From Candidatus Saccharimonadia bacterium (GTDB lineage: Bacteria > Patescibacteriota > Saccharimonadia > Saccharimonadales > 2-12-FULL-41-12), in NCBI GenBank assembly GCA_963717365.1, contig OY970327.1, positions 267,599-331,598 on the forward strand: a stretch of 64,000 bases of DNA, given 5' to 3'. The translations under genes and the position numbers were made by a program. The notes beneath the pieces were generated by a model, which made no database searches, had not been told where the DNA came from, and worked only from the letters and a program-made list of their open reading frames with translations. This document shows, piece by piece, positions 1-64,000 of this stretch. How positions within the stretch are numbered: position 1 is the first letter of the stretch; each line of letters starts with the position of its first letter.

Positions 1-563
1 ATCACCATGAGGACGACAACAAACATAAAGACCCGTCTGTTAGTTTAATTATTGCTGGAGATACAATCCATAACCTCTTGGACGGAGTGGCGATCGCGGC
101 AGCATTTCTTATCAGTGTCCCAACTGGAATTGTTACTACGCTGGCAGTGGCGGCGCATGAAATTCCTCAGGAAATTGGAGATTTTGGATTGCTGCTTTCA
201 AAAGGTATGCGGCGGAGCAAGGTGCTAGTAGTCAACGCTCTGAGCGCAGTAGCAACTATGGTAGCTGCTGTACTCACCTATGCTCTTGGTTCGGACGATA
301 AACTCCCCATCGGCATACTACTTGGTTTAAGCGCCGGTTTTCTGCTTTACATTGCTCTAAGCGATATTATCCCTACTATTCACGCCAAGACAGATGCATC
401 AAAGCTCATACAGTTGCAAACAGTACTGCTGCTAATAGGTGTGATTGTGGTTGGCTTTGTGGTACAGCTGGCTCATCAATATATTGATGTTGACCACCGT
501 GTAGATTCAGACCATAATTATCGTATAGAAGAAAAGTATGACGAACATGTAGAGGAGTACTAA
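1..563 (+). CDS. ZIP family divalent-metal transporter (ZupT/GufA-like), 5' end cut by window edge
   Basis: Frame 3 is open from base 3 (HHEDDNKHKDPSVSLIIAGDTIHNLLDGVAIAAAF) into tracked ORF 78..563. It carries the ZIP signature HEIPQEIGDFGLLL and several hydrophobic segments. Confidence 0.8.
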   Translation, partial: HHEDDNKHKDPSVSLIIAGDTIHNLLDGVAIAAAFLISVPTGIVTTLAVAAHEIPQEIGDFGLLLSKGMRRSKVLVVNALSAVATMVAAVLTYALGSDDKLPIGILLGLSAGFLLYIALSDIIPTIHAKTDASKLIQLQTVLLLIGVIVVGFVVQLAHQYIDVDHRVDSDHNYRIEEKYDEHVEEY

Positions 564-567
564 TAGC

Positions 568-1083
568 GTGGGTTTTTTCAGCGCAATTAAAAAAAACTTA
601 AATCATGGAGGAGTTAAGGTAACGCTACAGGCACCGGCGGTGATTACGACTGATGATTTAACGCTTAACGCTACCTTAGAAATTGTTGCTGACCAACCGC
701 AGCAAATAAATAAAGTAGTGGTTCGATTAGTGCGGACCCGTCACGAAAATAATAATGCTTTCGAGGAAGATAGTGGAACTAGACCCGATGCAAGCGAGTT
801 CGTGCTCGGCAGTTTTATACACGAACAGCCCTTTACCCTGCAGCCCAATATTCCTGTTTCTGTGCCGGTCACTATTCAGTATCAACTTCAAGCTGCGGGA
901 TCAAATACAATTTTGGGCGATGGCCAGATTGCTCACGTATTTGATAAGCTCCAAAAATTTGAAAATATGGCCGGCAATATACGGTACACCTATGAGATAA
1001 CGGCTGGTGTTGACGTGGAAGGCATAGCGCTTGATCCTGGTGATAGAAAACCGATTGAAATCAGCGGTGCTGGACAGCTTTAG
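568..1083 (+). CDS. SpoOM-like (arrestin-fold) protein, short form
   Basis: GTG start 4 nt after the ZIP stop. The N-terminus MGFFSAIKKNLNHGGVKVTLQAP resembles the conserved SpoOM family N-terminus, and the rest is beta-rich. Assigned from memory of the family, not from a search. Confidence 0.45.
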   Translation: MGFFSAIKKNLNHGGVKVTLQAPAVITTDDLTLNATLEIVADQPQQINKVVVRLVRTRHENNNAFEEDSGTRPDASEFVLGSFIHEQPFTLQPNIPVSVPVTIQYQLQAAGSNTILGDGQIAHVFDKLQKFENMAGNIRYTYEITAGVDVEGIALDPGDRKPIEISGAGQL

Positions 1084-1104
1084 ATAAGGTATACTTCTTA
1101 GTAT

Positions 1105-2178
1105 ATGGAAATTGCTATTGCTAGTCTGGTGGTGCTCAATATAATTTTTGTTTTTATCTTGCTGCGTGGCAAAAATCAATCCGGGGATGACCAGGCGGCT
1201 GGGCTGATAAAGCAAGATATCACCGCCTTGTCGGAGAGTGTGATTAAACTTAAAGATACTCTAGGCGTTCAGATCAATGACCGATTAGACCGCAACAACG
1301 AGCAGATGCAAAAAAGCATGATGGCACAATTTAAAGAGTCTACTAAGATTGTCCAAGATGTGACGCAACGGCTGACCAAACTTGATGAAACAAACAAACG
1401 GGTTGTAGACGTGGCAGATGAGCTGAAGACGCTGCAAAACGTGTTACAAAACCCTAAACAACGCGGTGTGCTGGGCGAATATTACTTGGGTCAGGTGCTA
1501 GAAAATGTCATGCCGCCCGATCGATTCCAGCTGCAATACAAATTTAACAATGGTGAGATTGTCGACGCCGTCATTTTTTTGGATAGGGGTAAAATTTTGC
1601 CAATTGACTCTAAGTTTAGTCTGGAAAACTATAACCGCTTAATTGAAGAAAAAGATAAATCACGTCGCGAATCGCTAATGACTGCTTTTCGCAATGACTT
1701 GAAGCTGCGAATTGATGAAACAGCTAAGTACATTCGGCCCGATGAGAACTGCATGGACTTTGCCTTCATGTTCATCCCCAGCGAGGCGATTTATTATGAC
1801 TTGTTAATTAACAAAGTCGGCACTAGCGGCACCACTGCTCGCGACCTGCTAGAATACGCCTTTCGCGACAAAAAGGTGATTATTGTTAGCCCAACCAGCT
1901 TTATGGCCTACTTGCAAACAGTACTACAGGGTCTGCGCAGCCTACAGATCGAAGACCAGGCCAAAGAGATTCAGCTACGGGTTGGACAACTAGGCACACA
2001 TATCGCTGCCTATGAATCATTTATGCAAAAACTAGGCGGTAGCCTCGGCACTACGGTAAATCACTATAATAACGCTCACAAAGAGCTTAAAAAGATTGAT
2101 AAAGACGTTATCAAAATCGCCCGAACAAGTCCTGCCATTGAACCATTAATTCTTGACAAGCCACAAACCGATGAATAG
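1105..2178 (+). CDS. rmuC: DNA recombination protein RmuC
   Basis: N-terminal TM segment and coiled coil, then the RmuC core GVLGEYYLGQVLENVMPPDRFQLQY ... ILPIDSKFSLENYNRL ... FMFIPSEAIYYD. Confidence 0.85.
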   Translation: MEIAIASLVVLNIIFVFILLRGKNQSGDDQAAGLIKQDITALSESVIKLKDTLGVQINDRLDRNNEQMQKSMMAQFKESTKIVQDVTQRLTKLDETNKRVVDVADELKTLQNVLQNPKQRGVLGEYYLGQVLENVMPPDRFQLQYKFNNGEIVDAVIFLDRGKILPIDSKFSLENYNRLIEEKDKSRRESLMTAFRNDLKLRIDETAKYIRPDENCMDFAFMFIPSEAIYYDLLINKVGTSGTTARDLLEYAFRDKKVIIVSPTSFMAYLQTVLQGLRSLQIEDQAKEIQLRVGQLGTHIAAYESFMQKLGGSLGTTVNHYNNAHKELKKIDKDVIKIARTSPAIEPLILDKPQTDE

Positions 2179-2187
2179 GGTTAAGTA

Positions 2188-2472
2188 ATGGATATATTTA
2201 AACGAAAAAAGAAAAAACAGGAAAAAGACTTGATCCAGCGCAATCACAAAGAGATTGCCAGGGCGCTAGAAATTTTGTTTGCTAGTGAGTACATCGACCA
2301 AAAGCGACTATATTTTCACAACTTTTTACGAGGTATAGCGTTTGGCGCTGGCGGTGTGTTGGGAGCCACATTATTGATTGGATTTCTGATCTGGATTTTG
2401 TCACTCTTTGATGAAATTCCTCTGATTGGACCATTATTTGAAAACACCCGCGAATCTATCGAGCGTAAATAA
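2188..2472 (+). CDS. small membrane protein (possibly DUF5665-like)
   Basis: 94 aa with a lysine-rich N-terminus and one long hydrophobic segment, GIAFGAGGVLGATLLIGFLIWILSLF. It starts 10 nt after the rmuC stop. Confidence 0.55.
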   Translation: MDIFKRKKKKQEKDLIQRNHKEIARALEILFASEYIDQKRLYFHNFLRGIAFGAGGVLGATLLIGFLIWILSLFDEIPLIGPLFENTRESIERK

Positions 2473-2493
2473 ACCAGTTTAAATCGCTTATGC

Positions 2494-2522
2494 TTGTGTA
2501 ATTAACGTTGCCTATTTATAGT
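2494..2522 (+). promoter_or_regulatory. promoter of the pyrC-like gene (leaderless geometry)
   Basis: -35 TTGTGT (2494-2499), 17-nt spacer, -10 TATAGT (2517-2522), then 7 nt to ATG 2530 with no SD. Confidence 0.5.
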
Positions 2523-2529
2523 TTCATCA

Positions 2530-3822
2530 ATGGGATTGGAGCGCATTGGGTCAAATCATATTGTATTTTTGCCGGGACCGTTTGACGCGCACATGCATCC
2601 GCGTGTTACAGATGGTATTACCGAAGATGCTTTTGTAGAAATTAATGGTGGCGTAGAAGGTAAGGCTGGTCTTGCGGCCTATACCAAGGCAGCAATTAGA
2701 TCAGGTTTCACAGGCGGTGGCGCTATGCCTAATGAGGTGATGCGCAAATACGCGCCTTGGATGCCCGAAAAAACTACGACGGTGCCGTACCCAATATCTG
2801 ACTTGCGCTCAGTCCACGCCATGCAGTCTGCTATCCAGCAACACTCCTTAATACCAATGGCTGTGTATGCCGGCATTAATCCGGAAGAGATTTTTAAAGA
2901 TAAACAACGCCGCCAGCTTGATGCCGAAACTACTGAACAAAATTTTTTTGAAATCAAAGATGAAGTAATGGCTTTAAAGCTCTGGGGAGATGAGAGTACC
3001 GGGGGCTACAATGTTCCCAAAACATTACTTCCGCGCATAGCCGGCTTGTGGCATAAACATAATCCTGAAAAACCTGTCATTCTTCATCTAGAAGACGCAG
3101 GTGTCGGCGAAGTACTCCAAGACATGTGCCGCTTATATGGCAAGAAGATTCCAATCCATATAGCTCATGTATCATCCCGTCAAGAATTCCAAGCCGTGAT
3201 TGATGCCAAACAGAACGGCATGAATTTAACCTGCGAAGCAACCATTCATCATTTATTCTTGAATGCTGATACTCGTAAGCAAATTGGTGGCTACGGCTGC
3301 ATGAAACCAAGTCTCAAACCTCAAGAAGACGTTGATTTTTTATGGGCCAACATGAAGCACATTGATATTATCGCCAGCGACTGCGCGCCACACCGACGAA
3401 GTGACAAAGAAGGTAAAAATCCGGCGTTTGGCGTCACGAATCACACGGTTATGATTCCTTTAATGATGGGTGCAGTTGAACAAGGCCGTTTATCTATGGA
3501 TGATGTGTTTCAAAAAATGTGTATTGCTCCTCGCAAGCGGTTTAACATTCCCATAGAAGATGGTTCAGAAACTCACATATCAATTGGGCATCACACTAAT
3601 CCCCACTACTTGGAAGAGACAGTCATGCCTGGATATGGCCATAATCCATTTCTACTTATTGACAGAAAAACACTTGGAGCACCACTGGTTGGACGAATTA
3701 TTCGAGTTAAAGCAGGTGTGTCTGATACTGAAGTCAAGCTTCGCCCTAGTTACACCCATATCATTACCCCGCAAACCGTGGCCGCTTTAGCACTGTTAAC
3801 TATAAGGAGCAAAACAACATGA
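2530..3822 (+). CDS. pyrC: dihydroorotase-like cyclic amidohydrolase
   Basis: Metal-ligand motifs of the amidohydrolase/DHOase family: DAHMH (HxH), ALKLW (candidate carbamylated Lys), HIAHVSS, ASDCAPH. Confidence 0.7.
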   Translation: MGLERIGSNHIVFLPGPFDAHMHPRVTDGITEDAFVEINGGVEGKAGLAAYTKAAIRSGFTGGGAMPNEVMRKYAPWMPEKTTTVPYPISDLRSVHAMQSAIQQHSLIPMAVYAGINPEEIFKDKQRRQLDAETTEQNFFEIKDEVMALKLWGDESTGGYNVPKTLLPRIAGLWHKHNPEKPVILHLEDAGVGEVLQDMCRLYGKKIPIHIAHVSSRQEFQAVIDAKQNGMNLTCEATIHHLFLNADTRKQIGGYGCMKPSLKPQEDVDFLWANMKHIDIIASDCAPHRRSDKEGKNPAFGVTNHTVMIPLMMGAVEQGRLSMDDVFQKMCIAPRKRFNIPIEDGSETHISIGHHTNPHYLEETVMPGYGHNPFLLIDRKTLGAPLVGRIIRVKAGVSDTEVKLRPSYTHIITPQTVAALALLTIRSKTT

Positions 3823-4796
3823 ATGAAATAAGAATTGGTCACTTGGAAGTTGACAGCCCGTATGGTAATGCGGGTGGAGTGTTAAAAAGTGCTGAAGACG
3901 TGGCAGCTATGGCTCGGACTGGTGTCGGCTGGTTAGAGCCTGGTTCTTTTACACTAGAAAAACGTTTGGGCAATGCCTGGAATCCCGAGACTGGACTACA
4001 TGACAGAGTTGTATATCACCATGATTCTGACACCGGAGAAACTACCAATTCAATTGGCATGGAGAATCAGGGAATTGATAAAGTCGAAAAAGACATTCCA
4101 GAAATGGTAGCTATTGCAGAATCATTTGGAAAGTTTCTGATCGTCAATGTTGCGCCTGTCAGCGAGGAACCGATTGAGGAAAGTAAAGAACTAGTTCGAC
4201 GCGCTTATGAAGCCGGAGCACACGCGGTTATTTTAAACGCTGGATGTCCAAACGTAATATCAGAAGACGGTGGACGTCACGAAATATTAAGCCGAGATCC
4301 AGCGGCCTTGTACACCGTTCTGGCTGGACTAACTGATGTGGTATCTAAATTTGAACAAATATTTGTAAGAGTTTCACCCCAGGATGACTTGGTTAATACT
4401 CGCAATGTAATACGTGCAATCGAAAAATCTCAAAATGTATCAACCATATTTACGCCAAACACTTGGCCAGGACATAGGCCTTTAGATGCTGACGGAAATC
4501 CAATCTTGGGAGTACCAGGTAATATTGGCGGCTTGAGTGGTCCAGCCACGGCACAGGATGCGGCCGTACAGACTGACTGGTTTGCCATGAGTACGAAACT
4601 AGATGTAGTGAGTTCAGGCGGAATTATGAATGGCAGAGAACTCAAAGAAAGAATGTATATATCATACGGCCGAAGACTGCGAAAAAATGCGGTAGCCGGT
4701 GCGGGAACCACTTTCTTTTATCAATCTGAAGACTGGAAGCACGATGTTGACAAGCTAATTTGGGAATATTTGGACAGCATCGAAAATCATCGCTAG
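3819..4796 (+). CDS. pyrD: dihydroorotate dehydrogenase-like flavoenzyme (class 1 type, catalytic Cys)
   Basis: LNAGCPNV matches the class 1 N-x-x-C-P-N active-site loop. GGLSGP and VVSSGGI are FMN phosphate-binding motifs. The ATGA start/stop overlap with the upstream gene (3819-3822) implies translational coupling. Confidence 0.7.
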   Translation: MNEIRIGHLEVDSPYGNAGGVLKSAEDVAAMARTGVGWLEPGSFTLEKRLGNAWNPETGLHDRVVYHHDSDTGETTNSIGMENQGIDKVEKDIPEMVAIAESFGKFLIVNVAPVSEEPIEESKELVRRAYEAGAHAVILNAGCPNVISEDGGRHEILSRDPAALYTVLAGLTDVVSKFEQIFVRVSPQDDLVNTRNVIRAIEKSQNVSTIFTPNTWPGHRPLDADGNPILGVPGNIGGLSGPATAQDAAVQTDWFAMSTKLDVVSSGGIMNGRELKERMYISYGRRLRKNAVAGAGTTFFYQSEDWKHDVDKLIWEYLDSIENHR

Positions 4797-5290
4797 CGGA
4801 AATTAGTAAAATCAAGCGGAAAATCAAAATCTTGAGCGCGAAGTAATTGCATGACTCCTTGCAATTCGTCCTTTTTGGGGCTGGTGACGCGCACCTCGTC
4901 GCCTTGGATCTGTGGTTTTACTTTTGGATACTGTTCGCGAATGACGGCAGTGACTTTTTTGGCGTTTTCAGCGTTTAGACCTTTTTTGAACGGCACTTCT
5001 TTGGTGGTTTTGAGATTACTCACCGTAGCTTCCTTGGTCGCGTCAAGTACCTTCTGGCTCTGGCCGCGAGTAGCTAGTTTCTTGCGGACAATATCCAAGA
5101 TGGCGTCGATATGGTAATCGCTATCACCAGTAATTTTTAAACCGGTTTTATCGCTGTCTAGCCAATCTAGCTCGGCCTGAGTACCCTTAAGGTCATAACG
5201 ATTACTAAGCTCTTTTTTTGCCTGCTCTACAACATTGTTCATCTCGGCCTTGTCATAATCGGAAACAATATCAAGAGAAAAATTTGCCAT
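4793..5290 (-). CDS. yajQ: YajQ family nucleotide/cyclic-di-GMP-binding protein (UPF0234)
   Basis: 165 aa. MANFSLDIVSDYDKAEMNNVVEQAKKELSNRYDLKG is the typical YajQ N-terminus, and the length is typical. Confidence 0.85.
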   Translation of the reverse strand: MANFSLDIVSDYDKAEMNNVVEQAKKELSNRYDLKGTQAELDWLDSDKTGLKITGDSDYHIDAILDIVRKKLATRGQSQKVLDATKEATVSNLKTTKEVPFKKGLNAENAKKVTAVIREQYPKVKPQIQGDEVRVTSPKKDELQGVMQLLRAQDFDFPLDFTNFR

Positions 5291-5296
5291 ACGGAT

Positions 5297-5305
5297 ATTT
5301 TACCA
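5297..5305 (-). promoter_or_regulatory. extended -10 promoter of yajQ (leaderless geometry)
   Basis: The minus strand reads TGgTAAAAT, then 6 nt (atccgt) to ATG at 5290. Confidence 0.45.
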
Positions 5306-5347
5306 CGATCAACTCCGTATATCAGTAATCTGACATAGTAATTTTAC

Positions 5348-5584
5348 TTATGCATTGGCGGCGTGCTTAGTGTAGGCAACTTCATAAAGAACATCTTTCA
5401 TAATTTTCCTTTGGACGAGTTGTTCCTGTTTAACCTCAGTAACCACACGCTCAAGTCGCTCAATTCTATTTTCTAATCGTATAAAATTATCCGCGGTCAT
5501 TTGCATAAACTCCTGCAAAATAGTCAGAAGATCTTGATTTGTAACGCGCTTTGACGGTTTCATACTATCTACGATACACGTCAT
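5348..5584 (-). CDS. hypothetical small coiled-coil protein
   Basis: 78-aa ORF co-oriented with and just upstream of yajQ. It has heptad-like content (RLENRIERLERVVTEVKQEQL) and no recognisable family. Confidence 0.4.
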   Translation of the reverse strand: MTCIVDSMKPSKRVTNQDLLTILQEFMQMTADNFIRLENRIERLERVVTEVKQEQLVQRKIMKDVLYEVAYTKHAANA

Positions 5585-5628
5585 TTATTAAATAATCATG
5601 AACTTTAGCGTTTTTAACAAGTAATTTT

Positions 5629-5637
5629 TGCTACAAT
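5629..5637 (+). promoter_or_regulatory. extended -10 promoter of pheST (leaderless geometry)
   Basis: TGcTACAAT, then 8 nt to ATG 5646, no SD. Confidence 0.5.
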
Positions 5638-5645
5638 AAACAGAT

Positions 5646-6653
5646 ATGATAAACAAAACAATTGTTGAGGGTTTGCTTTTGCGAGCGAAAAAGGGTGACC
5701 AAACGGTGTTACGCAGCGTTGAGCTAAAGAGTTTGTTTGATGAACTGAAGACGTTACCACCTGAGGAAAGAGGACCATTTGGTAAAGCAGTCAACGCGTT
5801 AAGACTGCAGCTGGAAACAGCTTTGAATTCAAAGCAAGATCCTGCCCTAAAGTTGAAACAGATTGACGTGACCGCCCCTTGGGACGTAAATACTCCACCA
5901 GCCGAACGTCCAACAGTGGGACGTGCTCCTGAAGGCTCACTGCACCCGTTGACACAGGAAATTAATCACATCCTGGACATCTTCGCCCGCATGGGTTTTG
6001 CGGCCATAGAATCCCGCCAAATTGATGACGATTACCACATGTTCGGCAGTTTGAATTTTCCAGAAGGTCACCCGGCGCGTGATGATTATGATACATTTAT
6101 GACCGAAGAAGGCTTGATTGCTCCAGCCCATACCAGCACGATGCAAAACCGCATATTATCTGAAAAAAAGCATTTGCTAGAACAAGGAGACGCTATTGCG
6201 TACGTTATTCCTGGACGAGTTTTTCGCAATGAAGATCTTGATGCGACACATGAGCATACCTTTCATCAACTGGAGGGCGTGTATGTTAGTAAAGACGTGC
6301 ACGCTGGTGTATTAATAGCCGTTTTGCAGGCCTACCTGAATGAATATTTTGGCGAAGAACTGCAAACTAAATTGCAGCCATTTTACTTTCCATTTACCGA
6401 ACCGAGCTTTGAAATGGCGGTAGAGCGTCCTACCATTCTGCGCAAAGATGACTCTGAAGAGCAGAAGTGGCTTGAGTTACTGGGCTGCGGCATGATTCAT
6501 CCGAATGTTCTAAGTATGGCTGGTATAGACCCTGCGGTATACACCGGTTTTGCCTGGGGCCAAGGCATTGAACGGATGGTTATGATGAAGAACGAAATTG
6601 AAGACATCCGACATTTTAATAGCGCTAAATTAGATTTCTTGAGGCAATTCTAA
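5646..6653 (+). CDS. pheS: phenylalanine--tRNA ligase alpha subunit
   Basis: Class II motifs: GRVFRNEDLDATHEHTFHQLEG (motif 2) and GFAWGQGIERMVM (motif 3). Confidence 0.95.
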   Translation: MINKTIVEGLLLRAKKGDQTVLRSVELKSLFDELKTLPPEERGPFGKAVNALRLQLETALNSKQDPALKLKQIDVTAPWDVNTPPAERPTVGRAPEGSLHPLTQEINHILDIFARMGFAAIESRQIDDDYHMFGSLNFPEGHPARDDYDTFMTEEGLIAPAHTSTMQNRILSEKKHLLEQGDAIAYVIPGRVFRNEDLDATHEHTFHQLEGVYVSKDVHAGVLIAVLQAYLNEYFGEELQTKLQPFYFPFTEPSFEMAVERPTILRKDDSEEQKWLELLGCGMIHPNVLSMAGIDPAVYTGFAWGQGIERMVMMKNEIEDIRHFNSAKLDFLRQF

Positions 6654-6654
6654 T

Positions 6655-9177
6655 ATGAAAGTAAGTTTAAACTGGGCGCAGCAGAACAGTAACGTCGATC
6701 TTAATTCAGACGGTGTTGATAATTTAGTGAAAAAAATCGGAGCTCAGTTAGGTGCAGTTGAATCGATTGAACTTACCGGCCCTAAGTATGACGGCGTACT
6801 GGTTGTTAAAGTTGTTTCCTGCGAGAAGCATCCAAATGCCGATAAATTAAGTGTTTGCTGGGTTGATGACGGTGAGGTGGCGCAGAACGTCGAACGCAAC
6901 CCGGACGGCCACGTTCAAGTTGTGTGCGGTGCTCCCAACGTCCGCGTTGGTCTAACTGCCGCCTGGCTGCCGCCAGGCTCAACCGTACCAAATACTGCCG
7001 ACAAAGAACCGTTTATACTCGGCTCCAGGGAACTACGCGGAACCATTAGTAACGGCATGCTCGCCAGCCCGAGTGAACTTGCTATGGGAGACAGTCATGC
7101 CGGAATTTTAGAGATTGATACTAATGAGGTTGGCACCGAGCTGACAAAGCCGGGTACACCGTTTAGAAAGTTGTATGGTCTTGACGACGTAATTATTGAT
7201 ATTGAGAATAAAATGTTCACACACCGACCTGATTGTTTTGGAGTATTGGGTGTGGCCCGCGAAATTGCTGGTATTCAGCAGCAGGCATTTGTTTCCCCAC
7301 AGTGGTACCTGAAACAACCTGATTTTAAAACCAGCAAAGAATTAGAACTAACGATTATTAATGAGGTCCCTGATCAGGTTCCACGTTTTATGGCTGTGGC
7401 TATGCAAGATACAAAGATTAAACCAAGTCCGACGTGGTTGCAGGCCGGACTTGCACGAGTTGGCATTAAGTCAATCAATAATATCGTTGATATTACGAAT
7501 TACCTGATGTATGTAACAGGCCAACCTTTGCATGCTTACGACTATGACAAGGTGGCTGCCCGCAGTAATAAGGGTGCCATTCTGGCTGCTCGTTTACCCA
7601 GCAAAGGCGAAACCGTCGCGTTGCTCAATGGCAAAATACTAGAACCACGTCCCGAAGCAATTATGATTGCAACTGACAAAAAATTAATTGGCGTGGGCGG
7701 TGTTATGGGCGGCGCTGATACTGAGGTCGACGATACAACAAAAAATATAATTATCGAATGCGCTAACTTCGATATGTACTCGATTCGCCGTACCAGTATG
7801 GCGCATGGCCTTTTCACCGATGCCGTAACCCGTTTCAATAAAGGTCAGAGCCCGCTCCAAAATGATCGTGTGATCGCCAAAGCAATGAAGATGATGGAAG
7901 AAATAGCCGGCGCTAAGCAGGCCAGTAATGTTATTGACGATAAACATCTGGGTGACAAAATTTTTCCAAGTCAGACTAGCGTCAATGATCCAATTAACAT
8001 CGAGAGTAGTTTTATAAATGCCCGTTTAGGCTTACAACTTAATGATGATGAAATCATAAAGCTGCTGTCAAATGTAGAGTTTGATGCACATCTGGCGGCG
8101 GGGCAGATTAATGTTATGGCACCATTTTGGCGCACTGATATTGCTATTGCCGAAGATATAGTTGAAGAAGTTGGACGACTGTGCGGTTTCGATAAGTTGC
8201 CGCTTGAAATGCCAAAACGAACAACTTCACCAACCCCAATCGATCCTAGTCTAGCGCTAAAGCAGCGTATCCGTACCGTATTGGCAAGCTTCGGTTCAAA
8301 CGAGGTACTGACGTATAGCTTTGTTCACGGCAGGCTGATTGAAAAAGCCGCTCAAAATAAAGATATGGCGTATAAATTAAGTAATGCGTTGAGCCCCGAC
8401 TTGCAATATTACCGTCTAAGTCTGACCCCTAGCTTACTGGCCCAAATCCATCCTAATATTAAAGCCGGCCATGATTCTTTTAGCCTATTTGAGATTAATA
8501 AGACGCCGTCAGTACCGGCTTCAAAAGATGATGCAGTTCCAGGTGAAAACACCATGATAAGCCTAGTAACAGCAGATAAACTTCGCACCGATGCGTCCTA
8601 TTATACTGCACGTGTCTTCCTGGATAAATTAGCTGAGACAGTGGGAGTAAAGCTTACATACACACCAATAACAGAGCCTGCTGAGCATCCAGTTTCGGTG
8701 CCGTTTGAACCTAAGCGAAGCGCACTGGTGATGGTAGTTAACACCGGCCAATTACTTGGAATAGTTGGAGAATATAAACAAACCGTTGCTAAGGCATTAA
8801 AGCTACCATCTTTTTGTGCTGGTTTTGAAATAGATCTTGATCAGCTGTTAGCTGCAACGCCGCAGGACGCTTATACGCCATTGTCACGCTACCCAAGTAT
8901 ATCGCAGGATATATGTCTGGAAGTTGATGCATCGCTTTCTTACGGTAAGGTAACAGAAGCCTTAGAAGCTGCCTTAGAAAACTTACCAGAACTTGATCAA
9001 ACGATTGATTTTCAACCGATTGATATCTACCAAGCAGCTGGCTCAAATAAAAAACGAGTTACCTATCGACTCACTTTGACCAGCTATGAACGAACGCTAA
9101 CCGAAGGCATATTGTCGGCAATACTTGATAAGTTAGCCGAAACGCTACAAAAAACAGCCGGCGCTAAACGTATATGA
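6655..9177 (+). CDS. pheT: phenylalanine--tRNA ligase beta subunit
   Basis: 840 aa, starting 2 nt after pheS. It has the N-terminal tRNA-binding domain (KHPNADKLSVCWVDDG), B3/4 and B5 regions and a C-terminal FDX-ACB-like domain. Confidence 0.95.
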   Translation: MKVSLNWAQQNSNVDLNSDGVDNLVKKIGAQLGAVESIELTGPKYDGVLVVKVVSCEKHPNADKLSVCWVDDGEVAQNVERNPDGHVQVVCGAPNVRVGLTAAWLPPGSTVPNTADKEPFILGSRELRGTISNGMLASPSELAMGDSHAGILEIDTNEVGTELTKPGTPFRKLYGLDDVIIDIENKMFTHRPDCFGVLGVAREIAGIQQQAFVSPQWYLKQPDFKTSKELELTIINEVPDQVPRFMAVAMQDTKIKPSPTWLQAGLARVGIKSINNIVDITNYLMYVTGQPLHAYDYDKVAARSNKGAILAARLPSKGETVALLNGKILEPRPEAIMIATDKKLIGVGGVMGGADTEVDDTTKNIIIECANFDMYSIRRTSMAHGLFTDAVTRFNKGQSPLQNDRVIAKAMKMMEEIAGAKQASNVIDDKHLGDKIFPSQTSVNDPINIESSFINARLGLQLNDDEIIKLLSNVEFDAHLAAGQINVMAPFWRTDIAIAEDIVEEVGRLCGFDKLPLEMPKRTTSPTPIDPSLALKQRIRTVLASFGSNEVLTYSFVHGRLIEKAAQNKDMAYKLSNALSPDLQYYRLSLTPSLLAQIHPNIKAGHDSFSLFEINKTPSVPASKDDAVPGENTMISLVTADKLRTDASYYTARVFLDKLAETVGVKLTYTPITEPAEHPVSVPFEPKRSALVMVVNTGQLLGIVGEYKQTVAKALKLPSFCAGFEIDLDQLLAATPQDAYTPLSRYPSISQDICLEVDASLSYGKVTEALEAALENLPELDQTIDFQPIDIYQAAGSNKKRVTYRLTLTSYERTLTEGILSAILDKLAETLQKTAGAKRI

Positions 9178-9653
9178 TACTGCGGCAAGCCGCTCGGGGC
9201 ATTGTTATACATAATGACTCGTTATTAATTATGCGTCGCCGTAAGACGGACGGTAGGCAGTACATGGTTATCCCTGGCGGCCGGCTTGAGCCGAACGAAG
9301 ATCCAGTACAAACGTTGCACCGTGAACTTGCTGAAGAGACCATGATTAGCGTTAAAAATCCACAACTAGTTTTTATTGAAGAGCCGAATGACAAGCGATG
9401 GGGAACACAATATATCTATCTATGTGAATATGTTAGTGGAGAACCCCAGTTGCACCTTGATAGTGAAGAATTACAGGCCAATAACGCCGGCACAGATTTT
9501 TATGAACCGATGTGGTTTCCGCTTGACGGACTGCCAGATTCTGATTACCCATTTCGTTCTACCAGACTGGGCGACGAAATTTTACAATCGGCAAAACATG
9601 GATTTCCAAACCAGCCAAAACGGTGGACTCTTACTCCACCTATGGTAGAATAA
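9174..9653 (+). CDS. NUDIX hydrolase
   Basis: Nudix box GGRLEPNEDPVQTLHRELAEETMI. ATGA overlap with the pheT stop. Confidence 0.85.
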   Translation: MILRQAARGIVIHNDSLLIMRRRKTDGRQYMVIPGGRLEPNEDPVQTLHRELAEETMISVKNPQLVFIEEPNDKRWGTQYIYLCEYVSGEPQLHLDSEELQANNAGTDFYEPMWFPLDGLPDSDYPFRSTRLGDEILQSAKHGFPNQPKRWTLTPPMVE

Positions 9654-9712
9654 AAGTCAATATAGGCAGGGGCGTCAGCGTTCCGGAGTTTAATGAGGGG
9701 AGAGACAAAACA

Positions 9713-10258
9713 TTGAGTGCACAGAATAATACGCAGCGGATATTCATTTTAGTTATCGTAGCTGTCTTCTTTTTAACATCAGTCGCTATTACAATATCGG
9801 TCATCATTGATGCAGCGCGAAATAAAGACGCGGAAACATCAACCACGGCTAGTGAATCAGCTGATTTACAGAAACAACTCGATCAATTACAGGCAGATCA
9901 AACTAAAACTGTTCAACCAGCAGAAGGAGCAACTATGGAATTACAATCAACTGACACCGTACCAGGAACCGGAGCCGAAGCAGCTGCCGGTAAAAGTGTA
10001 ACGGTACACTATACTGGAACCTTAAAAGACGGTACTAAATTTGACAGTTCAGTTGACCGTGGTCAGCCTTTTACCTTTAACCTCGGCGGCGGCCAGGTTA
10101 TCAAGGGATGGGACCAAGGCGTAGTCGGTATGAAAGTTGGTGGCAAGCGAACCTTAGTTATCCCAGCGGCACTAGCTTATGGTGAACAGTCACCATCGCC
10201 AACCATTCCGCCTAACTCCGATTTAGTATTCACAATTGAATTACTAAATGTGCAATAA
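9713..10258 (+). CDS. membrane-anchored FKBP-type peptidyl-prolyl cis-trans isomerase
   Basis: FKBP core VTVHYTGTLKDGTKFDSSVDRGQPFTFNLGGGQVIKGWDQGVVGMKVGGKRTLVIP, preceded by the TM segment IFILVIVAVFFLTSVAITISVII. I prefer TTG 9713 (RBS GAGGGGAGAG 5-14 nt upstream) over the tracked start 9623, which overlaps the Nudix gene. The start is uncertain. Confidence 0.85.
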   Translation: MSAQNNTQRIFILVIVAVFFLTSVAITISVIIDAARNKDAETSTTASESADLQKQLDQLQADQTKTVQPAEGATMELQSTDTVPGTGAEAAAGKSVTVHYTGTLKDGTKFDSSVDRGQPFTFNLGGGQVIKGWDQGVVGMKVGGKRTLVIPAALAYGEQSPSPTIPPNSDLVFTIELLNVQ

Positions 10259-10265
10259 ACACAAC

Positions 10266-10300
10266 ATATAGCGTAGTTGACGCAACCACAAACGCTATAT
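10266..10300. repeat. perfect 9-bp inverted repeat bracketing the -35 box of the grx-trxB promoter
   Basis: ATATAGCGT (10266-10274) and ACGCTATAT (10292-10300), separated by 17 nt. Confidence 0.6.
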
Positions 10301-10305
10301 ATAAT
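10277..10305 (+). promoter_or_regulatory. consensus-like promoter of the glutaredoxin-trxB operon
   Basis: -35 TTGACG (10277-10282), exact 17-nt spacer, -10 TATAAT (10300-10305). About 45-nt leader with RBS AAAAGGA before ATG 10356. Confidence 0.65.
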
Positions 10306-10355
10306 GTCATACTTAAACAAAGTAAAAATTCTAAGTAAATAAAAGGATCCATACC

Positions 10356-10604
10356 ATGCCAAAAAATATAACTATTTTCACTACTAACACCTGTGCATAT
10401 TGTGTCATGGTTAAGAGATGGCTGAAGTCCAAAGATATTGCATACGAAGAAGTAAATCTGGATGAACATCCGGAGCGGCAAAAGGAAGCTTTTGAACTAA
10501 GCGGTCAGTTGGCTGTCCCGGTGACTATCATTACCAAAGATGATGATAGCAAAGAGGTGGTGGTGGGTTATAACTTAGCAAAACTTGCGCCAGCAGTTGC
10601 GTAG
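10356..10604 (+). CDS. glutaredoxin/NrdH-like small redoxin
   Basis: 82 aa with a CAYC active site near the N-terminus (IFTTNTCAYCVMVKRWL). RBS AAAAGGA upstream. Confidence 0.8.
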   Translation: MPKNITIFTTNTCAYCVMVKRWLKSKDIAYEEVNLDEHPERQKEAFELSGQLAVPVTIITKDDDSKEVVVGYNLAKLAPAVA

Positions 10605-10619
10605 GCGGCAGTTAAAATT

Positions 10620-11582
10620 ATGAGTGAAGCAAGAAAAATTCATGATGTAGTGATGATAGGTGCCGGGCCTACGGCATTATCAGCAGCTATTTACACCACC
10701 CGTGAGGACCTTGATACGGTATTGTTTGAAAAAGGTGTTATTGGCGGTCTGGCGGCAATTACGGATTGGGTAGACAACTACCCTGGTTTTCCTGAAGGCG
10801 TAGCTGGTCTTGAGCTTGGCGACAAGCTGTATAAGCAAGCCGAACGCTTTGGAGCGGTAATTGAACTCGGTGAAGTTACCCATATTGCTAGCGCTGGAGA
10901 TTTGATAAATTTAGAAACAACGAGCGGACAAGTACAAGCCAAGGCAGTGCTGATAGCAACCGGTAGCGACTATAAAAAAATTGGTGTTCCTGGCGAAGCT
11001 GAGTACTTTGGCCGTGGCGTGCACTACTGCGCTACCTGCGACGGTGCCTTTTACCGCGACAAGCGACTTGTGGTAGTCGGTGGTGGCAACTCAGCCGTTC
11101 AAGAAGCTATTTTCCTCACTAGATATGCTACACAAATCGACCTGCTGGTACGCGGTCCTAAAATGCGCGCATCAGAAGTATTGCAAAAAGATCTATTGAA
11201 GCACACTGATAAAATCACGGTACACTTCAACACCCCAACCGAAGAGATCATTGCCGAAGATAACAAGATTGTTAAGGTTATTGGTACTAAGGACGGCGTT
11301 TCCACGGATTTTATGACGGACGGCGTATTCGTCTTTGTTGGTCTTCAGCCAAATACACAGTTCTTGGAAGGCCAGATTGAACTCGATGAAATTGGTCTGA
11401 TTATAACCGATGGAAACTTACAAACAAATATTCCCGGCGTATTTGCGGCCGGTGATGTACGGAGCGGCGCAACCATGCAGATCGCCAGTGCAGTCGGCGA
11501 AGGTGCCACAGCAGCGCTGACAATGCGTAAGTATTTAGAAGAGTTAGAGCGTCGAACTGTTAAAACTCCGACAGCAGTCTAG
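10620..11582 (+). CDS. trxB: thioredoxin-disulfide reductase
   Basis: FAD site GAGPTALSAAIY, redox-active CATCDG, NADPH site GGGNSAVQEA. Confidence 0.93.
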   Translation: MSEARKIHDVVMIGAGPTALSAAIYTTREDLDTVLFEKGVIGGLAAITDWVDNYPGFPEGVAGLELGDKLYKQAERFGAVIELGEVTHIASAGDLINLETTSGQVQAKAVLIATGSDYKKIGVPGEAEYFGRGVHYCATCDGAFYRDKRLVVVGGGNSAVQEAIFLTRYATQIDLLVRGPKMRASEVLQKDLLKHTDKITVHFNTPTEEIIAEDNKIVKVIGTKDGVSTDFMTDGVFVFVGLQPNTQFLEGQIELDEIGLIITDGNLQTNIPGVFAAGDVRSGATMQIASAVGEGATAALTMRKYLEELERRTVKTPTAV

Positions 11583-12271
11583 ACTTTGTGTCGGCATCGC
11601 TTTTTAAGCGGTGCAAGTTTGTTGGGATAATTGCTTATAATGGCCGCGCTTGGATAAAGCAGATGCAAAAAACGAGCTAAAAAAAGGTTATTTACCGTAA
11701 AAATCATAAACTTCCGCTTATTAATTTTTGCATATAAATATACAAGTGGATTAAGTACCCAGAAGTTCAGCGATAAGCCAGTAAAGTTAAGTAATCTGGC
11801 TTTGTAAATACCTTCAAAGGGTCGAGTCAGCTCGGAAACATAAGTCTCAATATTAGGTCGCAGTTTTGAAAAAATTAGCATCTCGGCAGTATCAATAGCA
11901 GTAACTGTTGGTGTCGGGCCGTTATATATTTTTAATTCTTGATGCACCAGCTTCGCCCATCCTTTACCTTTGCAGTCCAATAGCAACGGCATGTCGCCGG
12001 TAATTTCAAAAACTTCGCGGAGACTTGGTATGGGATATCCGCTTTTCGTTACGGTAATATTGATTTCCTTAAGTGTCATATCAGAGATATTGCGATTAAT
12101 GCCGGCAATACGCAACAAGTTAGCGTCGTGCGATAAAATGAGGTGGTTATCTTTGGTGACGCGCAAATCGAACTCGATCATATCGACATCTTCAAGAAGT
12201 GCTGCCTCGATGCTTGGAAGTGTGTTCTCGGGTTCAATACCAGCGGCACCTCGATGTGCTATTAAAATCAT
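11579..12271 (-). CDS. glycerophosphodiester phosphodiesterase family protein
   Basis: GDPD motifs IAHRGAAGIEPENT and IEFDLRVTKDNHLILSHD. Its stop overlaps the trxB stop (shared CTAG). Confidence 0.85.
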   Translation of the reverse strand: MILIAHRGAAGIEPENTLPSIEAALLEDVDMIEFDLRVTKDNHLILSHDANLLRIAGINRNISDMTLKEINITVTKSGYPIPSLREVFEITGDMPLLLDCKGKGWAKLVHQELKIYNGPTPTVTAIDTAEMLIFSKLRPNIETYVSELTRPFEGIYKARLLNFTGLSLNFWVLNPLVYLYAKINKRKFMIFTVNNLFLARFLHLLYPSAAIISNYPNKLAPLKKRCRHKV

Positions 12272-12323
12272 ATGGTATAAAGTATAGAGTAAATATATCT
12301 GTTAACGAAGCGAGGTGATTATA

Positions 12324-12851
12324 ATGCCAGATTTTAATAAAGTAGTAACCCCGGGCGATATTGACAATGGTATTGTCAATACTGTAATTGAAATTTCACA
12401 AGGCTCCAGTTTAAAAATTGAGTGGAATCGCCAGCTGGCCTGTTTTGAGCTTGACCGCGTAGAGCCCAAAATCTTTGCCAAACCGTGCAACTACGGTTTT
12501 ATCCCCGGTACGCTGGATGACGATGGTGATGAGCTTGATACCTTAGTAATCTCACCCGAACCACTACCAACTGGATTATTGCTCAAAGCTCGCATAATTG
12601 GTATTCTGAACTTTATTGATGACGGCGAAGCGGATCATAAAGTTGTAGTTGTACCAGCCGATGATCGGCATACAGGTGATAGCATCCATTCGCTTGATGA
12701 TCTAGGAGTGCGCTGGAAAGAACAGATCGAACATCACTTCACGCATTATAAGGACTTAAAGAAGCCAGGCTCTACAATTGTTGAAGGCTGGGGCGACGTT
12801 GAAGATGCTAAGCGTATAATCGGTGAATGCATTAGCCGTTACGGCAAGTAA
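12324..12851 (+). CDS. ppa: inorganic diphosphatase (family I)
   Basis: DDGDELDTLV and DDGEADHKVVVV match family I PPase acidic motifs. ATG 12324 is preferred, with RBS GAGGTGA upstream; the tracked start 12315 lies inside that RBS. Confidence 0.92.
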   Translation: MPDFNKVVTPGDIDNGIVNTVIEISQGSSLKIEWNRQLACFELDRVEPKIFAKPCNYGFIPGTLDDDGDELDTLVISPEPLPTGLLLKARIIGILNFIDDGEADHKVVVVPADDRHTGDSIHSLDDLGVRWKEQIEHHFTHYKDLKKPGSTIVEGWGDVEDAKRIIGECISRYGK

Positions 12852-12918
12852 TCTATTGAAACTGCTCACGTTTATTGACATACTAAAACCATAGATACAT
12901 AAACAGGTGGGCAGACAC

Positions 12919-13932
12919 ATGAAAACACGGGTAGCAATTAATGGTTTTGGTCGCATAGGGCGCATCTCATTTAGGGCAGCATTTGACCGAACCGATCTAG
13001 AGATCGTTGGCTTGAATGACCTGACCGACACTAAGACATTAGCGCACTTGCTCAAGCATGATAGCAATTATGGCGAATACGCACATAGCGTGAGTTTTGA
13101 TGATACGCATTTGATTGTGAATGAAGTAAAGATACCGGTGTATGCCGTAAAAGATCCGGCTGAACTGCCCTGGAAAGACTTAAACGTTGATGTCGTGATT
13201 GAATCAACCGGCCGTTTTACTAAATTTGAAGATGCCCAGCTCCACATAAAAGCTGGTGCCAAGAAAGTCGTATTGTCAGGGCCAACAAAAAGTCCCGAAA
13301 TAAAAACGATTGTAATTGGTGCCAACGAAGACGAATTAAAAGATGCTGGCGATATTATTAGCAATGCCAGTTGTACAACCAACAGCGCCGCAGCTGTTAT
13401 GGATATTATGGAAAGCAATTTTGGCATTGAAAAAGCCATGTTGACAACAGTCCATAGCTATACGGCTAGCCAAAGCATCCAGGATGCGCCCAGCAAAGAT
13501 CTACGTGAAGCCCGAACAGCTGCTATTAATATTGTGCCAACAACCACCGGCGCAGCTGCCGCAACAGCCTTGACGGTACCAAGTCTAAAAGGGAAATTTG
13601 ATGGCTTAAGTATCCGAGTACCAACCCCTGTAGTTTCAATCAGTGATATAACACTGGTTCTGAAACGCGATACTACCATTGAAGAAATAAATACTGTTTT
13701 TAAAAAAGTTGCCAAAGAACCGTATTACCAGGGAATTCTTGGAGTTAGCGAAGAGCCTTTGGTTAGTCATGACTACATTGGCAATAGCCACTCGGGAACC
13801 GTAGACTTATTGCTTACAAATGTCGTCGCCGGAAATATGGTTAAAGTTGTTGTTTGGTATGACAACGAATGGGGCTACAGCAACCGTTTAGTTGAATTAG
13901 TTGCCGATGTGGGCAAACTGACCCACGAATAG
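12919..13932 (+). CDS. gap: type I glyceraldehyde-3-phosphate dehydrogenase
   Basis: INGFGRIGR, catalytic SNASCTTN, WYDNEWGYS. ATG 12919 with RBS AGGTGGG. Confidence 0.95.
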   Translation: MKTRVAINGFGRIGRISFRAAFDRTDLEIVGLNDLTDTKTLAHLLKHDSNYGEYAHSVSFDDTHLIVNEVKIPVYAVKDPAELPWKDLNVDVVIESTGRFTKFEDAQLHIKAGAKKVVLSGPTKSPEIKTIVIGANEDELKDAGDIISNASCTTNSAAAVMDIMESNFGIEKAMLTTVHSYTASQSIQDAPSKDLREARTAAINIVPTTTGAAAATALTVPSLKGKFDGLSIRVPTPVVSISDITLVLKRDTTIEEINTVFKKVAKEPYYQGILGVSEEPLVSHDYIGNSHSGTVDLLLTNVVAGNMVKVVVWYDNEWGYSNRLVELVADVGKLTHE

Positions 13933-13975
13933 ATTCCCAATTGTTTTGCAAAACCTATATACTGATATTTAGATT

Positions 13976-14464
13976 ATGAAAATTGCGCTTAGTACTGATC
14001 ACGCCGGCTTTGAACCGCTTCAGCGGCTCCAGGTATTCTTGGAAACTCAGGGCCATGAATGTGTCAACTATGGACCTACGCAGTACGTTCCTGAAGATGA
14101 TTACCCTGATTTTATAAAGCCTGCCGCAGAAGCCGTGGCTGACGGCACTTGCCAATTCGGTATTATTTTTGGTGGCAGTGGCGAAGGTGAAGCAATTGCT
14201 GCCAACCGTGTGAAGGGTGTGCGCTGCGGCGTCTACTATGGACCGGCTATCCCAATAGGGGTTATTGACGCAGATGGTCACAAAGCTTCAGACGAGTACG
14301 AAATTCTACGGCTTAGCCGACAACACAATGACGCCAATATGCTCAGTTTGGCGGGCCGATTCTTAACGTCAGAAGCGGCCGAACAAGCGGTAACCGTCTG
14401 GCTGGACACGCCTTTTTCTGATCTTGAACGACACACACGGCGTATAGCGAAACTTGATATATAA
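13976..14464 (+). CDS. rpiB: ribose-5-phosphate isomerase B
   Basis: RpiB/LacAB pattern MKIALSTDHAGF ... IIFGGSGEGEAIAANRVKGVRCG. Confidence 0.9.
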   Translation: MKIALSTDHAGFEPLQRLQVFLETQGHECVNYGPTQYVPEDDYPDFIKPAAEAVADGTCQFGIIFGGSGEGEAIAANRVKGVRCGVYYGPAIPIGVIDADGHKASDEYEILRLSRQHNDANMLSLAGRFLTSEAAEQAVTVWLDTPFSDLERHTRRIAKLDI

Positions 14465-14465
14465 A

Positions 14466-15095
14466 ATGAACACTATTTCCCCTACCATATTAGCCAGCGA
14501 TGAAGTCAGTTACGCTGAACAGATGAAGCGGATAGCACCGTTCGCAGAGCGTATGCAGATAGACCTAATGGACGGTGAATTTGCTTCGCCGGCATCGATA
14601 CCTCTTGATAAGCTTTGGTGGCCGCACAGCGTTAAGGCTGACATTCATCTTATGTATCAAAATCCACCAGATCATCTCGAAAAACTCATTCATCTTCAAC
14701 CGCACATGGTAATTATCCATGTTGAATCAATGTTCCATCACATGCACTTCGCTGCTGAGCTTCATAAAGAGGGGATATTGGCCGGATTGGCTATTTTACC
14801 TGATACGCCAATTGCTAACATAGAACAAATTATAAATAGTTTTGACCACCTACTGATTTTTAGCGGCCATTTGGGTCACTTTGGGGGTAAAGCCGATCTA
14901 GCAATGCTAGGAAAGGTTCAGGAAGCCAAGACTCACCACCCGGACCTTGAATTTGGCTGGGATGGCGGTATTAACGCCGAAAACGCTAAACAGCTGGCTG
15001 ACGGCGGTATTGATGTGCTAAACGTTGGCGGCTTCATCCAAAAATCAGATGATGCCCAAGCTGCTTACAATTTGCTTGTGGATACTATTAAATAA
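14466..15095 (+). CDS. rpe: ribulose-phosphate 3-epimerase-like protein (divergent)
   Basis: RPE-like barrel motifs ISPTILASD, QIDLMDGEF, DIHLMY, GLAILPDTP, GWDGGIN. Divergent from the canonical sequence. ATG 14466 starts 2 nt after the rpiB stop. Confidence 0.7.
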   Translation: MNTISPTILASDEVSYAEQMKRIAPFAERMQIDLMDGEFASPASIPLDKLWWPHSVKADIHLMYQNPPDHLEKLIHLQPHMVIIHVESMFHHMHFAAELHKEGILAGLAILPDTPIANIEQIINSFDHLLIFSGHLGHFGGKADLAMLGKVQEAKTHHPDLEFGWDGGINAENAKQLADGGIDVLNVGGFIQKSDDAQAAYNLLVDTIK

Positions 15096-15125
15096 TTTAT
15101 AATCGTCATAAGTTAGGAGTAGAAC

Positions 15126-15290
15126 ATTAATACAAGAAACAATAAATCATTCAAAATCGTAGTGCCTATACTGCTAGTGTTAGTAATAGGTGGAGTTGGC
15201 TTATATATCTATAGCAACAGGAACTCTACTGAGTCAAACGGCGGTACTAACGCACCCGAGATAAAGCGCAATGAAGTCATTGACGAGTAA
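15126..15290 (+). CDS. candidate unannotated small membrane protein (non-ATG start)
   Basis: Frame is open from 15123 to TAA 15288-15290. AGGAG (15115-15119) lies 6 nt before ATT 15126. The peptide NTRNNKSFKIVVPILLVLVIGGVGLYIYSNRNSTESNGG... has a positive-inside N-terminus plus one TM. The alternative GTG 15162 would start inside the TM. Confidence 0.25.
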   Translation: MNTRNNKSFKIVVPILLVLVIGGVGLYIYSNRNSTESNGGTNAPEIKRNEVIDE

Positions 15291-15335
15291 AACTTGTAAA
15301 TAGAATAAATTAAAAGCTACACCGAGACAGTAGTT

Positions 15336-15344
15336 TGGTATAAT
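15336..15344 (+). promoter_or_regulatory. extended -10 promoter of the split transketolase genes
   Basis: TGgTATAAT, then 10 nt to ATG 15355, no SD. Confidence 0.45.
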
Positions 15345-15354
15345 CATAAGCAAC

Positions 15355-16212
15355 ATGGCGAAAACATATACTATCCCTGACCTCGAAACAAAAGCCAACG
15401 ATATCCGCAAAAGCATTATTACTATGTTGGAGCACGCCGGCAGCGGCCACAGCGCCGGTCCACTTGGTATGGCAGATATCTTCGCAGCGCTTTATTTTGA
15501 CGTGCTGAAGCATGATCCCAAAAATCCAGACTGGGAGCAGCGCGACATATTGCTTTTAAGTAACGGACATACGGTTCCGGTCCGGTACGCCGCGATGGCG
15601 CACGCCGGCTATTTTCCAGAGAAAGAACTGCTAACATTACGGCAGCTGGGCTCACGCCTTCAGGGTCACCCTGAACGGACCAAATTGCCCGGGCTGGAAA
15701 ATACCAGCGGGCCGCTTGGCTGCGGCTTAAGCCAAGGAGCCGGTATGGCATTGGCAATGCGCATGAATAAAGACCTGCATCGCTGGGTCTACGTTGTCAT
15801 GGGCGACGGCGAGCTGGACGAAGGCAATATCTGGGAAGCGGCCATGTTGGCCAGCAAGTACAAGCTGAATAATGTCATTGGCATCATTGACCGCAATAAT
15901 ATCCAGATTGATGGCCAAACAGAACACGTTATGCCGCTGGAAGACCTGGCAGCTAAATGGGAAGCGTTTGGCTGGCATGTGCTAGAGATTGACGGAAATA
16001 ACATGGAAGCAATTATCGATGCCTGCGCGCTGGCCCGGGCAATTGTAGAAAAGCCAGTTATGATCATTGCCCATACCATTCCAGGTAAAGGCGTCGGCTT
16101 TATGGAATACGACTATCATTATCATGGCTATTTATTGCATCCGGACGACGCTAAGAAGGCTTTACACGAGCTGCGGACGCTCCAAGGCAGAATACGGGGC
16201 GAGCACGAATAA
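15355..16212 (+). CDS. transketolase, N-terminal subunit (split form)
   Basis: GSGHSAGPLGMADI and the thiamine-diphosphate motif GDGELDEGNIWEA. Confidence 0.93.
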   Translation: MAKTYTIPDLETKANDIRKSIITMLEHAGSGHSAGPLGMADIFAALYFDVLKHDPKNPDWEQRDILLLSNGHTVPVRYAAMAHAGYFPEKELLTLRQLGSRLQGHPERTKLPGLENTSGPLGCGLSQGAGMALAMRMNKDLHRWVYVVMGDGELDEGNIWEAAMLASKYKLNNVIGIIDRNNIQIDGQTEHVMPLEDLAAKWEAFGWHVLEIDGNNMEAIIDACALARAIVEKPVMIIAHTIPGKGVGFMEYDYHYHGYLLHPDDAKKALHELRTLQGRIRGEHE

Positions 16213-17183
16213 TGACCAACCTACACTTGCGGGACATACACAAAGATGTTGACAGCGAACCAACCCGCAAGGGTTTCGGCCGTGGCCTGGTGGAAGCCGG
16301 CAAGCGGGATGAGAATGTTGTAGCCGCTTGCGCAGATTTAACAGACAGTACACAGATGAGTCTATTCAAAAATGAATTCCCGGATCGTTTTGTTGAAATC
16401 GGTGTGGCCGAACAGAACCTGGTAACAGTCGGTGCCGGCATGGCGGCAATGGGCAAAATTCCATTTGTCAGCAGCTACGCGGCTTTTAGCCCGGGCCGCA
16501 ACTGGGAACAAATCCGCACCACGATTTGTCTGAACGACCGCCCGGTTAAAATCGTTGGTTCCCACGCCGGCATCAGCGTTGGACCGGACGGTGCGACCCA
16601 TCAAATGCTGGAAGATATCGCCCTGATGCGCGTGCTACCAAATATGGTAGTAGTCGTACCGGGCGATAGTATTGAGGCCGAAAAGGTTACCCTGGCGTTG
16701 GCCCAAGATACCCGTCCGGCATACTTGCGACTGGCCCGGGAAGCGACGCCTATTATTACAACTCCGGAAACGCCATTTGAAATCGGCAAAGCCTATGTGT
16801 ATGTACCGGGTAACGACTTGACTATTATCGCTACCGGAACTATGACATATCAGGCCATGGTAGCTGCCCATAAACTGTTTGTGCAGGGCATTGACGTCGA
16901 AGTTATCCACGTTCCTACTATTAAGCCGTTAGACGCTGTAACGATTTTATCAAGCGCACGCAAAACAGGAGCGGTAATCACTGTTGAAGAAGCTCAAATT
17001 AATGGCGGGTTAGGCGGAGCTGTGGCAGAACTGTTAAGCGAAGAACATCCGGCTAAATTAAAACGCATCGGGATGCGCGATCAGTTTGGCGAATCAGGCA
17101 AACCAGAAGAATTATTGGAGCACTTCGGCTTGACAGCCAAGCATATTATGCTGGCCGCCCACAGTTTGCTTAAAACAAAATAA
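16212..17183 (+). CDS. transketolase, C-terminal subunit (split form)
   Basis: Pyrimidine-binding domain EIGVAEQNLVTVGAGMA. 1-nt start/stop overlap (TAATG) with the N-terminal subunit. Confidence 0.93.
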   Translation: MTNLHLRDIHKDVDSEPTRKGFGRGLVEAGKRDENVVAACADLTDSTQMSLFKNEFPDRFVEIGVAEQNLVTVGAGMAAMGKIPFVSSYAAFSPGRNWEQIRTTICLNDRPVKIVGSHAGISVGPDGATHQMLEDIALMRVLPNMVVVVPGDSIEAEKVTLALAQDTRPAYLRLAREATPIITTPETPFEIGKAYVYVPGNDLTIIATGTMTYQAMVAAHKLFVQGIDVEVIHVPTIKPLDAVTILSSARKTGAVITVEEAQINGGLGGAVAELLSEEHPAKLKRIGMRDQFGESGKPEELLEHFGLTAKHIMLAAHSLLKTK

Positions 17184-17236
17184 CCGCCACAAATCATGTA
17201 CAAGCCCAACTTTAATCAGGTATACTGCTAATAACT

Positions 17237-18145
17237 ATGCCGCTAACGCTTAAGCAGATCCGTCAAAATACCGAAAACGCACGGGCGCTCATGGATCGAG
17301 CTCGGGCAGAGCATTTTGCGGTAGGTGCGTTCAATCTTGATAACCAAGAGACACTTAAGGCGGTTGTTCGGGCCGCCGTTGCTAAGGAATCGCCGGTACT
17401 GGTCGAGGTCAGTCACGGTGAAGTAGAAGCGCTTGGTCTCGATAATATTCGTGACATGGTAGATAACTACAAAAATGAGCTTGGCGTAGAAATGTACGTT
17501 AATTTGGATCATAGCCCGTCAGTTGAAGCTGCTAAGGCTGGCATTGAAGCCGGTTTTGAGTTCATTCACATTGATGTGTCCCAAGCTAATCATAATGCCA
17601 CCGAAGAAGAAATTATTGATGCCACGTGTCAGGTAGTGCAATATGCGCAACTTACCGGCGCACTTATAGAAAGTGAGCCGCATTATTTTGGCGGTGGCTC
17701 AGCCTTGTTCAAGGAAGCCTTTGATTATGATGAAATCAAAAAAACATTCAGCACCCCAAAAGGTGCTAAGCACTTCTCTGAAGCCACCGGTATTGATACT
17801 TTTGCGGCTGCAATTGGTAATCTCCATGGATCATACCCGGTGCCAAAGATTCTTGATCTAGAACTACTTAAAAGTGTCCGAAAAGCGATTGATTGTAATA
17901 TTAGTCTCCATGGTGGTAGCGGAACGCCACTTCATTATTTCGTCGAGGCAGCTAAAATTGGCGTTACTAAGATAAACATTAATTCTGATATGCGCCTAGC
18001 CTTCCGGAATACATTAGAGAAAACTCTTAAAGAACACCCCGATGAAATCGCTGTTATTAAACTTATGGACGAAGTAATCGCGGCAGTCCAAGCAGTCGTT
18101 GAGTCAAAGATCGATGCATTTGGCAGTGCCGGGAAAATTGCCTGA
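17237..18145 (+). CDS. fba: class II fructose-bisphosphate aldolase
   Basis: FAVGAFN, NLDHS and SLHGGSGTP motifs of class II FBA/tagatose-bisphosphate aldolases. Confidence 0.88.
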   Translation: MPLTLKQIRQNTENARALMDRARAEHFAVGAFNLDNQETLKAVVRAAVAKESPVLVEVSHGEVEALGLDNIRDMVDNYKNELGVEMYVNLDHSPSVEAAKAGIEAGFEFIHIDVSQANHNATEEEIIDATCQVVQYAQLTGALIESEPHYFGGGSALFKEAFDYDEIKKTFSTPKGAKHFSEATGIDTFAAAIGNLHGSYPVPKILDLELLKSVRKAIDCNISLHGGSGTPLHYFVEAAKIGVTKININSDMRLAFRNTLEKTLKEHPDEIAVIKLMDEVIAAVQAVVESKIDAFGSAGKIA

Positions 18146-18224
18146 CATTTTTATTGCCTGAACCACTTAGTTTGTGGCACAATAACAGTTATAGATAACC
18201 ATAAACAACATGAGGGTGGGGCCG

Positions 18225-19223
18225 ATGAGTCAGATTGATGTGTTAAGCGTAGGAGACGTCGTCACCGACGCCTTTATTAAGTTATTCGACGACAAGGCCG
18301 AAGTGCAAGAGACCGAGCATGGCAAAGTACTTTGTATACCGTTTGGTACCAAGCTACCCTTTGACCATTCAGAAGTACTACATGCAGTAGGTAATTCTGC
18401 CAATGCAGCAGTTAATTTTGCTAAACTAGGTCTTAACAGTGGTTTAGTATCAAATGTAGGCGGCGATGGAGCTGGTCGGGATATTATTCATACACTTGGT
18501 CACGCTGACGTAGACACACGCTTTGTACGGGTAAATCCTAAAAAAGCCAGTAACTATCACTATGTACTCTGGTACAAAGAAGAACGAACTATCCTTATTA
18601 AGCATGAGGAATACGATTATCATTGGCCGCATATTAAAATTAAAGAAATCCCAAAGTGGGTGTACTTTAGTTCAATTTCAGAAAATGCTATGGAATTTCA
18701 TGATGATTTAGTCGAATGGCTTAATGAGCATCCCGAGGTGAAATTGGCGTTTCAGCCGGGCACCTTCCAGATGTCAGCTGGCCTAGACCGACTCCGACAT
18801 GTTTATGCCCGTAGCGAGTTACTGGCTTTCAATCGCGAAGAAGCAACTATGGTTACTGGGGGCAATTATGACGACCTACATGATTTGTTTAATCGGCTGC
18901 ATGATCTCGGCCCAAAAATTGTACTGATTAGTGACGGACCAAATGGCAGTTACGGTAGCGACGGAGAAAATCGTTTCAAAATGCCGATTTATCCTGACCC
19001 AGGCCCACCGGTTGAGCGAACAGGGGCTGGCGATGCGTTTACTTCAACCTTTGTGGCAGCCATCATTAAGGGCAACACAGTAGACGGCGCATTACAATGG
19101 GCTCCCATCAGTTCAATGAATGTCGTACAGCACGTTGGCGCCCAAGGCGGGCTCTTATCAGAAAAAGAACTTGCTGAATTATTAAAGCAAGCGCCTGAGT
19201 GGTATAAACCTGAACGGATCTAG
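18225..19223 (+). CDS. PfkB-family carbohydrate/sugar-phosphate kinase
   Basis: N-terminal SVGDVVTDAF and C-terminal TGAGDAFTSTFVAAI (PfkB signature 2). ATG 18225 with RBS GAGGGTGGGG. Substrate unknown. Confidence 0.8.
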   Translation: MSQIDVLSVGDVVTDAFIKLFDDKAEVQETEHGKVLCIPFGTKLPFDHSEVLHAVGNSANAAVNFAKLGLNSGLVSNVGGDGAGRDIIHTLGHADVDTRFVRVNPKKASNYHYVLWYKEERTILIKHEEYDYHWPHIKIKEIPKWVYFSSISENAMEFHDDLVEWLNEHPEVKLAFQPGTFQMSAGLDRLRHVYARSELLAFNREEATMVTGGNYDDLHDLFNRLHDLGPKIVLISDGPNGSYGSDGENRFKMPIYPDPGPPVERTGAGDAFTSTFVAAIIKGNTVDGALQWAPISSMNVVQHVGAQGGLLSEKELAELLKQAPEWYKPERI

Positions 19224-19229
19224 GTAGTT

Positions 19230-20426
19230 GTGAACCGACTCATTTCTGAGGTATTAGATGCACCCGAACCGCATTTTAGTCATGCAATAAAAAATTGGGA
19301 ACTCTTAAGTGGCGGAAGTGGGCATGACCTTCGGTTGCTATCAGATATTGCCCAAGCTCGAGTGCATGCTCTGCGAGAACTTCAACTTGACGAAACAGAT
19401 ACCACCCAGCGAGAATTGTTTTTTGCATTGCGGCAGCGGGCAACCGCGACAAACCAAGAAATGACTGCTTTACTTAAAATTAATGATAACGATACTTCTG
19501 AGGAAGTAGTGCTTAAGATCATTGCCTTTATTGATTCGCTATCAATACAACGTGAAGTCTGGATCATGAAACACTCAGTAGTTAAGCAGTTACTAAAGAA
19601 ACATTGTCCAAAGAAACTGTTAAAAATACTTGGCCTACGTTCGATCGACTCAGTTATTAAACGCACCAGCGCCTATGAACTTCTTGCGCTGGCTTATCAA
19701 ACTGAGACGCCTGAGTGGACCTTAAAAATGCATACTTACTTTAAGAAGCTAAAGCCAACTGATTTTCAAGCGGGAAGAAGTTCAGTATACACCACAGATA
19801 AAAACAGGGTTGCTAAGCTACATAAAGGCGGTTACGCCAGCTCCAATATATTGCTGCCCAACTATGAAACAGGAACTGTATTGGTAGTCTTGCCGTCACA
19901 GCGATTTCCATTGGACGTAATCGCGATAACACTGTCGCTACTACAAACACTTTATGAATTACGTGTCTACAGCGCCTATTTTCGTCTCATTAGTGTTAAG
20001 CCGGATTTTGGACCGCGACTTTATAATCTTATGCGTAATGGCTTGCCTGGGAAATTGCGTGAAACTGAGATCGGTTGGAAAGTACTTCAGCGTCACTTGG
20101 CCCAGTCTTCAGAAGCTTTTAAAGATGTTGAACAGCCACATTTGCAATATGATGATATCGTGCTCACAACACCACTACAGGCACTCGCCGAAGTTATCCC
20201 ATCAATGCATTTTTGGAACGAACATAACCATATATTTATGGCCGGAGAGGGGACGCCGGTGTCCTTCCATTTGCTGGATGTGGCTACCAATGCCAGCAAC
20301 CAGCTGGCGCCTGAATCTGGATTACGAGCACATCTGCAGCAACAATTGTGGGAAGAACTTGGACTACGCTATCTCCAAAGCCCGGAAATCGAACTGTTTG
20401 TACTTGAAGAGCACGCTAATGATTAG
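19230..20426 (+). CDS. hypothetical protein (398 aa, no recognisable motif)
   Basis: Long uninterrupted ORF with a GTG start 6 nt after the pfkB stop. Protein-like composition, no TM segments, no motif I can assign. Confidence 0.6.
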   Translation: MNRLISEVLDAPEPHFSHAIKNWELLSGGSGHDLRLLSDIAQARVHALRELQLDETDTTQRELFFALRQRATATNQEMTALLKINDNDTSEEVVLKIIAFIDSLSIQREVWIMKHSVVKQLLKKHCPKKLLKILGLRSIDSVIKRTSAYELLALAYQTETPEWTLKMHTYFKKLKPTDFQAGRSSVYTTDKNRVAKLHKGGYASSNILLPNYETGTVLVVLPSQRFPLDVIAITLSLLQTLYELRVYSAYFRLISVKPDFGPRLYNLMRNGLPGKLRETEIGWKVLQRHLAQSSEAFKDVEQPHLQYDDIVLTTPLQALAEVIPSMHFWNEHNHIFMAGEGTPVSFHLLDVATNASNQLAPESGLRAHLQQQLWEELGLRYLQSPEIELFVLEEHAND

Positions 20427-20496
20427 CTTTAATTCCGAAAGAAGACTGACTATAGTATGATTAAGCGTAAGCAAAACAATAGAAAGAACTAGCCGC

Positions 20497-21060
20497 GTGT
20501 ATCAAATCTGCGTTTCAGGTGCCGCTAAGGGCCAAAGTGTTAAAGAAGGTCGGGAATTGGCGTGGGCGGCAGGAGTAGCCATAGCAAAAGCAGGTCAAGC
20601 ATTGCTGACCGGGGCAACTACTGGTCTTCCAAACTTTGCGGCTGAAGGCTACAAGGATGCCGGCGGCAAGATGAGTCTTGGTATTAGCCCCGCATCTAGT
20701 AAAATTGAGCATGTTCGCAAATATCGACTGCCCATAAAAGCCTACGATAGCATCTTATATACGGGGTTGCATTACGTTGGGCGTGACTCACTCCTCATTT
20801 GTTCAGCTGACGCGGTTATTAGTATAGGGGGTAGGCTAGGCACCTTACATGAGTTTACTATCGCCATGGAAACTAATACACCAATCGGCTTTTTACAGGG
20901 AGCGGGCGGCGTGAGCTCGCAAATTATGGATATATTGCATGCTGCCGGAGAGTCACAAAGTGAAAACGTTGTTTTCAGTGATGATCCTGAAGATTTAATC
21001 GCCCAATTAACCGAGTTGCTTAATACTCAGCACAAAGGATACCTTGATCTCTACGCATAA
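20497..21060 (+). CDS. TIGR00725/LOG-like (SLOG superfamily) Rossmann-fold protein
   Basis: ICVSGAAKG ... LLTGATTGLPNFAAEGYKDAGG ... ISIGGRLGTLHEF matches the LOG/lysine-decarboxylase-like pattern (GG.GT..E). Confidence 0.7.
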   Translation: MYQICVSGAAKGQSVKEGRELAWAAGVAIAKAGQALLTGATTGLPNFAAEGYKDAGGKMSLGISPASSKIEHVRKYRLPIKAYDSILYTGLHYVGRDSLLICSADAVISIGGRLGTLHEFTIAMETNTPIGFLQGAGGVSSQIMDILHAAGESQSENVVFSDDPEDLIAQLTELLNTQHKGYLDLYA

Positions 21061-21100
21061 TCGGTTTATGCTTTTCCTAAACTAAACAACGAGGAATATA

Positions 21101-21622
21101 ATGAAACGCAATCAAAAAGGCTTTACAATACTTGAAATACTTCTACTCGTGGTAATTGTTGGCGCAGTTTGTGGTATTGCTGGTTACGTAATTAGTCAAA
21201 ACAATAAGCGAGATACGCAAGTTATTACTGAGCCCGTTAACCAGCCGAAAAATACAGAGTCTGCCCAAAGTAGTGATCCAATTGATGAAAGGATGGTTAT
21301 TGCAAATACGATTGCAGATGACTGTATACAAAAAAAATTCGAATCTCCTGATACAACCCTAAAGTCAAAAAAACAGATAATTGATGACGTTATGGCCGCC
21401 GAGATATATAGAAGCGACGGAAAATTCACTTATGTGTCAACCAGTTGCAACGACGGGCCTGGAGGAGGGATCGCATACTACTTAAAGAAAGATCCGCACT
21501 GGAAAGTGCTTTTAAGAACACAGGACAATCCTGGATGCAATTATGTCGATGGCGCAACAGCAGAGGTAATTCCGCGTTGTTATGATGAAAGTATTCAAGA
21601 TCTTCGCCCACCCAAACTTTAA
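21101..21622 (+). CDS. prepilin-type N-terminal cleavage/methylation domain protein (type IV pilin-like)
   Basis: MKRNQKGFTILEILLLVVIVGAV is a class III signal peptide (G/FTxxE) followed by a hydrophobic helix. 4 Cys in the C-terminal part. RBS GAGGA. Confidence 0.75.
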   Translation: MKRNQKGFTILEILLLVVIVGAVCGIAGYVISQNNKRDTQVITEPVNQPKNTESAQSSDPIDERMVIANTIADDCIQKKFESPDTTLKSKKQIIDDVMAAEIYRSDGKFTYVSTSCNDGPGGGIAYYLKKDPHWKVLLRTQDNPGCNYVDGATAEVIPRCYDESIQDLRPPKL

Positions 21623-21634
21623 CCTATATATCCT

Positions 21635-21643
21635 TGCTACAAT
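21635..21643 (+). promoter_or_regulatory. extended -10 promoter of uvrB (leaderless geometry)
   Basis: TGcTACAAT, then 6 nt to GTG 21650. Confidence 0.4.
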
Positions 21644-21649
21644 AGAGCA

Positions 21650-23611
21650 GTGAGCAAGTTTAAGATTAAATCCGATTATACGCCAACCGGTGATCAGCCG
21701 ACGGCTATTAAGTCATTGACTAGCGGATTAAGCGACGGTCTTAAAGAACAGACGCTCTTAGGAGTAACTGGCAGCGGTAAGACTTTTACTATGGCAAATG
21801 TCGTCCAGAATGTTCAAAAACCTACGCTGGTTATGGCGCACAACAAAACATTAGCCGCCCAGCTTTATAATGAGTTTAAACAGTTTTTTCCTGATAACGC
21901 CGTTCATTACTTCGTCAGCTACTTCGATTATTACCAGCCGGAAGCCTACATTGCCCGTTCGGATACTTATATCGAGAAAGACAGCCAGATAAATGAAGAA
22001 ATTGAACGTCTGCGTCATGCCGCGACATCTTCGCTGCTTAGCCGTAAAGACGTCTTAATCGTTGCCAGTGTGAGTTGTATTTACGGTATTGGCTCAGTTG
22101 ACGATTATAACGGCATGTCAGTTAACATAGCGGTAGGGGAGACACGCAAGCGCGATAAATTGTTGAGACATCTGACCGATATCCAGTACCAGCGTAATGA
22201 TATTGACTTTCACCGCAGCACCTTCCGTGTACGGGGCGACGTAGTTGATATTTTTCCAGCCAGCGAAGAACTGGCTTACCGGGTTGAATTTTTTGGAGAT
22301 GAAATCGAAAAAATTACTAAGATTGATCCGTTAACTGGTGAAATTCTTAAAAATCTAGACAACCTGAAGGTATATCCTGGCAGCCACTATGTTACGCCGC
22401 AGGATAAGCTGAAAGTGGCATTAGGTGAAATACAAATTGAACTGGAAGAGCGCCTGCGGTTTTTCAGGGAAAATGGACAGTTGCTGGAAGCACAACGGCT
22501 AGAACAAAGAACTAAATTTGATCTGGAAATGCTGGAAGAAACAGGCTTTGTGAAAGGAATTGAGAACTACAGCCGTTATTTAACGAATCGTGAGCCCGGC
22601 GAACAGCCGGCTACTCTGATGGACTATTTCGCAGATGACTATTTATTGATGATTGATGAAAGTCATATGACCTTGCCACAGGTACGAGGCATGTACAACG
22701 GAGACCGGGCTCGCAAGGAAATGTTAGTGCAGCATGGTTTCCGCCTGCCGAGCGCGTTAGATAATCGGCCACTGACCTTCCAGGAGTTTGAGCGCCATAT
22801 TAACCAGGTAATTTATGTCAGTGCTACCCCGGCCGAATACGAACTAAGCCGCAGCCCGGATCCGGTCCAGCAGGTGATTCGCCCGACACATCTGGTTGAC
22901 CCGCCAATTGATATTCGGCCAGTTGACGGCCAGGTAGATGATTTGATCGCAGAAATCCGTGAAACCATTAAAAAAAGACAGCGAGTCCTGGTGACAACCC
23001 TTACTAAGCGCATGGCTGAAGACCTGACGGAGTATCTACAGGAAATTAATATAAAAGTCACGTATTTGCACAGCGAGGTTGATACCTTGGACCGGACTGA
23101 TATTCTGCGCGATCTCCGGCTTGGCGTCTATGACGTGGTCGTTGGAATCAACTTGCTGCGGGAAGGGCTGGATCTACCTGAAGTAAGTCTGGTTGCAATA
23201 CTTGATGCCGACAAAGAAGGTTTTCTGCGCAGCGAACAGGCGCTTATCCAAACGGTAGGGCGGGCTGCCCGGCATGTTAGCGGCCGGGTGATTATGTATG
23301 CCAACCGTATCACGGGCAGTATGCAGCGCACTATTGATGAAACCGATCGCCGACGGTCAATCCAGGAGGCATTTAATAAAAAAAATGGTATAACTCCTGA
23401 AGGTATCGCAACGGCAATCCATGAAGGTATGCGCAACGAACTGGCAAAAAGTGATAAGCCGGCTGTGGACCTTAAAAAGATACCTAAGGACGAATACAAG
23501 CATGTCATCCGCGACCTGACAGCACAAATGGAAATGGCATCAGCGAATCTTCAATTTGAGAAAGCCGCCGAGCTGAGAGATTTGATAGAAGAAATTAAAG
23601 ATAAGTTATAG
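21650..23611 (+). CDS. uvrB: excinuclease ABC subunit B
   Basis: Walker [15 protein letters not shown] box, C-terminal UVR motif [17 protein letters not shown] start. Confidence 0.96.
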
Positions 23612-24745
23612 CTAGGCTGCCAAATCCATAGGAATTGCTTCATCAGACTTAGCAGACTGCGTATAGCTGTGAAGCGCAATAATCGGTTTGAAATCGACTG
23701 ATTGAAAACTGCCGCTAAAACCGCGGGCTTCACTGAGCGCCCGCAAGCGCAACTCGATGTTATCAAGTGTTTCGGAGCCAGCAATATCTAAATGTGTACC
23801 TTTAGTTCTTTCTAAATAAACCATCGGACGGTTGCCATAGATTTTGCTCCATTCCTCGTGCTGCGACCATGAATCATTTTTAAATAAACGAATATGCATG
23901 GGTGTGGTGTCACGCGTCGCGCAGGCCAGTTTGCCAGCTTGACCGCTCAACAAATTAGGTAGTTTGCAGAGTTCCCTAGCGTAGTATTCCGGATCGCGGC
24001 GGACCGTACCTATATAATGCCGTCCGCGCGGCTGGAGCACTAACTGTAAACCAAGACGGCCAAGAACTGTGGCCTCTTTTGCCAGCTGAAAAAGACCTTG
24101 TGGTACTTCAGCCAAATGAGGGGCACGGGCAAAGCAAGGAGCGGTGAGGTCAGCATAAACTACCTGTCTTGGCCCGCTATACTGCTCAACGTTGAAGGCT
24201 GCAGCTTTCATGGCTCCGCGTGACTCGCCAAGTGTAATTATTTCATCTTGTCTCACATCTACCGTTGGTAAAATATAGTCAAGTACGCGGTTTATGTCAT
24301 GAGAACTTTTAAATAAATTTCCGGTGGCAGCGCTTTTGAGCCGTTTATCAATGGCTTGCCGAGGGTTTTTCTCTTCGTCTTCAGTCCCAATCATAATCAC
24401 CGGATAGCCAGTTTCCATCATGCGAAGCAGGGTACGGCGGTTATGGCCTTTGGTTGAGGTTAGCCATGCGTTAGTAAACACTACGGCAGTATCGCTGCGT
24501 GTCATTCCAAGATATGGACGGCCTACCACGGCTGGGTAAGTGGTGCCGTCGGACATCTCAAATAAATATTCCTGGATGCTACCGCGTCGGTTACTTATCA
24601 GTTCTCCCAAACTGCAGGCCACCACTTCAGCTTGAAAATGCGGTAAAGAACTATCTGTTGGCAGCATATCATTTTGCCCAAAACTAGGAACTTCCTCTAT
24701 CCCTCCTGAGGTTAACTGATCATTAATGATTTCCTGGTGGCGCAT
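23612..24745 (-). CDS. hypothetical alpha/beta-hydrolase-like protein
   Basis: 377 aa with the candidate nucleophile elbow LGESRGAM (G-x-S-x-G) and a candidate catalytic His in KGTHLDIAG. No closer family recognised. Confidence 0.55.
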   Translation of the reverse strand: MRHQEIINDQLTSGGIEEVPSFGQNDMLPTDSSLPHFQAEVVACSLGELISNRRGSIQEYLFEMSDGTTYPAVVGRPYLGMTRSDTAVVFTNAWLTSTKGHNRRTLLRMMETGYPVIMIGTEDEEKNPRQAIDKRLKSAATGNLFKSSHDINRVLDYILPTVDVRQDEIITLGESRGAMKAAAFNVEQYSGPRQVVYADLTAPCFARAPHLAEVPQGLFQLAKEATVLGRLGLQLVLQPRGRHYIGTVRRDPEYYARELCKLPNLLSGQAGKLACATRDTTPMHIRLFKNDSWSQHEEWSKIYGNRPMVYLERTKGTHLDIAGSETLDNIELRLRALSEARGFSGSFQSVDFKPIIALHSYTQSAKSDEAIPMDLAA

Positions 24746-24911
24746 AAAGCTGTTTCGCGTTTTATGTTCAGATCAGATAATTATTTAGCAACATGTGATA
24801 CTGAATGGTTAATGCTGAATATAGTCCTAATGTGTGCGGTTGTAAAGTACTTTATATAAAATGACTTAACACTGGTTATAGACATAAAATTTCGTTATAC
24901 TAGCTAAGAAC

Positions 24912-25202
24912 ATGGCAGATCTTACTCGTGACGATATATTAAAATTGGCCCGGCTCAGCAAACTTGAACTAACCGATAAGCAGCTGGAGCGTTTTCGCGT
25001 TGAGCTGCAGCAAATCGTAGGCTACGTAGAACAGCTTCAGGCAGTTGACGTCAGCGGCCTACAGCCCACCAACCAAGTTACTGGTTTAACTAACGTTACC
25101 CGCCCTGACGAAATAAAAGAGTACGCCAGTCGTGAGGAATTGCTCAAAAATCTTCCCGCCCAGGAAAACGGCCAGATTAAAGTCAAACGGATGATTACGT
25201 AA
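24912..25202 (+). CDS. gatC: Asp-tRNA(Asn)/Glu-tRNA(Gln) amidotransferase subunit C
   Basis: 96 aa. ILKLARLSKLELTDKQLERFRVELQQIVGYVEQL is typical GatC. Confidence 0.9.
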   Translation: MADLTRDDILKLARLSKLELTDKQLERFRVELQQIVGYVEQLQAVDVSGLQPTNQVTGLTNVTRPDEIKEYASREELLKNLPAQENGQIKVKRMIT

Positions 25203-25204
25203 TA

Positions 25205-26629
25205 ATGGCCTGGAAACTGATGGCCGAACTGGCTCAAGATGTACGGACGGGAGAAGTAAGTGCCGCCGAACTTGTTGAGCGCGCCATAAAAATGATTGAA
25301 GAACATCAGGAATTTAAGGCTATTATTGCCACAACTGCTGACCGTGCCCGGCAACGTGCCGCAGACATTGATATTCGCATACAGAATGGTGAAGATCCGG
25401 GTCGGCTGGCCGGTGTACCTTTTATCGCAAAAGATAATTTTCTAGTTTTCGGCGCCGATACTACCGCCGCCAGTAATATTTTAAAAGGATTCGACGCGCC
25501 ATACCAGGCCACTGCCATAGAACGCCTAGAAGCCGAAGGCGCGATTTGCGTTGCCAAGGCAAATCTTGACGCCTTTGCCCATGGCAGCAGTACCGAGAAC
25601 AGCGATTTTATGACTACGCTTAATCCACATGATAAAACCCGTGTACCCGGAGGCAGTTCCGGAGGCTCGGCTGCCAGCGTAGCACTGGAAATAGCACCAT
25701 TTGCACTGGGAACAGACACAGGCGGCTCCATACGGCTTCCAGCTAGCTTTTGTGGCATCGTCGGCTATAAACCAACCTATGGTCTTGTCTCACGCAGCGG
25801 GGTAGTGGCTATGGCAAGCAGTACGGATGTGATTGGACCGCTGACTAAAACTGTAGCTGACACTGCGCTGGTGCTGGAATGTATGGCGGGACCAGACGAA
25901 CTGGACGGTACGACTATTCCTCGGGACATCAAAGCGTACACCGATCTTCAAACAAGTGATTTATCAAAACTGAGAATTGGTGTGATCAAAGAATATTTTG
26001 AAGAAGGTTTGCAGCCCGATGTAAAAGCCAAAATAGAAGAGGCAATTGTGGCTATCAAGAAAGCTGGCGGCCAGATATCGGAAGTTAGTCTTCCGTCCTT
26101 GCCTTTGGCGCTGGCTTGCTACTACGTGATTTGTCCCGCTGAACTCAGCAGCAACTTAAGCCGTTATGACGGCCAGCGCTACGGTTTTTCAGCGCCAAAT
26201 GCAGCTGATATTGACCATAGCTACACCGGTAGCCGTTCGATTGGCTTTGGAGATGAAGCTAAGCGTCGTATTATGACCGGAACCTATGTACTTAGCAGTG
26301 GATATTACGATGCGTACTATCAAAAAGCCCAGCTGGTGCGGACTAAGCTAATCAATGAATTTAGTCAGGCGTTTCAGAATTACGATATTTTACTTGGTCC
26401 CACCTCGCCCTCTCCAGCTTTCAAAATTGGTGCCAACACCAACGACCCTCTAGAAATGTATTTAACTGACATTATGACTGTGGCGGTAAACCTAGCAGGC
26501 ATACCGGCAATTTCTATACCTGCTGGAGAATGCAATGGTTTACCGGTGGGCTTACAGTTGATTGCGGACCAACATGCTGACTACCAACTGCTGACGGTTG
26601 CTAATCAAGTTGAGGAACTTTTACGATGA
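25205..26629 (+). CDS. gatA: Asp-tRNA(Asn)/Glu-tRNA(Gln) amidotransferase subunit A
   Basis: Amidase signature GGSSGGSAASVA ... GTDTGGSIRLPASFCG. Confidence 0.95.
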   Translation: MAWKLMAELAQDVRTGEVSAAELVERAIKMIEEHQEFKAIIATTADRARQRAADIDIRIQNGEDPGRLAGVPFIAKDNFLVFGADTTAASNILKGFDAPYQATAIERLEAEGAICVAKANLDAFAHGSSTENSDFMTTLNPHDKTRVPGGSSGGSAASVALEIAPFALGTDTGGSIRLPASFCGIVGYKPTYGLVSRSGVVAMASSTDVIGPLTKTVADTALVLECMAGPDELDGTTIPRDIKAYTDLQTSDLSKLRIGVIKEYFEEGLQPDVKAKIEEAIVAIKKAGGQISEVSLPSLPLALACYYVICPAELSSNLSRYDGQRYGFSAPNAADIDHSYTGSRSIGFGDEAKRRIMTGTYVLSSGYYDAYYQKAQLVRTKLINEFSQAFQNYDILLGPTSPSPAFKIGANTNDPLEMYLTDIMTVAVNLAGIPAISIPAGECNGLPVGLQLIADQHADYQLLTVANQVEELLR

Positions 26630-27033
26630 GCTTTGAAGCGTATGTTGCCATTGGTGTTAGTTTTGTTGTGGTATTGGCGCTCACCATTATCATTTTTAAA
26701 AAAGTACCCAAACGGTTGAAGCGCGACTATTACGCAACTAAATGGAAAAAACTGCAGGATCGTTGCCCAGATAAGACCCAGTGGGCAACGGCAATCATGG
26801 AAGCTGACAGCCTGCTTGATGAAGCACTGAGAAAAAAGCGCTATAAAGGCAAGAGCGCTGGTGAACGCATGGTTGAAGCTCAAAAAATATTCACTAATAA
26901 TGATGCTGTGTGGTTTGGCCATAAGCTTCGTACCAAACTTGATGCTAATCCAGAACTACCGTTAACCCAAAATGATGTTCAAAAAGCCTTAATTGGCTTG
27001 CGACAAGGCTTAAAAGACATAGGAGCGTTGTAG
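26626..27033 (+). CDS. hypothetical single-pass membrane protein embedded in the gatCAB operon
   Basis: 135 aa. N-terminal TM (VAIGVSFVVVLALTIIIF) followed by a basic helical soluble domain. ATGA overlap with the gatA stop, and it ends 2 nt before the gatB ATG. Confidence 0.65.
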   Translation: MSFEAYVAIGVSFVVVLALTIIIFKKVPKRLKRDYYATKWKKLQDRCPDKTQWATAIMEADSLLDEALRKKRYKGKSAGERMVEAQKIFTNNDAVWFGHKLRTKLDANPELPLTQNDVQKALIGLRQGLKDIGAL

Positions 27034-27035
27034 GT

Positions 27036-28475
27036 ATGAGCGAATATATGCCGACAATTGGAATTGAGTGCCATGTACAGCTCAAAACTAAAACGAAGTT
27101 GTTCGCGGCTGTTGCCAACGATGCCCGTGACACAGCGCCAAACACGTTGATTAGTCATATTTGCTTAGGTATGCCTGGCGCGCTGCCGGTTCTTAACGGC
27201 GCTGCAGTTGAACTGGCCATGAAGGCAGCCTTTGCGCTCAATACCACACCCCAACTATTTAGTACCTTTGACCGCAAACATTATTTTTACCCCGATCTTC
27301 CAAAGGGTTACCAAATATCGCAGCTGTATCAGCCAATTATCCTTGGCGGGTACGTAGATATTGAGGTTGATGGTCAAGTAAAGCGCATTGGTGTGACTCG
27401 TGCCCATATGGAAGAGGACGCTGGAAAAAGCACTCATCCTGCTGGGAAAGACTATAGTTTAGTCGACCTTAACCGGGCTGGCACTCCATTGCTTGAAATA
27501 GTCAGCGAACCAGATATTAAAAGCGCGGCTGAGGCCAAGGCGTATGCTCATGAACTCTATTTATTAATGCGCTACGCCGATGTCAGCGACGCTAATCTGT
27601 ATTATGGCAATATGCGCTTTGACGTTAATGTCAGTGTCAGTAAAGATCCAACAACACTGGGCCTTCGCACGGAGACTAAAAATCTAAACAGTTTTAAGGC
27701 AGTTGAGAAGAGCGTAGAGTATGAAATTAAACGTCAAATTGAAGTACTGGAAGCAGGCGGAGAAATAGTCCAAGAAACTCGCGGCTGGGATGATACTAAG
27801 CAAAAAACCTTTAGTCAGCGCACAAAAGAAGATGCTCACGATTACCGCTATTTTCCGGACCCTGATATCCCGCCCATTGTATTGGAAAAGTCCGCTATCG
27901 AAGCGGTTCGCCAGTCTATGCCCGTTATGCCTGCTGATATACGCGCTAAGCTGCGTGAACTCAAGATTGACTCATCTGCTGCAGAAACCATTATTGATGA
28001 ACTGACAGCCGCTAAGACCATTCTGGCATGTCTTAACGACGGTGTACCCACGGAAGATATCCGGCGTATCGCGCTATGGTTAGCTGGCGACGTCCAAGGC
28101 TTTGTAGCTAATCAGGAAATGTCTTGGGAAAATTTACAGCTGGATCCATTGGCCTTAGCAAGACTAAGCCAGCTAACCGGCAGTTCAAAAGTCAGTTCAA
28201 CTGGCGCTAAAAGTATCTTGATTGAGTTAATTCAAAATGGCGGAGAACCAGAAGCAATTGCGCAGAAGCTCGATGTGCTGCAGGAATCCGACGAAGGTGC
28301 TTTAGACGCAATTGTAGCTCAAGTACTAGCTGATAATCAGAAAGCAGCTGAGGACGTTAGAGCGGGCGAAATGAAAGCCATTGGCTTTTTAGTCGGACAG
28401 GTAATGAAAGCTTCAAAAGGCAAAGCTAACCCTGGCCTAGTGCAAAAAATTATTAAAGAAAAACTTCAGGATTAA
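27036..28475 (+). CDS. gatB: Asp-tRNA(Asn)/Glu-tRNA(Gln) amidotransferase subunit B
   Basis: PTIGIECHVQL, FDRKHYFYPDLPKGYQISQ, and a C-terminal YqeY-like tail. Confidence 0.95.
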   Translation: MSEYMPTIGIECHVQLKTKTKLFAAVANDARDTAPNTLISHICLGMPGALPVLNGAAVELAMKAAFALNTTPQLFSTFDRKHYFYPDLPKGYQISQLYQPIILGGYVDIEVDGQVKRIGVTRAHMEEDAGKSTHPAGKDYSLVDLNRAGTPLLEIVSEPDIKSAAEAKAYAHELYLLMRYADVSDANLYYGNMRFDVNVSVSKDPTTLGLRTETKNLNSFKAVEKSVEYEIKRQIEVLEAGGEIVQETRGWDDTKQKTFSQRTKEDAHDYRYFPDPDIPPIVLEKSAIEAVRQSMPVMPADIRAKLRELKIDSSAAETIIDELTAAKTILACLNDGVPTEDIRRIALWLAGDVQGFVANQEMSWENLQLDPLALARLSQLTGSSKVSSTGAKSILIELIQNGGEPEAIAQKLDVLQESDEGALDAIVAQVLADNQKAAEDVRAGEMKAIGFLVGQVMKASKGKANPGLVQKIIKEKLQD

Positions 28476-28652
28476 ACATCAATCGGAGTTCGATCTCGAG
28501 CAACAGTAAGACTAACATTATGTGAGGCTAATTCAGCTCAAGGAATGACAATTCCTGACTCCTTGTATACAATATACTTTCAGTTTTGCATACATTTAGC
28601 TAATTGCAAGCACAAGAAATATTAGGTAAACGTAAAATCATAAGCTTTGCCA

Positions 28653-28661
28653 TGATACTAT
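28653..28661 (+). promoter_or_regulatory. extended -10 promoter of galU (leaderless geometry)
   Basis: TGaTACTAT, then 7 nt to ATG 28669, no SD. Confidence 0.45.
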
Positions 28662-28668
28662 TTAATGT

Positions 28669-29553
28669 ATGAAGAAAGTTCGAAAGGCAGTAATCGCTGC
28701 AGCAGGTTTTGGAACGCGGTTCTTGCCGCAGACTAAAGCCATGCCCAAAGAAATGCTGCCACTGGTCGATAAGCCGATCATTCAGTATATCGTTGAAGAA
28801 CTTGTTGAGGCCGGAATTGAAGACATTATTATTGTCACTGGCTACCATAAACGCTCCATCGAAGACCATTTTGATCATTTGAGCGCTGATCTCAGGGCCC
28901 AGCTCAAAGACGGCAACAAACTAGAGCTTCTTGAAGAAGTTAAAAAAATCTCCGATCTTGCCAACTTTGCCTATATTCGGCAAAAAGGTGTCTATGGAAC
29001 AGGAACACCGGTACTTAATGCCGAGCATCTTCTAGGAGATGAGCCATTTATATATACGTACGCTGATGATCTTATCATGGCTTCACCGTCAAGTTTCCGA
29101 CAGATGATCGATGCTTATGAGAAAACTAATAGCAGTATTTTTTCATGTGTTGCTATTACCAACGATGAAGATTATGAACGGTACGGAGTTATTGCTGGCA
29201 CAGAAATTGAACCTGGCCTCGTAAAGGTTGATAAGATTATTGAAAAACCTGGCAAAGAAAATGCTCCCAGCAACTTAGCAAGTGTCAGCGGCTACTTGCT
29301 GACGCCCGATATATTTCCGTATTTGCATACCCATAAAACTAAACTGCAGGTAGGCGAAGAGTTTTACATCCAGTATGCGATGCAGGCGATGATAGACAGC
29401 GGAGTGAATATGTACGCCAGCGAAGTAGTAAACGGTAAGTTTTGCGACACCGGCAACAAACTCGAATACGTTAAAACCGTTATTGATTTTGCATTGGAAC
29501 GAGACGATATTAAAGATGAAGTGTTAAATTATTTACGAACAAAAGTTAAATAA
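28669..29553 (+). CDS. galU: UTP--glucose-1-phosphate uridylyltransferase
   Basis: AAGFGTRFLPQTKAMPKEMLP (GxGTRxLPxTK) N-terminal signature. Confidence 0.92.
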   Translation: MKKVRKAVIAAAGFGTRFLPQTKAMPKEMLPLVDKPIIQYIVEELVEAGIEDIIIVTGYHKRSIEDHFDHLSADLRAQLKDGNKLELLEEVKKISDLANFAYIRQKGVYGTGTPVLNAEHLLGDEPFIYTYADDLIMASPSSFRQMIDAYEKTNSSIFSCVAITNDEDYERYGVIAGTEIEPGLVKVDKIIEKPGKENAPSNLASVSGYLLTPDIFPYLHTHKTKLQVGEEFYIQYAMQAMIDSGVNMYASEVVNGKFCDTGNKLEYVKTVIDFALERDDIKDEVLNYLRTKVK

Positions 29554-29571
29554 GATACAATACTGTTATAC

Positions 29572-29838
29572 ATGGACACAGACTCAACTTGGTTCGCAAC
29601 CCTCGTTATTATTCTCTCGGCATTTTTAGCGCTTGTATTAATTCTGAGCATTGTGCTGATTGTTAAGCTTATTCAGGTAATAAAAGTTGTCAAGCGCATT
29701 ACTGAACAGGCTGAACAAGTAGCTGATCGCGCCGAGCACATCAGTGCATTTTTTGAACGGACCGCCACACCAGTGGCTATCCTAAAACTTGTTTCTAATA
29801 TTAGTGATACCTTACAAAAGAAAGTGAAGAGAAAGTAA
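29572..29838 (+). CDS. hypothetical small membrane protein
   Basis: 88 aa with one TM (FATLVIILSAFLALVLILSIVLIV) and a helical tail. It ends 2 nt before the YtxH gene. Confidence 0.5.
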   Translation: MDTDSTWFATLVIILSAFLALVLILSIVLIVKLIQVIKVVKRITEQAEQVADRAEHISAFFERTATPVAILKLVSNISDTLQKKVKRK

Positions 29839-29840
29839 TT

Positions 29841-30254
29841 ATGTCAAAAAGAAAACACGCTACCGCTAAAGTTGTTGCCGCTGGAGCATTACTCGCAGCA
29901 GGTGCAGGCTACTTAACCGGGATTCTAACTGCCCCTAAGAGCGGCAAAGAAACTCGTAAGGATATTGCCAAGACAGCCAGCAAAGCTCGTGTTGACGGCG
30001 AAAAGCAACTGAAGAAAATACACAGTGAATTAAATGACTTGATTAAAGACGGTGAAGACGCTACCAAGAAAGCACGCAGTAAAGTCAGTTCAGAAATGAC
30101 AGAAGCGCTTGAAAAGGCTAAAGTTGCCAAGAATAAAACCCGCGAAATTTTAAGCGCACTTCATGATGGTGATGCCGATGATCCAAATCTTCAAAAGGCG
30201 CTCAAAGAAGTTAAGCAAGCCAAGTCTAATCTTGCTAAGTATCTTAAGAAATAA
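29841..30254 (+). CDS. YtxH domain-containing protein
   Basis: N-terminal hydrophobic helix followed by GILTAPKSGKETRKDI, the YtxH signature. Lys/Glu-rich helical remainder. Confidence 0.75.
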   Translation: MSKRKHATAKVVAAGALLAAGAGYLTGILTAPKSGKETRKDIAKTASKARVDGEKQLKKIHSELNDLIKDGEDATKKARSKVSSEMTEALEKAKVAKNKTREILSALHDGDADDPNLQKALKEVKQAKSNLAKYLKK

Positions 30255-30352
30255 TTACTTCTCTCTAAGTATTTAAAACTCAATATATTAGAATAATCCC
30301 TAAAATCAGATCTCTTTTGATGTATAATACATACAGAAATTGAGAGGGTTAC

Positions 30353-33300
30353 GTGGCTTTAAAACAGCAAAAACTTAAGCCAGAAGATTTTGTGCACTTG
30401 CACAACCATACGCAGTATAGTTTGCTGGACGGACTTACGAAAATTCCAGCCTTAATTGATCAAGTAAAAGCGTCGGGCATGAACGCTGTTGCCATGACCG
30501 ATCATGGTACCCTGTCTGGCGCAATTGAATTTTATACCACTGCCACCAAAGCAGGTATAAAGCCATTAATTGGGATGGAAGCATATGTTGCCCCACGCAA
30601 ATACACAGATAAAGACGTGGCTTACGACAAACAATATTATCACTTAATAATCATGGCTATGAATAATCATGGCTATCAAAACTTGATGCGACTTTCGACT
30701 ATTGCAAACCTTGACGGCTTTTATTATAAACCGCGGATTGACCGAGAGTTGCTCGAACAATATAACGAAGGCCTTATTGTTTTATCCGGCTGCATTAGCG
30801 GCGAATTTGGTGATGCCCTTAAGCAAGACCAAATAGAACAAGCTCGTAAAACCGCTCAATGGTACAAGAAAGTCTTTGGTGATCGCTATTACATTGAAAT
30901 TCAAGACCATGGTCATCCAAATCATCCAAGTAAATGGGATGTGCAAGTAGCGGTAAATAAAAAAGCTTTCAAGATTGCCAAAGAATTAAGTATTCCGACG
31001 GTAATTACTGGTGACGCTCATTATTTAAAACACGAAGACCAAGATGCCCACGAAATTTTGCTATGTGTCCAAACAGGCTCATTCTTATCAGATGAAAAGC
31101 GTATGAGCCTTAAGGATTTTGAGCTGCATGTCGCTGAACCGGAAGAAATTATTAATCGATGGGGAACAGACTATCCGGAAGCAGTCAGTAATACAAGGGC
31201 AATCGCCGATCGTTGTTTTGTTGAGCTTGAGCTTGGCAAAATTCTTATTCCAAAGTTCTCAGTGCCAAAAGGAGATACGGAAAAAACCTATCTTGAAAAA
31301 CAAACCTACAGAGGCCTGGCTTGGCGATATGGCGGTATTGGTGAAGATAAAGCCGAGACAATAACTATAGCTGAAGCTAAAAAAAGTTTGCCAGAACACG
31401 TTGCTACTCGGGCAGAGTATGAACTTAGGGTAATCAATAGCATGAATTTTAATGGTTACTTTCTGATTATTTCTGATTTTATTAACTGGGGTAAAAATCA
31501 AGGTATCGTATTTGGACCTGGCCGCGGGAGTGCCGCTGGTTCAATTATTGCCTATGGCTTAAACATTACTGAACTTGATCCACTTAAGTACGATTTACTG
31601 TTTGAACGGTTCCTTAACCCGGACCGCATTAGCATGCCTGACGTTGACATCGATATTCAGGATACGCGTAGAGATGAAGTTATTCAATATTGTATTAACA
31701 AATATGGTAAAGAAAGAGTGGCAAATATTGTTACTTTTGGCCGTATGGCGGCTCGCAACGCCGTCCGTGACGTAGCACGAGTATTACAGGTACCCTACGC
31801 CGAATCTGACCGGCTAGCCAAAATGATTCCGCCTCCGGTGCAAGGACGTCATATTCTTCTAGAAATCTCTCTCAAAAAAGATCATGACTTAAAACGGGAG
31901 TATGAAACTAATGAGCAGTCCCGCACCGTATTTGATTTAGCTGTTAGATTAGAAGGTACTATTCGGAGTCACGGTGTCCATGCCGCAGGCGTGGTAATTG
32001 CACCAGACGATATTGTAAAGTTCACGCCGCTCGAAATGGCCCAAAAAGGGGTGGTGTCAACGCAGTACTCGATGGGCCCAGTTGAACAGCTTGGCTTGCT
32101 TAAAATGGACTTTTTGGGACTTTCCAATTTAACTATTATTAAGAACGCTCAGCGAATTATTAAAAAAGTTTATGACGTTGACATTGTTATTGCTGACATT
32201 CCTCTGGAAGACTCCAAAACTTTTGAGTTATTGCAGCGTGGTGATACAACTGGGGTATTTCAGCTTGAATCCGCCGGAATGAAACGCTACCTAAAAGATC
32301 TTAAGCCGACAATGTTTGATGATATCGTCGCTATGGTAGCGCTTTATCGACCTGGGCCGATGCAATTTATCGGCGAATTTATTGACCGTAAGCATGGCAG
32401 GAAGAAAATTATCTATGACCATCCACGTTTAGAGGACTCGCTTGGAACAACTTACGGCATCTTGGTTTACCAAGAGCAGTTTATGCAGATTAGTAAAGAT
32501 ATGTGTGGCTTTACCGGGGGTCAAGCTGACACACTGCGCAAGGCCATCGGTAAAAAGCAGCGCGAAACTATGGCTAAGATGAAAGTGGAATTTATTGAGG
32601 GTATGATTACGCACAGCGACGCTTCTCGGAGTTTTGCAGAGAAGTTTTGGGGCCAACTGGAAGCCTTTGCTGATTACTGTTTTAATAAATCCCACTCGGC
32701 TTGTTATGGCTTAATCGCATACTGGACGGCATATCTCAAAGCAAATTATCCAGCAGCTTATATGGCAGCACTGATGACCAGCGACTATGACGACATTGAC
32801 CGCCTGGCGATAGAAATCAGCGAATGCAGCAACATGGGAATTGAAGTGTTGCCGCCTGATGTACAAGAGTCTTTTTTGGAGTTCGCCGTGGTTTCGGGCG
32901 AAAAAGGCAAAGACAGCATTCGATTTGGCATGAATGCTATTAAAAACGTTGGTACCGGCGCTGTCGAAGAAATACTACGTGCCCGGGCAATTGACGGCGA
33001 ATTTAAAGGTCTTGAGGATTTCTTAACCAAAACCAGCAGCCGTACTGTTAATCGTAAAACTCTAGAAAGTCTGATCAAAGCCGGTGCTTTTGACAGATTT
33101 AGCGAGCGCAGTATATTGCTAAATAATCTCGACAGCATCATCGCCTATACCGCTCGGGTTCAGAAAGACAAAGCCAGTGGACAAACTGATCTGTTCGGTG
33201 GCGCAATAGAAGATAATGGCTTGGTGCCAACGTTAGCCCTAAACCAAGGCGGCCCCACCTATTCATCACGAGAGCAGCTATTATGGGAACGAGAATTACT

Positions 33301-34003
33301 TGGCATTTATCTGAGCCAGCATCCACTCAGTGAGTATGAAGTATTCTTTAGCGAACAATGTATACCTATCAAGGATCTTGAAGTTACCATGGAGGGTAAG
33401 ACTGTCCGAATAGGTGGTTCGGTGACTGAGTCTAGAGAAATTAATACCAAAAATGGCCAAAAAATGGCTTTTGTTAAAGTTGCCGATATGGGCGGGGAAG
33501 TTGAGCTTATTTTATTCCCAAATGCCTATCAACAGACGTTTGGTATCTGGGAGCGTGACAACGTTATCTTAATTAAGGGCAAAATATCCAGCAAAGACCG
33601 TGAAGGTAATGCAGGTAGCGAAATTAAAATAATGGTAGATGATGCTCGAGAAGTCACTATTGAGCAAGCTAATGCCTATCAGGCGTCAGGCAAAAAACCT
33701 AAAAAACCTAAAGGCGGTAGTAAAGCCAAAGTAACACTGGCTAGCGTCAAAAAAGTCGAAGCAACTGCCAAAGTAGTAGAAAAACGAGTTTATATCCGTC
33801 TGCCCAACACAGAAGCACAAGATAAACTTACAATACTCAAGTCAGTTATAGATCGGCAGTCAGGCACTACTCCAGTGGTACTGGTAGTAGGCGCAGAAGC
33901 TACCAAAAAAATAATTAAACTGCCGCATAGCGTTGAACCAAATGAGCAACTACTTAAAGAATTAACAGAAATATTTGGCAAGCCAGCCGTTAAGTATCAA
34001 TGA
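30353..34003 (+). CDS. dnaE: DNA polymerase III subunit alpha
   Basis: PHP domain FVHLHNHTQYSLLDG, polymerase core (GPGRGSAAGS, DIDIDI), OB fold near the C-terminus. GTG start with RBS GAGAGGG. Confidence 0.96.
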   Translation: MALKQQKLKPEDFVHLHNHTQYSLLDGLTKIPALIDQVKASGMNAVAMTDHGTLSGAIEFYTTATKAGIKPLIGMEAYVAPRKYTDKDVAYDKQYYHLIIMAMNNHGYQNLMRLSTIANLDGFYYKPRIDRELLEQYNEGLIVLSGCISGEFGDALKQDQIEQARKTAQWYKKVFGDRYYIEIQDHGHPNHPSKWDVQVAVNKKAFKIAKELSIPTVITGDAHYLKHEDQDAHEILLCVQTGSFLSDEKRMSLKDFELHVAEPEEIINRWGTDYPEAVSNTRAIADRCFVELELGKILIPKFSVPKGDTEKTYLEKQTYRGLAWRYGGIGEDKAETITIAEAKKSLPEHVATRAEYELRVINSMNFNGYFLIISDFINWGKNQGIVFGPGRGSAAGSIIAYGLNITELDPLKYDLLFERFLNPDRISMPDVDIDIQDTRRDEVIQYCINKYGKERVANIVTFGRMAARNAVRDVARVLQVPYAESDRLAKMIPPPVQGRHILLEISLKKDHDLKREYETNEQSRTVFDLAVRLEGTIRSHGVHAAGVVIAPDDIVKFTPLEMAQKGVVSTQYSMGPVEQLGLLKMDFLGLSNLTIIKNAQRIIKKVYDVDIVIADIPLEDSKTFELLQRGDTTGVFQLESAGMKRYLKDLKPTMFDDIVAMVALYRPGPMQFIGEFIDRKHGRKKIIYDHPRLEDSLGTTYGILVYQEQFMQISKDMCGFTGGQADTLRKAIGKKQRETMAKMKVEFIEGMITHSDASRSFAEKFWGQLEAFADYCFNKSHSACYGLIAYWTAYLKANYPAAYMAALMTSDYDDIDRLAIEISECSNMGIEVLPPDVQESFLEFAVVSGEKGKDSIRFGMNAIKNVGTGAVEEILRARAIDGEFKGLEDFLTKTSSRTVNRKTLESLIKAGAFDRFSERSILLNNLDSIIAYTARVQKDKASGQTDLFGGAIEDNGLVPTLALNQGGPTYSSREQLLWERELLGIYLSQHPLSEYEVFFSEQCIPIKDLEVTMEGKTVRIGGSVTESREINTKNGQKMAFVKVADMGGEVELILFPNAYQQTFGIWERDNVILIKGKISSKDREGNAGSEIKIMVDDAREVTIEQANAYQASGKKPKKPKGGSKAKVTLASVKKVEATAKVVEKRVYIRLPNTEAQDKLTILKSVIDRQSGTTPVVLVVGAEATKKIIKLPHSVEPNEQLLKELTEIFGKPAVKYQ

Positions 34004-34038
34004 TCCTATCTCTTGTTTCTTCCCTGGTTCAATTTAGC

Positions 34039-34932
34039 TTAGTAAATATTTCCAATTGTCTGACTGGCTACAGCGGCAAGTACGACTAATGCTACTAGAG
34101 TTATGTCTAATAATGGATGATGTACTACAAAGTTCTCACTGGTGCGAAGAGCTCTACGCAGTCTGTGGGCATGTGTAGCTGCTAGATACATAACAATGCC
34201 GCCAATAACTAATCCCAGTATAAAACTGCTCCATGGTGCCTTTCCAGCGGTTACAGACTGAATATAGCTTATGTCTTGTGGCTGCGTGTTTGCTAAGTTT
34301 GGAGTAGTTGGCAGCTGGATAGGCTCAACAGCGGAAATTGATTTTACAGAAGGTTGACCATACATTGCAACTACAATAGTTTCCGGTCCACGGTCTTGAT
34401 AATTGGGTACATTTATAATGCCAAAACCGACTTCTTCTAAATCTGGATCAAGAATATTTGCCCGATGACCCGGACTGTTCATCCAGCCATTAACGGTTGC
34501 GTTACTGGTCCTAAAGCCGTATGCTAAATTTTCTGCGGCTTTACGGTAGCTGTAATTGGCAGTTTCAATAAAAATCCATGGCTGCTCACCATCCGGTGTT
34601 ACGTGAGACCAGTAATTACGAGATCCCATATCTTGTGCTTTTGCTTGGGCTGCAGTATCAAGTGAAGCGTTGAAGGTGAGTGGCTTTAATCCCTGCTGCA
34701 TACGTTGATTATTAGTTGCCATTAATAGGTTTTCATCACTAGTTTCAGTAGCATAACTTTTTACAGAGTTTTCACTACGTTTTACTTCCGCATGTCCAGA
34801 TATAAAAATACCGCAACCAATGATCGTCAATAAAGGAATATAGGGAGCATACACTTTCATAAAGTGCTTGGTGCGCTTTTCCTTTTTGTGGGTTACATGG
34901 TGGGTTTGGCTGGGTTTAGATTTTAACGGCAT
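34039..34932 (-). CDS. CAP/SCP/PR-1 domain protein with N- and C-terminal membrane segments
   Basis: CAP motifs NYWSHVTPDG, AENLAYGF, VNGWMNSPGHRANIL. Hydrophobic segments occur near both termini. Confidence 0.8.
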   Translation of the reverse strand: MPLKSKPSQTHHVTHKKEKRTKHFMKVYAPYIPLLTIIGCGIFISGHAEVKRSENSVKSYATETSDENLLMATNNQRMQQGLKPLTFNASLDTAAQAKAQDMGSRNYWSHVTPDGEQPWIFIETANYSYRKAAENLAYGFRTSNATVNGWMNSPGHRANILDPDLEEVGFGIINVPNYQDRGPETIVVAMYGQPSVKSISAVEPIQLPTTPNLANTQPQDISYIQSVTAGKAPWSSFILGLVIGGIVMYLAATHAHRLRRALRTSENFVVHHPLLDITLVALVVLAAVASQTIGNIY

Positions 34933-34984
34933 GTTTGTTTTTAGTTATTTTTAATACGATACCACAGTTAGTGCTTATTTGCAC

Positions 34985-35521
34985 TTATGCTTTATTGGCT
35001 AATTGGCAATGATACATTGCCATCGTTGCTGCCTCCACAACATTAAATGATTCTTTTTCCCCCTTCATCGGAATCTCTAAACAGTAATCAAGTTTATTTT
35101 GCAAAGCTTGGTCGATACCGGTGACCTCACTGCCAAGTAATATTGCGAACTTATCGGGCGGAGTATGGTCTGGTAAATATTTGCTTTCTGGCGTTTGCTC
35201 CAGCCCGGCAACCGTAAACCCATCTTGTTTTAATTTTATTAAAATTACATTAACATCGGTTTGATGTTCCCACTTTAATGAATTCTCAGCGCCCAAAGCA
35301 GTTTTACTGATTTGGGCGTCTATTTTTTCAGCCAAATGTGGCAATCGTTCATCCGACGGTTGCTTTGGATATGGGGTGTAGCCGGTTAGGTACAATTTGC
35401 TTACGCCTAAGCCCTCGGCAGTACGGATAAGCGAACCGACATTATATGTGCTACGTATATTATGAGCGATGAGAATCAGAGATACCAACATAGTTGTATA
35501 GGCACTATACCAGCGTTTCAT
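34985..35521 (-). CDS. SpoU/TrmH family RNA 2'-O-methyltransferase
   Basis: SPOUT motifs NVGSLIRTAEGLG, LLGSEVTGI, IPMKGEKESFNVVEAATMAMY. Confidence 0.85.
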   Translation of the reverse strand: MKRWYSAYTTMLVSLILIAHNIRSTYNVGSLIRTAEGLGVSKLYLTGYTPYPKQPSDERLPHLAEKIDAQISKTALGAENSLKWEHQTDVNVILIKLKQDGFTVAGLEQTPESKYLPDHTPPDKFAILLGSEVTGIDQALQNKLDYCLEIPMKGEKESFNVVEAATMAMYHCQLANKA

Positions 35522-35640
35522 TAAATTTTAATGAAGTCGAGATATAGTCACAGAAGAAATGCTCCGTGCAGGCGTCACCAAAAGTAAACACACTAATAAC
35601 AGATAGGAATAAATTAGCTCTTATGGTTAAATAGGAGGTA

Positions 35641-37242
35641 ATGAGTCAAGATGCGCGCCGCACTGAAGAGCAGGCAACTGAACGTCGTTCCAGAATTCTG
35701 AGTATGTCTTATATTGACACCTCGGCAACGGGCGAGAAGGCACTATACAAAGATTTACTAACTGTTCAAGAACTATACAATCTTCGCGTAATTCCAATTT
35801 TTTACGACTCTCATAATATTCATTTTGGCGTTACCAATACGACATCCCAGCAAACAATGCAGACACTGCGTAACCGTTTTCTAGATCAACGTATTAACTT
35901 TGCTTTGATCTCTGACAGTGGCTACAACGATTATATGAAGTTGTACGACCCTCCAAAACAAGTTGTATACGAAGATGTGAGCTTCAGCTCGGATAGTGAT
36001 TCTGAATTGTTTGAAAAAGTAACCCAGACCCTTAGTACAGTTTTGGCAGACGACATACTCGGCTACCTAGTAAAACAGTGCTACCAGCTAAAAGGTTCTG
36101 ACATTCACTTGGAGTGCCAAAAAGAAGCTATCCGAGTCCGCCTGCGAGTTGACGGTGTGTTGCATCCGATTGCCAGCATCAGCCACGATAAATACCGTCA
36201 AGTACTGTCTAGTATTGCCATCGCATCAAACGTTAGCACCGGTAGCCCTGATGCCCAAACTGGCCATATTAATAAAAAATATACCTTGGCTAGTAAAGAA
36301 GACGTTGACGTTAACCTTCGCGTGGAAACCGTTCCAACTGTGTATGGAGTAGACGTAGTAATGCGTTTGTTTAACTTTAAGCTCGAGTTTCTTAATCTTG
36401 ACGGGCTGGGGCTTAGTGATAAGGAGCGAGTGGCTGTAGATGATGTTATTAAGCATCCTACAGGTCTGGTGTTAGTTGTTGGACCAACTGGTTCAGGTAA
36501 AACAACCACCCTTTACTCTATTATTAATACCTTAAATACGACCGAGCGCAAGATAATTACCCTGGAAGATCCAGTAGAATACTTCATGCCCGGCGTTGTA
36601 CAGATTCCCGTAGAAGGGGATCATAATAAAAGTGGTTTTGCAGAAAAACTCCGCGCAGTTCTTAGGCTCGATCCCGATGTGGTGATGGTTGGTGAGATTC
36701 GTGACCAAGATACCGCTAAAACCGCCTTGCAGGCTGCCCTGACTGGGCATCTCGTGCTTTCTACCTTTCACGCATCTTCTTCCTCGGCGGCGCTTAGTCG
36801 TATGCTTGACATGATTGGCGTGAATCCATTGTTCGCCAGTGCTGTTCGCTTAGTCATGGCTCAGCGCCTAGTACGCCGTTTAGACGTCGATACTCGCCAG
36901 CCGTATCAGCCTGATGCCGGTCTTATAGCCCAACTGCAAACAGTTATTGATACGTTACCACCACAATGGGAGCGCCCAAATTTAGATAATATAACGCTGT
37001 ATACGCCCGGCAGTTCGGTTGAAGTACCGTTTGGCTACAAAGGCCAGATAGCTATCCGGGAGCAGTTCACTATGACTCCTAATATTCAGGAGTTGTTACG
37101 GCGTCCAATTGGTACTGTCACAACTGAGATGCTTCAGGATCAAGCTATCCATGACGGCATGTTAACAATGCTCCAAGACGGCATTTTAAAATCAATTGCC
37201 GGCATAACTACTATTGAAGAAGTGTACCGGGTTGTTAGCTAA
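35641..37242 (+). CDS. GspE/PilB family type II/IV secretion/pilus assembly ATPase
   Basis: Walker A GPTGSGKTTT, Asp box ITLEDPVEY, Walker B DPDVVMVGEIRD, His box TGHLVLSTFH. RBS AGGAGG. Confidence 0.9.
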   Translation: MSQDARRTEEQATERRSRILSMSYIDTSATGEKALYKDLLTVQELYNLRVIPIFYDSHNIHFGVTNTTSQQTMQTLRNRFLDQRINFALISDSGYNDYMKLYDPPKQVVYEDVSFSSDSDSELFEKVTQTLSTVLADDILGYLVKQCYQLKGSDIHLECQKEAIRVRLRVDGVLHPIASISHDKYRQVLSSIAIASNVSTGSPDAQTGHINKKYTLASKEDVDVNLRVETVPTVYGVDVVMRLFNFKLEFLNLDGLGLSDKERVAVDDVIKHPTGLVLVVGPTGSGKTTTLYSIINTLNTTERKIITLEDPVEYFMPGVVQIPVEGDHNKSGFAEKLRAVLRLDPDVVMVGEIRDQDTAKTALQAALTGHLVLSTFHASSSSAALSRMLDMIGVNPLFASAVRLVMAQRLVRRLDVDTRQPYQPDAGLIAQLQTVIDTLPPQWERPNLDNITLYTPGSSVEVPFGYKGQIAIREQFTMTPNIQELLRRPIGTVTTEMLQDQAIHDGMLTMLQDGILKSIAGITTIEEVYRVVS

Positions 37243-37321
37243 ACTATTAACAGATGTGGCAAAACTTGAAAAAAGTTTAGAGCTGAGGTATACTAGCTCT
37301 TTAGTTAAACAGCGGAATACT

Positions 37322-37798
37322 ATGTCATCACTTATTGAACAAATTGAGAGCAAATACAAGAAACACCACGTTGTTGACGTTAAAAGCGGCGATACCGTTA
37401 AAGTGCACCAGAAAATCCGCGAAGGCAACAAAGAGCGTGTTCAGATCTTTGAAGGCCTGGTTATTCGCACTGATCGCCGAAACAGCCATACCAGCAGCAT
37501 TACAGTCCGCCGTATTGCCAGCGGCATTGGCGTAGAAAAAACATATTTACTGCACAGCCCACTGGTAGTTAAGGTTGAAGTTACCAAGCGCAGCAAGGTT
37601 AGTCGCAACTACCTTACCTATATGCGAGCCCGAACTGGTAAGTCGGCCCGTTTGACTAGTGTAACTTTTGACCGCCAGGCTACCAATACAGTTCCTGACA
37701 AGCCAGAAGTACCTCAACCAGTCGCTGAAGAAGTACCAGCAGAAGAAACAGAAGAACCTGTACCAGAAACCGCGACAGCTGAAACCGAAGCAAAATAA
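37322..37798 (+). CDS. rplS: 50S ribosomal protein L19 with acidic/proline-rich C-terminal extension
   Basis: SGDTVKVHQKIREGNKERVQIFEGLVIRTDRR is the L19 core. I use ATG 37322 (MSSLIEQIESKY), because the tracked start 37214 overlaps pilB and adds non-L19 sequence. The tail is ...EVPQPVAEEVPAEETEEPVPETATAETEAK. Confidence 0.9.
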   Translation: MSSLIEQIESKYKKHHVVDVKSGDTVKVHQKIREGNKERVQIFEGLVIRTDRRNSHTSSITVRRIASGIGVEKTYLLHSPLVVKVEVTKRSKVSRNYLTYMRARTGKSARLTSVTFDRQATNTVPDKPEVPQPVAEEVPAEETEEPVPETATAETEAK

Positions 37799-37815
37799 TA
37801 TTTTGCACATATTTG

Positions 37816-37842
37816 AAAATGCACCCTTGAGGTGCATTTTTT
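37816..37842 (+). terminator. rho-independent terminator after rplS
   Basis: AAAATGCACC-cttga-GGTGCATTTT is a perfect 10-bp stem with a 5-nt loop, followed by further T residues. It lies 18 nt after the rplS stop. The A-run/T-run symmetry could allow bidirectional function. Confidence 0.75.
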
Positions 37843-37881
37843 ATTAAGGTTTTAATCTTTTGGTAATATCAGCATAATACT

Positions 37882-38496
37882 GTGTATATACCGATGACCA
37901 ACCAGCAACTTATTAAACACTTAAGAAACAAGATAATTATTGGTGTCGATGAAGTAGGGCGTGGTTCATGGGCAGGGCCGCTAGTAGTTGGCGCGGTTAT
38001 CCTTGATATCGGCGCCCCAATAGCCGGTCTCAATGATTCAAAATTACTATCAAAACAGCTGAGGGAACAGCTTTCAGCTGAAATAATCGAGCAATCTACG
38101 GCATACAGCCTAGGCTGGGTGTGGCCAGCTGAAATTGATGAGCTTGGCCTGACGGCTTCAACAACCCTGGCAATTGAACGGGCAATTGAACACATGCCAC
38201 TTCATGACCATATAGTGATTGATGGTGCCATAAATTTTTTGCCCAGTCATCCAAAGGCTCTTGCGCATATTAAAGCAGATGCATTATTGCCCGCAGTGTC
38301 TGCTGCCAGTATCGTTGCCAAGGTAGCTCGCGACAACTATATGGCTGAACAGTCGGTGCTATACCCAAAATACGGGTTTGAACTGCACGTTGGCTACGGA
38401 ACAGCCAGGCATAAACAAGCATTGTGCGATCATGGTGTGACAGTGCTCCACCGGCAAAGCTTTGCGCCGGTCCGGCAACTACTCAGTGACATGTAA
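37882..38496 (+). CDS. rnhB: ribonuclease HII
   Basis: GVDEVGRGSWAGPLVVGAV (DEVGRG) and DSKLLS motifs. Confidence 0.92.
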   Translation: MYIPMTNQQLIKHLRNKIIIGVDEVGRGSWAGPLVVGAVILDIGAPIAGLNDSKLLSKQLREQLSAEIIEQSTAYSLGWVWPAEIDELGLTASTTLAIERAIEHMPLHDHIVIDGAINFLPSHPKALAHIKADALLPAVSAASIVAKVARDNYMAEQSVLYPKYGFELHVGYGTARHKQALCDHGVTVLHRQSFAPVRQLLSDM

Positions 38497-38529
38497 TAAA
38501 AATAATTAACTTACAATCAGGAGAATACT

Positions 38530-38868
38530 ATGCTAACCGCAAATGCCGGCCGGCTGGCCGAAGACGCCGTTGTGGAATTTTTGCAAAACCAAGACTATGA
38601 CATCATCGCCAGAAACTGGAGAACCCAAACCTGTGAAATTGACATCATTGCCTATAAAGAGCAACAAATACATTTTGTTGAAGTTAAGTATCGCAGCCAG
38701 CCTTTTCAGGGTCTTGGCTTTGATTATATCGATACACGCAAACTACGGCGAATGGAGTATGCTGCACAGCTGTGGGTGTGCAAACATAACTGGTACGGAG
38801 AGTATGTCTTAAGTGGGGCAAGTGTCTCGGGCTTAGACTATAGCGTGGAATTTATACGTCAGATTTAG
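38530..38868 (+). CDS. YraN family endonuclease (UPF0102)
   Basis: 112 aa. GRLAEDAVVEFL ... CEIDIIA ... FVEVKYR is the YraN pattern. RBS AGGAG. Confidence 0.85.
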   Translation: MLTANAGRLAEDAVVEFLQNQDYDIIARNWRTQTCEIDIIAYKEQQIHFVEVKYRSQPFQGLGFDYIDTRKLRRMEYAAQLWVCKHNWYGEYVLSGASVSGLDYSVEFIRQI

Positions 38869-41497
38869 TATAGTCCGCAAAATAGTCGCGTATAAGTTTT
38901 TCTTCTCGGTCACGCCACGCTATCCGCGCTTCTATTTCAGATAAAGCTATGGTGATGTTTCTTTTTAGGGCCACTATTTCTCGTTTTGGCGTAAAAAACT
39001 CGATAAATTTTTCTTGCCAGTCGCGAGTATTAATTGGAGATGCCGAATAGATAACAAAATATTCAAAGGCTTTGCCGTCTCCAAATAATTTTTCAAGCCT
39101 ATCCCAGTTTGTGATTAGCCATTCCCAGGCAGCCGGACGAGCATGGCGGTTACGCATTAGGTATGCATACCAACGAAAAATATCTTGAGGTCGCACAAAA
39201 CCTTTCTTTCCTAACGCTTGCTCAATTATATAACTGCCAATTTTAGAGTCTTTGGTGTTGGTGATTCCAGCACAAATCGACAGTTGAACATCTGGATTTG
39301 GTGATAACTTATATTGCTCAAGTAATTCGTCTATAACTGGTTCGCCTTTTTTCACTACAGCACTGATAATCATAGCTCTTTGCTCCGCAGGTAGATTAGC
39401 TACTTTTCCAGAAGCGCTTGTATAGCGTTTCAGTGCTTCGGCTACAGCTGACTCGTCCTCGCTGGCGACCATCAAGCTTAAAATTGTTTGCCGGAGCGCT
39501 TTATCGTTTGGCGTATCCTTGTCTCTGTCATCCCAGCCTAAGCGGCCATACCAATACTTGGCAGTGGCGCGACGGAAGGCTTTAATGCTTTGCTCAGTCT
39601 TCTCATCACCTTCGGTTAAGCCTATGGCAGTTCCGACGGTGCGCGACATGATCATCCAGACGGCGTCGCGAGGTTCAGTAGCCGTCTGGATAATAATATC
39701 AAGTGATTCGGTCAATGAAGCCGCGCCACCGCGAGCTAGTAGCAGCTGGTCGTTCATAATATTAATCCGGGACTCGGGTAGCAATGTTTGCTCGGTAAAA
39801 GCTTTCGCTATATAGCGGCGTGTTTCGCCATCCGTATAATGTACGACCATATGGCCGCTGCCATATTGATTGATAACTGCCGGTTCTTTTGTTGGGTGCT
39901 GCAATGTAATCCGGGCTACCGGCAATATGTCGGTTTCTAATGGCTGGCTGGCAAGCAGCGGAACCGGCCATAAGCTGGTATCATCTTGGCTATCTAGAAT
40001 AAAGCGTTTTTGCGACAGTTCAATTTTTCCTGATTTCTGCGCGACATCAATAAGCGGCATACCAGACTGTGAAAGCCACGGTTCCATGAAGGCATTAATA
40101 TCTTTGCCGCTGACAGCTGACATTTCTCGCCATAAATCATCGCCGATTGTATTTTTGTAGGCGTGTTTGGCGAAATAATTCTTAAGCGCGCCACGAAATG
40201 CTTCATCTCCGATGTACTCGCGCATCATTTTGAGCAGGCGTCCACCTTTGGCATACACAATTGCCGGATCGAATAGCGTACTAATCTCGTCAGGATGGGT
40301 TACATCAACATGTACCGCTTGCACGTCTTTAAAAATGTCACGCCATGAACATGAAATTACATCTGAGGCTGTATATTGCTCCCATTGGTGCCAGTCAGGA
40401 TGCAGGTCATCCAGTGCGATATGCTCCATTAGGCTAGCAAAACTTTCATTGAGCCAAAGATCATCCCACCATTTCATAGTAACTAAGTTGCCAAACCATT
40501 GATGCGACAACTCATGACCAATGACCATAGATACATATTGTTCTGATGACTGGGAACGGTTGTCAGGATCGGCTAGCAAGGCTACTTCACGGTAAGTAAT
40601 AAGGCCCCAATTTTCCATTGCGCCGCTCTCAAAGTCTGGTAACGCCACTTGGTCACATTTTTTGAGCGGGAAAGGCGTCTGGAAGTATTCGGTAAAGAAT
40701 TCTAAAATCTTTACGGCTTCATCATTAGCATATTTTAAAAATTCTACCGGTTGCGCGACAGTAGACCATGTTCGCATGATAGTGCCGTCTTTAGTCTTTG
40801 CTTCCTGGCTTTGCATTTCACCGGTTACAAACGCCAACAGGTAGGTGCTCATTACTGGTGTTGTCTCAAAAGTTGTTTTGATTAAGTATTTAGTAACAGT
40901 TTCAGTTTTGAGAACAGGGGTATTTGCCAATACTGTTTCCATGGGTGTAGTCAGACTTAGGTCAAACGTAGCTTTGGCTTCCGGTTCGTCTATGCTAGGA
41001 AATACTTCTCTGGCGTGGTGTGATTCAAACTGGGTAGCAAGCAATATCTTTTGTTGGCCATCATGCTCAAATGAACAGGGGTATAGGCCGTGCATGGGCG
41101 TAGTAATAACACCCTCAAAGGCAAATGTAACTGTGTATAAGCCGGGATAAATCATGGTTTCGGTATGCAGACGTACCTCGTCCAGACTGGCATGATTATT
41201 TATACGTGAGACAGTAACTTGTTCGTTGCCTTTTTTATCATGCTTAACTATTTGGGCGCTGATGATCTTAAGATCTTTTTGATGGAAGGTTATACGCTGG
41301 CTGGGCCGCCCGGTTTTTTTACCGGTGATAACCACACTGCCCGAGAAGGTCATGTTCTCTTTATCAATGACGATATCCAACCCATAATTTTCTGGCTGGA
41401 ACTGCTCATATAATCGCTTTACTTTTTTCCCCATATCAACCCATTGTAGACCAGTATCATTATTTTTCACAAAAGACACGTCCTTTCCGTATAGCAT
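38852..41497 (-). CDS. pepN: M1 family metallopeptidase (aminopeptidase N)
   Basis: GAMENWGLITYRE exopeptidase motif and zinc site HELSHQWFGNLVTMKWWDDLWLNESFA. Its 3' end overlaps yraN by 17 nt (convergent). Confidence 0.93.
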   Translation of the reverse strand: MLYGKDVSFVKNNDTGLQWVDMGKKVKRLYEQFQPENYGLDIVIDKENMTFSGSVVITGKKTGRPSQRITFHQKDLKIISAQIVKHDKKGNEQVTVSRINNHASLDEVRLHTETMIYPGLYTVTFAFEGVITTPMHGLYPCSFEHDGQQKILLATQFESHHAREVFPSIDEPEAKATFDLSLTTPMETVLANTPVLKTETVTKYLIKTTFETTPVMSTYLLAFVTGEMQSQEAKTKDGTIMRTWSTVAQPVEFLKYANDEAVKILEFFTEYFQTPFPLKKCDQVALPDFESGAMENWGLITYREVALLADPDNRSQSSEQYVSMVIGHELSHQWFGNLVTMKWWDDLWLNESFASLMEHIALDDLHPDWHQWEQYTASDVISCSWRDIFKDVQAVHVDVTHPDEISTLFDPAIVYAKGGRLLKMMREYIGDEAFRGALKNYFAKHAYKNTIGDDLWREMSAVSGKDINAFMEPWLSQSGMPLIDVAQKSGKIELSQKRFILDSQDDTSLWPVPLLASQPLETDILPVARITLQHPTKEPAVINQYGSGHMVVHYTDGETRRYIAKAFTEQTLLPESRINIMNDQLLLARGGAASLTESLDIIIQTATEPRDAVWMIMSRTVGTAIGLTEGDEKTEQSIKAFRRATAKYWYGRLGWDDRDKDTPNDKALRQTILSLMVASEDESAVAEALKRYTSASGKVANLPAEQRAMIISAVVKKGEPVIDELLEQYKLSPNPDVQLSICAGITNTKDSKIGSYIIEQALGKKGFVRPQDIFRWYAYLMRNRHARPAAWEWLITNWDRLEKLFGDGKAFEYFVIYSASPINTRDWQEKFIEFFTPKREIVALKRNITIALSEIEARIAWRDREEKLIRDYFADYTKSDV

Positions 41498-41512
41498 TTA
41501 CCAATCTCTTGG

Positions 41513-41520
41513 TGTATAAT
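41513..41520 (+). promoter_or_regulatory. -10 box of the nusA promoter
   Basis: TG-TATAAT (TATAAT at 41515-41520), about 85 nt upstream of GTG 41606. Confidence 0.4.
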
Positions 41521-41530
41521 GATTAATAAC

Positions 41531-41556
41531 AGGTCGGCCAGCAGGTCGGCTTTTTT
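41531..41556 (+). terminator. terminator-like hairpin plus U-tract in the nusA leader (candidate attenuator)
   Basis: AGGTCGGCC-agca-GGTCGGCTT can form a 9-bp stem (6 Watson-Crick plus 3 G-U pairs) with a tetraloop, followed by TTTT (to 41556). It lies between the -10 box and the nusA RBS. Confidence 0.4.
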
Positions 41557-41605
41557 CATACAGAGACTAGCTTATATATTTTTGATAACTAAAAGGAGAA
41601 ACATA

Positions 41606-42796
41606 GTGGATTTAGATATAAAACAACTTGGCGTCGTGATAAAAACTATTGCCGATGAAAAAAACTTGCCCGAAGAAGCAGTTCAGGAAGTTGTTGAACA
41701 AGCATTAGCCGCGGCTTATCGTAAAGATTTTGGCGACCGCGAACAAGAAGTCCGTGTTAGCATTAACACTAATACCGGCGATATTGATATATATGTCAGC
41801 AAAGAAGTCGTCGAAAAGGTTGGTGATGAGCGCTTTGAAATGACCGTTAGCGAAGCCCAGGTTATGAAAAAGGATGCTAAGTTAGGTGATTTAATTGAAA
41901 TTCACCAAAAAGCTGACAGCTTTGGTCGTGTAGCCGCGCAGACTGCCAAACAAGTAATTTTGCAGCGTCTGAGAGAAGCGGAACGCGAAATTATTATGAC
42001 TGAATTCCAAGATAAGATCGGCACTGTAGTGAATGGTATTGTCTCTCGCGTTGAAGGCCGAATTGTGCGGATTGACCTTGGCAAAGCTCAGGCTATTATG
42101 CCGATGAGCGAACAGATTCAGAATGAACGCTACCATCCAGGACAACGGCTTAAAGTTTATCTTAAAGATGTGGAGCGTGGCTTTCGTGGCCCACAGCTGG
42201 TAGTTTCACGAGGCTCGACTGAGTTTATGGAATGGTTATTCCGAGGTGAAGTTCCTGAAATGGAAAGCGGCGCAGTTGCTATTAAAGAAATCTCTCGCGA
42301 AGCCGGCGTACGGAGCAAAATCGCGGTTACTAGTAGTGTACCCGGCGTTGATCCGGTAGGTACATTTGTTGGTGGACACGGTACCCGTGTTAATGCTGTT
42401 ATGAGCGAAATTGGCGAACAAGAGAAGATTGATATCATTGTATGGAATGAAGATCCCAGTACTTTTATCCAAAACGCACTTAGCCCCACTAAAGTGACTT
42501 CTGTCAAGATTGATGATGCAAGTATGAAAGCCGTAGTACAGGTTCCAGAAGATCAGCTTAGTATAGCTATAGGCAAAAGCGGACAAAACGTACGTCTAGC
42601 TAGTAAGCTAACTGGCTATGAAATTGACATTGTATCAGATGTCTCACCGGAATCCGCTCCCGTGTCTACTGCTGAAGTCGTTACCAGCAAACCACTAGGC
42701 GCTCAGAAACTGAAGCGTAAAGAACAGCTTGAAAGCAGTTTGCTTGAAGCTATTGAAGAGCATGGTGACGACAAAACATCATCCACTGAAAAATAA
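41606..42796 (+). CDS. nusA: transcription termination/antitermination factor NusA
   Basis: NusA N-terminal domain, S1 domain and KH domains (IAIGKSGQNVRLASKLTGYEIDI). GTG 41606 follows RBS AAAAGGAGAA. The tracked start 41519 lies inside a TATAAT box. Confidence 0.93.
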   Translation: MDLDIKQLGVVIKTIADEKNLPEEAVQEVVEQALAAAYRKDFGDREQEVRVSINTNTGDIDIYVSKEVVEKVGDERFEMTVSEAQVMKKDAKLGDLIEIHQKADSFGRVAAQTAKQVILQRLREAEREIIMTEFQDKIGTVVNGIVSRVEGRIVRIDLGKAQAIMPMSEQIQNERYHPGQRLKVYLKDVERGFRGPQLVVSRGSTEFMEWLFRGEVPEMESGAVAIKEISREAGVRSKIAVTSSVPGVDPVGTFVGGHGTRVNAVMSEIGEQEKIDIIVWNEDPSTFIQNALSPTKVTSVKIDDASMKAVVQVPEDQLSIAIGKSGQNVRLASKLTGYEIDIVSDVSPESAPVSTAEVVTSKPLGAQKLKRKEQLESSLLEAIEEHGDDKTSSTEK

Positions 42797-42817
42797 TCTA
42801 ACCTAACACTTAAATAT

Positions 42818-42846
42818 TTGACAAAAATAAATATATCTAGTATAGT
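42818..42846 (+). promoter_or_regulatory. consensus-like promoter of the small ORF 42856..43110
   Basis: -35 TTGACA (42818-42823), exact 17-nt spacer, -10 TATAGT (42841-42846), then 9 nt to ATG 42856. Confidence 0.6.
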
Positions 42847-42855
42847 ATGTTCACT

Positions 42856-43110
42856 ATGAGCTTTGAAACGAAGTATAATAAGCAACCTTTAGGCGCGGCT
42901 AATTTTATAAGAATCACATCAGTTGCCGTAGCTGTTGCCGCACTGGTATTTACTGCAAACAAAATGTCCGGTCCCGACATGGATGGCTGTGATTCACAAC
43001 TCTTAAATCCAGGTAGCTGGATAGAATGTACCATTATTGATGGGGGTCAAGCTGTTACCCGTACTGTTTCAAATGCCTTTACGGCAGAGATCAACAGAGG
43101 AATTCCATAA
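42856..43110 (+). CDS. hypothetical small membrane/secreted protein
   Basis: 84-87 aa with a hydrophobic segment (ITSVAVAVAALVFTA) and 2 Cys. It lies downstream of a consensus promoter; ATG 42856 is preferred because ATG 42847 abuts the -10 box. Confidence 0.4.
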   Translation: MSFETKYNKQPLGAANFIRITSVAVAVAALVFTANKMSGPDMDGCDSQLLNPGSWIECTIIDGGQAVTRTVSNAFTAEINRGIP

Positions 43111-43114
43111 TTAA

Positions 43115-43141
43115 CTAGCACTCTTGACATGAGAGTGCTAA
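43115..43141 (+). promoter_or_regulatory. CIRCE-type inverted repeat (HrcA operator-like) over the clpC promoter
   Basis: CTAGCACTC-ttgacatga-GAGTGCTAA versus the CIRCE consensus TTAGCACTC-N9-GAGTGCTAA: 17/18 arm positions match and the N9 spacer is exact. The spacer contains the -35 TTGACA. Confidence 0.75.
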
Positions 43142-43153
43142 TTCTAGTATCAT
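43124..43153 (+). promoter_or_regulatory. sigma-70-type promoter of clpC
   Basis: -35 TTGACA (43124-43129), 18-nt spacer, -10 TATCAT (43148-43153). Confidence 0.55.
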
Positions 43154-43200
43154 ACAATTTAGTGGTACATAAATCGCTAGAAAGTGGGATAATCAAAAGT

Positions 43201-45675
43201 ATGATGCCATCTTCTCCTGACTTTCAGGAATTTTTAAATCATCTAACTGACAACGCTTTAGCCAGTTTGCGCAATGCTGATGCAATTGCTCGCGGCAGCG
43301 GCAGTGCTTACGTTGGTACAGAGCACTTATTACTTGGTGTACTTGCTCAGGACAATTCAATGGGAGCCAAATTGCTTGAAGGTGTGGGCGTAAGCCTTCA
43401 AAAGGCTAAACTTGCGCTTAACGTAACTCCAGGACCTATGCAAGCACTCGGCGCAAAAGGCCTAAGTGAAGTTGCAAAACTTACACTTAAAATGGCCTAC
43501 GAAATTGCCCAGGACTTCAGTCAGGATTACTGTGGGACCGAACATATTTTATACAGCATACTCAGTCAGAAGAATGCCCGTGCAACAGAATTACTGAAGA
43601 ATATGAATGTTGAAGTCGATAATCTTATAACAGAGCTTGATAACTTTTTGCATCGCCAACAATCTAGCGGCGGTGGTATTGCCGAAGCTCAGAAGCCCGC
43701 AACACGCAAACAAAAAAAGACAGCATTAGATTTTTTTGGCACTGACTTAACGGCGCTGGCACGTAATAAAAAATTGGATCCGGTGGTTGGCCGGGAGAAC
43801 CAAATTCGTCGCGTGATCACCATTCTCAGTCGTCGCACAAAAAGTAATCCGGTTCTAATTGGTGAACCAGGGGTTGGTAAAACAGCCATTGTTGAAGGTT
43901 TGGCAGCAAGAATCGTCGCCGAGGATGTGCCCGACAGCCTTTTAGACAAGCGGATTGTAATGCTGGACCTTGCCGCGATGATTGCTGGTACTAAGTACCG
44001 TGGTGAATTTGAGGAACGACTCAAAAAAGTTATGGCAGAACTTGAAAATGATAAAAGTACAATTGTCTTTGTAGATGAGCTACATTTAATTGTTGGCGCA
44101 GGTGCCGCTGAAGGTGCGCTTGATGCCGGTAATATGCTCAAACCGGCTCTGGCCCGTGGAAAAATTCATATGATTGGTGCAACAACGACTGATGAATATA
44201 CTAAACATATTGAAAAAGACGCAGCTCTTGAGCGAAGATTCCAGCCTGTCCAGGTTCCTGAGACTACCGAACCAGAAACAATTTCCATCTTAAAAGGACT
44301 GAAGAAACATTACGAAGCATTCCACAATGTGACAATTAGCGATGATGTGATTGAGGATACGGTGCGATTTGCTAAACGGTATATTAACGATCGTTTTATG
44401 CCTGATAAAGCTATTGATTTGCTTGATGAAGCTGCTGCACATTTACGCGTTGATAAAGGCAAAACACCGCCAGAACTTCGTGAAGCACAAAAAGAACTAA
44501 GGTTACTCCAAATTCGTATTGAGGATGCAGCAGCTAACGAGGACTATGAAGCTGCAGCACGCTATAAAACTCGTGCTAGTCAGTTAACGCAAGATATTAC
44601 TGAGCTTCACAGTAAATATCAGGATACCGAAAAACTTAGGCTGAGTAGCGACGATGTTGCTGCTGTTGTGGCTCGGATAACCGGCGTTCCTGTCCAGAAA
44701 GTTATTAGGACAGAAGCCAAATACTTATTAAATCTGGAAAAAACATTAAAGAAACATATAATTGGTCAATCTGAAGCAATCGAAGCGGTTGCTAAAGCAG
44801 TTCGTCGTAATCGAAGCGGTATTAGTGATGATCGCCGGCCGATCGGTTCGTTTGTGTTTCTTGGTCCAACCGGTGTCGGTAAAACAGAGCTTGCCCGCAC
44901 ATTGGCGCGTGAATTTTTTGGTAGGGACGACGCCTTGGTTAAGATAGACATGAGTGAATTTGGTGAACATCATAACGTATCGCGTCTTGTTGGTGCACCT
45001 GCTGGTTACGTAGGATATGACGATGGGGGGCAATTAACTGATAGGATTCGCCGACAACCATACAGCTTAGTACTGTTTGATGAAATTGAAAAAGCCCACC
45101 CAGATGTCTTTAATATGCTACTTCAATTACTTGAAGACGGCCGTTTGACCGATGGGAAGGGCCGCGTAATCGATTTTAGTAATACAGTGGTCATAATGAC
45201 TAGTAATATTGGTGCCGAAAAGCTGCAGAAGGAAGCGCGACTAGGCTTTAACGTAGAAAGCAAGCAAGATCAAAAAGACCTAGATCTGCTACATGAACGT
45301 AATAAAGAAGAAGTGCTAGAATCACTGCGCAAGATAATGCGGCCCGAACTTCTCAACCGCATAGATAACTCAATTGTTTTTCGCGCACTTACAAAGGATG
45401 AAATTCTTAGCATTCTTGATTTACAAATTGCGAATTTAGAACAACGTTTAGTACGCCATGGCTTAGGACTCAAGATTAAGGCTTCAGCTAAAAGGTATTT
45501 AGCGGAACATGGCTATGATGTAAAAAATGGGGTACGGCCGTTGCGTCGTTTGCTGCAAGAAACACTTGAAGACAATATTTCAAACGGGCTGCTTGACGGA
45601 ACCTACAATAAGGGCGATATGATCAGCATTAGTGCCCGCGACGGAAAATTGACGTACAAAGCAATAAGAGAATAA
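43201..45675 (+). CDS. clpC: ATP-dependent Clp protease ATP-binding subunit ClpC
   Basis: Two Clp_N repeats, two AAA+ modules ([16 protein letters not shown]), a short UVR-like middle domain ([16 protein letters not shown]) and the ClpP-docking loop RLGF. ATG 43201 is used because the tracked start 43129 lies inside the CIRCE/-35 element. Confidence 0.93.
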
Positions 45676-45743
45676 TGGTATACTTCCTCGGTATATCTTA
45701 ACCGCTCTCGTGTTATTGTTACGAGACTCAATAGTACATAAAC

Positions 45744-46715
45744 ATGAAACAAACTTCACGATTATTTGCAGCCGTATGTTCTTTTGCAATTATTTTTGGC
45801 TCAATTTTTGCCTTTACTCAACGGCAGCATATTTTAGATGCCTTGGCTCTACGCAACTATTCACCGAGCGAACGGATTGTGGCGCTCGCTAATGATACAA
45901 CTATGCAAGACAGCACGAGACGGGTTTTCTATGTTAATCATCCCCAACTTAATGATAAAACAGCTTTCCGGACTAATTGTCCTGCCACCGAACAATCCAT
46001 TGTTCTCGGCTGCTACGTAGAACGAAACGGCATATTTCTACTAGATGTAAATGACCCCAGATTAGAAGGTGTGATACAGGTTACTGCAGCGCATGAGGTT
46101 TTGCATGCGCAGTATGACCGACTAAGTGCGTCAGAGCGTAATCGGCTTGATGGTTTGACCGGTGCTTTCTTTGCTACCTTAAATAATGAAAGATTAACCA
46201 AGACTATTGAACAATATCGTGCAAAGGATGCTTCCGTCGTACCAAATGAGCTACACTCGATACTTGCTACCGAAGTGCGTGAGCTTTCGCCCGAATTAGA
46301 AGCCTATTACAGTCAATATTTTAAAAATCGCTCCCAACTGGTTAGCTTTTCAGAAAAATATGAACAAACCTTTGTAAGTCTAACCAATCAAGTAGAAGAA
46401 TACGACAAGCAGTTAACGATACTTAAGCAAGCTATAGAATCCGACCAAATGGAAATTGAAGCTCAAAACGTAGAAATTGAACAACAGAAACAACGATTAG
46501 ATGGGCTTATTAATTCTGGAGCCACTAATGAGTACAACGACTCAGTGCCAGGCTTTAATACGCTTGTAAAGCGTTACAATGGTTTAATTGCCAGTGCCCG
46601 CGCGCAAATAAATGAGTATAATACTATTGTCGAGAAACGAAATGCTATTGCTACCACAGAGCAAGAGTTAGTCGAAGCAATTAATAGCAATGCGGTTCCA
46701 CAGCAAACACAGTAA
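45744..46715 (+). CDS. hypothetical membrane-anchored HExxH protein with C-terminal coiled coil
   Basis: N-terminal TM (LFAAVCSFAIIFGSIFAF), the single zinc-metallopeptidase-like motif VTAAHEVLHAQ, and a Q/E-rich coiled coil (EEYDKQLTILKQAIESDQMEIEAQNVEIEQQKQRL). Confidence 0.6.
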   Translation: MKQTSRLFAAVCSFAIIFGSIFAFTQRQHILDALALRNYSPSERIVALANDTTMQDSTRRVFYVNHPQLNDKTAFRTNCPATEQSIVLGCYVERNGIFLLDVNDPRLEGVIQVTAAHEVLHAQYDRLSASERNRLDGLTGAFFATLNNERLTKTIEQYRAKDASVVPNELHSILATEVRELSPELEAYYSQYFKNRSQLVSFSEKYEQTFVSLTNQVEEYDKQLTILKQAIESDQMEIEAQNVEIEQQKQRLDGLINSGATNEYNDSVPGFNTLVKRYNGLIASARAQINEYNTIVEKRNAIATTEQELVEAINSNAVPQQTQ

Positions 46716-46742
46716 GGGAGTATTCTAATCGCTAAAAATTCT

Positions 46743-48083
46743 TTGCAGTACGTCTGTAATAACTGCGGAGCAATTAGCTCGTCGTGGAGTGGTAAATGTA
46801 TGACCTGCGGCGAGTGGAACACCTTGCAGCAAGAAGCAGTAATTATCTCTGGTGGTAGTACTAAATCCACCCGGCGCCGTCCTGCCCTGCAAATTGTGCC
46901 GGCTCAAACTGCCAGTCATGTTGATAGCTCAATTCGTATTAAAACAACAATTCATGATGTAGATTCTGTACTGGGCGGCGGCTTGGTAGCGGGAAGCGTT
47001 ACATTAATCGCCGGACAGCCCGGTATTGGTAAAAGTACTTTGTTGCTTCAAATTGCCGCAGGTGTCTCAAAAAAGCATCCCACGCTTTATATTAGCGGCG
47101 AAGAATCAGCTCATCAGGTTGGTCTCCGGGCTCGTCGGTTAGGTGTTGAAAATGATGCTGTCCAACTCGCAACAAGTACTAGCGCAGATGATATTGCGGC
47201 TACCATTGGTCGGGAAAATTTTTCAGTTGTAATTGTTGACTCCATTCAAACCTTAACGGTTGAAGGCATTGCTTCTGCGGCAGGAACAGTATCGCAGATA
47301 ACTAATGCCACTCATATACTAACTGCTGCTGCCAAGCAAAAGAATACAGCAGTAATACTAGTAGGCCATGTTACTAAGGAAGGTTCAATCGCTGGTCCTA
47401 AGGTATTGGAGCATGTTGTAGACACCGTACTGCAGCTAGAAGGTGACCGCTACGGCGGCTTTAAGCTTCTTAGAAGTATTAAGAACCGTTTTGGTTCTAC
47501 CACCGAAACTGGTATTTTCGAAATGGTCGATAACGGCTTGGCAGAGGTAAGCAATCCCTCGGCGGCATTACTAGCTGAACGACAGGTAAGTGATGGGTCG
47601 GTTGTTCTAGCTACTATGGAAGGCAGCCGGGCGCTCTTAGTAGAAGTTCAAGCCTTAGTTAATAAAACGTCGTACGGTTATCCAAAACGCGCTGCCAGCG
47701 GCATAGAGCTTAATCGCCTGAATTTACTGATAGCTATGTTAGAGCGGCGCACAAAACTTAATTTAAGCGATCAAGACATCTACATCAATATTGTAGGTGG
47801 TATGAAAATTAACGAACCTGGAGCAGATTTGGCTATTTGTATGGCTATTGCATCAGCGTCCAAAGGGATGCAGCTAAAAGCCAACGCTGTGGTGTTTGGA
47901 GAAATTGGTTTGTCAGGCGAGGTGCGCCACGTGCCATTTGCTGAACGTAGACTAGAGGAGGCTACTAAACTAGGTTTTGACGCGGCAATTGGACCTAAAT
48001 TAAGTGGACGGGCTGCAAAAACAAGTATTTTGCAGCCGGTATCGGATGTACGTAGCGCGCTTAATACTTATTTAGAAATTTAA
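46743..48083 (+). CDS. radA: DNA repair protein RadA/Sms
   Basis: Zinc finger CNNCGAISSSWSGKCMTCGEW, Walker A GQPGIGKSTL, KNRFG motif, Lon-like C-terminal domain. TTG is the only start available after the in-frame stop at 46734. Confidence 0.93.
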   Translation: MQYVCNNCGAISSSWSGKCMTCGEWNTLQQEAVIISGGSTKSTRRRPALQIVPAQTASHVDSSIRIKTTIHDVDSVLGGGLVAGSVTLIAGQPGIGKSTLLLQIAAGVSKKHPTLYISGEESAHQVGLRARRLGVENDAVQLATSTSADDIAATIGRENFSVVIVDSIQTLTVEGIASAAGTVSQITNATHILTAAAKQKNTAVILVGHVTKEGSIAGPKVLEHVVDTVLQLEGDRYGGFKLLRSIKNRFGSTTETGIFEMVDNGLAEVSNPSAALLAERQVSDGSVVLATMEGSRALLVEVQALVNKTSYGYPKRAASGIELNRLNLLIAMLERRTKLNLSDQDIYINIVGGMKINEPGADLAICMAIASASKGMQLKANAVVFGEIGLSGEVRHVPFAERRLEEATKLGFDAAIGPKLSGRAAKTSILQPVSDVRSALNTYLEI

Positions 48084-48109
48084 TAACTAAACGTTAATGC
48101 TTTTGAGAT

Positions 48110-51100
48110 CTAAGGGCTGACAGTAGTTACGTTTGATATACCATTTGAGGCGTCTTTAGCGACAACCTCTGTATTAACAGGTGCAAGTACAGCTACTACA
48201 CTGCAGTTGCTGGATGGCCCAGCGTTACACAGTGGCTGATTATTGGAAACGCGGTATACCGTAACAATGCCGGTCCCACCAGTCCAGGTAAAGGTACTAT
48301 TCCCAGCGCTAAACTTGGCATTAAGCGAAATGACACCACTGTTTGCAGTTCCAAAATCAACGGTTTTTGTATCTCTGGCGTCATAGAGAACGCTATCTAC
48401 AACTTCGGCAGCAACCTCATGGTTTCCTGATGCAGTTGCCGTGTAGTTATATGAAAACGTTGAAGGACTACTACCAATCGCAACGGTGTTTACTACGTTA
48501 CCATCTACTAAGAAGTTAACTTGTCCGATAAAACGATCACTCGAGATTGGATGCGTACCTTGAGAAGCAGTTGCTGTCATCGTAATATTTTTACCGGTAC
48601 CACTTACCGTGAGTGTTATCTTGGGTTTGGCATCCTCGCAGCGATGTACATCATCCTTCTCAGTAGTGGTAACACCGGCTGTTCCATTAAATCGGTCACT
48701 AGAGAAAGCATTTGCCGACGCGCCAGTAGCATCCTTTTTAGCACGAGCCGGAGTACAGTCTGTCGCAAGCTTGTTAGAGACAATATCAATAGTTTGCCGA
48801 GTATTAGGATTAGTCTTTTTGTACCAAGATGGGAACAGATCAGTCGCTGGGCTGGGTTCTATCGAGGAAACACCGACGTGACTGCGTACAATAAATGCCG
48901 GTAGGGTTTGTATTCCAGCCGGTTTTGGGCGATCTTCAGGCTTAAGATTATCATGAGCCTTCTGCATCCAGCCAGATACGATTGGTTGGGTCATAGTCTC
49001 CATAAATCCACTCAGCTCTTTAGTACGGTCATGATAACCAACCCAGGTTGCTACGGCATATTGAGTTGACATGCCAACCATCCAACCGTCTTTAGAGTCG
49101 TTGGTGGTCCCCGTTTTATAGCCAAATTTCCAACCCTTATAGTTATGGGATTTATTTGGCAAATAACTGGCTCTAGGGTCGCTCATCATATCAGCTACAA
49201 TATAAGCTGCTTCATCCCGAATAGCTTGAACACCTGCGCTTGGTTTCCATTCTTCGACCACTTTGCCTCTTGAGTCCTCAATTTTAAGTATGTAAGTTTG
49301 TGGAATATTAAGACCATTGCGTGAGAGAGTCGCAATACCGTGGACATGCTCATCCATCTTTAGGTAAGCACCATCACCAATAGCTGCCGCTGTATAGCAC
49401 TGCGCCTCTTTGGTTAGCGCGTCGTCTTGGTAACATTTATAATCGCCACGAGCTTCACCTTCAACGCTGCCGGGCGACTGCATTAGTTTCTTAGATGTCT
49501 CAAGTGTCTTGTCTACGCCAGCAGTCAACATAGCTTTCATAGCAGGAATATTGCGAGAACCACCAAGGGCATAACGTAGCGTTAATGGACCAGGGAATCG
49601 AAAATCATAATCAACTGCGCAGTTACCGCCTTTTTTTGGTCCAGTCGTGCATGGATAACCGTCGATTGGGCCAGGTGAGTCATAGAGAACAGAACCGGCA
49701 CCAGAGTTAGTCGTGTGTTCAATTAGGGCAGCATAGTCGTACGGCTTATAGCTGGAGCCGGGCGGCAGCTTAAGTCGAACATAATTGTTTTGCCCAAAAA
49801 CAGGATCGTTAAAATCGGTGCCGCCAACCAAGGCAACTACTTGGCCGGTTTTTACATCTTCTGCAACCAGGGCGGCGGTATCACCACCTTGACGTTTGAC
49901 TCTAGTTATTCCAGCAGCTATTTGTTCTTCTGCAAGCTTTTGTTTTTCCATGTCAAGAGTAGTCGTAACCCGCATACCTCCTACTTTTACGGTCTCTGGA
50001 CGGCTAGCTAATAGTTGTTCTTTTGCAGTCAGCACAAACCACGGTGCCTTAATCCCATCAAACTTCGGCGAGCGTGCTTTAATAGTAGCAACGGTGTCCA
50101 CCAGTTTAGCGGCATCACGCTGCTCATTGGTAATCTTACCTTGTTGGGCCATTAGGTCAAGAACATAGTGCTGACGCCCAAGCAAAGCCTCTTTATCATA
50201 CCTGGCGCCATAGGGTGAATAATAGGTTGGTGATTGCGGCATGGCGGCTAAAAACGCGGCTTCGTCCAGAGTAGCGTCTTTGGCAGATTTCTTAAAATAA
50301 TCTTGCATAGCGGCCTCTACCCCGTAAGTAATATCGCCATACGGAGCCGTATTAAGATAGCCGGTTAAAATTTCTTGCTTAGTATAGGAACGTTCTAACT
50401 CCACAGAGAGAATAAGTTCTTTTACCTTACGGGTATAAGTACGGTCTTTGCTCCAATTTTGAGTTAATTTAACAAGCTGTTGAGTAATAGTAGACCCACC
50501 TTGCGTACCGCCTTGGCCAAGGGTGTTGTTTACGCCTGCACGGGCTATACCACGAACATCAAAGCCGCCGTGTTCAAAAAAGTCTTTATCTTCAATTGCC
50601 ACCGTCGCATCTTTGAGGGATTGAGCAATATTTTCTTCTTTTACGGGAGTACGCTTAACAGCGTCGTAATCTTCCCATAATAATACCTGACCGGTTCGGT
50701 CATAGTATTGAATAGAACCACCGATGTTGTTGCCAGAAATATCACGTAGATTAGGTAAGTCTTTACGGAAGTACGCGAAAACTCCTACTAAGAGTAAGAA
50801 GGCCGCCAAAGAACCAATGCCAGCAATTTTTAGGGCCATAATTCCACCTTGGCGGCTGAACCAGTACTTAACTTGACGCTTTGGGTGCAAACGGTAAAGA
50901 GTTCGCTTTAGCCGACCCTTAGGAAGAGTAGCTAGATAGGCTGCTTTCTTTCGAAGACGGGCATCTTTTCTGGCATGAAAACGACCGACTAAGCTCCGGT
51001 TCAGCTTAATCTTATTGCCGCTTTTAGTAATATGGTGATTTCTGCTTTGACCGGGCCTACTACGTTTACTGGGTTTTGTAGACCGCTTGCCGTCAGATCC

Positions 51101-51124
51101 ACCACTTTTCAGCGGATTCTTCAT
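48110..51124 (-). CDS. class A penicillin-binding protein (PBP1A family glycosyltransferase/transpeptidase) with long terminal extensions
   Basis: GT51 motifs EDKDFFEHGGFD and GGSTITQQL. Transpeptidase motifs SSYK (SxxK), SRN and KTGT. Basic cytoplasmic tail of about 95 aa and a beta-rich C-terminal extension of about 260 aa. Confidence 0.93.
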   Translation of the reverse strand: MKNPLKSGGSDGKRSTKPSKRSRPGQSRNHHITKSGNKIKLNRSLVGRFHARKDARLRKKAAYLATLPKGRLKRTLYRLHPKRQVKYWFSRQGGIMALKIAGIGSLAAFLLLVGVFAYFRKDLPNLRDISGNNIGGSIQYYDRTGQVLLWEDYDAVKRTPVKEENIAQSLKDATVAIEDKDFFEHGGFDVRGIARAGVNNTLGQGGTQGGSTITQQLVKLTQNWSKDRTYTRKVKELILSVELERSYTKQEILTGYLNTAPYGDITYGVEAAMQDYFKKSAKDATLDEAAFLAAMPQSPTYYSPYGARYDKEALLGRQHYVLDLMAQQGKITNEQRDAAKLVDTVATIKARSPKFDGIKAPWFVLTAKEQLLASRPETVKVGGMRVTTTLDMEKQKLAEEQIAAGITRVKRQGGDTAALVAEDVKTGQVVALVGGTDFNDPVFGQNNYVRLKLPPGSSYKPYDYAALIEHTTNSGAGSVLYDSPGPIDGYPCTTGPKKGGNCAVDYDFRFPGPLTLRYALGGSRNIPAMKAMLTAGVDKTLETSKKLMQSPGSVEGEARGDYKCYQDDALTKEAQCYTAAAIGDGAYLKMDEHVHGIATLSRNGLNIPQTYILKIEDSRGKVVEEWKPSAGVQAIRDEAAYIVADMMSDPRASYLPNKSHNYKGWKFGYKTGTTNDSKDGWMVGMSTQYAVATWVGYHDRTKELSGFMETMTQPIVSGWMQKAHDNLKPEDRPKPAGIQTLPAFIVRSHVGVSSIEPSPATDLFPSWYKKTNPNTRQTIDIVSNKLATDCTPARAKKDATGASANAFSSDRFNGTAGVTTTEKDDVHRCEDAKPKITLTVSGTGKNITMTATASQGTHPISSDRFIGQVNFLVDGNVVNTVAIGSSPSTFSYNYTATASGNHEVAAEVVDSVLYDARDTKTVDFGTANSGVISLNAKFSAGNSTFTWTGGTGIVTVYRVSNNQPLCNAGPSSNCSVVAVLAPVNTEVVAKDASNGISNVTTVSP

Positions 51125-51225
51125 GAATTACCCATAACTCCTCTTGCGTATTTTATGTTAACCATTATACCAAAGTTGGGCGTGTGCATATAGCTCTTTT
51201 GTTTAAATTGCCGCTCAGCAATGTG

Positions 51226-51231
51226 TATACT
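51226..51231 (+). promoter_or_regulatory. -10 box of tyrS (leaderless geometry)
   Basis: TATACT preceded by TGTG, then 7 nt to ATG 51239, no SD. Confidence 0.4.
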
Positions 51232-51238
51232 TATAAAT

Positions 51239-52468
51239 ATGACATTATCAGAAGAACTTACCTGGCGTGGTTTTATTCAGCACACCACTTTTAAAAATCT
51301 ACATGAGCTAAATGAAAAGCAATGGACTTTTTACCATGGTTATGACGCTTCGGCAGATTCCCAGACAGTTGGCAATTTAGCAGCTATGATGGTTGACAAA
51401 GTATTTTTAAGACACGGTCATCAAGCGATTATACTGACAGGCGGGGCCACTAGCTTAATTGGTGATCCAGGCGGTAAAGATAAAGAACGTTCACTACAAG
51501 ATGAAAAAACTATTGCACATAACATTAAGCGCGCAGAAGAACAGCTAAATAAAATTCTGATTGGCTACAAGTTTAAAATGGTAAACAACCTTGACTGGAC
51601 CAAAGAACTTAAATTATTGCCATTCCTGCGAGACATTGGAAAACATTACAGTATGACACCACTCGTACAGCGTGACTACATCGCAAATCGTATTGGCGAA
51701 GGCGGAGGCGGTATTAGCTACACCGAGTTTAGCTATACCTTGCTTCAAGGCTATGACTACCTTCATCTGTTTGATAAATATGGTTGCACGCTTCAGCTCG
51801 GTGGCTCTGACCAGTGGGGAAATTGTCTCAGTGGAGTGGAACTGATTAGGAAAGCTCGCGGTGTCGACGCGCATGTAATTACATTGCCTTTAATTATCAA
51901 TAAATCAACTGGTAAAAAATTCGGTAAAAGCGAAGAAGGTGCTATATGGATTGATGAAAAGAAAACTAGTGTCTTTAAGTTTTATCAGTTCTGGCTTAAT
52001 ACCGATGATGATAGCGTAGAGGCTTACCTCAAAATATATACCGAGCTAGATAAAGCCACGATTACACTTGCCATGGCAGAATTTGAAGCCAACCGGAATT
52101 TACGAATGGCGCAACGAGTGTTGGCCTATGAGGTGACAAAAATTGTTCATGGTATAAAACGTGCTAATGAAGCAGTCAAAGCGACAAAGGTACTTTACGG
52201 GGAAGGTGATTTTCTTGATTTAGGAAAAAATGAAATGCATATTCTTAAGCATGAATTAGCGGTAGTTAAGGCGCATAATGATTTGCCACTGATTTTAGTG
52301 GAAGCTGGCTTGGCTTCATCAAAAGGAGAAGCCCGAAAATTTCTAGAGTCTGGAGCGATCTCAGTTAACGGCCAGAAAGCCGGACCGCAAAATCTTGACC
52401 TATTTGTTAAAGGCAATAATTTACTTAAACGCGGTAAAAATAATTTCGCCATTGCCGAGAAGAAGTAA
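51239..52468 (+). CDS. tyrS: tyrosine--tRNA ligase (non-canonical HIGH motif)
   Basis: TyrRS pattern FYHGYDASADS..VGNL, GGATSLIGDPGGK, KFGKS (KMSKS equivalent), C-terminal S4 domain. ATG 51239 is preferred. Confidence 0.92.
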   Translation: MTLSEELTWRGFIQHTTFKNLHELNEKQWTFYHGYDASADSQTVGNLAAMMVDKVFLRHGHQAIILTGGATSLIGDPGGKDKERSLQDEKTIAHNIKRAEEQLNKILIGYKFKMVNNLDWTKELKLLPFLRDIGKHYSMTPLVQRDYIANRIGEGGGGISYTEFSYTLLQGYDYLHLFDKYGCTLQLGGSDQWGNCLSGVELIRKARGVDAHVITLPLIINKSTGKKFGKSEEGAIWIDEKKTSVFKFYQFWLNTDDDSVEAYLKIYTELDKATITLAMAEFEANRNLRMAQRVLAYEVTKIVHGIKRANEAVKATKVLYGEGDFLDLGKNEMHILKHELAVVKAHNDLPLILVEAGLASSKGEARKFLESGAISVNGQKAGPQNLDLFVKGNNLLKRGKNNFAIAEKK

Positions 52469-52474
52469 TATACT
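52469..52474 (+). promoter_or_regulatory. -10 box of the methyltransferase gene (leaderless geometry)
   Basis: TATACT, then 7 nt to ATG 52482, no SD. Confidence 0.35.
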
Positions 52475-52481
52475 AGCTCCT

Positions 52482-53252
52482 ATGCCTAAAAATCCACTCA
52501 ACCCAAAAAAAGCCAATCAATACGACAATGATGACTATAATTATCTTGATTATTGGACCGGCCGCGACTATGAACACGAAGCTGAAGAAATGGCTATTAA
52601 GCGACTTATTAAAGATATGCACTTCAAATCGGCCGCAGATATTGGCGGCGGCTACGGGCGGCTTTGCTTACTCCTTGAGAATTATGCCGATAAAGTAACT
52701 CTTGTTGAGCCCTCTAAATCTCAACTTGATATTGCTGATAATTTTTTAAAAGGCCATAATCGAATTCATCAAATGCTTGGCCAGGCTGACGATCTTGCAT
52801 TTAAAGATGAGTCAGTAGATTTAATTACGATGATTAGGGTCATGCATCATTTGCCAAATCCGTTACCCGAGCTATCGGAAATGCACCGCATATTAACTAA
52901 AGATGGTTACTTTGTGTTGGAACTGGCCAATTATGCTCATGCCCGCAACCGTATCAAGCATTTACTAAAAGGCAAGCCGCTACCTAAGCAGCCAATTGAT
53001 ATTCGTTCTGAAAAAAATAAGCGAGCTGAAGAAATTGCTTTTGTAAACCATAATCCTCAAACTGTTATACGTCAATTGGATAGCGTAGGTTTTACCGTTG
53101 AGCGTATATTATCGGTTTCAAATTTGCGCTCCCCAGGTATCAAAAAATACATACCCCAAGCTGTTATGCTAAGCCTTGAAAAAGTTATGCAACCAACGCT
53201 TGCAATGACCTATTTTGGACCAAGTGTTTTTTTTCTACTTAAGAAGAAATAA
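52482..53252 (+). CDS. class I SAM-dependent methyltransferase
   Basis: Motif I AADIGGGYGR, motif post-I VTLVEPS, and DLITMIRVMHHL. ATG 52482, because the tracked start 52395 overlaps tyrS. Confidence 0.8.
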   Translation: MPKNPLNPKKANQYDNDDYNYLDYWTGRDYEHEAEEMAIKRLIKDMHFKSAADIGGGYGRLCLLLENYADKVTLVEPSKSQLDIADNFLKGHNRIHQMLGQADDLAFKDESVDLITMIRVMHHLPNPLPELSEMHRILTKDGYFVLELANYAHARNRIKHLLKGKPLPKQPIDIRSEKNKRAEEIAFVNHNPQTVIRQLDSVGFTVERILSVSNLRSPGIKKYIPQAVMLSLEKVMQPTLAMTYFGPSVFFLLKKK

Positions 53253-53255
53253 TAA

Positions 53256-53978
53256 TTACAACAGTATTGCTGACGCTGCAACAGGCAGAACGTAATCGTT
53301 ATAGTTTGTTTCTAAGTTATCTTTATTATCAGATAGTATTTTAATTGTTATTGCCTGCTTGCCGGTCCATCGATAAAGTGATTTAGAGTATTGTCCACTG
53401 TGTTCGCTATACACCTCAAGCCATTCCATGTCATCAATAAACTTCTTTTCACTCGTTAGTATTAGTTCTTCTTTATTAATGCCTTGCTCTTCATAGTACT
53501 CTTGCAGTATGACATTTTTATCGCTTAGCATCTGCTCAAAAGATACTTGGTCGGACTTATCTGGTTGTTTACTTATTCCGACACTTATAAAAGTATAAGT
53601 CGGAACGTCAGTATCAGTAAGTGTGGTTTTACCAACCCTGAAGCCTTTTACGGGAGGACCAATCCCAGCCATGCTGGAAGTTAGGCTACCTTGACTTTGT
53701 GTTTCTGTAGGCTGAGTCTGCCAGTCGTTTGGCATAATTACACTGATCCCTGCTTCTGTTTCAACATTTTTCCAGCCATCGGGGACATTAATTGATAGTT
53801 TTGGCTCATTTTTTACTGAAAGGGCTGCAATTACTCCAATGATCAAAATAAGTACTGTTGAAACAACTCCAATAATTAATAATTTCTTTTTGCTTTTCTT
53901 GGGAGGAGGTGGCAGTTCGCTAATAAAATCCGAGTATGGATTGGCAGCATAACGATTGTTGGTAGTATTGTCGCTCAT
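53256..53978 (-). CDS. hypothetical membrane-anchored extracytoplasmic protein
   Basis: N-terminal TM (LLIIGVVSTVLILIIGVIAALSV) followed by a soluble domain with no known motif. The internal ATG 53978 (MSDNTTNN) is preferred over 54026. Confidence 0.55.
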   Translation of the reverse strand: MSDNTTNNRYAANPYSDFISELPPPPKKSKKKLLIIGVVSTVLILIIGVIAALSVKNEPKLSINVPDGWKNVETEAGISVIMPNDWQTQPTETQSQGSLTSSMAGIGPPVKGFRVGKTTLTDTDVPTYTFISVGISKQPDKSDQVSFEQMLSDKNVILQEYYEEQGINKEELILTSEKKFIDDMEWLEVYSEHSGQYSKSLYRWTGKQAITIKILSDNKDNLETNYNDYVLPVAASAILL

Positions 53979-54028
53979 CTTTACTTTTATATTACCATAA
54001 ACAATACCTAGCGGTATTGATCGCAAGG

Positions 54029-54034
54029 TATACT
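54029..54034 (+). promoter_or_regulatory. -10 box of recG (leaderless geometry)
   Basis: TATACT, then 6 nt to ATG 54041, no SD. Confidence 0.35.
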
Positions 54035-54040
54035 TTGTAC

Positions 54041-56080
54041 ATGAACATACAAAGTCAGTTAGGGGATGTCACCGGGATTGGCGCTGCTGCTGTTCAAAAA
54101 TTAGCCGTGCTTGGCGTTTACTCTATTTGGGACTTAATTCATTATTATCCAAGACGATACGACGATTACTCCACACTTACTCCTATTGCAAACCTTAAGC
54201 CTGGTGTAGTCAGCGTTGAGGCTGTCATTAAACAAATCACTGGCCGATATGTACGTCGTGGCATGCACATTACAGAAGCGGTTGCGAGTGATAAAACTGG
54301 TAGCTTACGTCTGATTTGGTTTAACCAGCCATACCGGGCAAATGCAACTAAATTACAGCAGACTTATTTTATATCAGGCAACTTTGAAATGTCACGTGGA
54401 CGATTGTCCCTGATGAATCCAGCAATGGAGCTAACCAGCGAATTTCCAGTAAATACTGCTCGCATCGTGTCTATATACCGTGAGACAAAGGGGTTCAAAT
54501 CGGCCAGTATCCGTAAACTTATTGTAAAGTTAATGCCTTACATCCAAACAATACCAGAAAATTTGCCCGCTTCTGTAGTCCTAGAACACAAACTTCTACC
54601 TCACTCCGAAGCTATACTTGCTATGCATTTCCCTGAGTCAGTCGTGCAGCTTGATGCTGCTCGCCGCCGGCTTGGTTTTGAAGAGATTTTTAGCTTAAGT
54701 CTTGCCAGTGTATTGAATAAAATAGAAGCCACTCGTCAAAAAACACATAACATTCCCTTTAATGAGAAGCTTATCCAGGAGTTTGTCGGCAGTTTACCGT
54801 TTACATTAACAGATTCTCAGCGTCGAGTTGCTTGGCAAATATTCCAAGATTTGAACAAGGACATGCCAATGAATCGTATGATTGAGGGTGATGTCGGTTC
54901 CGGCAAGACCGTAGTAGCCGCCATGGCAGCATTAGTGGCGATAGATCATGGCTTTCAAGTGGCGTTTATGGCACCTACCGAATTGTTAGCTAGTCAACAC
55001 GCAGACAATTTATATAAGCTCTTACAGCCAGTAGACAAACATCAGCAAGTCGCCTTATTAACTGGCAGTCTTAAGCCAAAACAAAAGAAGGTTTTGCATG
55101 CAGCTATCACAGAGGGTAAAACAAATTTAATTATTGGCACGCATGCTCTTATTACTCAAAAAGTCTCAATGCATAAATTAGGTTTGGTTATTATTGACGA
55201 ACAACATCGATTTGGGGTTGAGCAGCGTAAAAAATTGCAGCAAAAAGCTGATGGTAGAATGCCGCATGTCATCAGTATGACTGCTACGCCGATTCCACGG
55301 ACTCTTGCACTCACACTGTACGGGGAACTAGACATTTCTGTTTTGCACGAAAAACCAAGTGGACGTTTGCCAGTGATTACTGAAATTATTTCTCCCAACT
55401 CACGCAAGCCATTATATGGGAAAATTGAACAAGAACTCAGCCGCGGTGGACAGATGTTCGTAGTATGTCCGTTGATTAGCGAATCTGACAAACTAGTGGC
55501 TCTATCAGCAGAGAAGGTGTATGAAGAATTTTCAAAAAAACAGTTTAAGCATCGCAGAGTTGGTCTACTGCACGGCAAAATGAAAGCAGAAGAAAAGGAC
55601 AACATAATGGCTAAGTTCGTTACCCATGAACTAGATATACTAGTCTCGACTACCGTAATAGAAGTGGGTGTCGACGTACCAAATGCCACTATCATGCTTA
55701 TTGAAGGCGCAGAACGGTTTGGACTGGCACAAATACATCAGTTGCGCGGCCGAGTGGGGCGCAGCGCTGAACAGGGCTACTGCTATTTAATAATGAGCGA
55801 TAGCAAAGAACCAACCCGTCGATTGCGGGCTGTTCAGAATTCAAATGATGGCTTTAAGCTGAGTGAACTTGATTTAGAAATACGTGGGCCGGGTGCAATT
55901 TACGGTCAGTCTCAGTCTGGCGAACTTGACCTACGAATTGCAAAGTTAACAGACGTAAAATTAATTGAAGCTGCCCGAACTGCTGCCAACGCTTTTGCTG
56001 TTTCCGATCAAAAATTGTCAGACTATCCTTCGTTACAAGCACAAGTCAGTAAATATCGTTCAGTAACAAATCTTAATTAG
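54041..56080 (+). CDS. recG: ATP-dependent DNA helicase RecG
   Basis: Wedge/OB domain, helicase motifs GDVGSGKT and DEQHRFG, and QLRGRVGR. Confidence 0.93.
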   Translation: MNIQSQLGDVTGIGAAAVQKLAVLGVYSIWDLIHYYPRRYDDYSTLTPIANLKPGVVSVEAVIKQITGRYVRRGMHITEAVASDKTGSLRLIWFNQPYRANATKLQQTYFISGNFEMSRGRLSLMNPAMELTSEFPVNTARIVSIYRETKGFKSASIRKLIVKLMPYIQTIPENLPASVVLEHKLLPHSEAILAMHFPESVVQLDAARRRLGFEEIFSLSLASVLNKIEATRQKTHNIPFNEKLIQEFVGSLPFTLTDSQRRVAWQIFQDLNKDMPMNRMIEGDVGSGKTVVAAMAALVAIDHGFQVAFMAPTELLASQHADNLYKLLQPVDKHQQVALLTGSLKPKQKKVLHAAITEGKTNLIIGTHALITQKVSMHKLGLVIIDEQHRFGVEQRKKLQQKADGRMPHVISMTATPIPRTLALTLYGELDISVLHEKPSGRLPVITEIISPNSRKPLYGKIEQELSRGGQMFVVCPLISESDKLVALSAEKVYEEFSKKQFKHRRVGLLHGKMKAEEKDNIMAKFVTHELDILVSTTVIEVGVDVPNATIMLIEGAERFGLAQIHQLRGRVGRSAEQGYCYLIMSDSKEPTRRLRAVQNSNDGFKLSELDLEIRGPGAIYGQSQSGELDLRIAKLTDVKLIEAARTAANAFAVSDQKLSDYPSLQAQVSKYRSVTNLN

Positions 56081-56085
56081 CAGCC

Positions 56086-56094
56086 TGTTACAAT
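56086..56094 (+). promoter_or_regulatory. extended -10 promoter of rsmD (leaderless geometry)
   Basis: TGtTACAAT, then 7 nt to ATG 56102, no SD. Confidence 0.45.
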
Positions 56095-56101
56095 ATTCAC
56101 T

Positions 56102-56629
56102 ATGAGAGTAATTGCTGGCTGGCTTGGTGGTAGAATATTTGATTCTCCACGCGGACATCGCACCCATCCGATGAGCGAAAAAATGCGTGGCGCGATTTTT
56201 GGCGCGCTAGGTGACATTAAAGGTCTGACCGTTCTCGATGCGTTTTCAGGCAGCGGGGCATTAGCTGTAGAAGCAATTAGCAGGGGTGCAGACAGTGCAG
56301 TTAGTATAGATATGGATCCGGCTGCTCATAAAATTATAGAAACCAATATAAAGACGTTAGGTATTGATGAACGTATTAAAGCTATCAGAGCGTATGCCGG
56401 TGCATGGTCTACGCGACATCAAGCAACCTTATTTGACGTAGTATTGCTTGATCCGCCATATGACAATATTCCTTATCGTGACTTAAGACGAATGCCCCGG
56501 CACGTAAAAAAAAATGGCGTATTGGTTTTATCTTGGCCAGGTAAAATGGAGCCACTTACATTTGATGACTTAGAAATCGTCCAGCGCAAAGATTATAACG
56601 ACTCACAATTGATATTTTATAAAAAATAA
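56102..56629 (+). CDS. rsmD: 16S rRNA (guanine(966)-N(2))-methyltransferase RsmD
   Basis: LDAFSGSGALAVEAISRGA and DPPY motifs. 175 aa. Confidence 0.88.
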   Translation: MRVIAGWLGGRIFDSPRGHRTHPMSEKMRGAIFGALGDIKGLTVLDAFSGSGALAVEAISRGADSAVSIDMDPAAHKIIETNIKTLGIDERIKAIRAYAGAWSTRHQATLFDVVLLDPPYDNIPYRDLRRMPRHVKKNGVLVLSWPGKMEPLTFDDLEIVQRKDYNDSQLIFYKK

Positions 56630-56670
56630 GTTATAAAATAACAACGATCATCACCTTATTAAATCAAAAT

Positions 56671-57378
56671 ATGAGCACATTTTCACACGACACGAACCTA
56701 CAAGCTGAATATTCTGCCGAGAGTGCGCATTTGCGGCAAATTGGCGGAACGTTTAGACGTACCTTTCATCCGCGGGCATATGTAGTAGTTCCGCCAGAGT
56801 CAGAAGTAACGCCACAAACGTATATACCAAATACAAAACTTGGTTTATTTACAGTAAAACGTATGGTAAAAATAGATGAGTGTGACCTATTTGCGAATAG
56901 TAACATTGAAGAGACAATGCAATCATATAGCAGCCATGGAATTATACCCAGAAAAATTGGCTTAAGTTTGGTGGGGTTAAATGAGGCCCGTCGCATAAGA
57001 AAATTGTATCGAGATGAATCCGACGAAGAATTGACTCGCCGTTACATAATGCCCGCTACAAAACTACCAGCAAGGCGATTTTGCCGATCATCTGACGTTG
57101 ATGTGTTTGGCGTACCAGATCCTTTGGCTGGAGGGATGAGACACGTTGTACTAAAACTAGATTCTAAAAGTGAAAAGAGACTTCGCAAAGAACGATCAAC
57201 TATCTTAAAAGGTTTTGGGCTTAATAGCTCTGACTTCTTGGACGAAACACCGCATATTACGTTATTTAAAACCCCCGACCCATTAGTTGCCGCTGAACTT
57301 TGCGAGGAACTATATAATATGATCCCAAGGAAAATGCCAATTATATTAGCCCGACCATTAATTATGGAATCATTTTAA
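56671..57378 (+). CDS. hypothetical protein
   Basis: 235-aa ORF with no TM and no confident family. It has a single H-x-T-like motif, TPHITLF. Confidence 0.55.
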   Translation: MSTFSHDTNLQAEYSAESAHLRQIGGTFRRTFHPRAYVVVPPESEVTPQTYIPNTKLGLFTVKRMVKIDECDLFANSNIEETMQSYSSHGIIPRKIGLSLVGLNEARRIRKLYRDESDEELTRRYIMPATKLPARRFCRSSDVDVFGVPDPLAGGMRHVVLKLDSKSEKRLRKERSTILKGFGLNSSDFLDETPHITLFKTPDPLVAAELCEELYNMIPRKMPIILARPLIMESF

Positions 57379-57434
57379 ACCTTTTGGCTTGGCACAATCT
57401 GGTGAGTCGGATAGAATACTGTAGTACAAATCCA

Positions 57435-57519
57435 CGCGGATGTGGTGGAATTGGTAGACACGCTAGTCTTAGGAACTAGTGCCGCAAGGCGTGAAGGTTC
57501 AAGTCCTTTCATCCGCACC
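57435..57519 (+). tRNA. tRNA-Leu (anticodon UAG), class II with long variable arm, CCA encoded
   Basis: Hand-folded cloverleaf. Acceptor GCGGATG/CATCCGC, D arm GTG-GAATTGGTAGA-CAC, anticodon stem CTAGT/ACTAG with loop CTTAGGA (anticodon TAG). Variable arm TGCCGCAAGGCGT, T arm GAAGG-TTCAAGT-CCTTT, discriminator A, then CCA. Confidence 0.93.
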
Positions 57520-57634
57520 ATTGATTTTTCCGATTTTAGGCTGATCTTACTAACCTGAACAATCACCCTATTGAAAAACCTGGCAATCACCGGCAGCCGA
57601 CAGCGATAGCTTTTTTGCGTAACATTATGAAAGT

Positions 57635-58378
57635 CTATCGTAAAGTAGTTGAACTTGGCACGCTCGTGAGTTCACGGTATCGCAACACAATTACCATAGA
57701 AAAAGCAACTGAGATAATGGCTCCTATTATCGCACCGACATATGGAATTTCTGACACCACTGTCGCTACAATACCGGTAAGAATTACTATAAAGATCGGT
57801 CCAAAAACCAATCCCATATTATTTTTAGCAAGTTCGTTACTGGCTTTAATTGAATCCATGATTCCTAAGTTTTTCTCAAACATTATGTATGGAGCCATGC
57901 AGAGTCTGACTATGGCTATAATACCTGGAATTATCAGTAGTATTAAGCCGGCTAGAATTATTAATCCCATTACGATAAAAAGACCAACCTGTCTGACCCA
58001 CAATTTCTTAGCGGTTTCTGTTAAAACATCGGCATTCGGCTGTTCGCCTTTACTGGTCCGCACCATTAGGCTGGTTGACATAGCGGCTAAAAATGCGGCA
58101 ACAATAATAAAAACAATGGCGATAAATAGTATTAAGCCAACCGATGCCGCTAGCTCTCCCTCATTAAAAGCTTTGTTCAAAGGAAAGCCATTATAACTAG
58201 CGGAAAACATACTATCGTTCTTATCTCCACTTTGAAAGGGTATTAAGGCTGAAACAACGGCCATAATATTTACTAACGCGAACATTTTCCAGTTACGTTT
58301 TACGATTTCAAGACTTTTCCGAGCTAAACCAGTTAAATCACTGTAGTCAGGCTTTGCCTGTTTTTTTACTTCTGTCAT
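57635..58378 (-). CDS. hypothetical polytopic membrane protein
   Basis: 247 aa with about 5 hydrophobic segments and Gly-zipper-like stretches. RBS AAGGGGAG 8 nt upstream. The opposite-strand ORF 57615..58196 is judged a shadow. Confidence 0.65.
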   Translation of the reverse strand: MTEVKKQAKPDYSDLTGLARKSLEIVKRNWKMFALVNIMAVVSALIPFQSGDKNDSMFSASYNGFPLNKAFNEGELAASVGLILFIAIVFIIVAAFLAAMSTSLMVRTSKGEQPNADVLTETAKKLWVRQVGLFIVMGLIILAGLILLIIPGIIAIVRLCMAPYIMFEKNLGIMDSIKASNELAKNNMGLVFGPIFIVILTGIVATVVSEIPYVGAIIGAIISVAFSMVIVLRYRELTSVPSSTTLR

Positions 58379-58462
58379 AAAACAATACTCCCCTTATGCG
58401 CAACTATTATTGCTCATTATGGGATCAGTTGATTCTTTTAGCAATACTGCTGCAGTATTTCT

Positions 58463-58576
58463 TTACAACTCGGCGTCATTAGCCTGGTTAATCAACCGGA
58501 TTATACCGCATATTAGGACGGCGGTAACCGCACCAATGATGGCTCCAACTAATTGTGCAATTGTGAAATCACTCAT
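58463..58576 (-). CDS. candidate 37-aa hydrophobic peptide (below ORF-track cutoff)
   Basis: My translation of the minus strand gives MSDFTIAQLVGAIIGAVTAVLICGIIRLINQANDAEL*. AAGGA lies 6 nt upstream of the ATG. It is co-oriented with and 84 nt upstream of the membrane gene 57635..58378. Confidence 0.3.
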   Translation of the reverse strand: MSDFTIAQLVGAIIGAVTAVLICGIIRLINQANDAEL

Positions 58577-58698
58577 TATTTATCCTTGCTGTAAGAAATT
58601 TAACATTCCTCTTAAGTTTACTACATATGTTAAGACTACAAAAATTTAATTAGATTATATTCTTTAAAATTAACAGTTATTTTGGCCATTTTCAAAAT

Positions 58699-58749
58699 TA
58701 CACACTGAGTACACACGCAACCTGATTGCTTATGGGTGCACAGTGTGTA
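58699..58749. repeat. perfect 9-bp inverted repeat in the intergenic region upstream of hisS
   Basis: TACACACTG (58699-58707) and CAGTGTGTA (58741-58749), 33 nt apart, with additional ACACAC/GTGTGT copies at 58711-58716 and 58755-58760. Confidence 0.5.
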
Positions 58750-58844
58750 TTTGGTGTGTCTTTAAAGAAACAAGGCTATATGAGAGCTATGCTAGCAGAC
58801 ATAGTGCGCTCTATGGCAAAATACAGTAATATAAGAAGTAACTT

Positions 58845-60149
58845 ATGACTAACTTATCAACCCAGCCCTATAAAGGTGCCCGAGATTTTTTCCCAGAAGA
58901 CAAACGGGCTCAGGACTACATGTTTAACACCATGCGCAAAGTGGTAAAACGATACGGGTATGCCGAATATGACGCGCCAATCCTGGAGCCACTAGACCTT
59001 TACCGCGCTAAAAGTGGCGAAGAAATAGTTAATGAGCAGGTATACAGTTTTACAGATCGTGGTGGCCGTGAAGTGACAATTCGTCCAGAGATGACACCAA
59101 CAGTCAGTCGAATGGTGGCGGCTCGGCGGCAAGAATTGCCATATCCACTGCGTTGGTTTTCTATTCCAAATCTATGGCGCTACGAGCGCCCCCAGCGAGG
59201 AAGACTGCGAGAACATTGGCAACTGAATGTCGATATTTTTGGCGAACCAGGTGTAGCCGCCGACCACGAAACAATCTCAATAGCGCACAACATCTTAAAA
59301 GAATTTGGTGCGACGCAAAGCATGTATGCCATTAAGATTAATAACAGGCAATTAGTAGATTTTTTATTAAAAGATTACCTTAACCTGAACGATGAGAAAT
59401 CGCATACACTATCAAAGCTGATCGACCGCATGCATAAGATGGACAGTCAGAAGCTAATAGACGCCATTAATGAGATTTGTAAGAATGAGCCGGCAGACCT
59501 AGCTCAGAAAATTATTGCACTGCTGGAAATTAAATCATTTGACGAACTACCAGAAATGGCACAAGGTCACTCTTCTGTCGCAGAACTGAGAACATTGTTT
59601 AAAACGCTTGATCAGACAGGTGTTACTAATGCGGTCTTCGACATCACACTAATGAGGGGTTTTGACTATTATAGCGGCACCGTCTTTGAAGTATTTGACA
59701 CTGACCCAGAAAACAATCGCAGCATGTTTGGTGGCGGACGCTACGACGGCTTGGTAGGTTTGTTTGGCGTTGAACCTGTAGCCACTGTAGGTTTTGGTAT
59801 GGGCGATGTTACGCTTGCCAATTTTTTACAAGCGCACAAGCTAATGCCGGATCTAAAAAATGAGACTGACGTGCTATTGATACTCATTGGCGATGTCTAT
59901 TTAGAAGCAAGTAAACTCGCAAGCCGACTGCGTGATATGGAGCTAAATGTCAGCCTGGACGCGACTGACAGGAAGCTAGAAAAGAAACTGAAAAGCGCTG
60001 ATAAACAAGGAATACGGTACGTGTTATTTGTTGGCCAAGACGAACTTGCCGAAGAACAGTATCCCCTTAAAGACCTAGTAACCGGCAAAGAAGAAAAGCA
60101 TAGCGCAGAACGTATAGCCAGCATTATAGAAGACTATCGTACCCGCTAG
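58845..60149 (+). CDS. hisS: histidine--tRNA ligase
   Basis: Class II motifs RPEMTPTVSRMV, RGFDYYSGTVFE, GGGRYDGL. C-terminal anticodon-binding domain. Confidence 0.95.
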   Translation: MTNLSTQPYKGARDFFPEDKRAQDYMFNTMRKVVKRYGYAEYDAPILEPLDLYRAKSGEEIVNEQVYSFTDRGGREVTIRPEMTPTVSRMVAARRQELPYPLRWFSIPNLWRYERPQRGRLREHWQLNVDIFGEPGVAADHETISIAHNILKEFGATQSMYAIKINNRQLVDFLLKDYLNLNDEKSHTLSKLIDRMHKMDSQKLIDAINEICKNEPADLAQKIIALLEIKSFDELPEMAQGHSSVAELRTLFKTLDQTGVTNAVFDITLMRGFDYYSGTVFEVFDTDPENNRSMFGGGRYDGLVGLFGVEPVATVGFGMGDVTLANFLQAHKLMPDLKNETDVLLILIGDVYLEASKLASRLRDMELNVSLDATDRKLEKKLKSADKQGIRYVLFVGQDELAEEQYPLKDLVTGKEEKHSAERIASIIEDYRTR

Positions 60150-60189
60150 AGTATGGCATTCTGTTCACCGTGACAATCTGTTAAAACAC

Positions 60190-60198
60190 TGGTATAGT
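60190..60198 (+). promoter_or_regulatory. extended -10 promoter of tig (leaderless geometry)
   Basis: TGgTATAGT, then 8 nt to ATG 60207, no SD. Confidence 0.45.
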
Positions 60199-60206
60199 TA
60201 TCAGCT

Positions 60207-61487
60207 ATGCATATAACGAAGACCGCCATATCATCAACTGAAATCAAACTGTTAATTTCGGCCGATACTACTGAACTCACTCCAATCAAAGAACAAGTTG
60301 TTACCCGTTTGTCGCAAAACCTAAAGTTGCCTGGATTTCGGAATGGCAAAGTCCCCCAAGCACTTATTGAAAAAAATATAGATCAGGCGCTGTTGCAAAA
60401 TGACTTTTTGGATGAAGCCATGACACAGCTATATGCCTACGCAACCAGAAAAGAGGACGTCCGTCCAGTAACGCAGCCGCGGGTAGAAGTAAAAAAATTT
60501 GTACCCTACACCCAACTGGAATTTGAAGTAAGCACCCATGTAATCGGTGAAACAAAACTACCAGATTATAAAAAAATGAGCATTACAAAGGAAAAAGTAG
60601 CAGTTTTTGCGAAAGATATCACTGGTGTAATTGATTCGCTTAAAACTCGTATGGCAGAAAAAAAGGCTGTTATGCGAGCTGCAAAGTCTGGTGACGAAGC
60701 AGTAATTGACTTTAAGGCAGTAAATGCCAACAAGGAACCGATTGAAAATGCCGAGGGAGCAGATTACCCATTACAGCTTGGCAGTGGAGCATTTATTCCT
60801 GGCTTTGAAGAGAATGTAATCGGTATGAAGCCGGCCGAAGAAAAATCATTTCCATTAACGTTTCCCAAAGATTATAGTGCTAAAGACATGGCAGGACAAA
60901 AAGTTACATTTACCGTGACCCTTAAAGTTGTTAATGAACTAATTGAACCCAAAACTGATGATGATTTTGCAGCTAAGGTCGGTCCATTTAAAAATATGGA
61001 TGAATTAAAAGCTGACATTAAAAAACAACTTACCATTGAACGAGAGCGCGAAGCCGAAGCAAATTATCAAGATACAGTTCTACACAAAATTAGCCAGGCT
61101 GCAACGGTTGAAATACCTGATGTGCTAATAGAGCAACAAATAACCTATAACCTCGATGATATCCGTCGCAACCTAGTACAGCGTGGCCAGACTTTTGAAG
61201 AATTTTTGAAAGCCGAAGGCAAAACAGAAGACCAATATAAGAAAGAGCTGAAACCAAAAGCGCTTGATCAGCTCAAAGCCAGCCTTATTCTCTCAGAGAT
61301 CGCTGAAAAGGAAAATATTACTATTGAACCAGAAGAACTGGACATTCGAATTCAAATGCTCAAAGGCCAGTATAAAGATGCCGCTATGCAGGCCGAACTA
61401 GATAAGCCAGAAAATCGCCGCGACATTGCTTCCCGTATGTTAAGCGAGAAAGTCATCAACTTTATTATTAGCAACTTGAAAAAATAA
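60207..61487 (+). CDS. tig: trigger factor
   Basis: Ribosome-binding N-domain (GFRNGKVP), central FKBP-like PPIase region (GAFIPGFEENVIGMK), helical C-domain. Confidence 0.92.
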   Translation: MHITKTAISSTEIKLLISADTTELTPIKEQVVTRLSQNLKLPGFRNGKVPQALIEKNIDQALLQNDFLDEAMTQLYAYATRKEDVRPVTQPRVEVKKFVPYTQLEFEVSTHVIGETKLPDYKKMSITKEKVAVFAKDITGVIDSLKTRMAEKKAVMRAAKSGDEAVIDFKAVNANKEPIENAEGADYPLQLGSGAFIPGFEENVIGMKPAEEKSFPLTFPKDYSAKDMAGQKVTFTVTLKVVNELIEPKTDDDFAAKVGPFKNMDELKADIKKQLTIEREREAEANYQDTVLHKISQAATVEIPDVLIEQQITYNLDDIRRNLVQRGQTFEEFLKAEGKTEDQYKKELKPKALDQLKASLILSEIAEKENITIEPEELDIRIQMLKGQYKDAAMQAELDKPENRRDIASRMLSEKVINFIISNLKK

Positions 61488-61488
61488 A

Positions 61489-61515
61489 TTAGCACTCAGG
61501 GTTGACGAGTGCCAA
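61489..61515 (+). promoter_or_regulatory. CIRCE-type inverted repeat (HrcA operator-like) over the clpP promoter
   Basis: TTAGCACTC-agggttgac-GAGTGCCAA: 17/18 arm positions match the consensus and the N9 spacer is exact. The spacer/right arm contains the -35 TTGACG. It begins 2 nt after the tig stop. Confidence 0.75.
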
Positions 61516-61530
61516 AAATAGACATATACT
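61502..61530 (+). promoter_or_regulatory. sigma-70-type promoter of clpP (leaderless geometry)
   Basis: -35 TTGACG (61502-61507), 17-nt spacer, -10 TATACT (61525-61530). The ATG at 61537 is only 6 nt downstream. Confidence 0.6.
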
Positions 61531-61536
61531 AGTGGC

Positions 61537-62133
61537 ATGAGTGTACTTATTCCAACTGTTATTGAACAAGAAGGTCGCAATGAGCGAGCCTACGATATTT
61601 ATAGCCGCCTTTTAAAGGAACGAATAATTTTTCTGGGCACAGATGTAAATGAGCATACCGCCAATCTTATTGTTGCGCAGCTTCTGCACCTGGCTAATGA
61701 GGATTCCAAAAAGGATATCTCGCTGTATATCAATAGCCCAGGCGGCAGCGTGTATGATGCCTTGGCAATTTATGACACCATGCAGTTTATTAAACCAGAC
61801 ATCGCAACTTACGGTATTGGCGTTCAAGCCAGTGCAGCGGCATTTCTGCTGAGTAGCGGTACCAAAGGCAAGCGCTCCATGCTCCAGCATGCCACCGTTA
61901 TGATTCACCAGCCTTCTAGCGGTACTCGCGGCAAAGTAACTGACCAAGAAATTGATTTGCGCGAATCACTCCGTATTAAACGCTTGCTTGAAGAGATAAT
62001 GGCCAAAAACACCGGCCAAAAGCCAGAAAAAATCCATGAAGACATGGAACGAGACAAGTGGTTGACTGCCCAGGAGTCCAAAAAATACGGCATTATTGAC
62101 CATGTCATTTCAACTATTCCAGCTAAAAAATAA
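61537..62133 (+). CDS. clpP: ATP-dependent Clp protease proteolytic subunit
   Basis: N-terminus [30 protein letters not shown]. Catalytic Ser in [11 protein letters not shown], His in MIHQPS, Asp in MERDKW. Confidence 0.95.
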
Positions 62134-62226
62134 TACATCCTTGCAAACCTCAGAATGTAATTGTTATACTCAGATTTGTATAGTACTATCGCAGTAAGAG
62201 GCTTGATACTAAATAGGTGAAAATTC

Positions 62227-62841
62227 ATGTGGCCTGCTGAACGTCTACGACATTTAAATATTAGAAGTGCGGAAACATTACCCGTAGCCACACTTTTTGT
62301 TGAAGTTAATAAAGATGACCCTCGCACGACAGCACAATTCTTGGACGATACTCTTGAGATTATCTTATTATCCCCCGTCCTTCCATCCGGTCCAGAGTTC
62401 GACACTTCCTCTGTAGATTTTTCAATAGAACGTCCATCAGACCGAAAATGCTTAGATGATGAAATTTCCCTGGCGCTTCACAGGTTTTACGGCAGCCGCG
62501 GCAAAGCAGTGAAGCAAGATAGCGAATACAGTTTTGTATTCCAGGATAATGACCTAAAAACAGTACTTGATGACACCCGAGCATTTCTGGAGACGAGTTA
62601 TGGCATTAGCGACGATATTGACACGAGTCTTACAAATTCTGAGCATATCAAAGCATGGATGGCGAACACACATCGCTGGTCGCTACCAGCTTTTTGCTTG
62701 CAAGCAACAAAACGTGCTCTCTTAATTAAGCGTTACAATGAGCTGCCCGGAAATTTAATATCCAAACGCAAAGAACAAAAAGCTATTATTGAAGAGTTAA
62801 TACGCTATTCTGATGACGAATTTGAACATATAACTCGCTGA
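62227..62841 (+). CDS. hypothetical protein
   Basis: 204-aa acidic soluble ORF with RBS AGGTGA 7 nt upstream. No recognisable motif. Confidence 0.55.
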   Translation: MWPAERLRHLNIRSAETLPVATLFVEVNKDDPRTTAQFLDDTLEIILLSPVLPSGPEFDTSSVDFSIERPSDRKCLDDEISLALHRFYGSRGKAVKQDSEYSFVFQDNDLKTVLDDTRAFLETSYGISDDIDTSLTNSEHIKAWMANTHRWSLPAFCLQATKRALLIKRYNELPGNLISKRKEQKAIIEELIRYSDDEFEHITR

Positions 62842-62845
62842 TAAC

Positions 62846-62875
62846 TTGACATAGATTAGTTAATGAAATTATAAT
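62846..62875 (+). promoter_or_regulatory. consensus-like promoter upstream of rpoB
   Basis: -35 TTGACA (62846-62851), 18-nt spacer, -10 TATAAT (62870-62875). This predicts a leader of about 200 nt before ATG 63080. Confidence 0.6.
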
Positions 62876-63007
62876 GACCTTTAAGAAGTAGTAGTCTGGT
62901 GAGTTTGCCGTTATCATAAAATCTGGTAGCAGAAAAATCTCCCATCACAGTTATCTTCGGCGCCAAAAGAATAACTCAAGATAAAAAAGAACATCAATCG
63001 ACAAATT

Positions 63008-63038
63008 GACCACAATCTGGGCTCTTTGTTGGTTTTTT
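63008..63038 (+). terminator. terminator-like hairpin plus T-run inside the rpoB leader (candidate attenuator)
   Basis: GACCACAA-tctgggctct-TTGTTGGT gives an imperfect stem (about 7 bp, one bulge), followed by TTTTT (63034-63038). Confidence 0.3.
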
Positions 63039-63079
63039 GAAATTTTAGTAATTAACAATGGGGAATAGTTAACGTATTT

Positions 63080-64000
63080 ATGGCTACAAAGAGTAAGACT
63101 GCAGCAAATTCAACTAATACTAAACGTAAATTTTATACCGATAACACTCAGGTCCTTGACCTGCCAAACCTGGTAGACCACCAGAACCGTTCATGGCAAT
63201 GGTTTGTAGAAGAAGGGCTTGGTGAACTGTTGGCTGAAATTAGCCCAATTGATGATTATACCGGCACAAAGCTAAGCCTAAGTTTTAAAGAATACCACTT
63301 TGAAGATCCAAAAGTACCTGAAGCTGAGGCTCGCGAGAACAACGTTTCTTACGAAGCACCGCTAAAGGCTACCGTTGTCCTGACTAATAAAGTTACCGGC
63401 GAAGTTAAGGAGCATGAGATTTATCTTGGGGATTTCCCATGGATGACTGACCGCGGTACATTTGTAATTAACGGCGCAGAGCGGGTGGTTGTTAGCCAGT
63501 TAATTCGTTCAGCCGGTGTATTCTTTACTTCAGAGCTATCAGGTGGACGAAATGTCTACGGCGCTAAGGTTATTCCAGGCCGTGGTGCTTGGCTTGAGTT
63601 TGAAACTGCCGCCAACGGCGCTATGTACGTCAAAATCGACCGCAAGCGTAAAATTCCAGTAACTACCCTGCTTCGTGCATTTGGCATGAGCGAACCTCAA
63701 ATTAAAGATGCCTTTAAGCATGTTGATACCGAGGAAAGCAAGCACTTGCAGGCTACGCTTGATAAAGATCCTTCCAAAAGTGTCAGCGAAGCGCTTATTG
63801 AGGTTTATCGTCGTCTGCGTCCCGGCGACTTGGCAACAATTGATAACGCCCGCAGCCTACTCGAAAACATGTTCTTCAACTTTAAGCGCTTCGATTTCTC
63901 CCGTGTTGGCCGTTACAAAATTAACAAACGTCTTGACCTGGACGTTGCTAATACAGCCGAAAACCGCGTTATGCGCCTGGAAGATCTGATTGCCATCATC
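63080..64000 (+). CDS. rpoB: DNA-directed RNA polymerase subunit beta, 3' end cut by window edge
   Basis: Not in the ORF track because there is no stop in the window. My translation is MATKSKTAANSTNTKRKFYTDNTQVLDLPNLVDHQNRSWQWFVEEGL...GDFPWMTDRGTFVINGAERVVVSQLIRSAGVFF, the conserved RpoB N-terminal region. The frame is open to base 64000. Confidence 0.95.
   Translation, partial: MATKSKTAANSTNTKRKFYTDNTQVLDLPNLVDHQNRSWQWFVEEGLGELLAEISPIDDYTGTKLSLSFKEYHFEDPKVPEAEARENNVSYEAPLKATVVLTNKVTGEVKEHEIYLGDFPWMTDRGTFVINGAERVVVSQLIRSAGVFFTSELSGGRNVYGAKVIPGRGAWLEFETAANGAMYVKIDRKRKIPVTTLLRAFGMSEPQIKDAFKHVDTEESKHLQATLDKDPSKSVSEALIEVYRRLRPGDLATIDNARSLLENMFFNFKRFDFSRVGRYKINKRLDLDVANTAENRVMRLEDLIAII

Follow-up and report, generated by a model that had tools for sequence, protein, structure and literature searches.

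A CIRCE element enclosing the -35 hexamer of the predicted clpC promoter points to HrcA control of the ClpCP protease in Saccharibacteria

The window analyzed here, the whole 64-kb stretch of a Saccharibacteria genome, contains a clpC gene followed by a gene for a membrane-anchored protein and by radA, with clpP located towards the right end (Table 1). Among species-representative genomes, the ClpC loci nearest to that of the window belong to Candidatus Saccharibacteria MAGs, and the nearest proteins bear the label Candidatus Saccharimonadales or Saccharibacteria. The predicted ClpC is complete, with a Clp_N domain, two AAA modules, a UVR motif, and a ClpB_D2-small domain recognized by Pfam, and it can be aligned end to end with the solved ClpC of Staphylococcus aureus and Bacillus subtilis (E about 1e-233), including the LGF loop for docking to ClpP. 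The protein encoded next has a membrane anchor at its N terminus, a TAAHExLHA (HExxH) motif that is invariant, and a coiled-coil-like C-terminal region, and a relative of it is encoded in at least 547 among the 600 metagenome stretches listed. This protein is possibly a metallopeptidase that is transcribed together with clpC. No terminator-like sites were detected in the gap between clpC and the HExxH gene or in the gap between the HExxH gene and radA, and radA is probably the last gene of a putatively co-transcribed clpC unit. The order clpC-HExxH gene-radA is kept in relatives. In one metagenome relative (L131, positions 342-6000), an insertion of about 5.7 kb between clpC and the HExxH gene breaks this otherwise constant order.

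On the 5' side of clpC are pepN (minus strand), nusA, and an ORF of 87 amino acids. The small ORF (window positions 42818-43110) lies between nusA and clpC, has no family match, appears to possess its own near-consensus promoter (TTGACA-N17-TATAGT), and ends with a stop codon 5 nt before the operator described below. Small ORFs occupy the same position in some relatives (L081, L082, and L179), while in others nusA adjoins the clpC promoter region. Elsewhere in the window, two long ORFs of 398 and 377 amino acids (19230-20426 on the plus strand and 23612-24745 on the minus strand) lack a Pfam or NCBIfam match.

Table 1. Features of the clpC and clpP regions, in coordinates of the 64-kb window.
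Feature	Position	Strand	Details and evidence
CIRCE operator at clpC	43115..43141	.	arms CTAGCACTC (43115-43123) and GAGTGCTAA (43133-43141); spacer TTGACATGA (43124-43132)
Predicted -35 of the clpC promoter, TTGACA	43124..43129	+	within the CIRCE spacer; promoter scan
Predicted -10 of the clpC promoter, TATCAT	43148..43153	+	promoter scan
clpC, class III AAA+ unfoldase, ClpP partner	43201..45675	+	Pfam, NCBIfam, structure alignment
Membrane-anchored HExxH protein, 323 aa	45744..46715	+	no family match; alignment A1
radA	46743..48083	+	Pfam; converges on a minus-strand PBP gene
Second CIRCE, TTAGCACTC-AGGGTTGAC-GAGTGCCAA	61489..61515	.	between tig and clpP; 1 mismatch
Predicted clpP promoter, -35 TTGACG, 17 nt, -10 TATACT	61502..61530	+	promoter scan
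clpP, proteolytic subunit	61537..62133	+	Pfam CLP_protease, 1.5e-75

The interval upstream of clpC at positions 43115-43153 reads taaCTAGCACTCttgacatgaGAGTGCTAAttctagtatcat. Its first 27 nucleotides match the CIRCE consensus TTAGCACTC-N9-GAGTGCTAA at 17 of 18 arm positions, the exception being T1 changed to C, and the spacer is exactly 9 nt, as an earlier sequence-only reading of this DNA had proposed. When the entire window was searched for full CIRCE elements with three or fewer mismatches, two sites were recovered, one at clpC and one at clpP, against 0.02 expected from 100 dinucleotide-preserving shuffles of the window, none of which (0/100) reached a count of 2. Single CIRCE half-sites occur in the window at chance frequency, so that only the two complete palindromes stand out.

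The same reading had placed a -35 hexamer inside the spacer of the palindrome, and the promoter scan agrees, pairing this TTGACA with TATCAT. The resulting promoter, TTGACA-N18-TATCAT, predicted from the sigma-70 consensus, matches it at 11 of 12 positions, and its -10 begins 6 nt past the right arm of CIRCE. The end of this -10 hexamer explains the coordinate (43153) at which the sequence-only reading closed the element. Transcription of clpC would be predicted to start near 43160. As this predicted start lies after the palindrome, CIRCE would be absent from clpC mRNA made at this promoter, and a role at the level of the mRNA, as reported in B. subtilis, would not apply. An in-frame ATG at 43129, within the operator, would give a longer clpC ORF, but this start was rejected: the alignment with relatives begins at the residue whose codon is at 43201, and distances between CIRCE and the start codon range from 17 to 184 nt. 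Translation of clpC instead starts at the ATG at 43201 or 43204. A conserved leader block, CTAGAAAG..GG (window positions 43176-43197; alignment A2 columns ~101-135), is found ~5-25 nt before the clpC ATG in many lineages and is probably the ribosome-binding region, though more extended than a plain Shine-Dalgarno sequence.

A second CIRCE had also been claimed for the clpP promoter, and it is present with a single mismatch in the gap between tig and clpP. The -35 of the predicted clpP promoter straddles the spacer and the right arm of the palindrome, with the same layout in relatives. A CIRCE occurs upstream of clpP in 6/6 distinct lineages sampled, ending 21-23 nt before the ATG, and it is kept even where a NUDIX gene or hypothetical genes intervene between tig and clpP. 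The -10 of the clpP promoter ends 6 nt before the ATG, leaving no room for a Shine-Dalgarno sequence (window positions 61525-61539), and thus the clpP mRNA is probably leaderless. The gap from CIRCE to ATG is also short (22-23 nt) in the clpP relatives (L165-L177), and several clpC loci (e.g., L147, L111, and L098) have equally short spacing. Downstream of clpP are an ORF of 204 amino acids and the beginning of rpoB. The last stretch of the window (about 1.1 kb, ~63092-64000) had seemed to be non-coding but holds the 5' portion of rpoB, cut off by the end of the window, with 84% tblastx identity to the rpoB of related loci (L165-L170).

To follow the element across relatives, clpC loci were gathered independently of CIRCE, either via the lineage-specific protein encoded downstream of clpC (metagenome scan) or via ClpC homologs at graded identity. 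In loci with an intact clpC 5' end, a CIRCE was counted when it had three or fewer mismatches and lay no more than 300 nt upstream of clpC. Among 43 distinct Saccharimonadia/Patescibacteria loci, 40 possess the element with 0-3 mismatches (22 of them perfect), and the 9-nt spacer is retained in all 40 as well as in every clpP locus. The three loci that lack it have the most divergent ClpC (50, 52, and 55% identity to the ClpC of the window), while one Candidatus Saccharimonadia lineage with a ClpC 57% identical is still CIRCE-positive. In about 560 kb of fetched related loci, CIRCE with two or fewer mismatches occurs only before clpC. Outside of the Saccharibacteria, none of 76 loci from the Firmicutes, Cyanobacteria, Chloroflexi, Actinobacteria, and other phyla has a CIRCE within 3 kb of clpC. 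The conservation sought in relatives is thus found at 40/43 clpC and 6/6 clpP upstream regions, and the proposal that the HrcA regulon has been 'extended' or 'rewired' to reach ClpCP is supported at the sequence level by the CIRCE conserved at both genes.

Within the element, arm positions 2, 4-9, 19-24, and 26 vary little or not at all, and the flanks are unconserved. In an alignment of 15 lineages (A2), conservation is confined to the CIRCE arms, the TTG of the -35 (at least 90% conserved), positions T1, A2, and T6 of the -10 (invariant), and the leader block near the start codon. Of the 39 sites scored, 37 have a -35-like hexamer within the spacer, in most cases immediately adjoining the left arm and in the others four bases further on, and a TAnnnT -10 is found 16-19 nt downstream of the -35 in relatives. 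One Saccharibacteria MAG (L001) has extra left-arm half-sites, TTAGCACTC (2741-2749) and CTAGCACTC (2828-2836), 90-180 nt upstream of its full clpC CIRCE.

The loci without a full element differ in their organization. In L004 and L178, clpC directly follows nusA with only a ribosome-binding site between them. In L181-L183, with a ClpC 55% identical to that of the window, a TTGTCAC-AAGTGCTAA sequence with a degenerate left arm is present about 110-140 nt upstream of clpC, and by its sequence looks like a decayed CIRCE whose promoter has been retained. As CIRCE is missing from these three distant lineages, the arrangement is clade-specific. In a separate scan of viral contigs for CIRCE with TTG in the spacer, perfect elements with TTG opening the spacer were recovered from two unrelated IMG/VR phage contigs (L163, 850-876; L164, 10691-10717), in both cases intergenic and upstream of small phage ORFs. 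The scan yielded no Saccharibacteria DNA; the phage genes at these sites may be under the control of a host HrcA.

In the Firmicutes, clpC and clpP are under the control of CtsR. A B. subtilis CtsR query had no tblastn match in the window or in any Saccharibacteria locus, while the same query, as a control, found ctsR upstream of clpC in 10 Firmicutes loci. The CtsR heptad direct repeat RGTCAAANANRGTCAAA has 10 matches with three or fewer mismatches in the window versus 7.8 expected, none of them within 500 nt of the clpC or clpP promoters; the absence of a CtsR-type repeat, noted in the sequence-only reading, is therefore borne out by a box count near chance and none near the clp genes. Similarly, the ClgR box TNCGCT-N3-GGCGNAA has 10 matches in the window versus 17 expected, with none near the clp genes, and neither CtsR nor ClgR boxes were found in the related loci. 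The genes mcsA and mcsB were not found in the window, and the word 'CtsR' is absent from the gene tables of Southlakia epibionticum (PMC10633639).

The 64-kb window contains no hrcA, groESL, or dnaK, as judged by Pfam and NCBIfam annotation of the large ORFs and by tblastn, and tblastn searches with the GroEL and DnaK of E. coli and the HrcA of B. subtilis yielded no match in the window or in any of the fetched loci. A candidate for the cognate repressor is instead available from the cultured S. epibionticum. The supplements of Wang et al. 2023 (PMC10633639) include a gene, SEML1_0720, that is annotated only as 'transcriptional regulator' (729 bp, 242 aa), is assigned to KO K03705, has the domains PF01628 (HrcA C-terminal) and PF03444 (HrcA winged-helix DNA-binding), and is located directly upstream of grpE and dnaK, forming an hrcA-grpE-dnaK cluster; the genes flanking it in S. 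epibionticum have no ortholog in the window. On the basis of this published annotation table, an HrcA homolog exists in the Saccharibacteria lineage, in a shortened form. Its domain matches correspond to two domains of the Thermotoga maritima HrcA (1STZ), the winged-helix and the sensor domain, and, judged from the published domain mapping, SEML1_0720 appears to be without the inserted dimerization domain. The S. epibionticum genome has the synteny nusA-clpC-hypothetical-radA, as in the window, and tig-...-clpP-...-rpoB; its gene table has only two 'Clp protease' entries, such that no ClpX is annotated there, and Tn-seq found SEML1_0720 to be essential and clpC and clpP to be non-essential (PMC10633639). 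In transcriptome ratios for TM7x, clpC (annotated as 'ClpX') changes in the same direction as groES and dnaK, while clpP changes in the opposite direction, and thus the ratios do not demonstrate co-regulation. The text of the transcriptome supplements examined has no HrcA entry for TM7x.

Taken together, the element at 43115-43141 is very probably a functional CIRCE operator for an HrcA-type repressor, positioned directly over a sigma-70-type clpC promoter in a Saccharibacteria genome, and control of the ClpCP protease in this lineage most likely falls to HrcA and not to CtsR. The sequence shows the site itself, how rarely such a match arises by chance, its conservation in relatives, the conserved promoter that it overlaps, and a lack of CtsR and ClgR signals; beyond this, we infer HrcA binding, repression, induction by stress, and the extent of the operon. 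Placing an operator over the -35 is a classic way to repress by occlusion. Once bound to the palindrome, an HrcA dimer would cover about -45 to -19 relative to the predicted transcription start, taking in the -35 and most of the spacer between the -35 and -10, and would exclude RNA polymerase. In unstressed cells clpC would stay silent, probably together with the HExxH gene and radA downstream of it, and the second CIRCE would impose the same repression separately at clpP. In the established GroE-titration model, the activity of HrcA depends on GroESL, and repression is relieved when unfolded proteins sequester GroESL. By analogy, proteotoxic stress in Saccharibacteria would sequester GroESL and leave HrcA inactive, such that ClpC and ClpP would be derepressed together with the chaperones. 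HrcA would in this way fill the role held by CtsR in the Firmicutes, ClgR in the Actinobacteria, and sigma-32 in the Proteobacteria.

Several other readings of the palindrome were weighed against an HrcA operator. It could act as RNA, as a hairpin that terminates or stabilizes the transcript of the upstream small ORF and nusA: when transcribed, the palindrome folds as a 10-bp hairpin (81-nt region, -21.2 kcal/mol, z = -3.8), its proximity to the stop codon of the 87-aa ORF would suit such a role, and the clpP CIRCE, read on the minus strand, is terminator-like with a T-run. However, the coding strand has no U-tract at either the clpC or the clpP site (the tail at clpC is TTCTAGTAT), the terminator scan did not call the clpC site on the plus strand, and there is no minus-strand gene at clpP for a terminator to serve. 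The stem is fixed in sequence, without covariation across 39 lineages, and the changes that do occur (A3G, T25C, T1C, and A27G) are mostly not compensatory; the loop of the hairpin would hold the conserved -35 hexamer, with the conserved -10 downstream, and CIRCE stays beside clpC and clpP whichever gene is upstream, be it nusA, small ORFs, NUDIX, or hypotheticals. A role as an RNA element is accordingly judged to be highly improbable. The notion of a chance palindrome or a decaying relic without present function draws on the apparently decayed copy in L181-L183 (right arm AAGTGCTAA, TTGTCA), which indicates that loss of CIRCE does occur, but it has to contend with a number of sites in the window far above expectation, both before Clp genes, and with arms that are near-invariant while ClpC is only 57-90% identical and the flanking DNA is unconserved. 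Conservation at the sequence level effectively refutes this reading, to which we assign a negligible probability.

More closely related to the preferred reading is the idea that the operator is real but serves a different regulator, or that HrcA acts otherwise than by simple repression. This would accommodate the truncated 242-aa protein as the only documented Saccharibacteria HrcA, the lack of an hrcA within the window, an operator position over the -35 that differs from the Bacillus arrangement, and the opposite directions of the clpP and dnaK expression ratios in TM7x. We know of no other protein family that binds CIRCE, though, and the short HrcA keeps the winged-helix DNA-binding domain PF03444, while the operator-over--35 layout fits repression by occlusion. 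Moreover, the arms are those of the pan-bacterial CIRCE consensus, unchanged from the Firmicutes to the delta-proteobacteria (PMC545781). Such an alternative regulator or mode of action therefore seems unlikely, if less so than a role in RNA. It is also conceivable that clpC is under dual control, by HrcA at CIRCE and by a second, unrecognized class III-type regulator encoded elsewhere. Dual control by CtsR and HrcA has precedent in the Firmicutes, for clpP in Streptococcus salivarius and for dnaK and groESL in S. aureus; furthermore, alignment A2 contains the additional conserved 5' leader block CTAGAAAG..GG, and the window offers a view of 64 kb of the genome. Against this, the window and related loci have no ctsR homolog and no CtsR or ClgR box at the clp genes, the S. 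epibionticum tables make no mention of 'CtsR', and the leader block occupies the position expected for a ribosome-binding site, making a second regulator very unlikely.

Beyond control of clpC by HrcA as such, a broader proposal can be made, and is offered tentatively as something possible but short of probable: that a minimal HrcA (~242 aa, without the inserted dimerization domain) is the single proteostasis regulator in a large Saccharimonadia clade, directly controlling ClpC-ClpP through a lineage-specific design in which the -35 sits in the CIRCE spacer. If true, this would explain why hrcA is essential and clpC and clpP are dispensable in S. epibionticum, as loss of the repressor would unleash ClpCP. 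Full-text searches of the available library returned no relevant paper linking HrcA with the Saccharibacteria, the Patescibacteria, or the candidate phyla radiation. Gene regulation in these groups is poorly studied, and the clpC region offers a concrete, conserved candidate pairing of transcription factor, operator, and promoter. The predicted stress regulon takes in the main cytosolic protease of the lineage and would represent a case, independent of the Mollicutes, of a genome-reduced bacterium folding control of proteolysis into the HrcA circuit; mechanistically, it is an extension of a known theme. The prediction is directly testable in S. epibionticum, for which natural transformation and Tn-seq data are available (PMC10633639), and the conserved CIRCE-plus-promoter cassettes are possible stress-responsive promoters for genetic tools in Saccharibacteria.

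The element shares with classical CIRCE/HrcA systems the operator sequence, the arm length, the spacer, and a location in the promoter region of a proteostasis gene. The B. subtilis CIRCE coincides with the transcription start or follows it and has an additional role in the mRNA, whereas the operator here encloses the -35 and is untranscribed from the predicted promoter. A winged-helix HrcA homolog is likewise present in this lineage in an hrcA-grpE-dnaK cluster (S. epibionticum, PMC10633639), though about 100 aa shorter than classical HrcA. The targets also differ, with chaperonins in the classical systems and the ClpC unfoldase and ClpP peptidase here; in a comparative study, groESL was the only constant HrcA target and proteases were under other regulators, sigma-32 (PMC545781).

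The closest precedent is the HrcA regulon of Mycoplasma, likewise genome-reduced, in which HrcA/CIRCE governs genes for AAA+ proteases and disaggregases besides chaperones, with lon, clpB, pepA, and pip included in Mycoplasma pneumoniae and Mycoplasma genitalium. HrcA/CIRCE of M. pneumoniae, which relies on the Lon and FtsH proteases, controls lon and clpB (PMC7737663), and its tig-CIRCE-lon layout parallels the tig-CIRCE-clpP arrangement of the window. The two cases differ in that Lon and ClpB are the targets in Mycoplasma and ClpC and ClpP are the targets here, in another phylum; a consistent placement of the -35 within the spacer is not known from Mycoplasma.

The CtsR regulon of the Firmicutes (ctsR-mcsA-mcsB-clpC-radA-disA, clpP, and clpE) has the same clpC and clpP targets and the same linkage of clpC to radA, and by analogy would share the logic of a promoter-bound repressor relieved by proteotoxic stress. 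It differs from the Saccharibacteria locus in that ctsR, mcsA, mcsB, and the heptad repeat are lacking here, a CIRCE palindrome is present, and nusA instead of ctsR is upstream of clpC. As the source of the window is a Saccharibacterium (TM7, Patescibacteria/CPR) and not a Firmicute, CtsR is not the expected native regulator here but serves as a comparison, on a par with the ClgR of the Actinobacteria and the HrcA regulon of Mycoplasma. In the Actinobacteria, the hosts of cultured Saccharibacteria, ClgR has the same targets, clpC and clpP1P2, as in the bifidobacteria, where clpC and clpP are under ClgR (PMC9004370), but it is an activator, and the box to which it corresponds is absent near the clp genes of the window. 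Judged by its sequence, spacing, position, and conservation, the Saccharibacteria element is a bona fide CIRCE, with unusual targets and a placement of the -35 within the spacer that is typical of the lineage.

Follow-up and report, generated by a model that had tools for sequence, protein, structure and literature searches.

An HrcA-type CIRCE operator over the -35 element of a probably leaderless clpP promoter in Saccharibacteria

INTRODUCTION

To our knowledge, transcriptional regulation has hardly been explored in Saccharibacteria and other CPR bacteria. The locus described here raises the question of how one such organism controls its protease gene clpP. A 27-bp palindrome separates the trigger factor gene tig from clpP, and a -35-like hexamer lies inside it. 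The palindrome may be a repressor site on a clpP promoter, a control point on transcripts entering from tig, a relic operator or a structured RNA. We consider it likely that an HrcA-family repressor uses it as a CIRCE operator, set within the core promoter of clpP. Below, we set out the evidence for this reading, weigh the alternatives as the relevant observations arise, and compare the locus with HrcA circuits in other bacteria.

THE clpP OPERATOR AND PROMOTER

The window, i.e., the whole 64-kb stretch of DNA analysed here, encodes a Tig protein that is 100% identical to database protein P0001 from a 1,191,543-bp contig, and its relatives are named Candidatus Saccharimonadales. A first-pass annotation had placed a CIRCE element, a -35 and a -10 hexamer and the clpP ATG in the tig-clpP gap. 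On re-reading positions 59800-62600, all of these coordinates and counts proved exact (Table 1). The element matches the consensus TTAGCACTC-N9-GAGTGCTAA at 17 of 18 arm positions with a spacer of exactly 9 bp. Its right arm, GAGTGCCAA, is a common natural variant that recurs at 18 of the 78 orthologous sites described in the next section.

Table 1. Coordinates of the features discussed in the text. Window positions unless a locus is named; registers A and B are the two placements of the -35 element within the CIRCE spacer.
Feature	Position	Strand	Description
CIRCE operator, clpP	61489-61515	.	TTAGCACTC-AGGGTTGAC-GAGTGCCAA; 1 mismatch to consensus
CIRCE left arm	61489-61497		TTAGCACTC
CIRCE spacer	61498-61506		AGGGTTGAC
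CIRCE right arm	61507-61515		GAGTGCCAA
clpP -35 hexamer	61502-61507	+	TTGACG; CIRCE spacer positions 5-9 plus first G of right arm (register B)
clpP -10 hexamer	61525-61530	+	TATACT; 17 nt 3' of the -35
clpP start codon	61537-61539	+	ATG; 6 nt past the -10; predicted +1 at about the A of ATG
clpP	61537-62133	+	198 aa; Pfam CLP_protease, 1.5e-75
tig (trigger factor)	60207-61487	+	426 aa; Pfam Trigger_N, FKBP_C, Trigger_C
tig stop codon	61485-61487		TAA; 1 nt before CIRCE
tig promoter-like site	60170-60198	+	GTGACA, 17 nt, TG-TATAGT
Sister CIRCE operator, clpC	43115-43141	.	CTAGCACTC-TTGACATGA-GAGTGCTAA; upstream of clpC
clpC -35 hexamer	43124-43129		TTGACA; spacer positions 1-6, register A
clpC probable -10	43148-43153		TATCAT
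clpC	43201-45675	+	824 aa; clpC-type class I AAA+ unfoldase; Pfam Clp_N, AAA, AAA_lid_9, AAA_2, ClpB_D2-small
Leaderless-type window sites	60170-60209, 2505-2532, 5290-5310 (-), 51215-51241, 52460-52484, 56080-56104
Tandem CIRCE before dnaK, examples	L081, L095, L098, L109, L142
Tandem CIRCE before hrcA-grpE-dnaK, example	L201:2924-2997
Short HrcA, examples	L092, L146, L152, L161 and others		Proteins P0136, P0121, P0151

The start of clpP is well defined. The protein exceeds the cutoff of NCBIfam PRK00277 with 288 bits, has a canonical N-terminus, and aligns with its relatives from residue 1. Because an in-frame TAG occupies positions 61519-61521, any start further upstream is ruled out. The window sequence has no AGGAG-like Shine-Dalgarno motif before the ATG. 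We call a start leaderless-type where the -10 box ends ∼5-11 nt before the AUG and a Shine-Dalgarno motif is missing; clpP of the window belongs to this class. On the minus strand, a terminator scan flagged positions 61489-61515 as terminator-like, which corresponds to the palindrome plus the complement of an A-run at the 3' end of tig; no convergent gene ends there.

The same geometry occurs elsewhere in the window. The tig ATG lies 8 nt past its own -10 box, and in at least 10 more genes of the window a good -10 box precedes the first ATG by 6-10 nt. Many window genes combine such a -10-like box with the lack of a Shine-Dalgarno motif, including tig and genes for a tyrosyl-tRNA synthetase and a methyltransferase (Table 1). 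Relatives show a sharp peak of the -10-to-start distance at 6-8 nt, part of which is supplied by the tig and clpP orthologues themselves. The pattern points to frequent use of leaderless mRNAs by this Saccharimonadales genome. Since tig and at least 10 other window genes share it, the leaderless geometry of clpP is credible yet not special to clpP.

Operator and promoter differ in how far each stands out from chance. Scanning the window for the CIRCE consensus with at most three mismatches returned two matches, at 43115 and 61489, against 0.02 expected from dinucleotide-preserving shuffles, and none of 100 shuffles attained two. Both sites stand before clp genes. The -35/-10 pair by itself is not significant, with 13 promoter-like sites against 12.6 expected in 6 kb. 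As the hexamer pair alone is no better than chance, the promoter call rests on conservation across species.

CONSERVATION UPSTREAM OF clpP IN RELATIVES

Using a Tig profile, we collected 80 tig loci from different Saccharibacteria species, 77 of which have clpP downstream of tig. Together with the window, these provide a comparative set of 78 clpP sites. Conservation upstream of clpP in relatives had been proposed as a check in the first-pass annotation, and a CIRCE with at most three mismatches lies within 200 nt upstream of clpP at all 78 sites. A stricter search of 671 kb of the relatives' loci (at most two mismatches) located 73 elements, every one within 150 nt upstream of clpP and none elsewhere.

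The pattern of variation separates the operator arms from their surroundings. At arm pairs 4-9 (GCACTC/GAGTGC), 73-78 of the 78 sites agree, while drift is seen at arm positions 1 and 3 and at the positions paired with them. Flanks and spacer also vary, save for TTGAC. The invariance of the arm core beside drifting non-promoter bases indicates, at the level of sequence comparison, ongoing selection on the arms and not on TTGAC alone.

The embedded -35 always falls within the CIRCE spacer (n = 78), in one of two registers 4 bp apart. In register A, found at 40/78 sites and at clpC of the window, TTGAC begins at spacer position 1 and is replaced by TTGCA in three sites. In register B (38/78, including clpP of the window), its first base is at spacer position 5, and the G of the right arm completes the hexamer. 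A TAnnnT box follows the embedded -35 after 16-18 nt in 74/78 sites. Further downstream, 45/78 sites are leaderless-type, with an in-frame ATG or GTG 5-11 nt past the -10 (most commonly 7 nt) and no Shine-Dalgarno motif. Among the remaining 33, 32 have a 15-100-nt leader with an AGGAG-type Shine-Dalgarno sequence. Because the -35 and -10 are fixed whereas the leader is present or absent across the 78 sites, the promoter is the constant part of the arrangement and the leader an optional one. This is what a real promoter that makes a leaderless clpP mRNA in about half of the lineages would look like. Register and leader also appear correlated: 32 of 38 register B sites are leaderless and 26 of 40 register A sites are Shine-Dalgarno-led, in raw counts that ignore phylogeny. 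The register varies between close relatives of the window, which suggests that switching is frequent.

RELATION TO tig

In the window, only 1 nt separates the tig stop codon from the operator. Across the 77 relatives, the median distance is 305 nt and the longest 3.6 kb; it exceeds 200 nt in 55/77 loci and is 30 nt or less in just 14. At one locus (L205), two genes separate tig from the CIRCE-clpP unit. As judged from these distances, the CIRCE element keeps company with clpP rather than with tig. This bears on the suggestion in the first-pass annotation that the element insulates clpP from tig read-through: such insulation is possible in this genome, but with CIRCE more than 200 nt from tig in most loci it is not a conserved arrangement.

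A terminator scan found no plus-strand terminator-like site in the 49-nt tig-clpP gap. Because tig ends 1 nt before the operator and no terminator intervenes, some transcription of clpP by read-through from tig is possible. A stronger version of this idea would deny clpP a promoter of its own: clpP would be co-transcribed with tig, and CIRCE with bound HrcA between the two genes would act as a roadblock or attenuator. The short gap and the missing terminator speak for it, as does a precedent in Mycoplasma pneumoniae, where the tig promoter is described as driving lon, with a CIRCE between the two genes exerting control (PMC7737663). The comparative data point the other way. The -10 box keeps its 16-18 nt distance from the embedded -35 in 74/78 sites, and CIRCE usually lies far from tig, often with intervening genes, while its distance to the -10 and to clpP is unchanged. 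Moreover, a clpP ATG without a Shine-Dalgarno motif would be translated poorly inside a read-through RNA. We regard exclusive co-transcription with tig as unlikely, though it is the best placed of the alternatives; a clpP promoter within the operator and a measure of tig read-through could coexist.

THE clpC OPERATOR AND THE ClpCP PAIR

The second CIRCE of the window precedes clpC, and its arms match the classical element at 17/18 positions. Both this site and the LGF loop that the first-pass annotation had ascribed to ClpC hold up, the latter as an LGF motif at residue 681 in the D2 domain. The same arrangement of CIRCE before a clpC orthologue occurs on four metagenomic contigs (L138, L153, L154, and L184). 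The observation that no clpX follows clpP likewise stands, as the ORF downstream of clpP has no clpX identity by Pfam or NCBIfam. A ClpX query, validated with NCBIfam, gave no match at E<1e-5 in the window or in the 80 relatives' loci.

The neighbourhoods of both genes contain unassigned ORFs. A 204-aa ORF (62227-62841) adjoins clpP in the place that clpX takes in many bacteria. Neither Pfam nor NCBIfam gives it a match, and it is preceded by a promoter-like site of its own (62141-62170) and a Shine-Dalgarno-like GGTGA. On the 3' side of clpC are a 323-aa ORF (45744-46715), also lacking a Pfam or NCBIfam match, and then radA/sms (46743-48083). The clpC-radA stretch (43201-48083) recalls the Bacillus ctsR-mcsA-mcsB-clpC-radA order, but without ctsR or mcsAB.

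We also considered CtsR as a co-regulator of clpP and clpC. A window scan for the CtsR tandem heptad GGTCAAANANGGTCAAA found none near 43.1 kb or 61.5 kb. The window holds five matches (four with three mismatches and one with two) at unrelated positions, with 2.0 expected. CtsR co-regulation was rejected, as neither gene has a CtsR box nearby.

THE HrcA REPRESSOR AND ITS REGULON IN THE CLADE

The 64-kb window itself contains no hrcA, as judged by Pfam on 30 ORFs and by tblastn with a B. subtilis HrcA and 38 CPR HrcA sequences. The HrcA of the source genome is likewise not among the best 120 matches listed for a Saccharimonadales HrcA profile. We infer that this genome has hrcA because the clade does and because the two operators of the window are near-perfectly preserved.

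At the level of the clade, the evidence is abundant. A scan of metagenomic contigs with the register A module TTAGCACTCTTGACNNNNGAGTGCTAA yielded 120 loci. The first gene downstream is most often hrcA-like (38 loci) or dnaK (24 loci, with a second CIRCE right after the -10), followed by clpP (8), groES (5), clpC (4), clpB (4), hsp20 (3), groEL (1) and dnaJ (1). The canonical class I genes hrcA, dnaK and groES/groEL are thus preceded by the same operator in the lineage. On a 982-kb Saccharimonadales contig, hrcA heads an hrcA-grpE-dnaK operon behind a tandem CIRCE, the first copy of which has an embedded -35. We sought hrcA and tig-clpP together on one contig of a relative (∼980 kb); the two lie on different contigs.

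The proteins encoded by these hrcA-like genes are short, at 225-240 aa (∼238 aa) as against ∼340 aa for canonical HrcA, a difference of ∼100 aa. NCBI labels them ‘transcriptional regulator’ or ‘HTH domain-containing protein’. One subgroup falls in clusters named from Candidatus Saccharimonadales/Saccharibacteria MAGs, and a profile built from it matched 8000 of 8000 scored candidates at E<1e-30. The matches carry PF01628 and PF03444 and bear Saccharibacteria names. The N-terminal winged helix aligns with Thermotoga maritima HrcA (1STZ) at 1.4e-23, an alignment confined to the N-terminal part. One 240-aa representative (P0136) scores 182 bits against TIGR00331, below the curated equivalog cutoff of 197. 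The repressor of the clade is an HrcA-family protein of a short variant type; its dimerisation and its dependence on GroEL are assumptions.

Two further observations concern the distribution of the operator. Leader-bearing genes carry a tandem CIRCE, one copy around the -35 and a second (TTGGCACTC-N9-GAGTGCTAA or similar) just after the -10 (Table 1). A register A CIRCE also precedes genes for small FmdB-family zinc-ribbon proteins (MPTYEYxC...) on four contigs (L084, L087, L113 and L140) that are high in GC and evidently not CPR; these would be HrcA-regulon members beyond the usual chaperones.

The atypical repressor opens a second alternative, namely that the palindrome serves some regulator other than HrcA, or none at all in this organism, and persists as a relic operator kept only for its -35. 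It draws on the facts that hrcA is demonstrated for the clade and not for this genome, and that the clade protein is unusually short and scores under the equivalog cutoff. It fits poorly with arms that match classical CIRCE at 17/18 positions before both clpP and clpC, with an arm core that is invariant over 78 lineages while nearby non-promoter bases drift, and with HrcA-family genes that stand directly behind the same motif in the clade. We give it a low probability, a little below that of exclusive co-transcription with tig.

Least probable of all, to the point that we set it aside, is a role for the inverted repeat at the RNA level, be it a stem-loop that terminates or stabilises the 3' end of tig or an element that sets mRNA stability. 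A hairpin can form, and the repeat was flagged as terminator-like on the minus strand, but on the plus strand its stem is followed by the A-rich tract AAAAAUAGAC and not by a U-run, the fold of 61470-61560 is no better than that of shuffles (z = -0.51), Rfam gives no match, and the element tracks clpP, not tig. Nor do the variable arm positions covary: A·C mismatches number 15 at pair 3/25, where the three G-C pairs equal the expectation under independence. An RNA element and a Rho-independent tig terminator were rejected on these grounds of fold, Rfam, covariation and missing plus-strand U-run. Because CIRCE is located upstream of the predicted transcription start, it would be absent from the transcript of the clpP promoter itself.

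Taken at the level of sequence, the palindrome is a genuine HrcA operator overlying the -35 of a clpP promoter, and this promoter is probably leaderless. The first-pass proposal, an HrcA-type operator on a clpP promoter that initiates transcription at or close to the ATG, is thereby strongly supported, by the presence of CIRCE at every clpP site, by the fixed -10 and by the 45/78 leaderless-type starts. The abundant Saccharibacteria hrcA genes that carry the same operator lend the HrcA assignment further weight.

A MODEL FOR clpP CONTROL

The arrangement suggests how operator and promoter may share the same DNA. Since recognition by HrcA is confined to the two 9-bp arms, the 9-bp spacer is free to hold the -35. 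A bound HrcA dimer would occlude the -35 together with the first third of the -35/-10 spacer, and would thereby keep a sigma-70-type RNA polymerase off the clpP promoter. By analogy to the established model of GroEL titration, GroES/GroEL would become occupied by unfolded proteins, leaving HrcA inactive and the promoter open. Transcription would then begin ∼7 nt past TATACT, at the A of the clpP ATG, and the leaderless mRNA would be translated without a Shine-Dalgarno sequence. HrcA binding, induction by heat or proteotoxic stress, and the exact clpP transcription start are what we infer from this arrangement. The lack of a 5' UTR would also explain the position of the operator on the -35, as it leaves no room downstream of the -10. 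Where a leader exists, as for dnaK and hrcA, a second CIRCE does sit downstream of the -10. Because clpC carries the same module, both parts of ClpCP would be induced together with the chaperones.

COMPARISON WITH KNOWN HrcA SYSTEMS

The circuit itself is the known HrcA/CIRCE mechanism and as such unsurprising. Some of its features are variant: the -35 inside the operator in two registers, the leaderless targets, the short HrcA and the coverage of ClpCP. In Bacillus, the CIRCE operator is part of the leader, at the transcription start or beyond it. Here, by contrast, the operator encloses the -35, the mRNA is predicted to be leaderless, and the HrcA of the clade is ∼100 aa shorter. Streptococcus salivarius clpP is reportedly under dual regulation by CtsR and HrcA, and its promoter region resembles that of the window in bearing a CIRCE operator. 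Unlike S. salivarius clpP, which also has a CtsR operator, the Saccharibacteria gene has no CtsR box, and clpC is under CIRCE as well.

HrcA/CIRCE control of the class I dnaK and groESL operons was described in B. subtilis (Zuber & Schumann 1994; Mogk et al. 1997; as outlined in PMC7737663 and PMC4245973). The Saccharibacteria system has the same consensus, TTAGCACTC-N9-GAGTGCTAA, the same repressor family, and negative control of a sigma-70-type promoter in common with it. Whereas the B. subtilis regulon consists of chaperones only, with clpP and clpC under CtsR, the targets here are clpP and clpC, and a CtsR box is missing. Recruitment of a Clp ATPase gene to the HrcA regulon has a parallel in clpL of Lactobacillus gasseri, mentioned as HrcA-controlled in PMC3192767. 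That case involves a different Clp ATPase, a Firmicute that has CtsR, and a promoter that is not leaderless.

The closest precedent is the tig-CIRCE-lon arrangement of Mycoplasma. HrcA regulons of Mycoplasma include lon and clpB, and M. pneumoniae has the gene order tig-CIRCE-lon; in M. gallisepticum, the regulon comprises clpB, lon, dnaK and dnaJ (PMC7737663, PMC4245973). The likenesses are a reduced genome and an HrcA, in Mollicutes the main or only heat-shock regulator, that governs ATP-dependent proteases, disaggregases and chaperones. As in M. pneumoniae, CIRCE directly follows the trigger factor gene and precedes a protease gene. The two differ in that the protease is Lon in Mycoplasma, which has no ClpP, and ClpP here, in a different phylum; and in that a complete promoter is embedded in the operator here, unlike the tig-driven lon of M. 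pneumoniae. Our full-text literature search returned no paper tying HrcA/CIRCE to Saccharibacteria, Patescibacteria or CPR, and nothing on leaderless mRNAs in these groups.

IMPLICATIONS

A broader reading, which we favour with only modest conviction, is that the entire proteostasis network of Saccharibacteria, and of Patescibacteria/CPR at large, would answer to a short HrcA as its sole master regulator. The network would comprise DnaK, GroES/EL and Hsp20 as chaperones, ClpB as disaggregase and ClpCP as protease. It would be controlled through a compact promoter-operator cassette with the -35 in the CIRCE spacer, in two registers 4 bp apart that are correlated with leaderlessness. If true, such a design would open leaderless mRNAs, which offer no 5' UTR for an operator, to control by a classical repressor.

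The clpP site and its 77 orthologues constitute a well-defined, testable regulon for a hard-to-culture lineage. They also supply a promoter model for it: a -35 TTGAC, 17 nt, TAnnnT, and a start ∼7 nt downstream. The comparative evidence for common leaderless mRNAs bears on the annotation of gene starts and on the design of expression tools in growable strains. Finally, these results indicate a link between ClpCP proteolysis and the chaperone-sensing HrcA circuit, comparable to that of Lon in Mycoplasma. The link looks like a convergent simplification in reduced genomes and places a protease under chaperone-type control in the little-studied, tiny Saccharibacteria (TM7/Patescibacteria).
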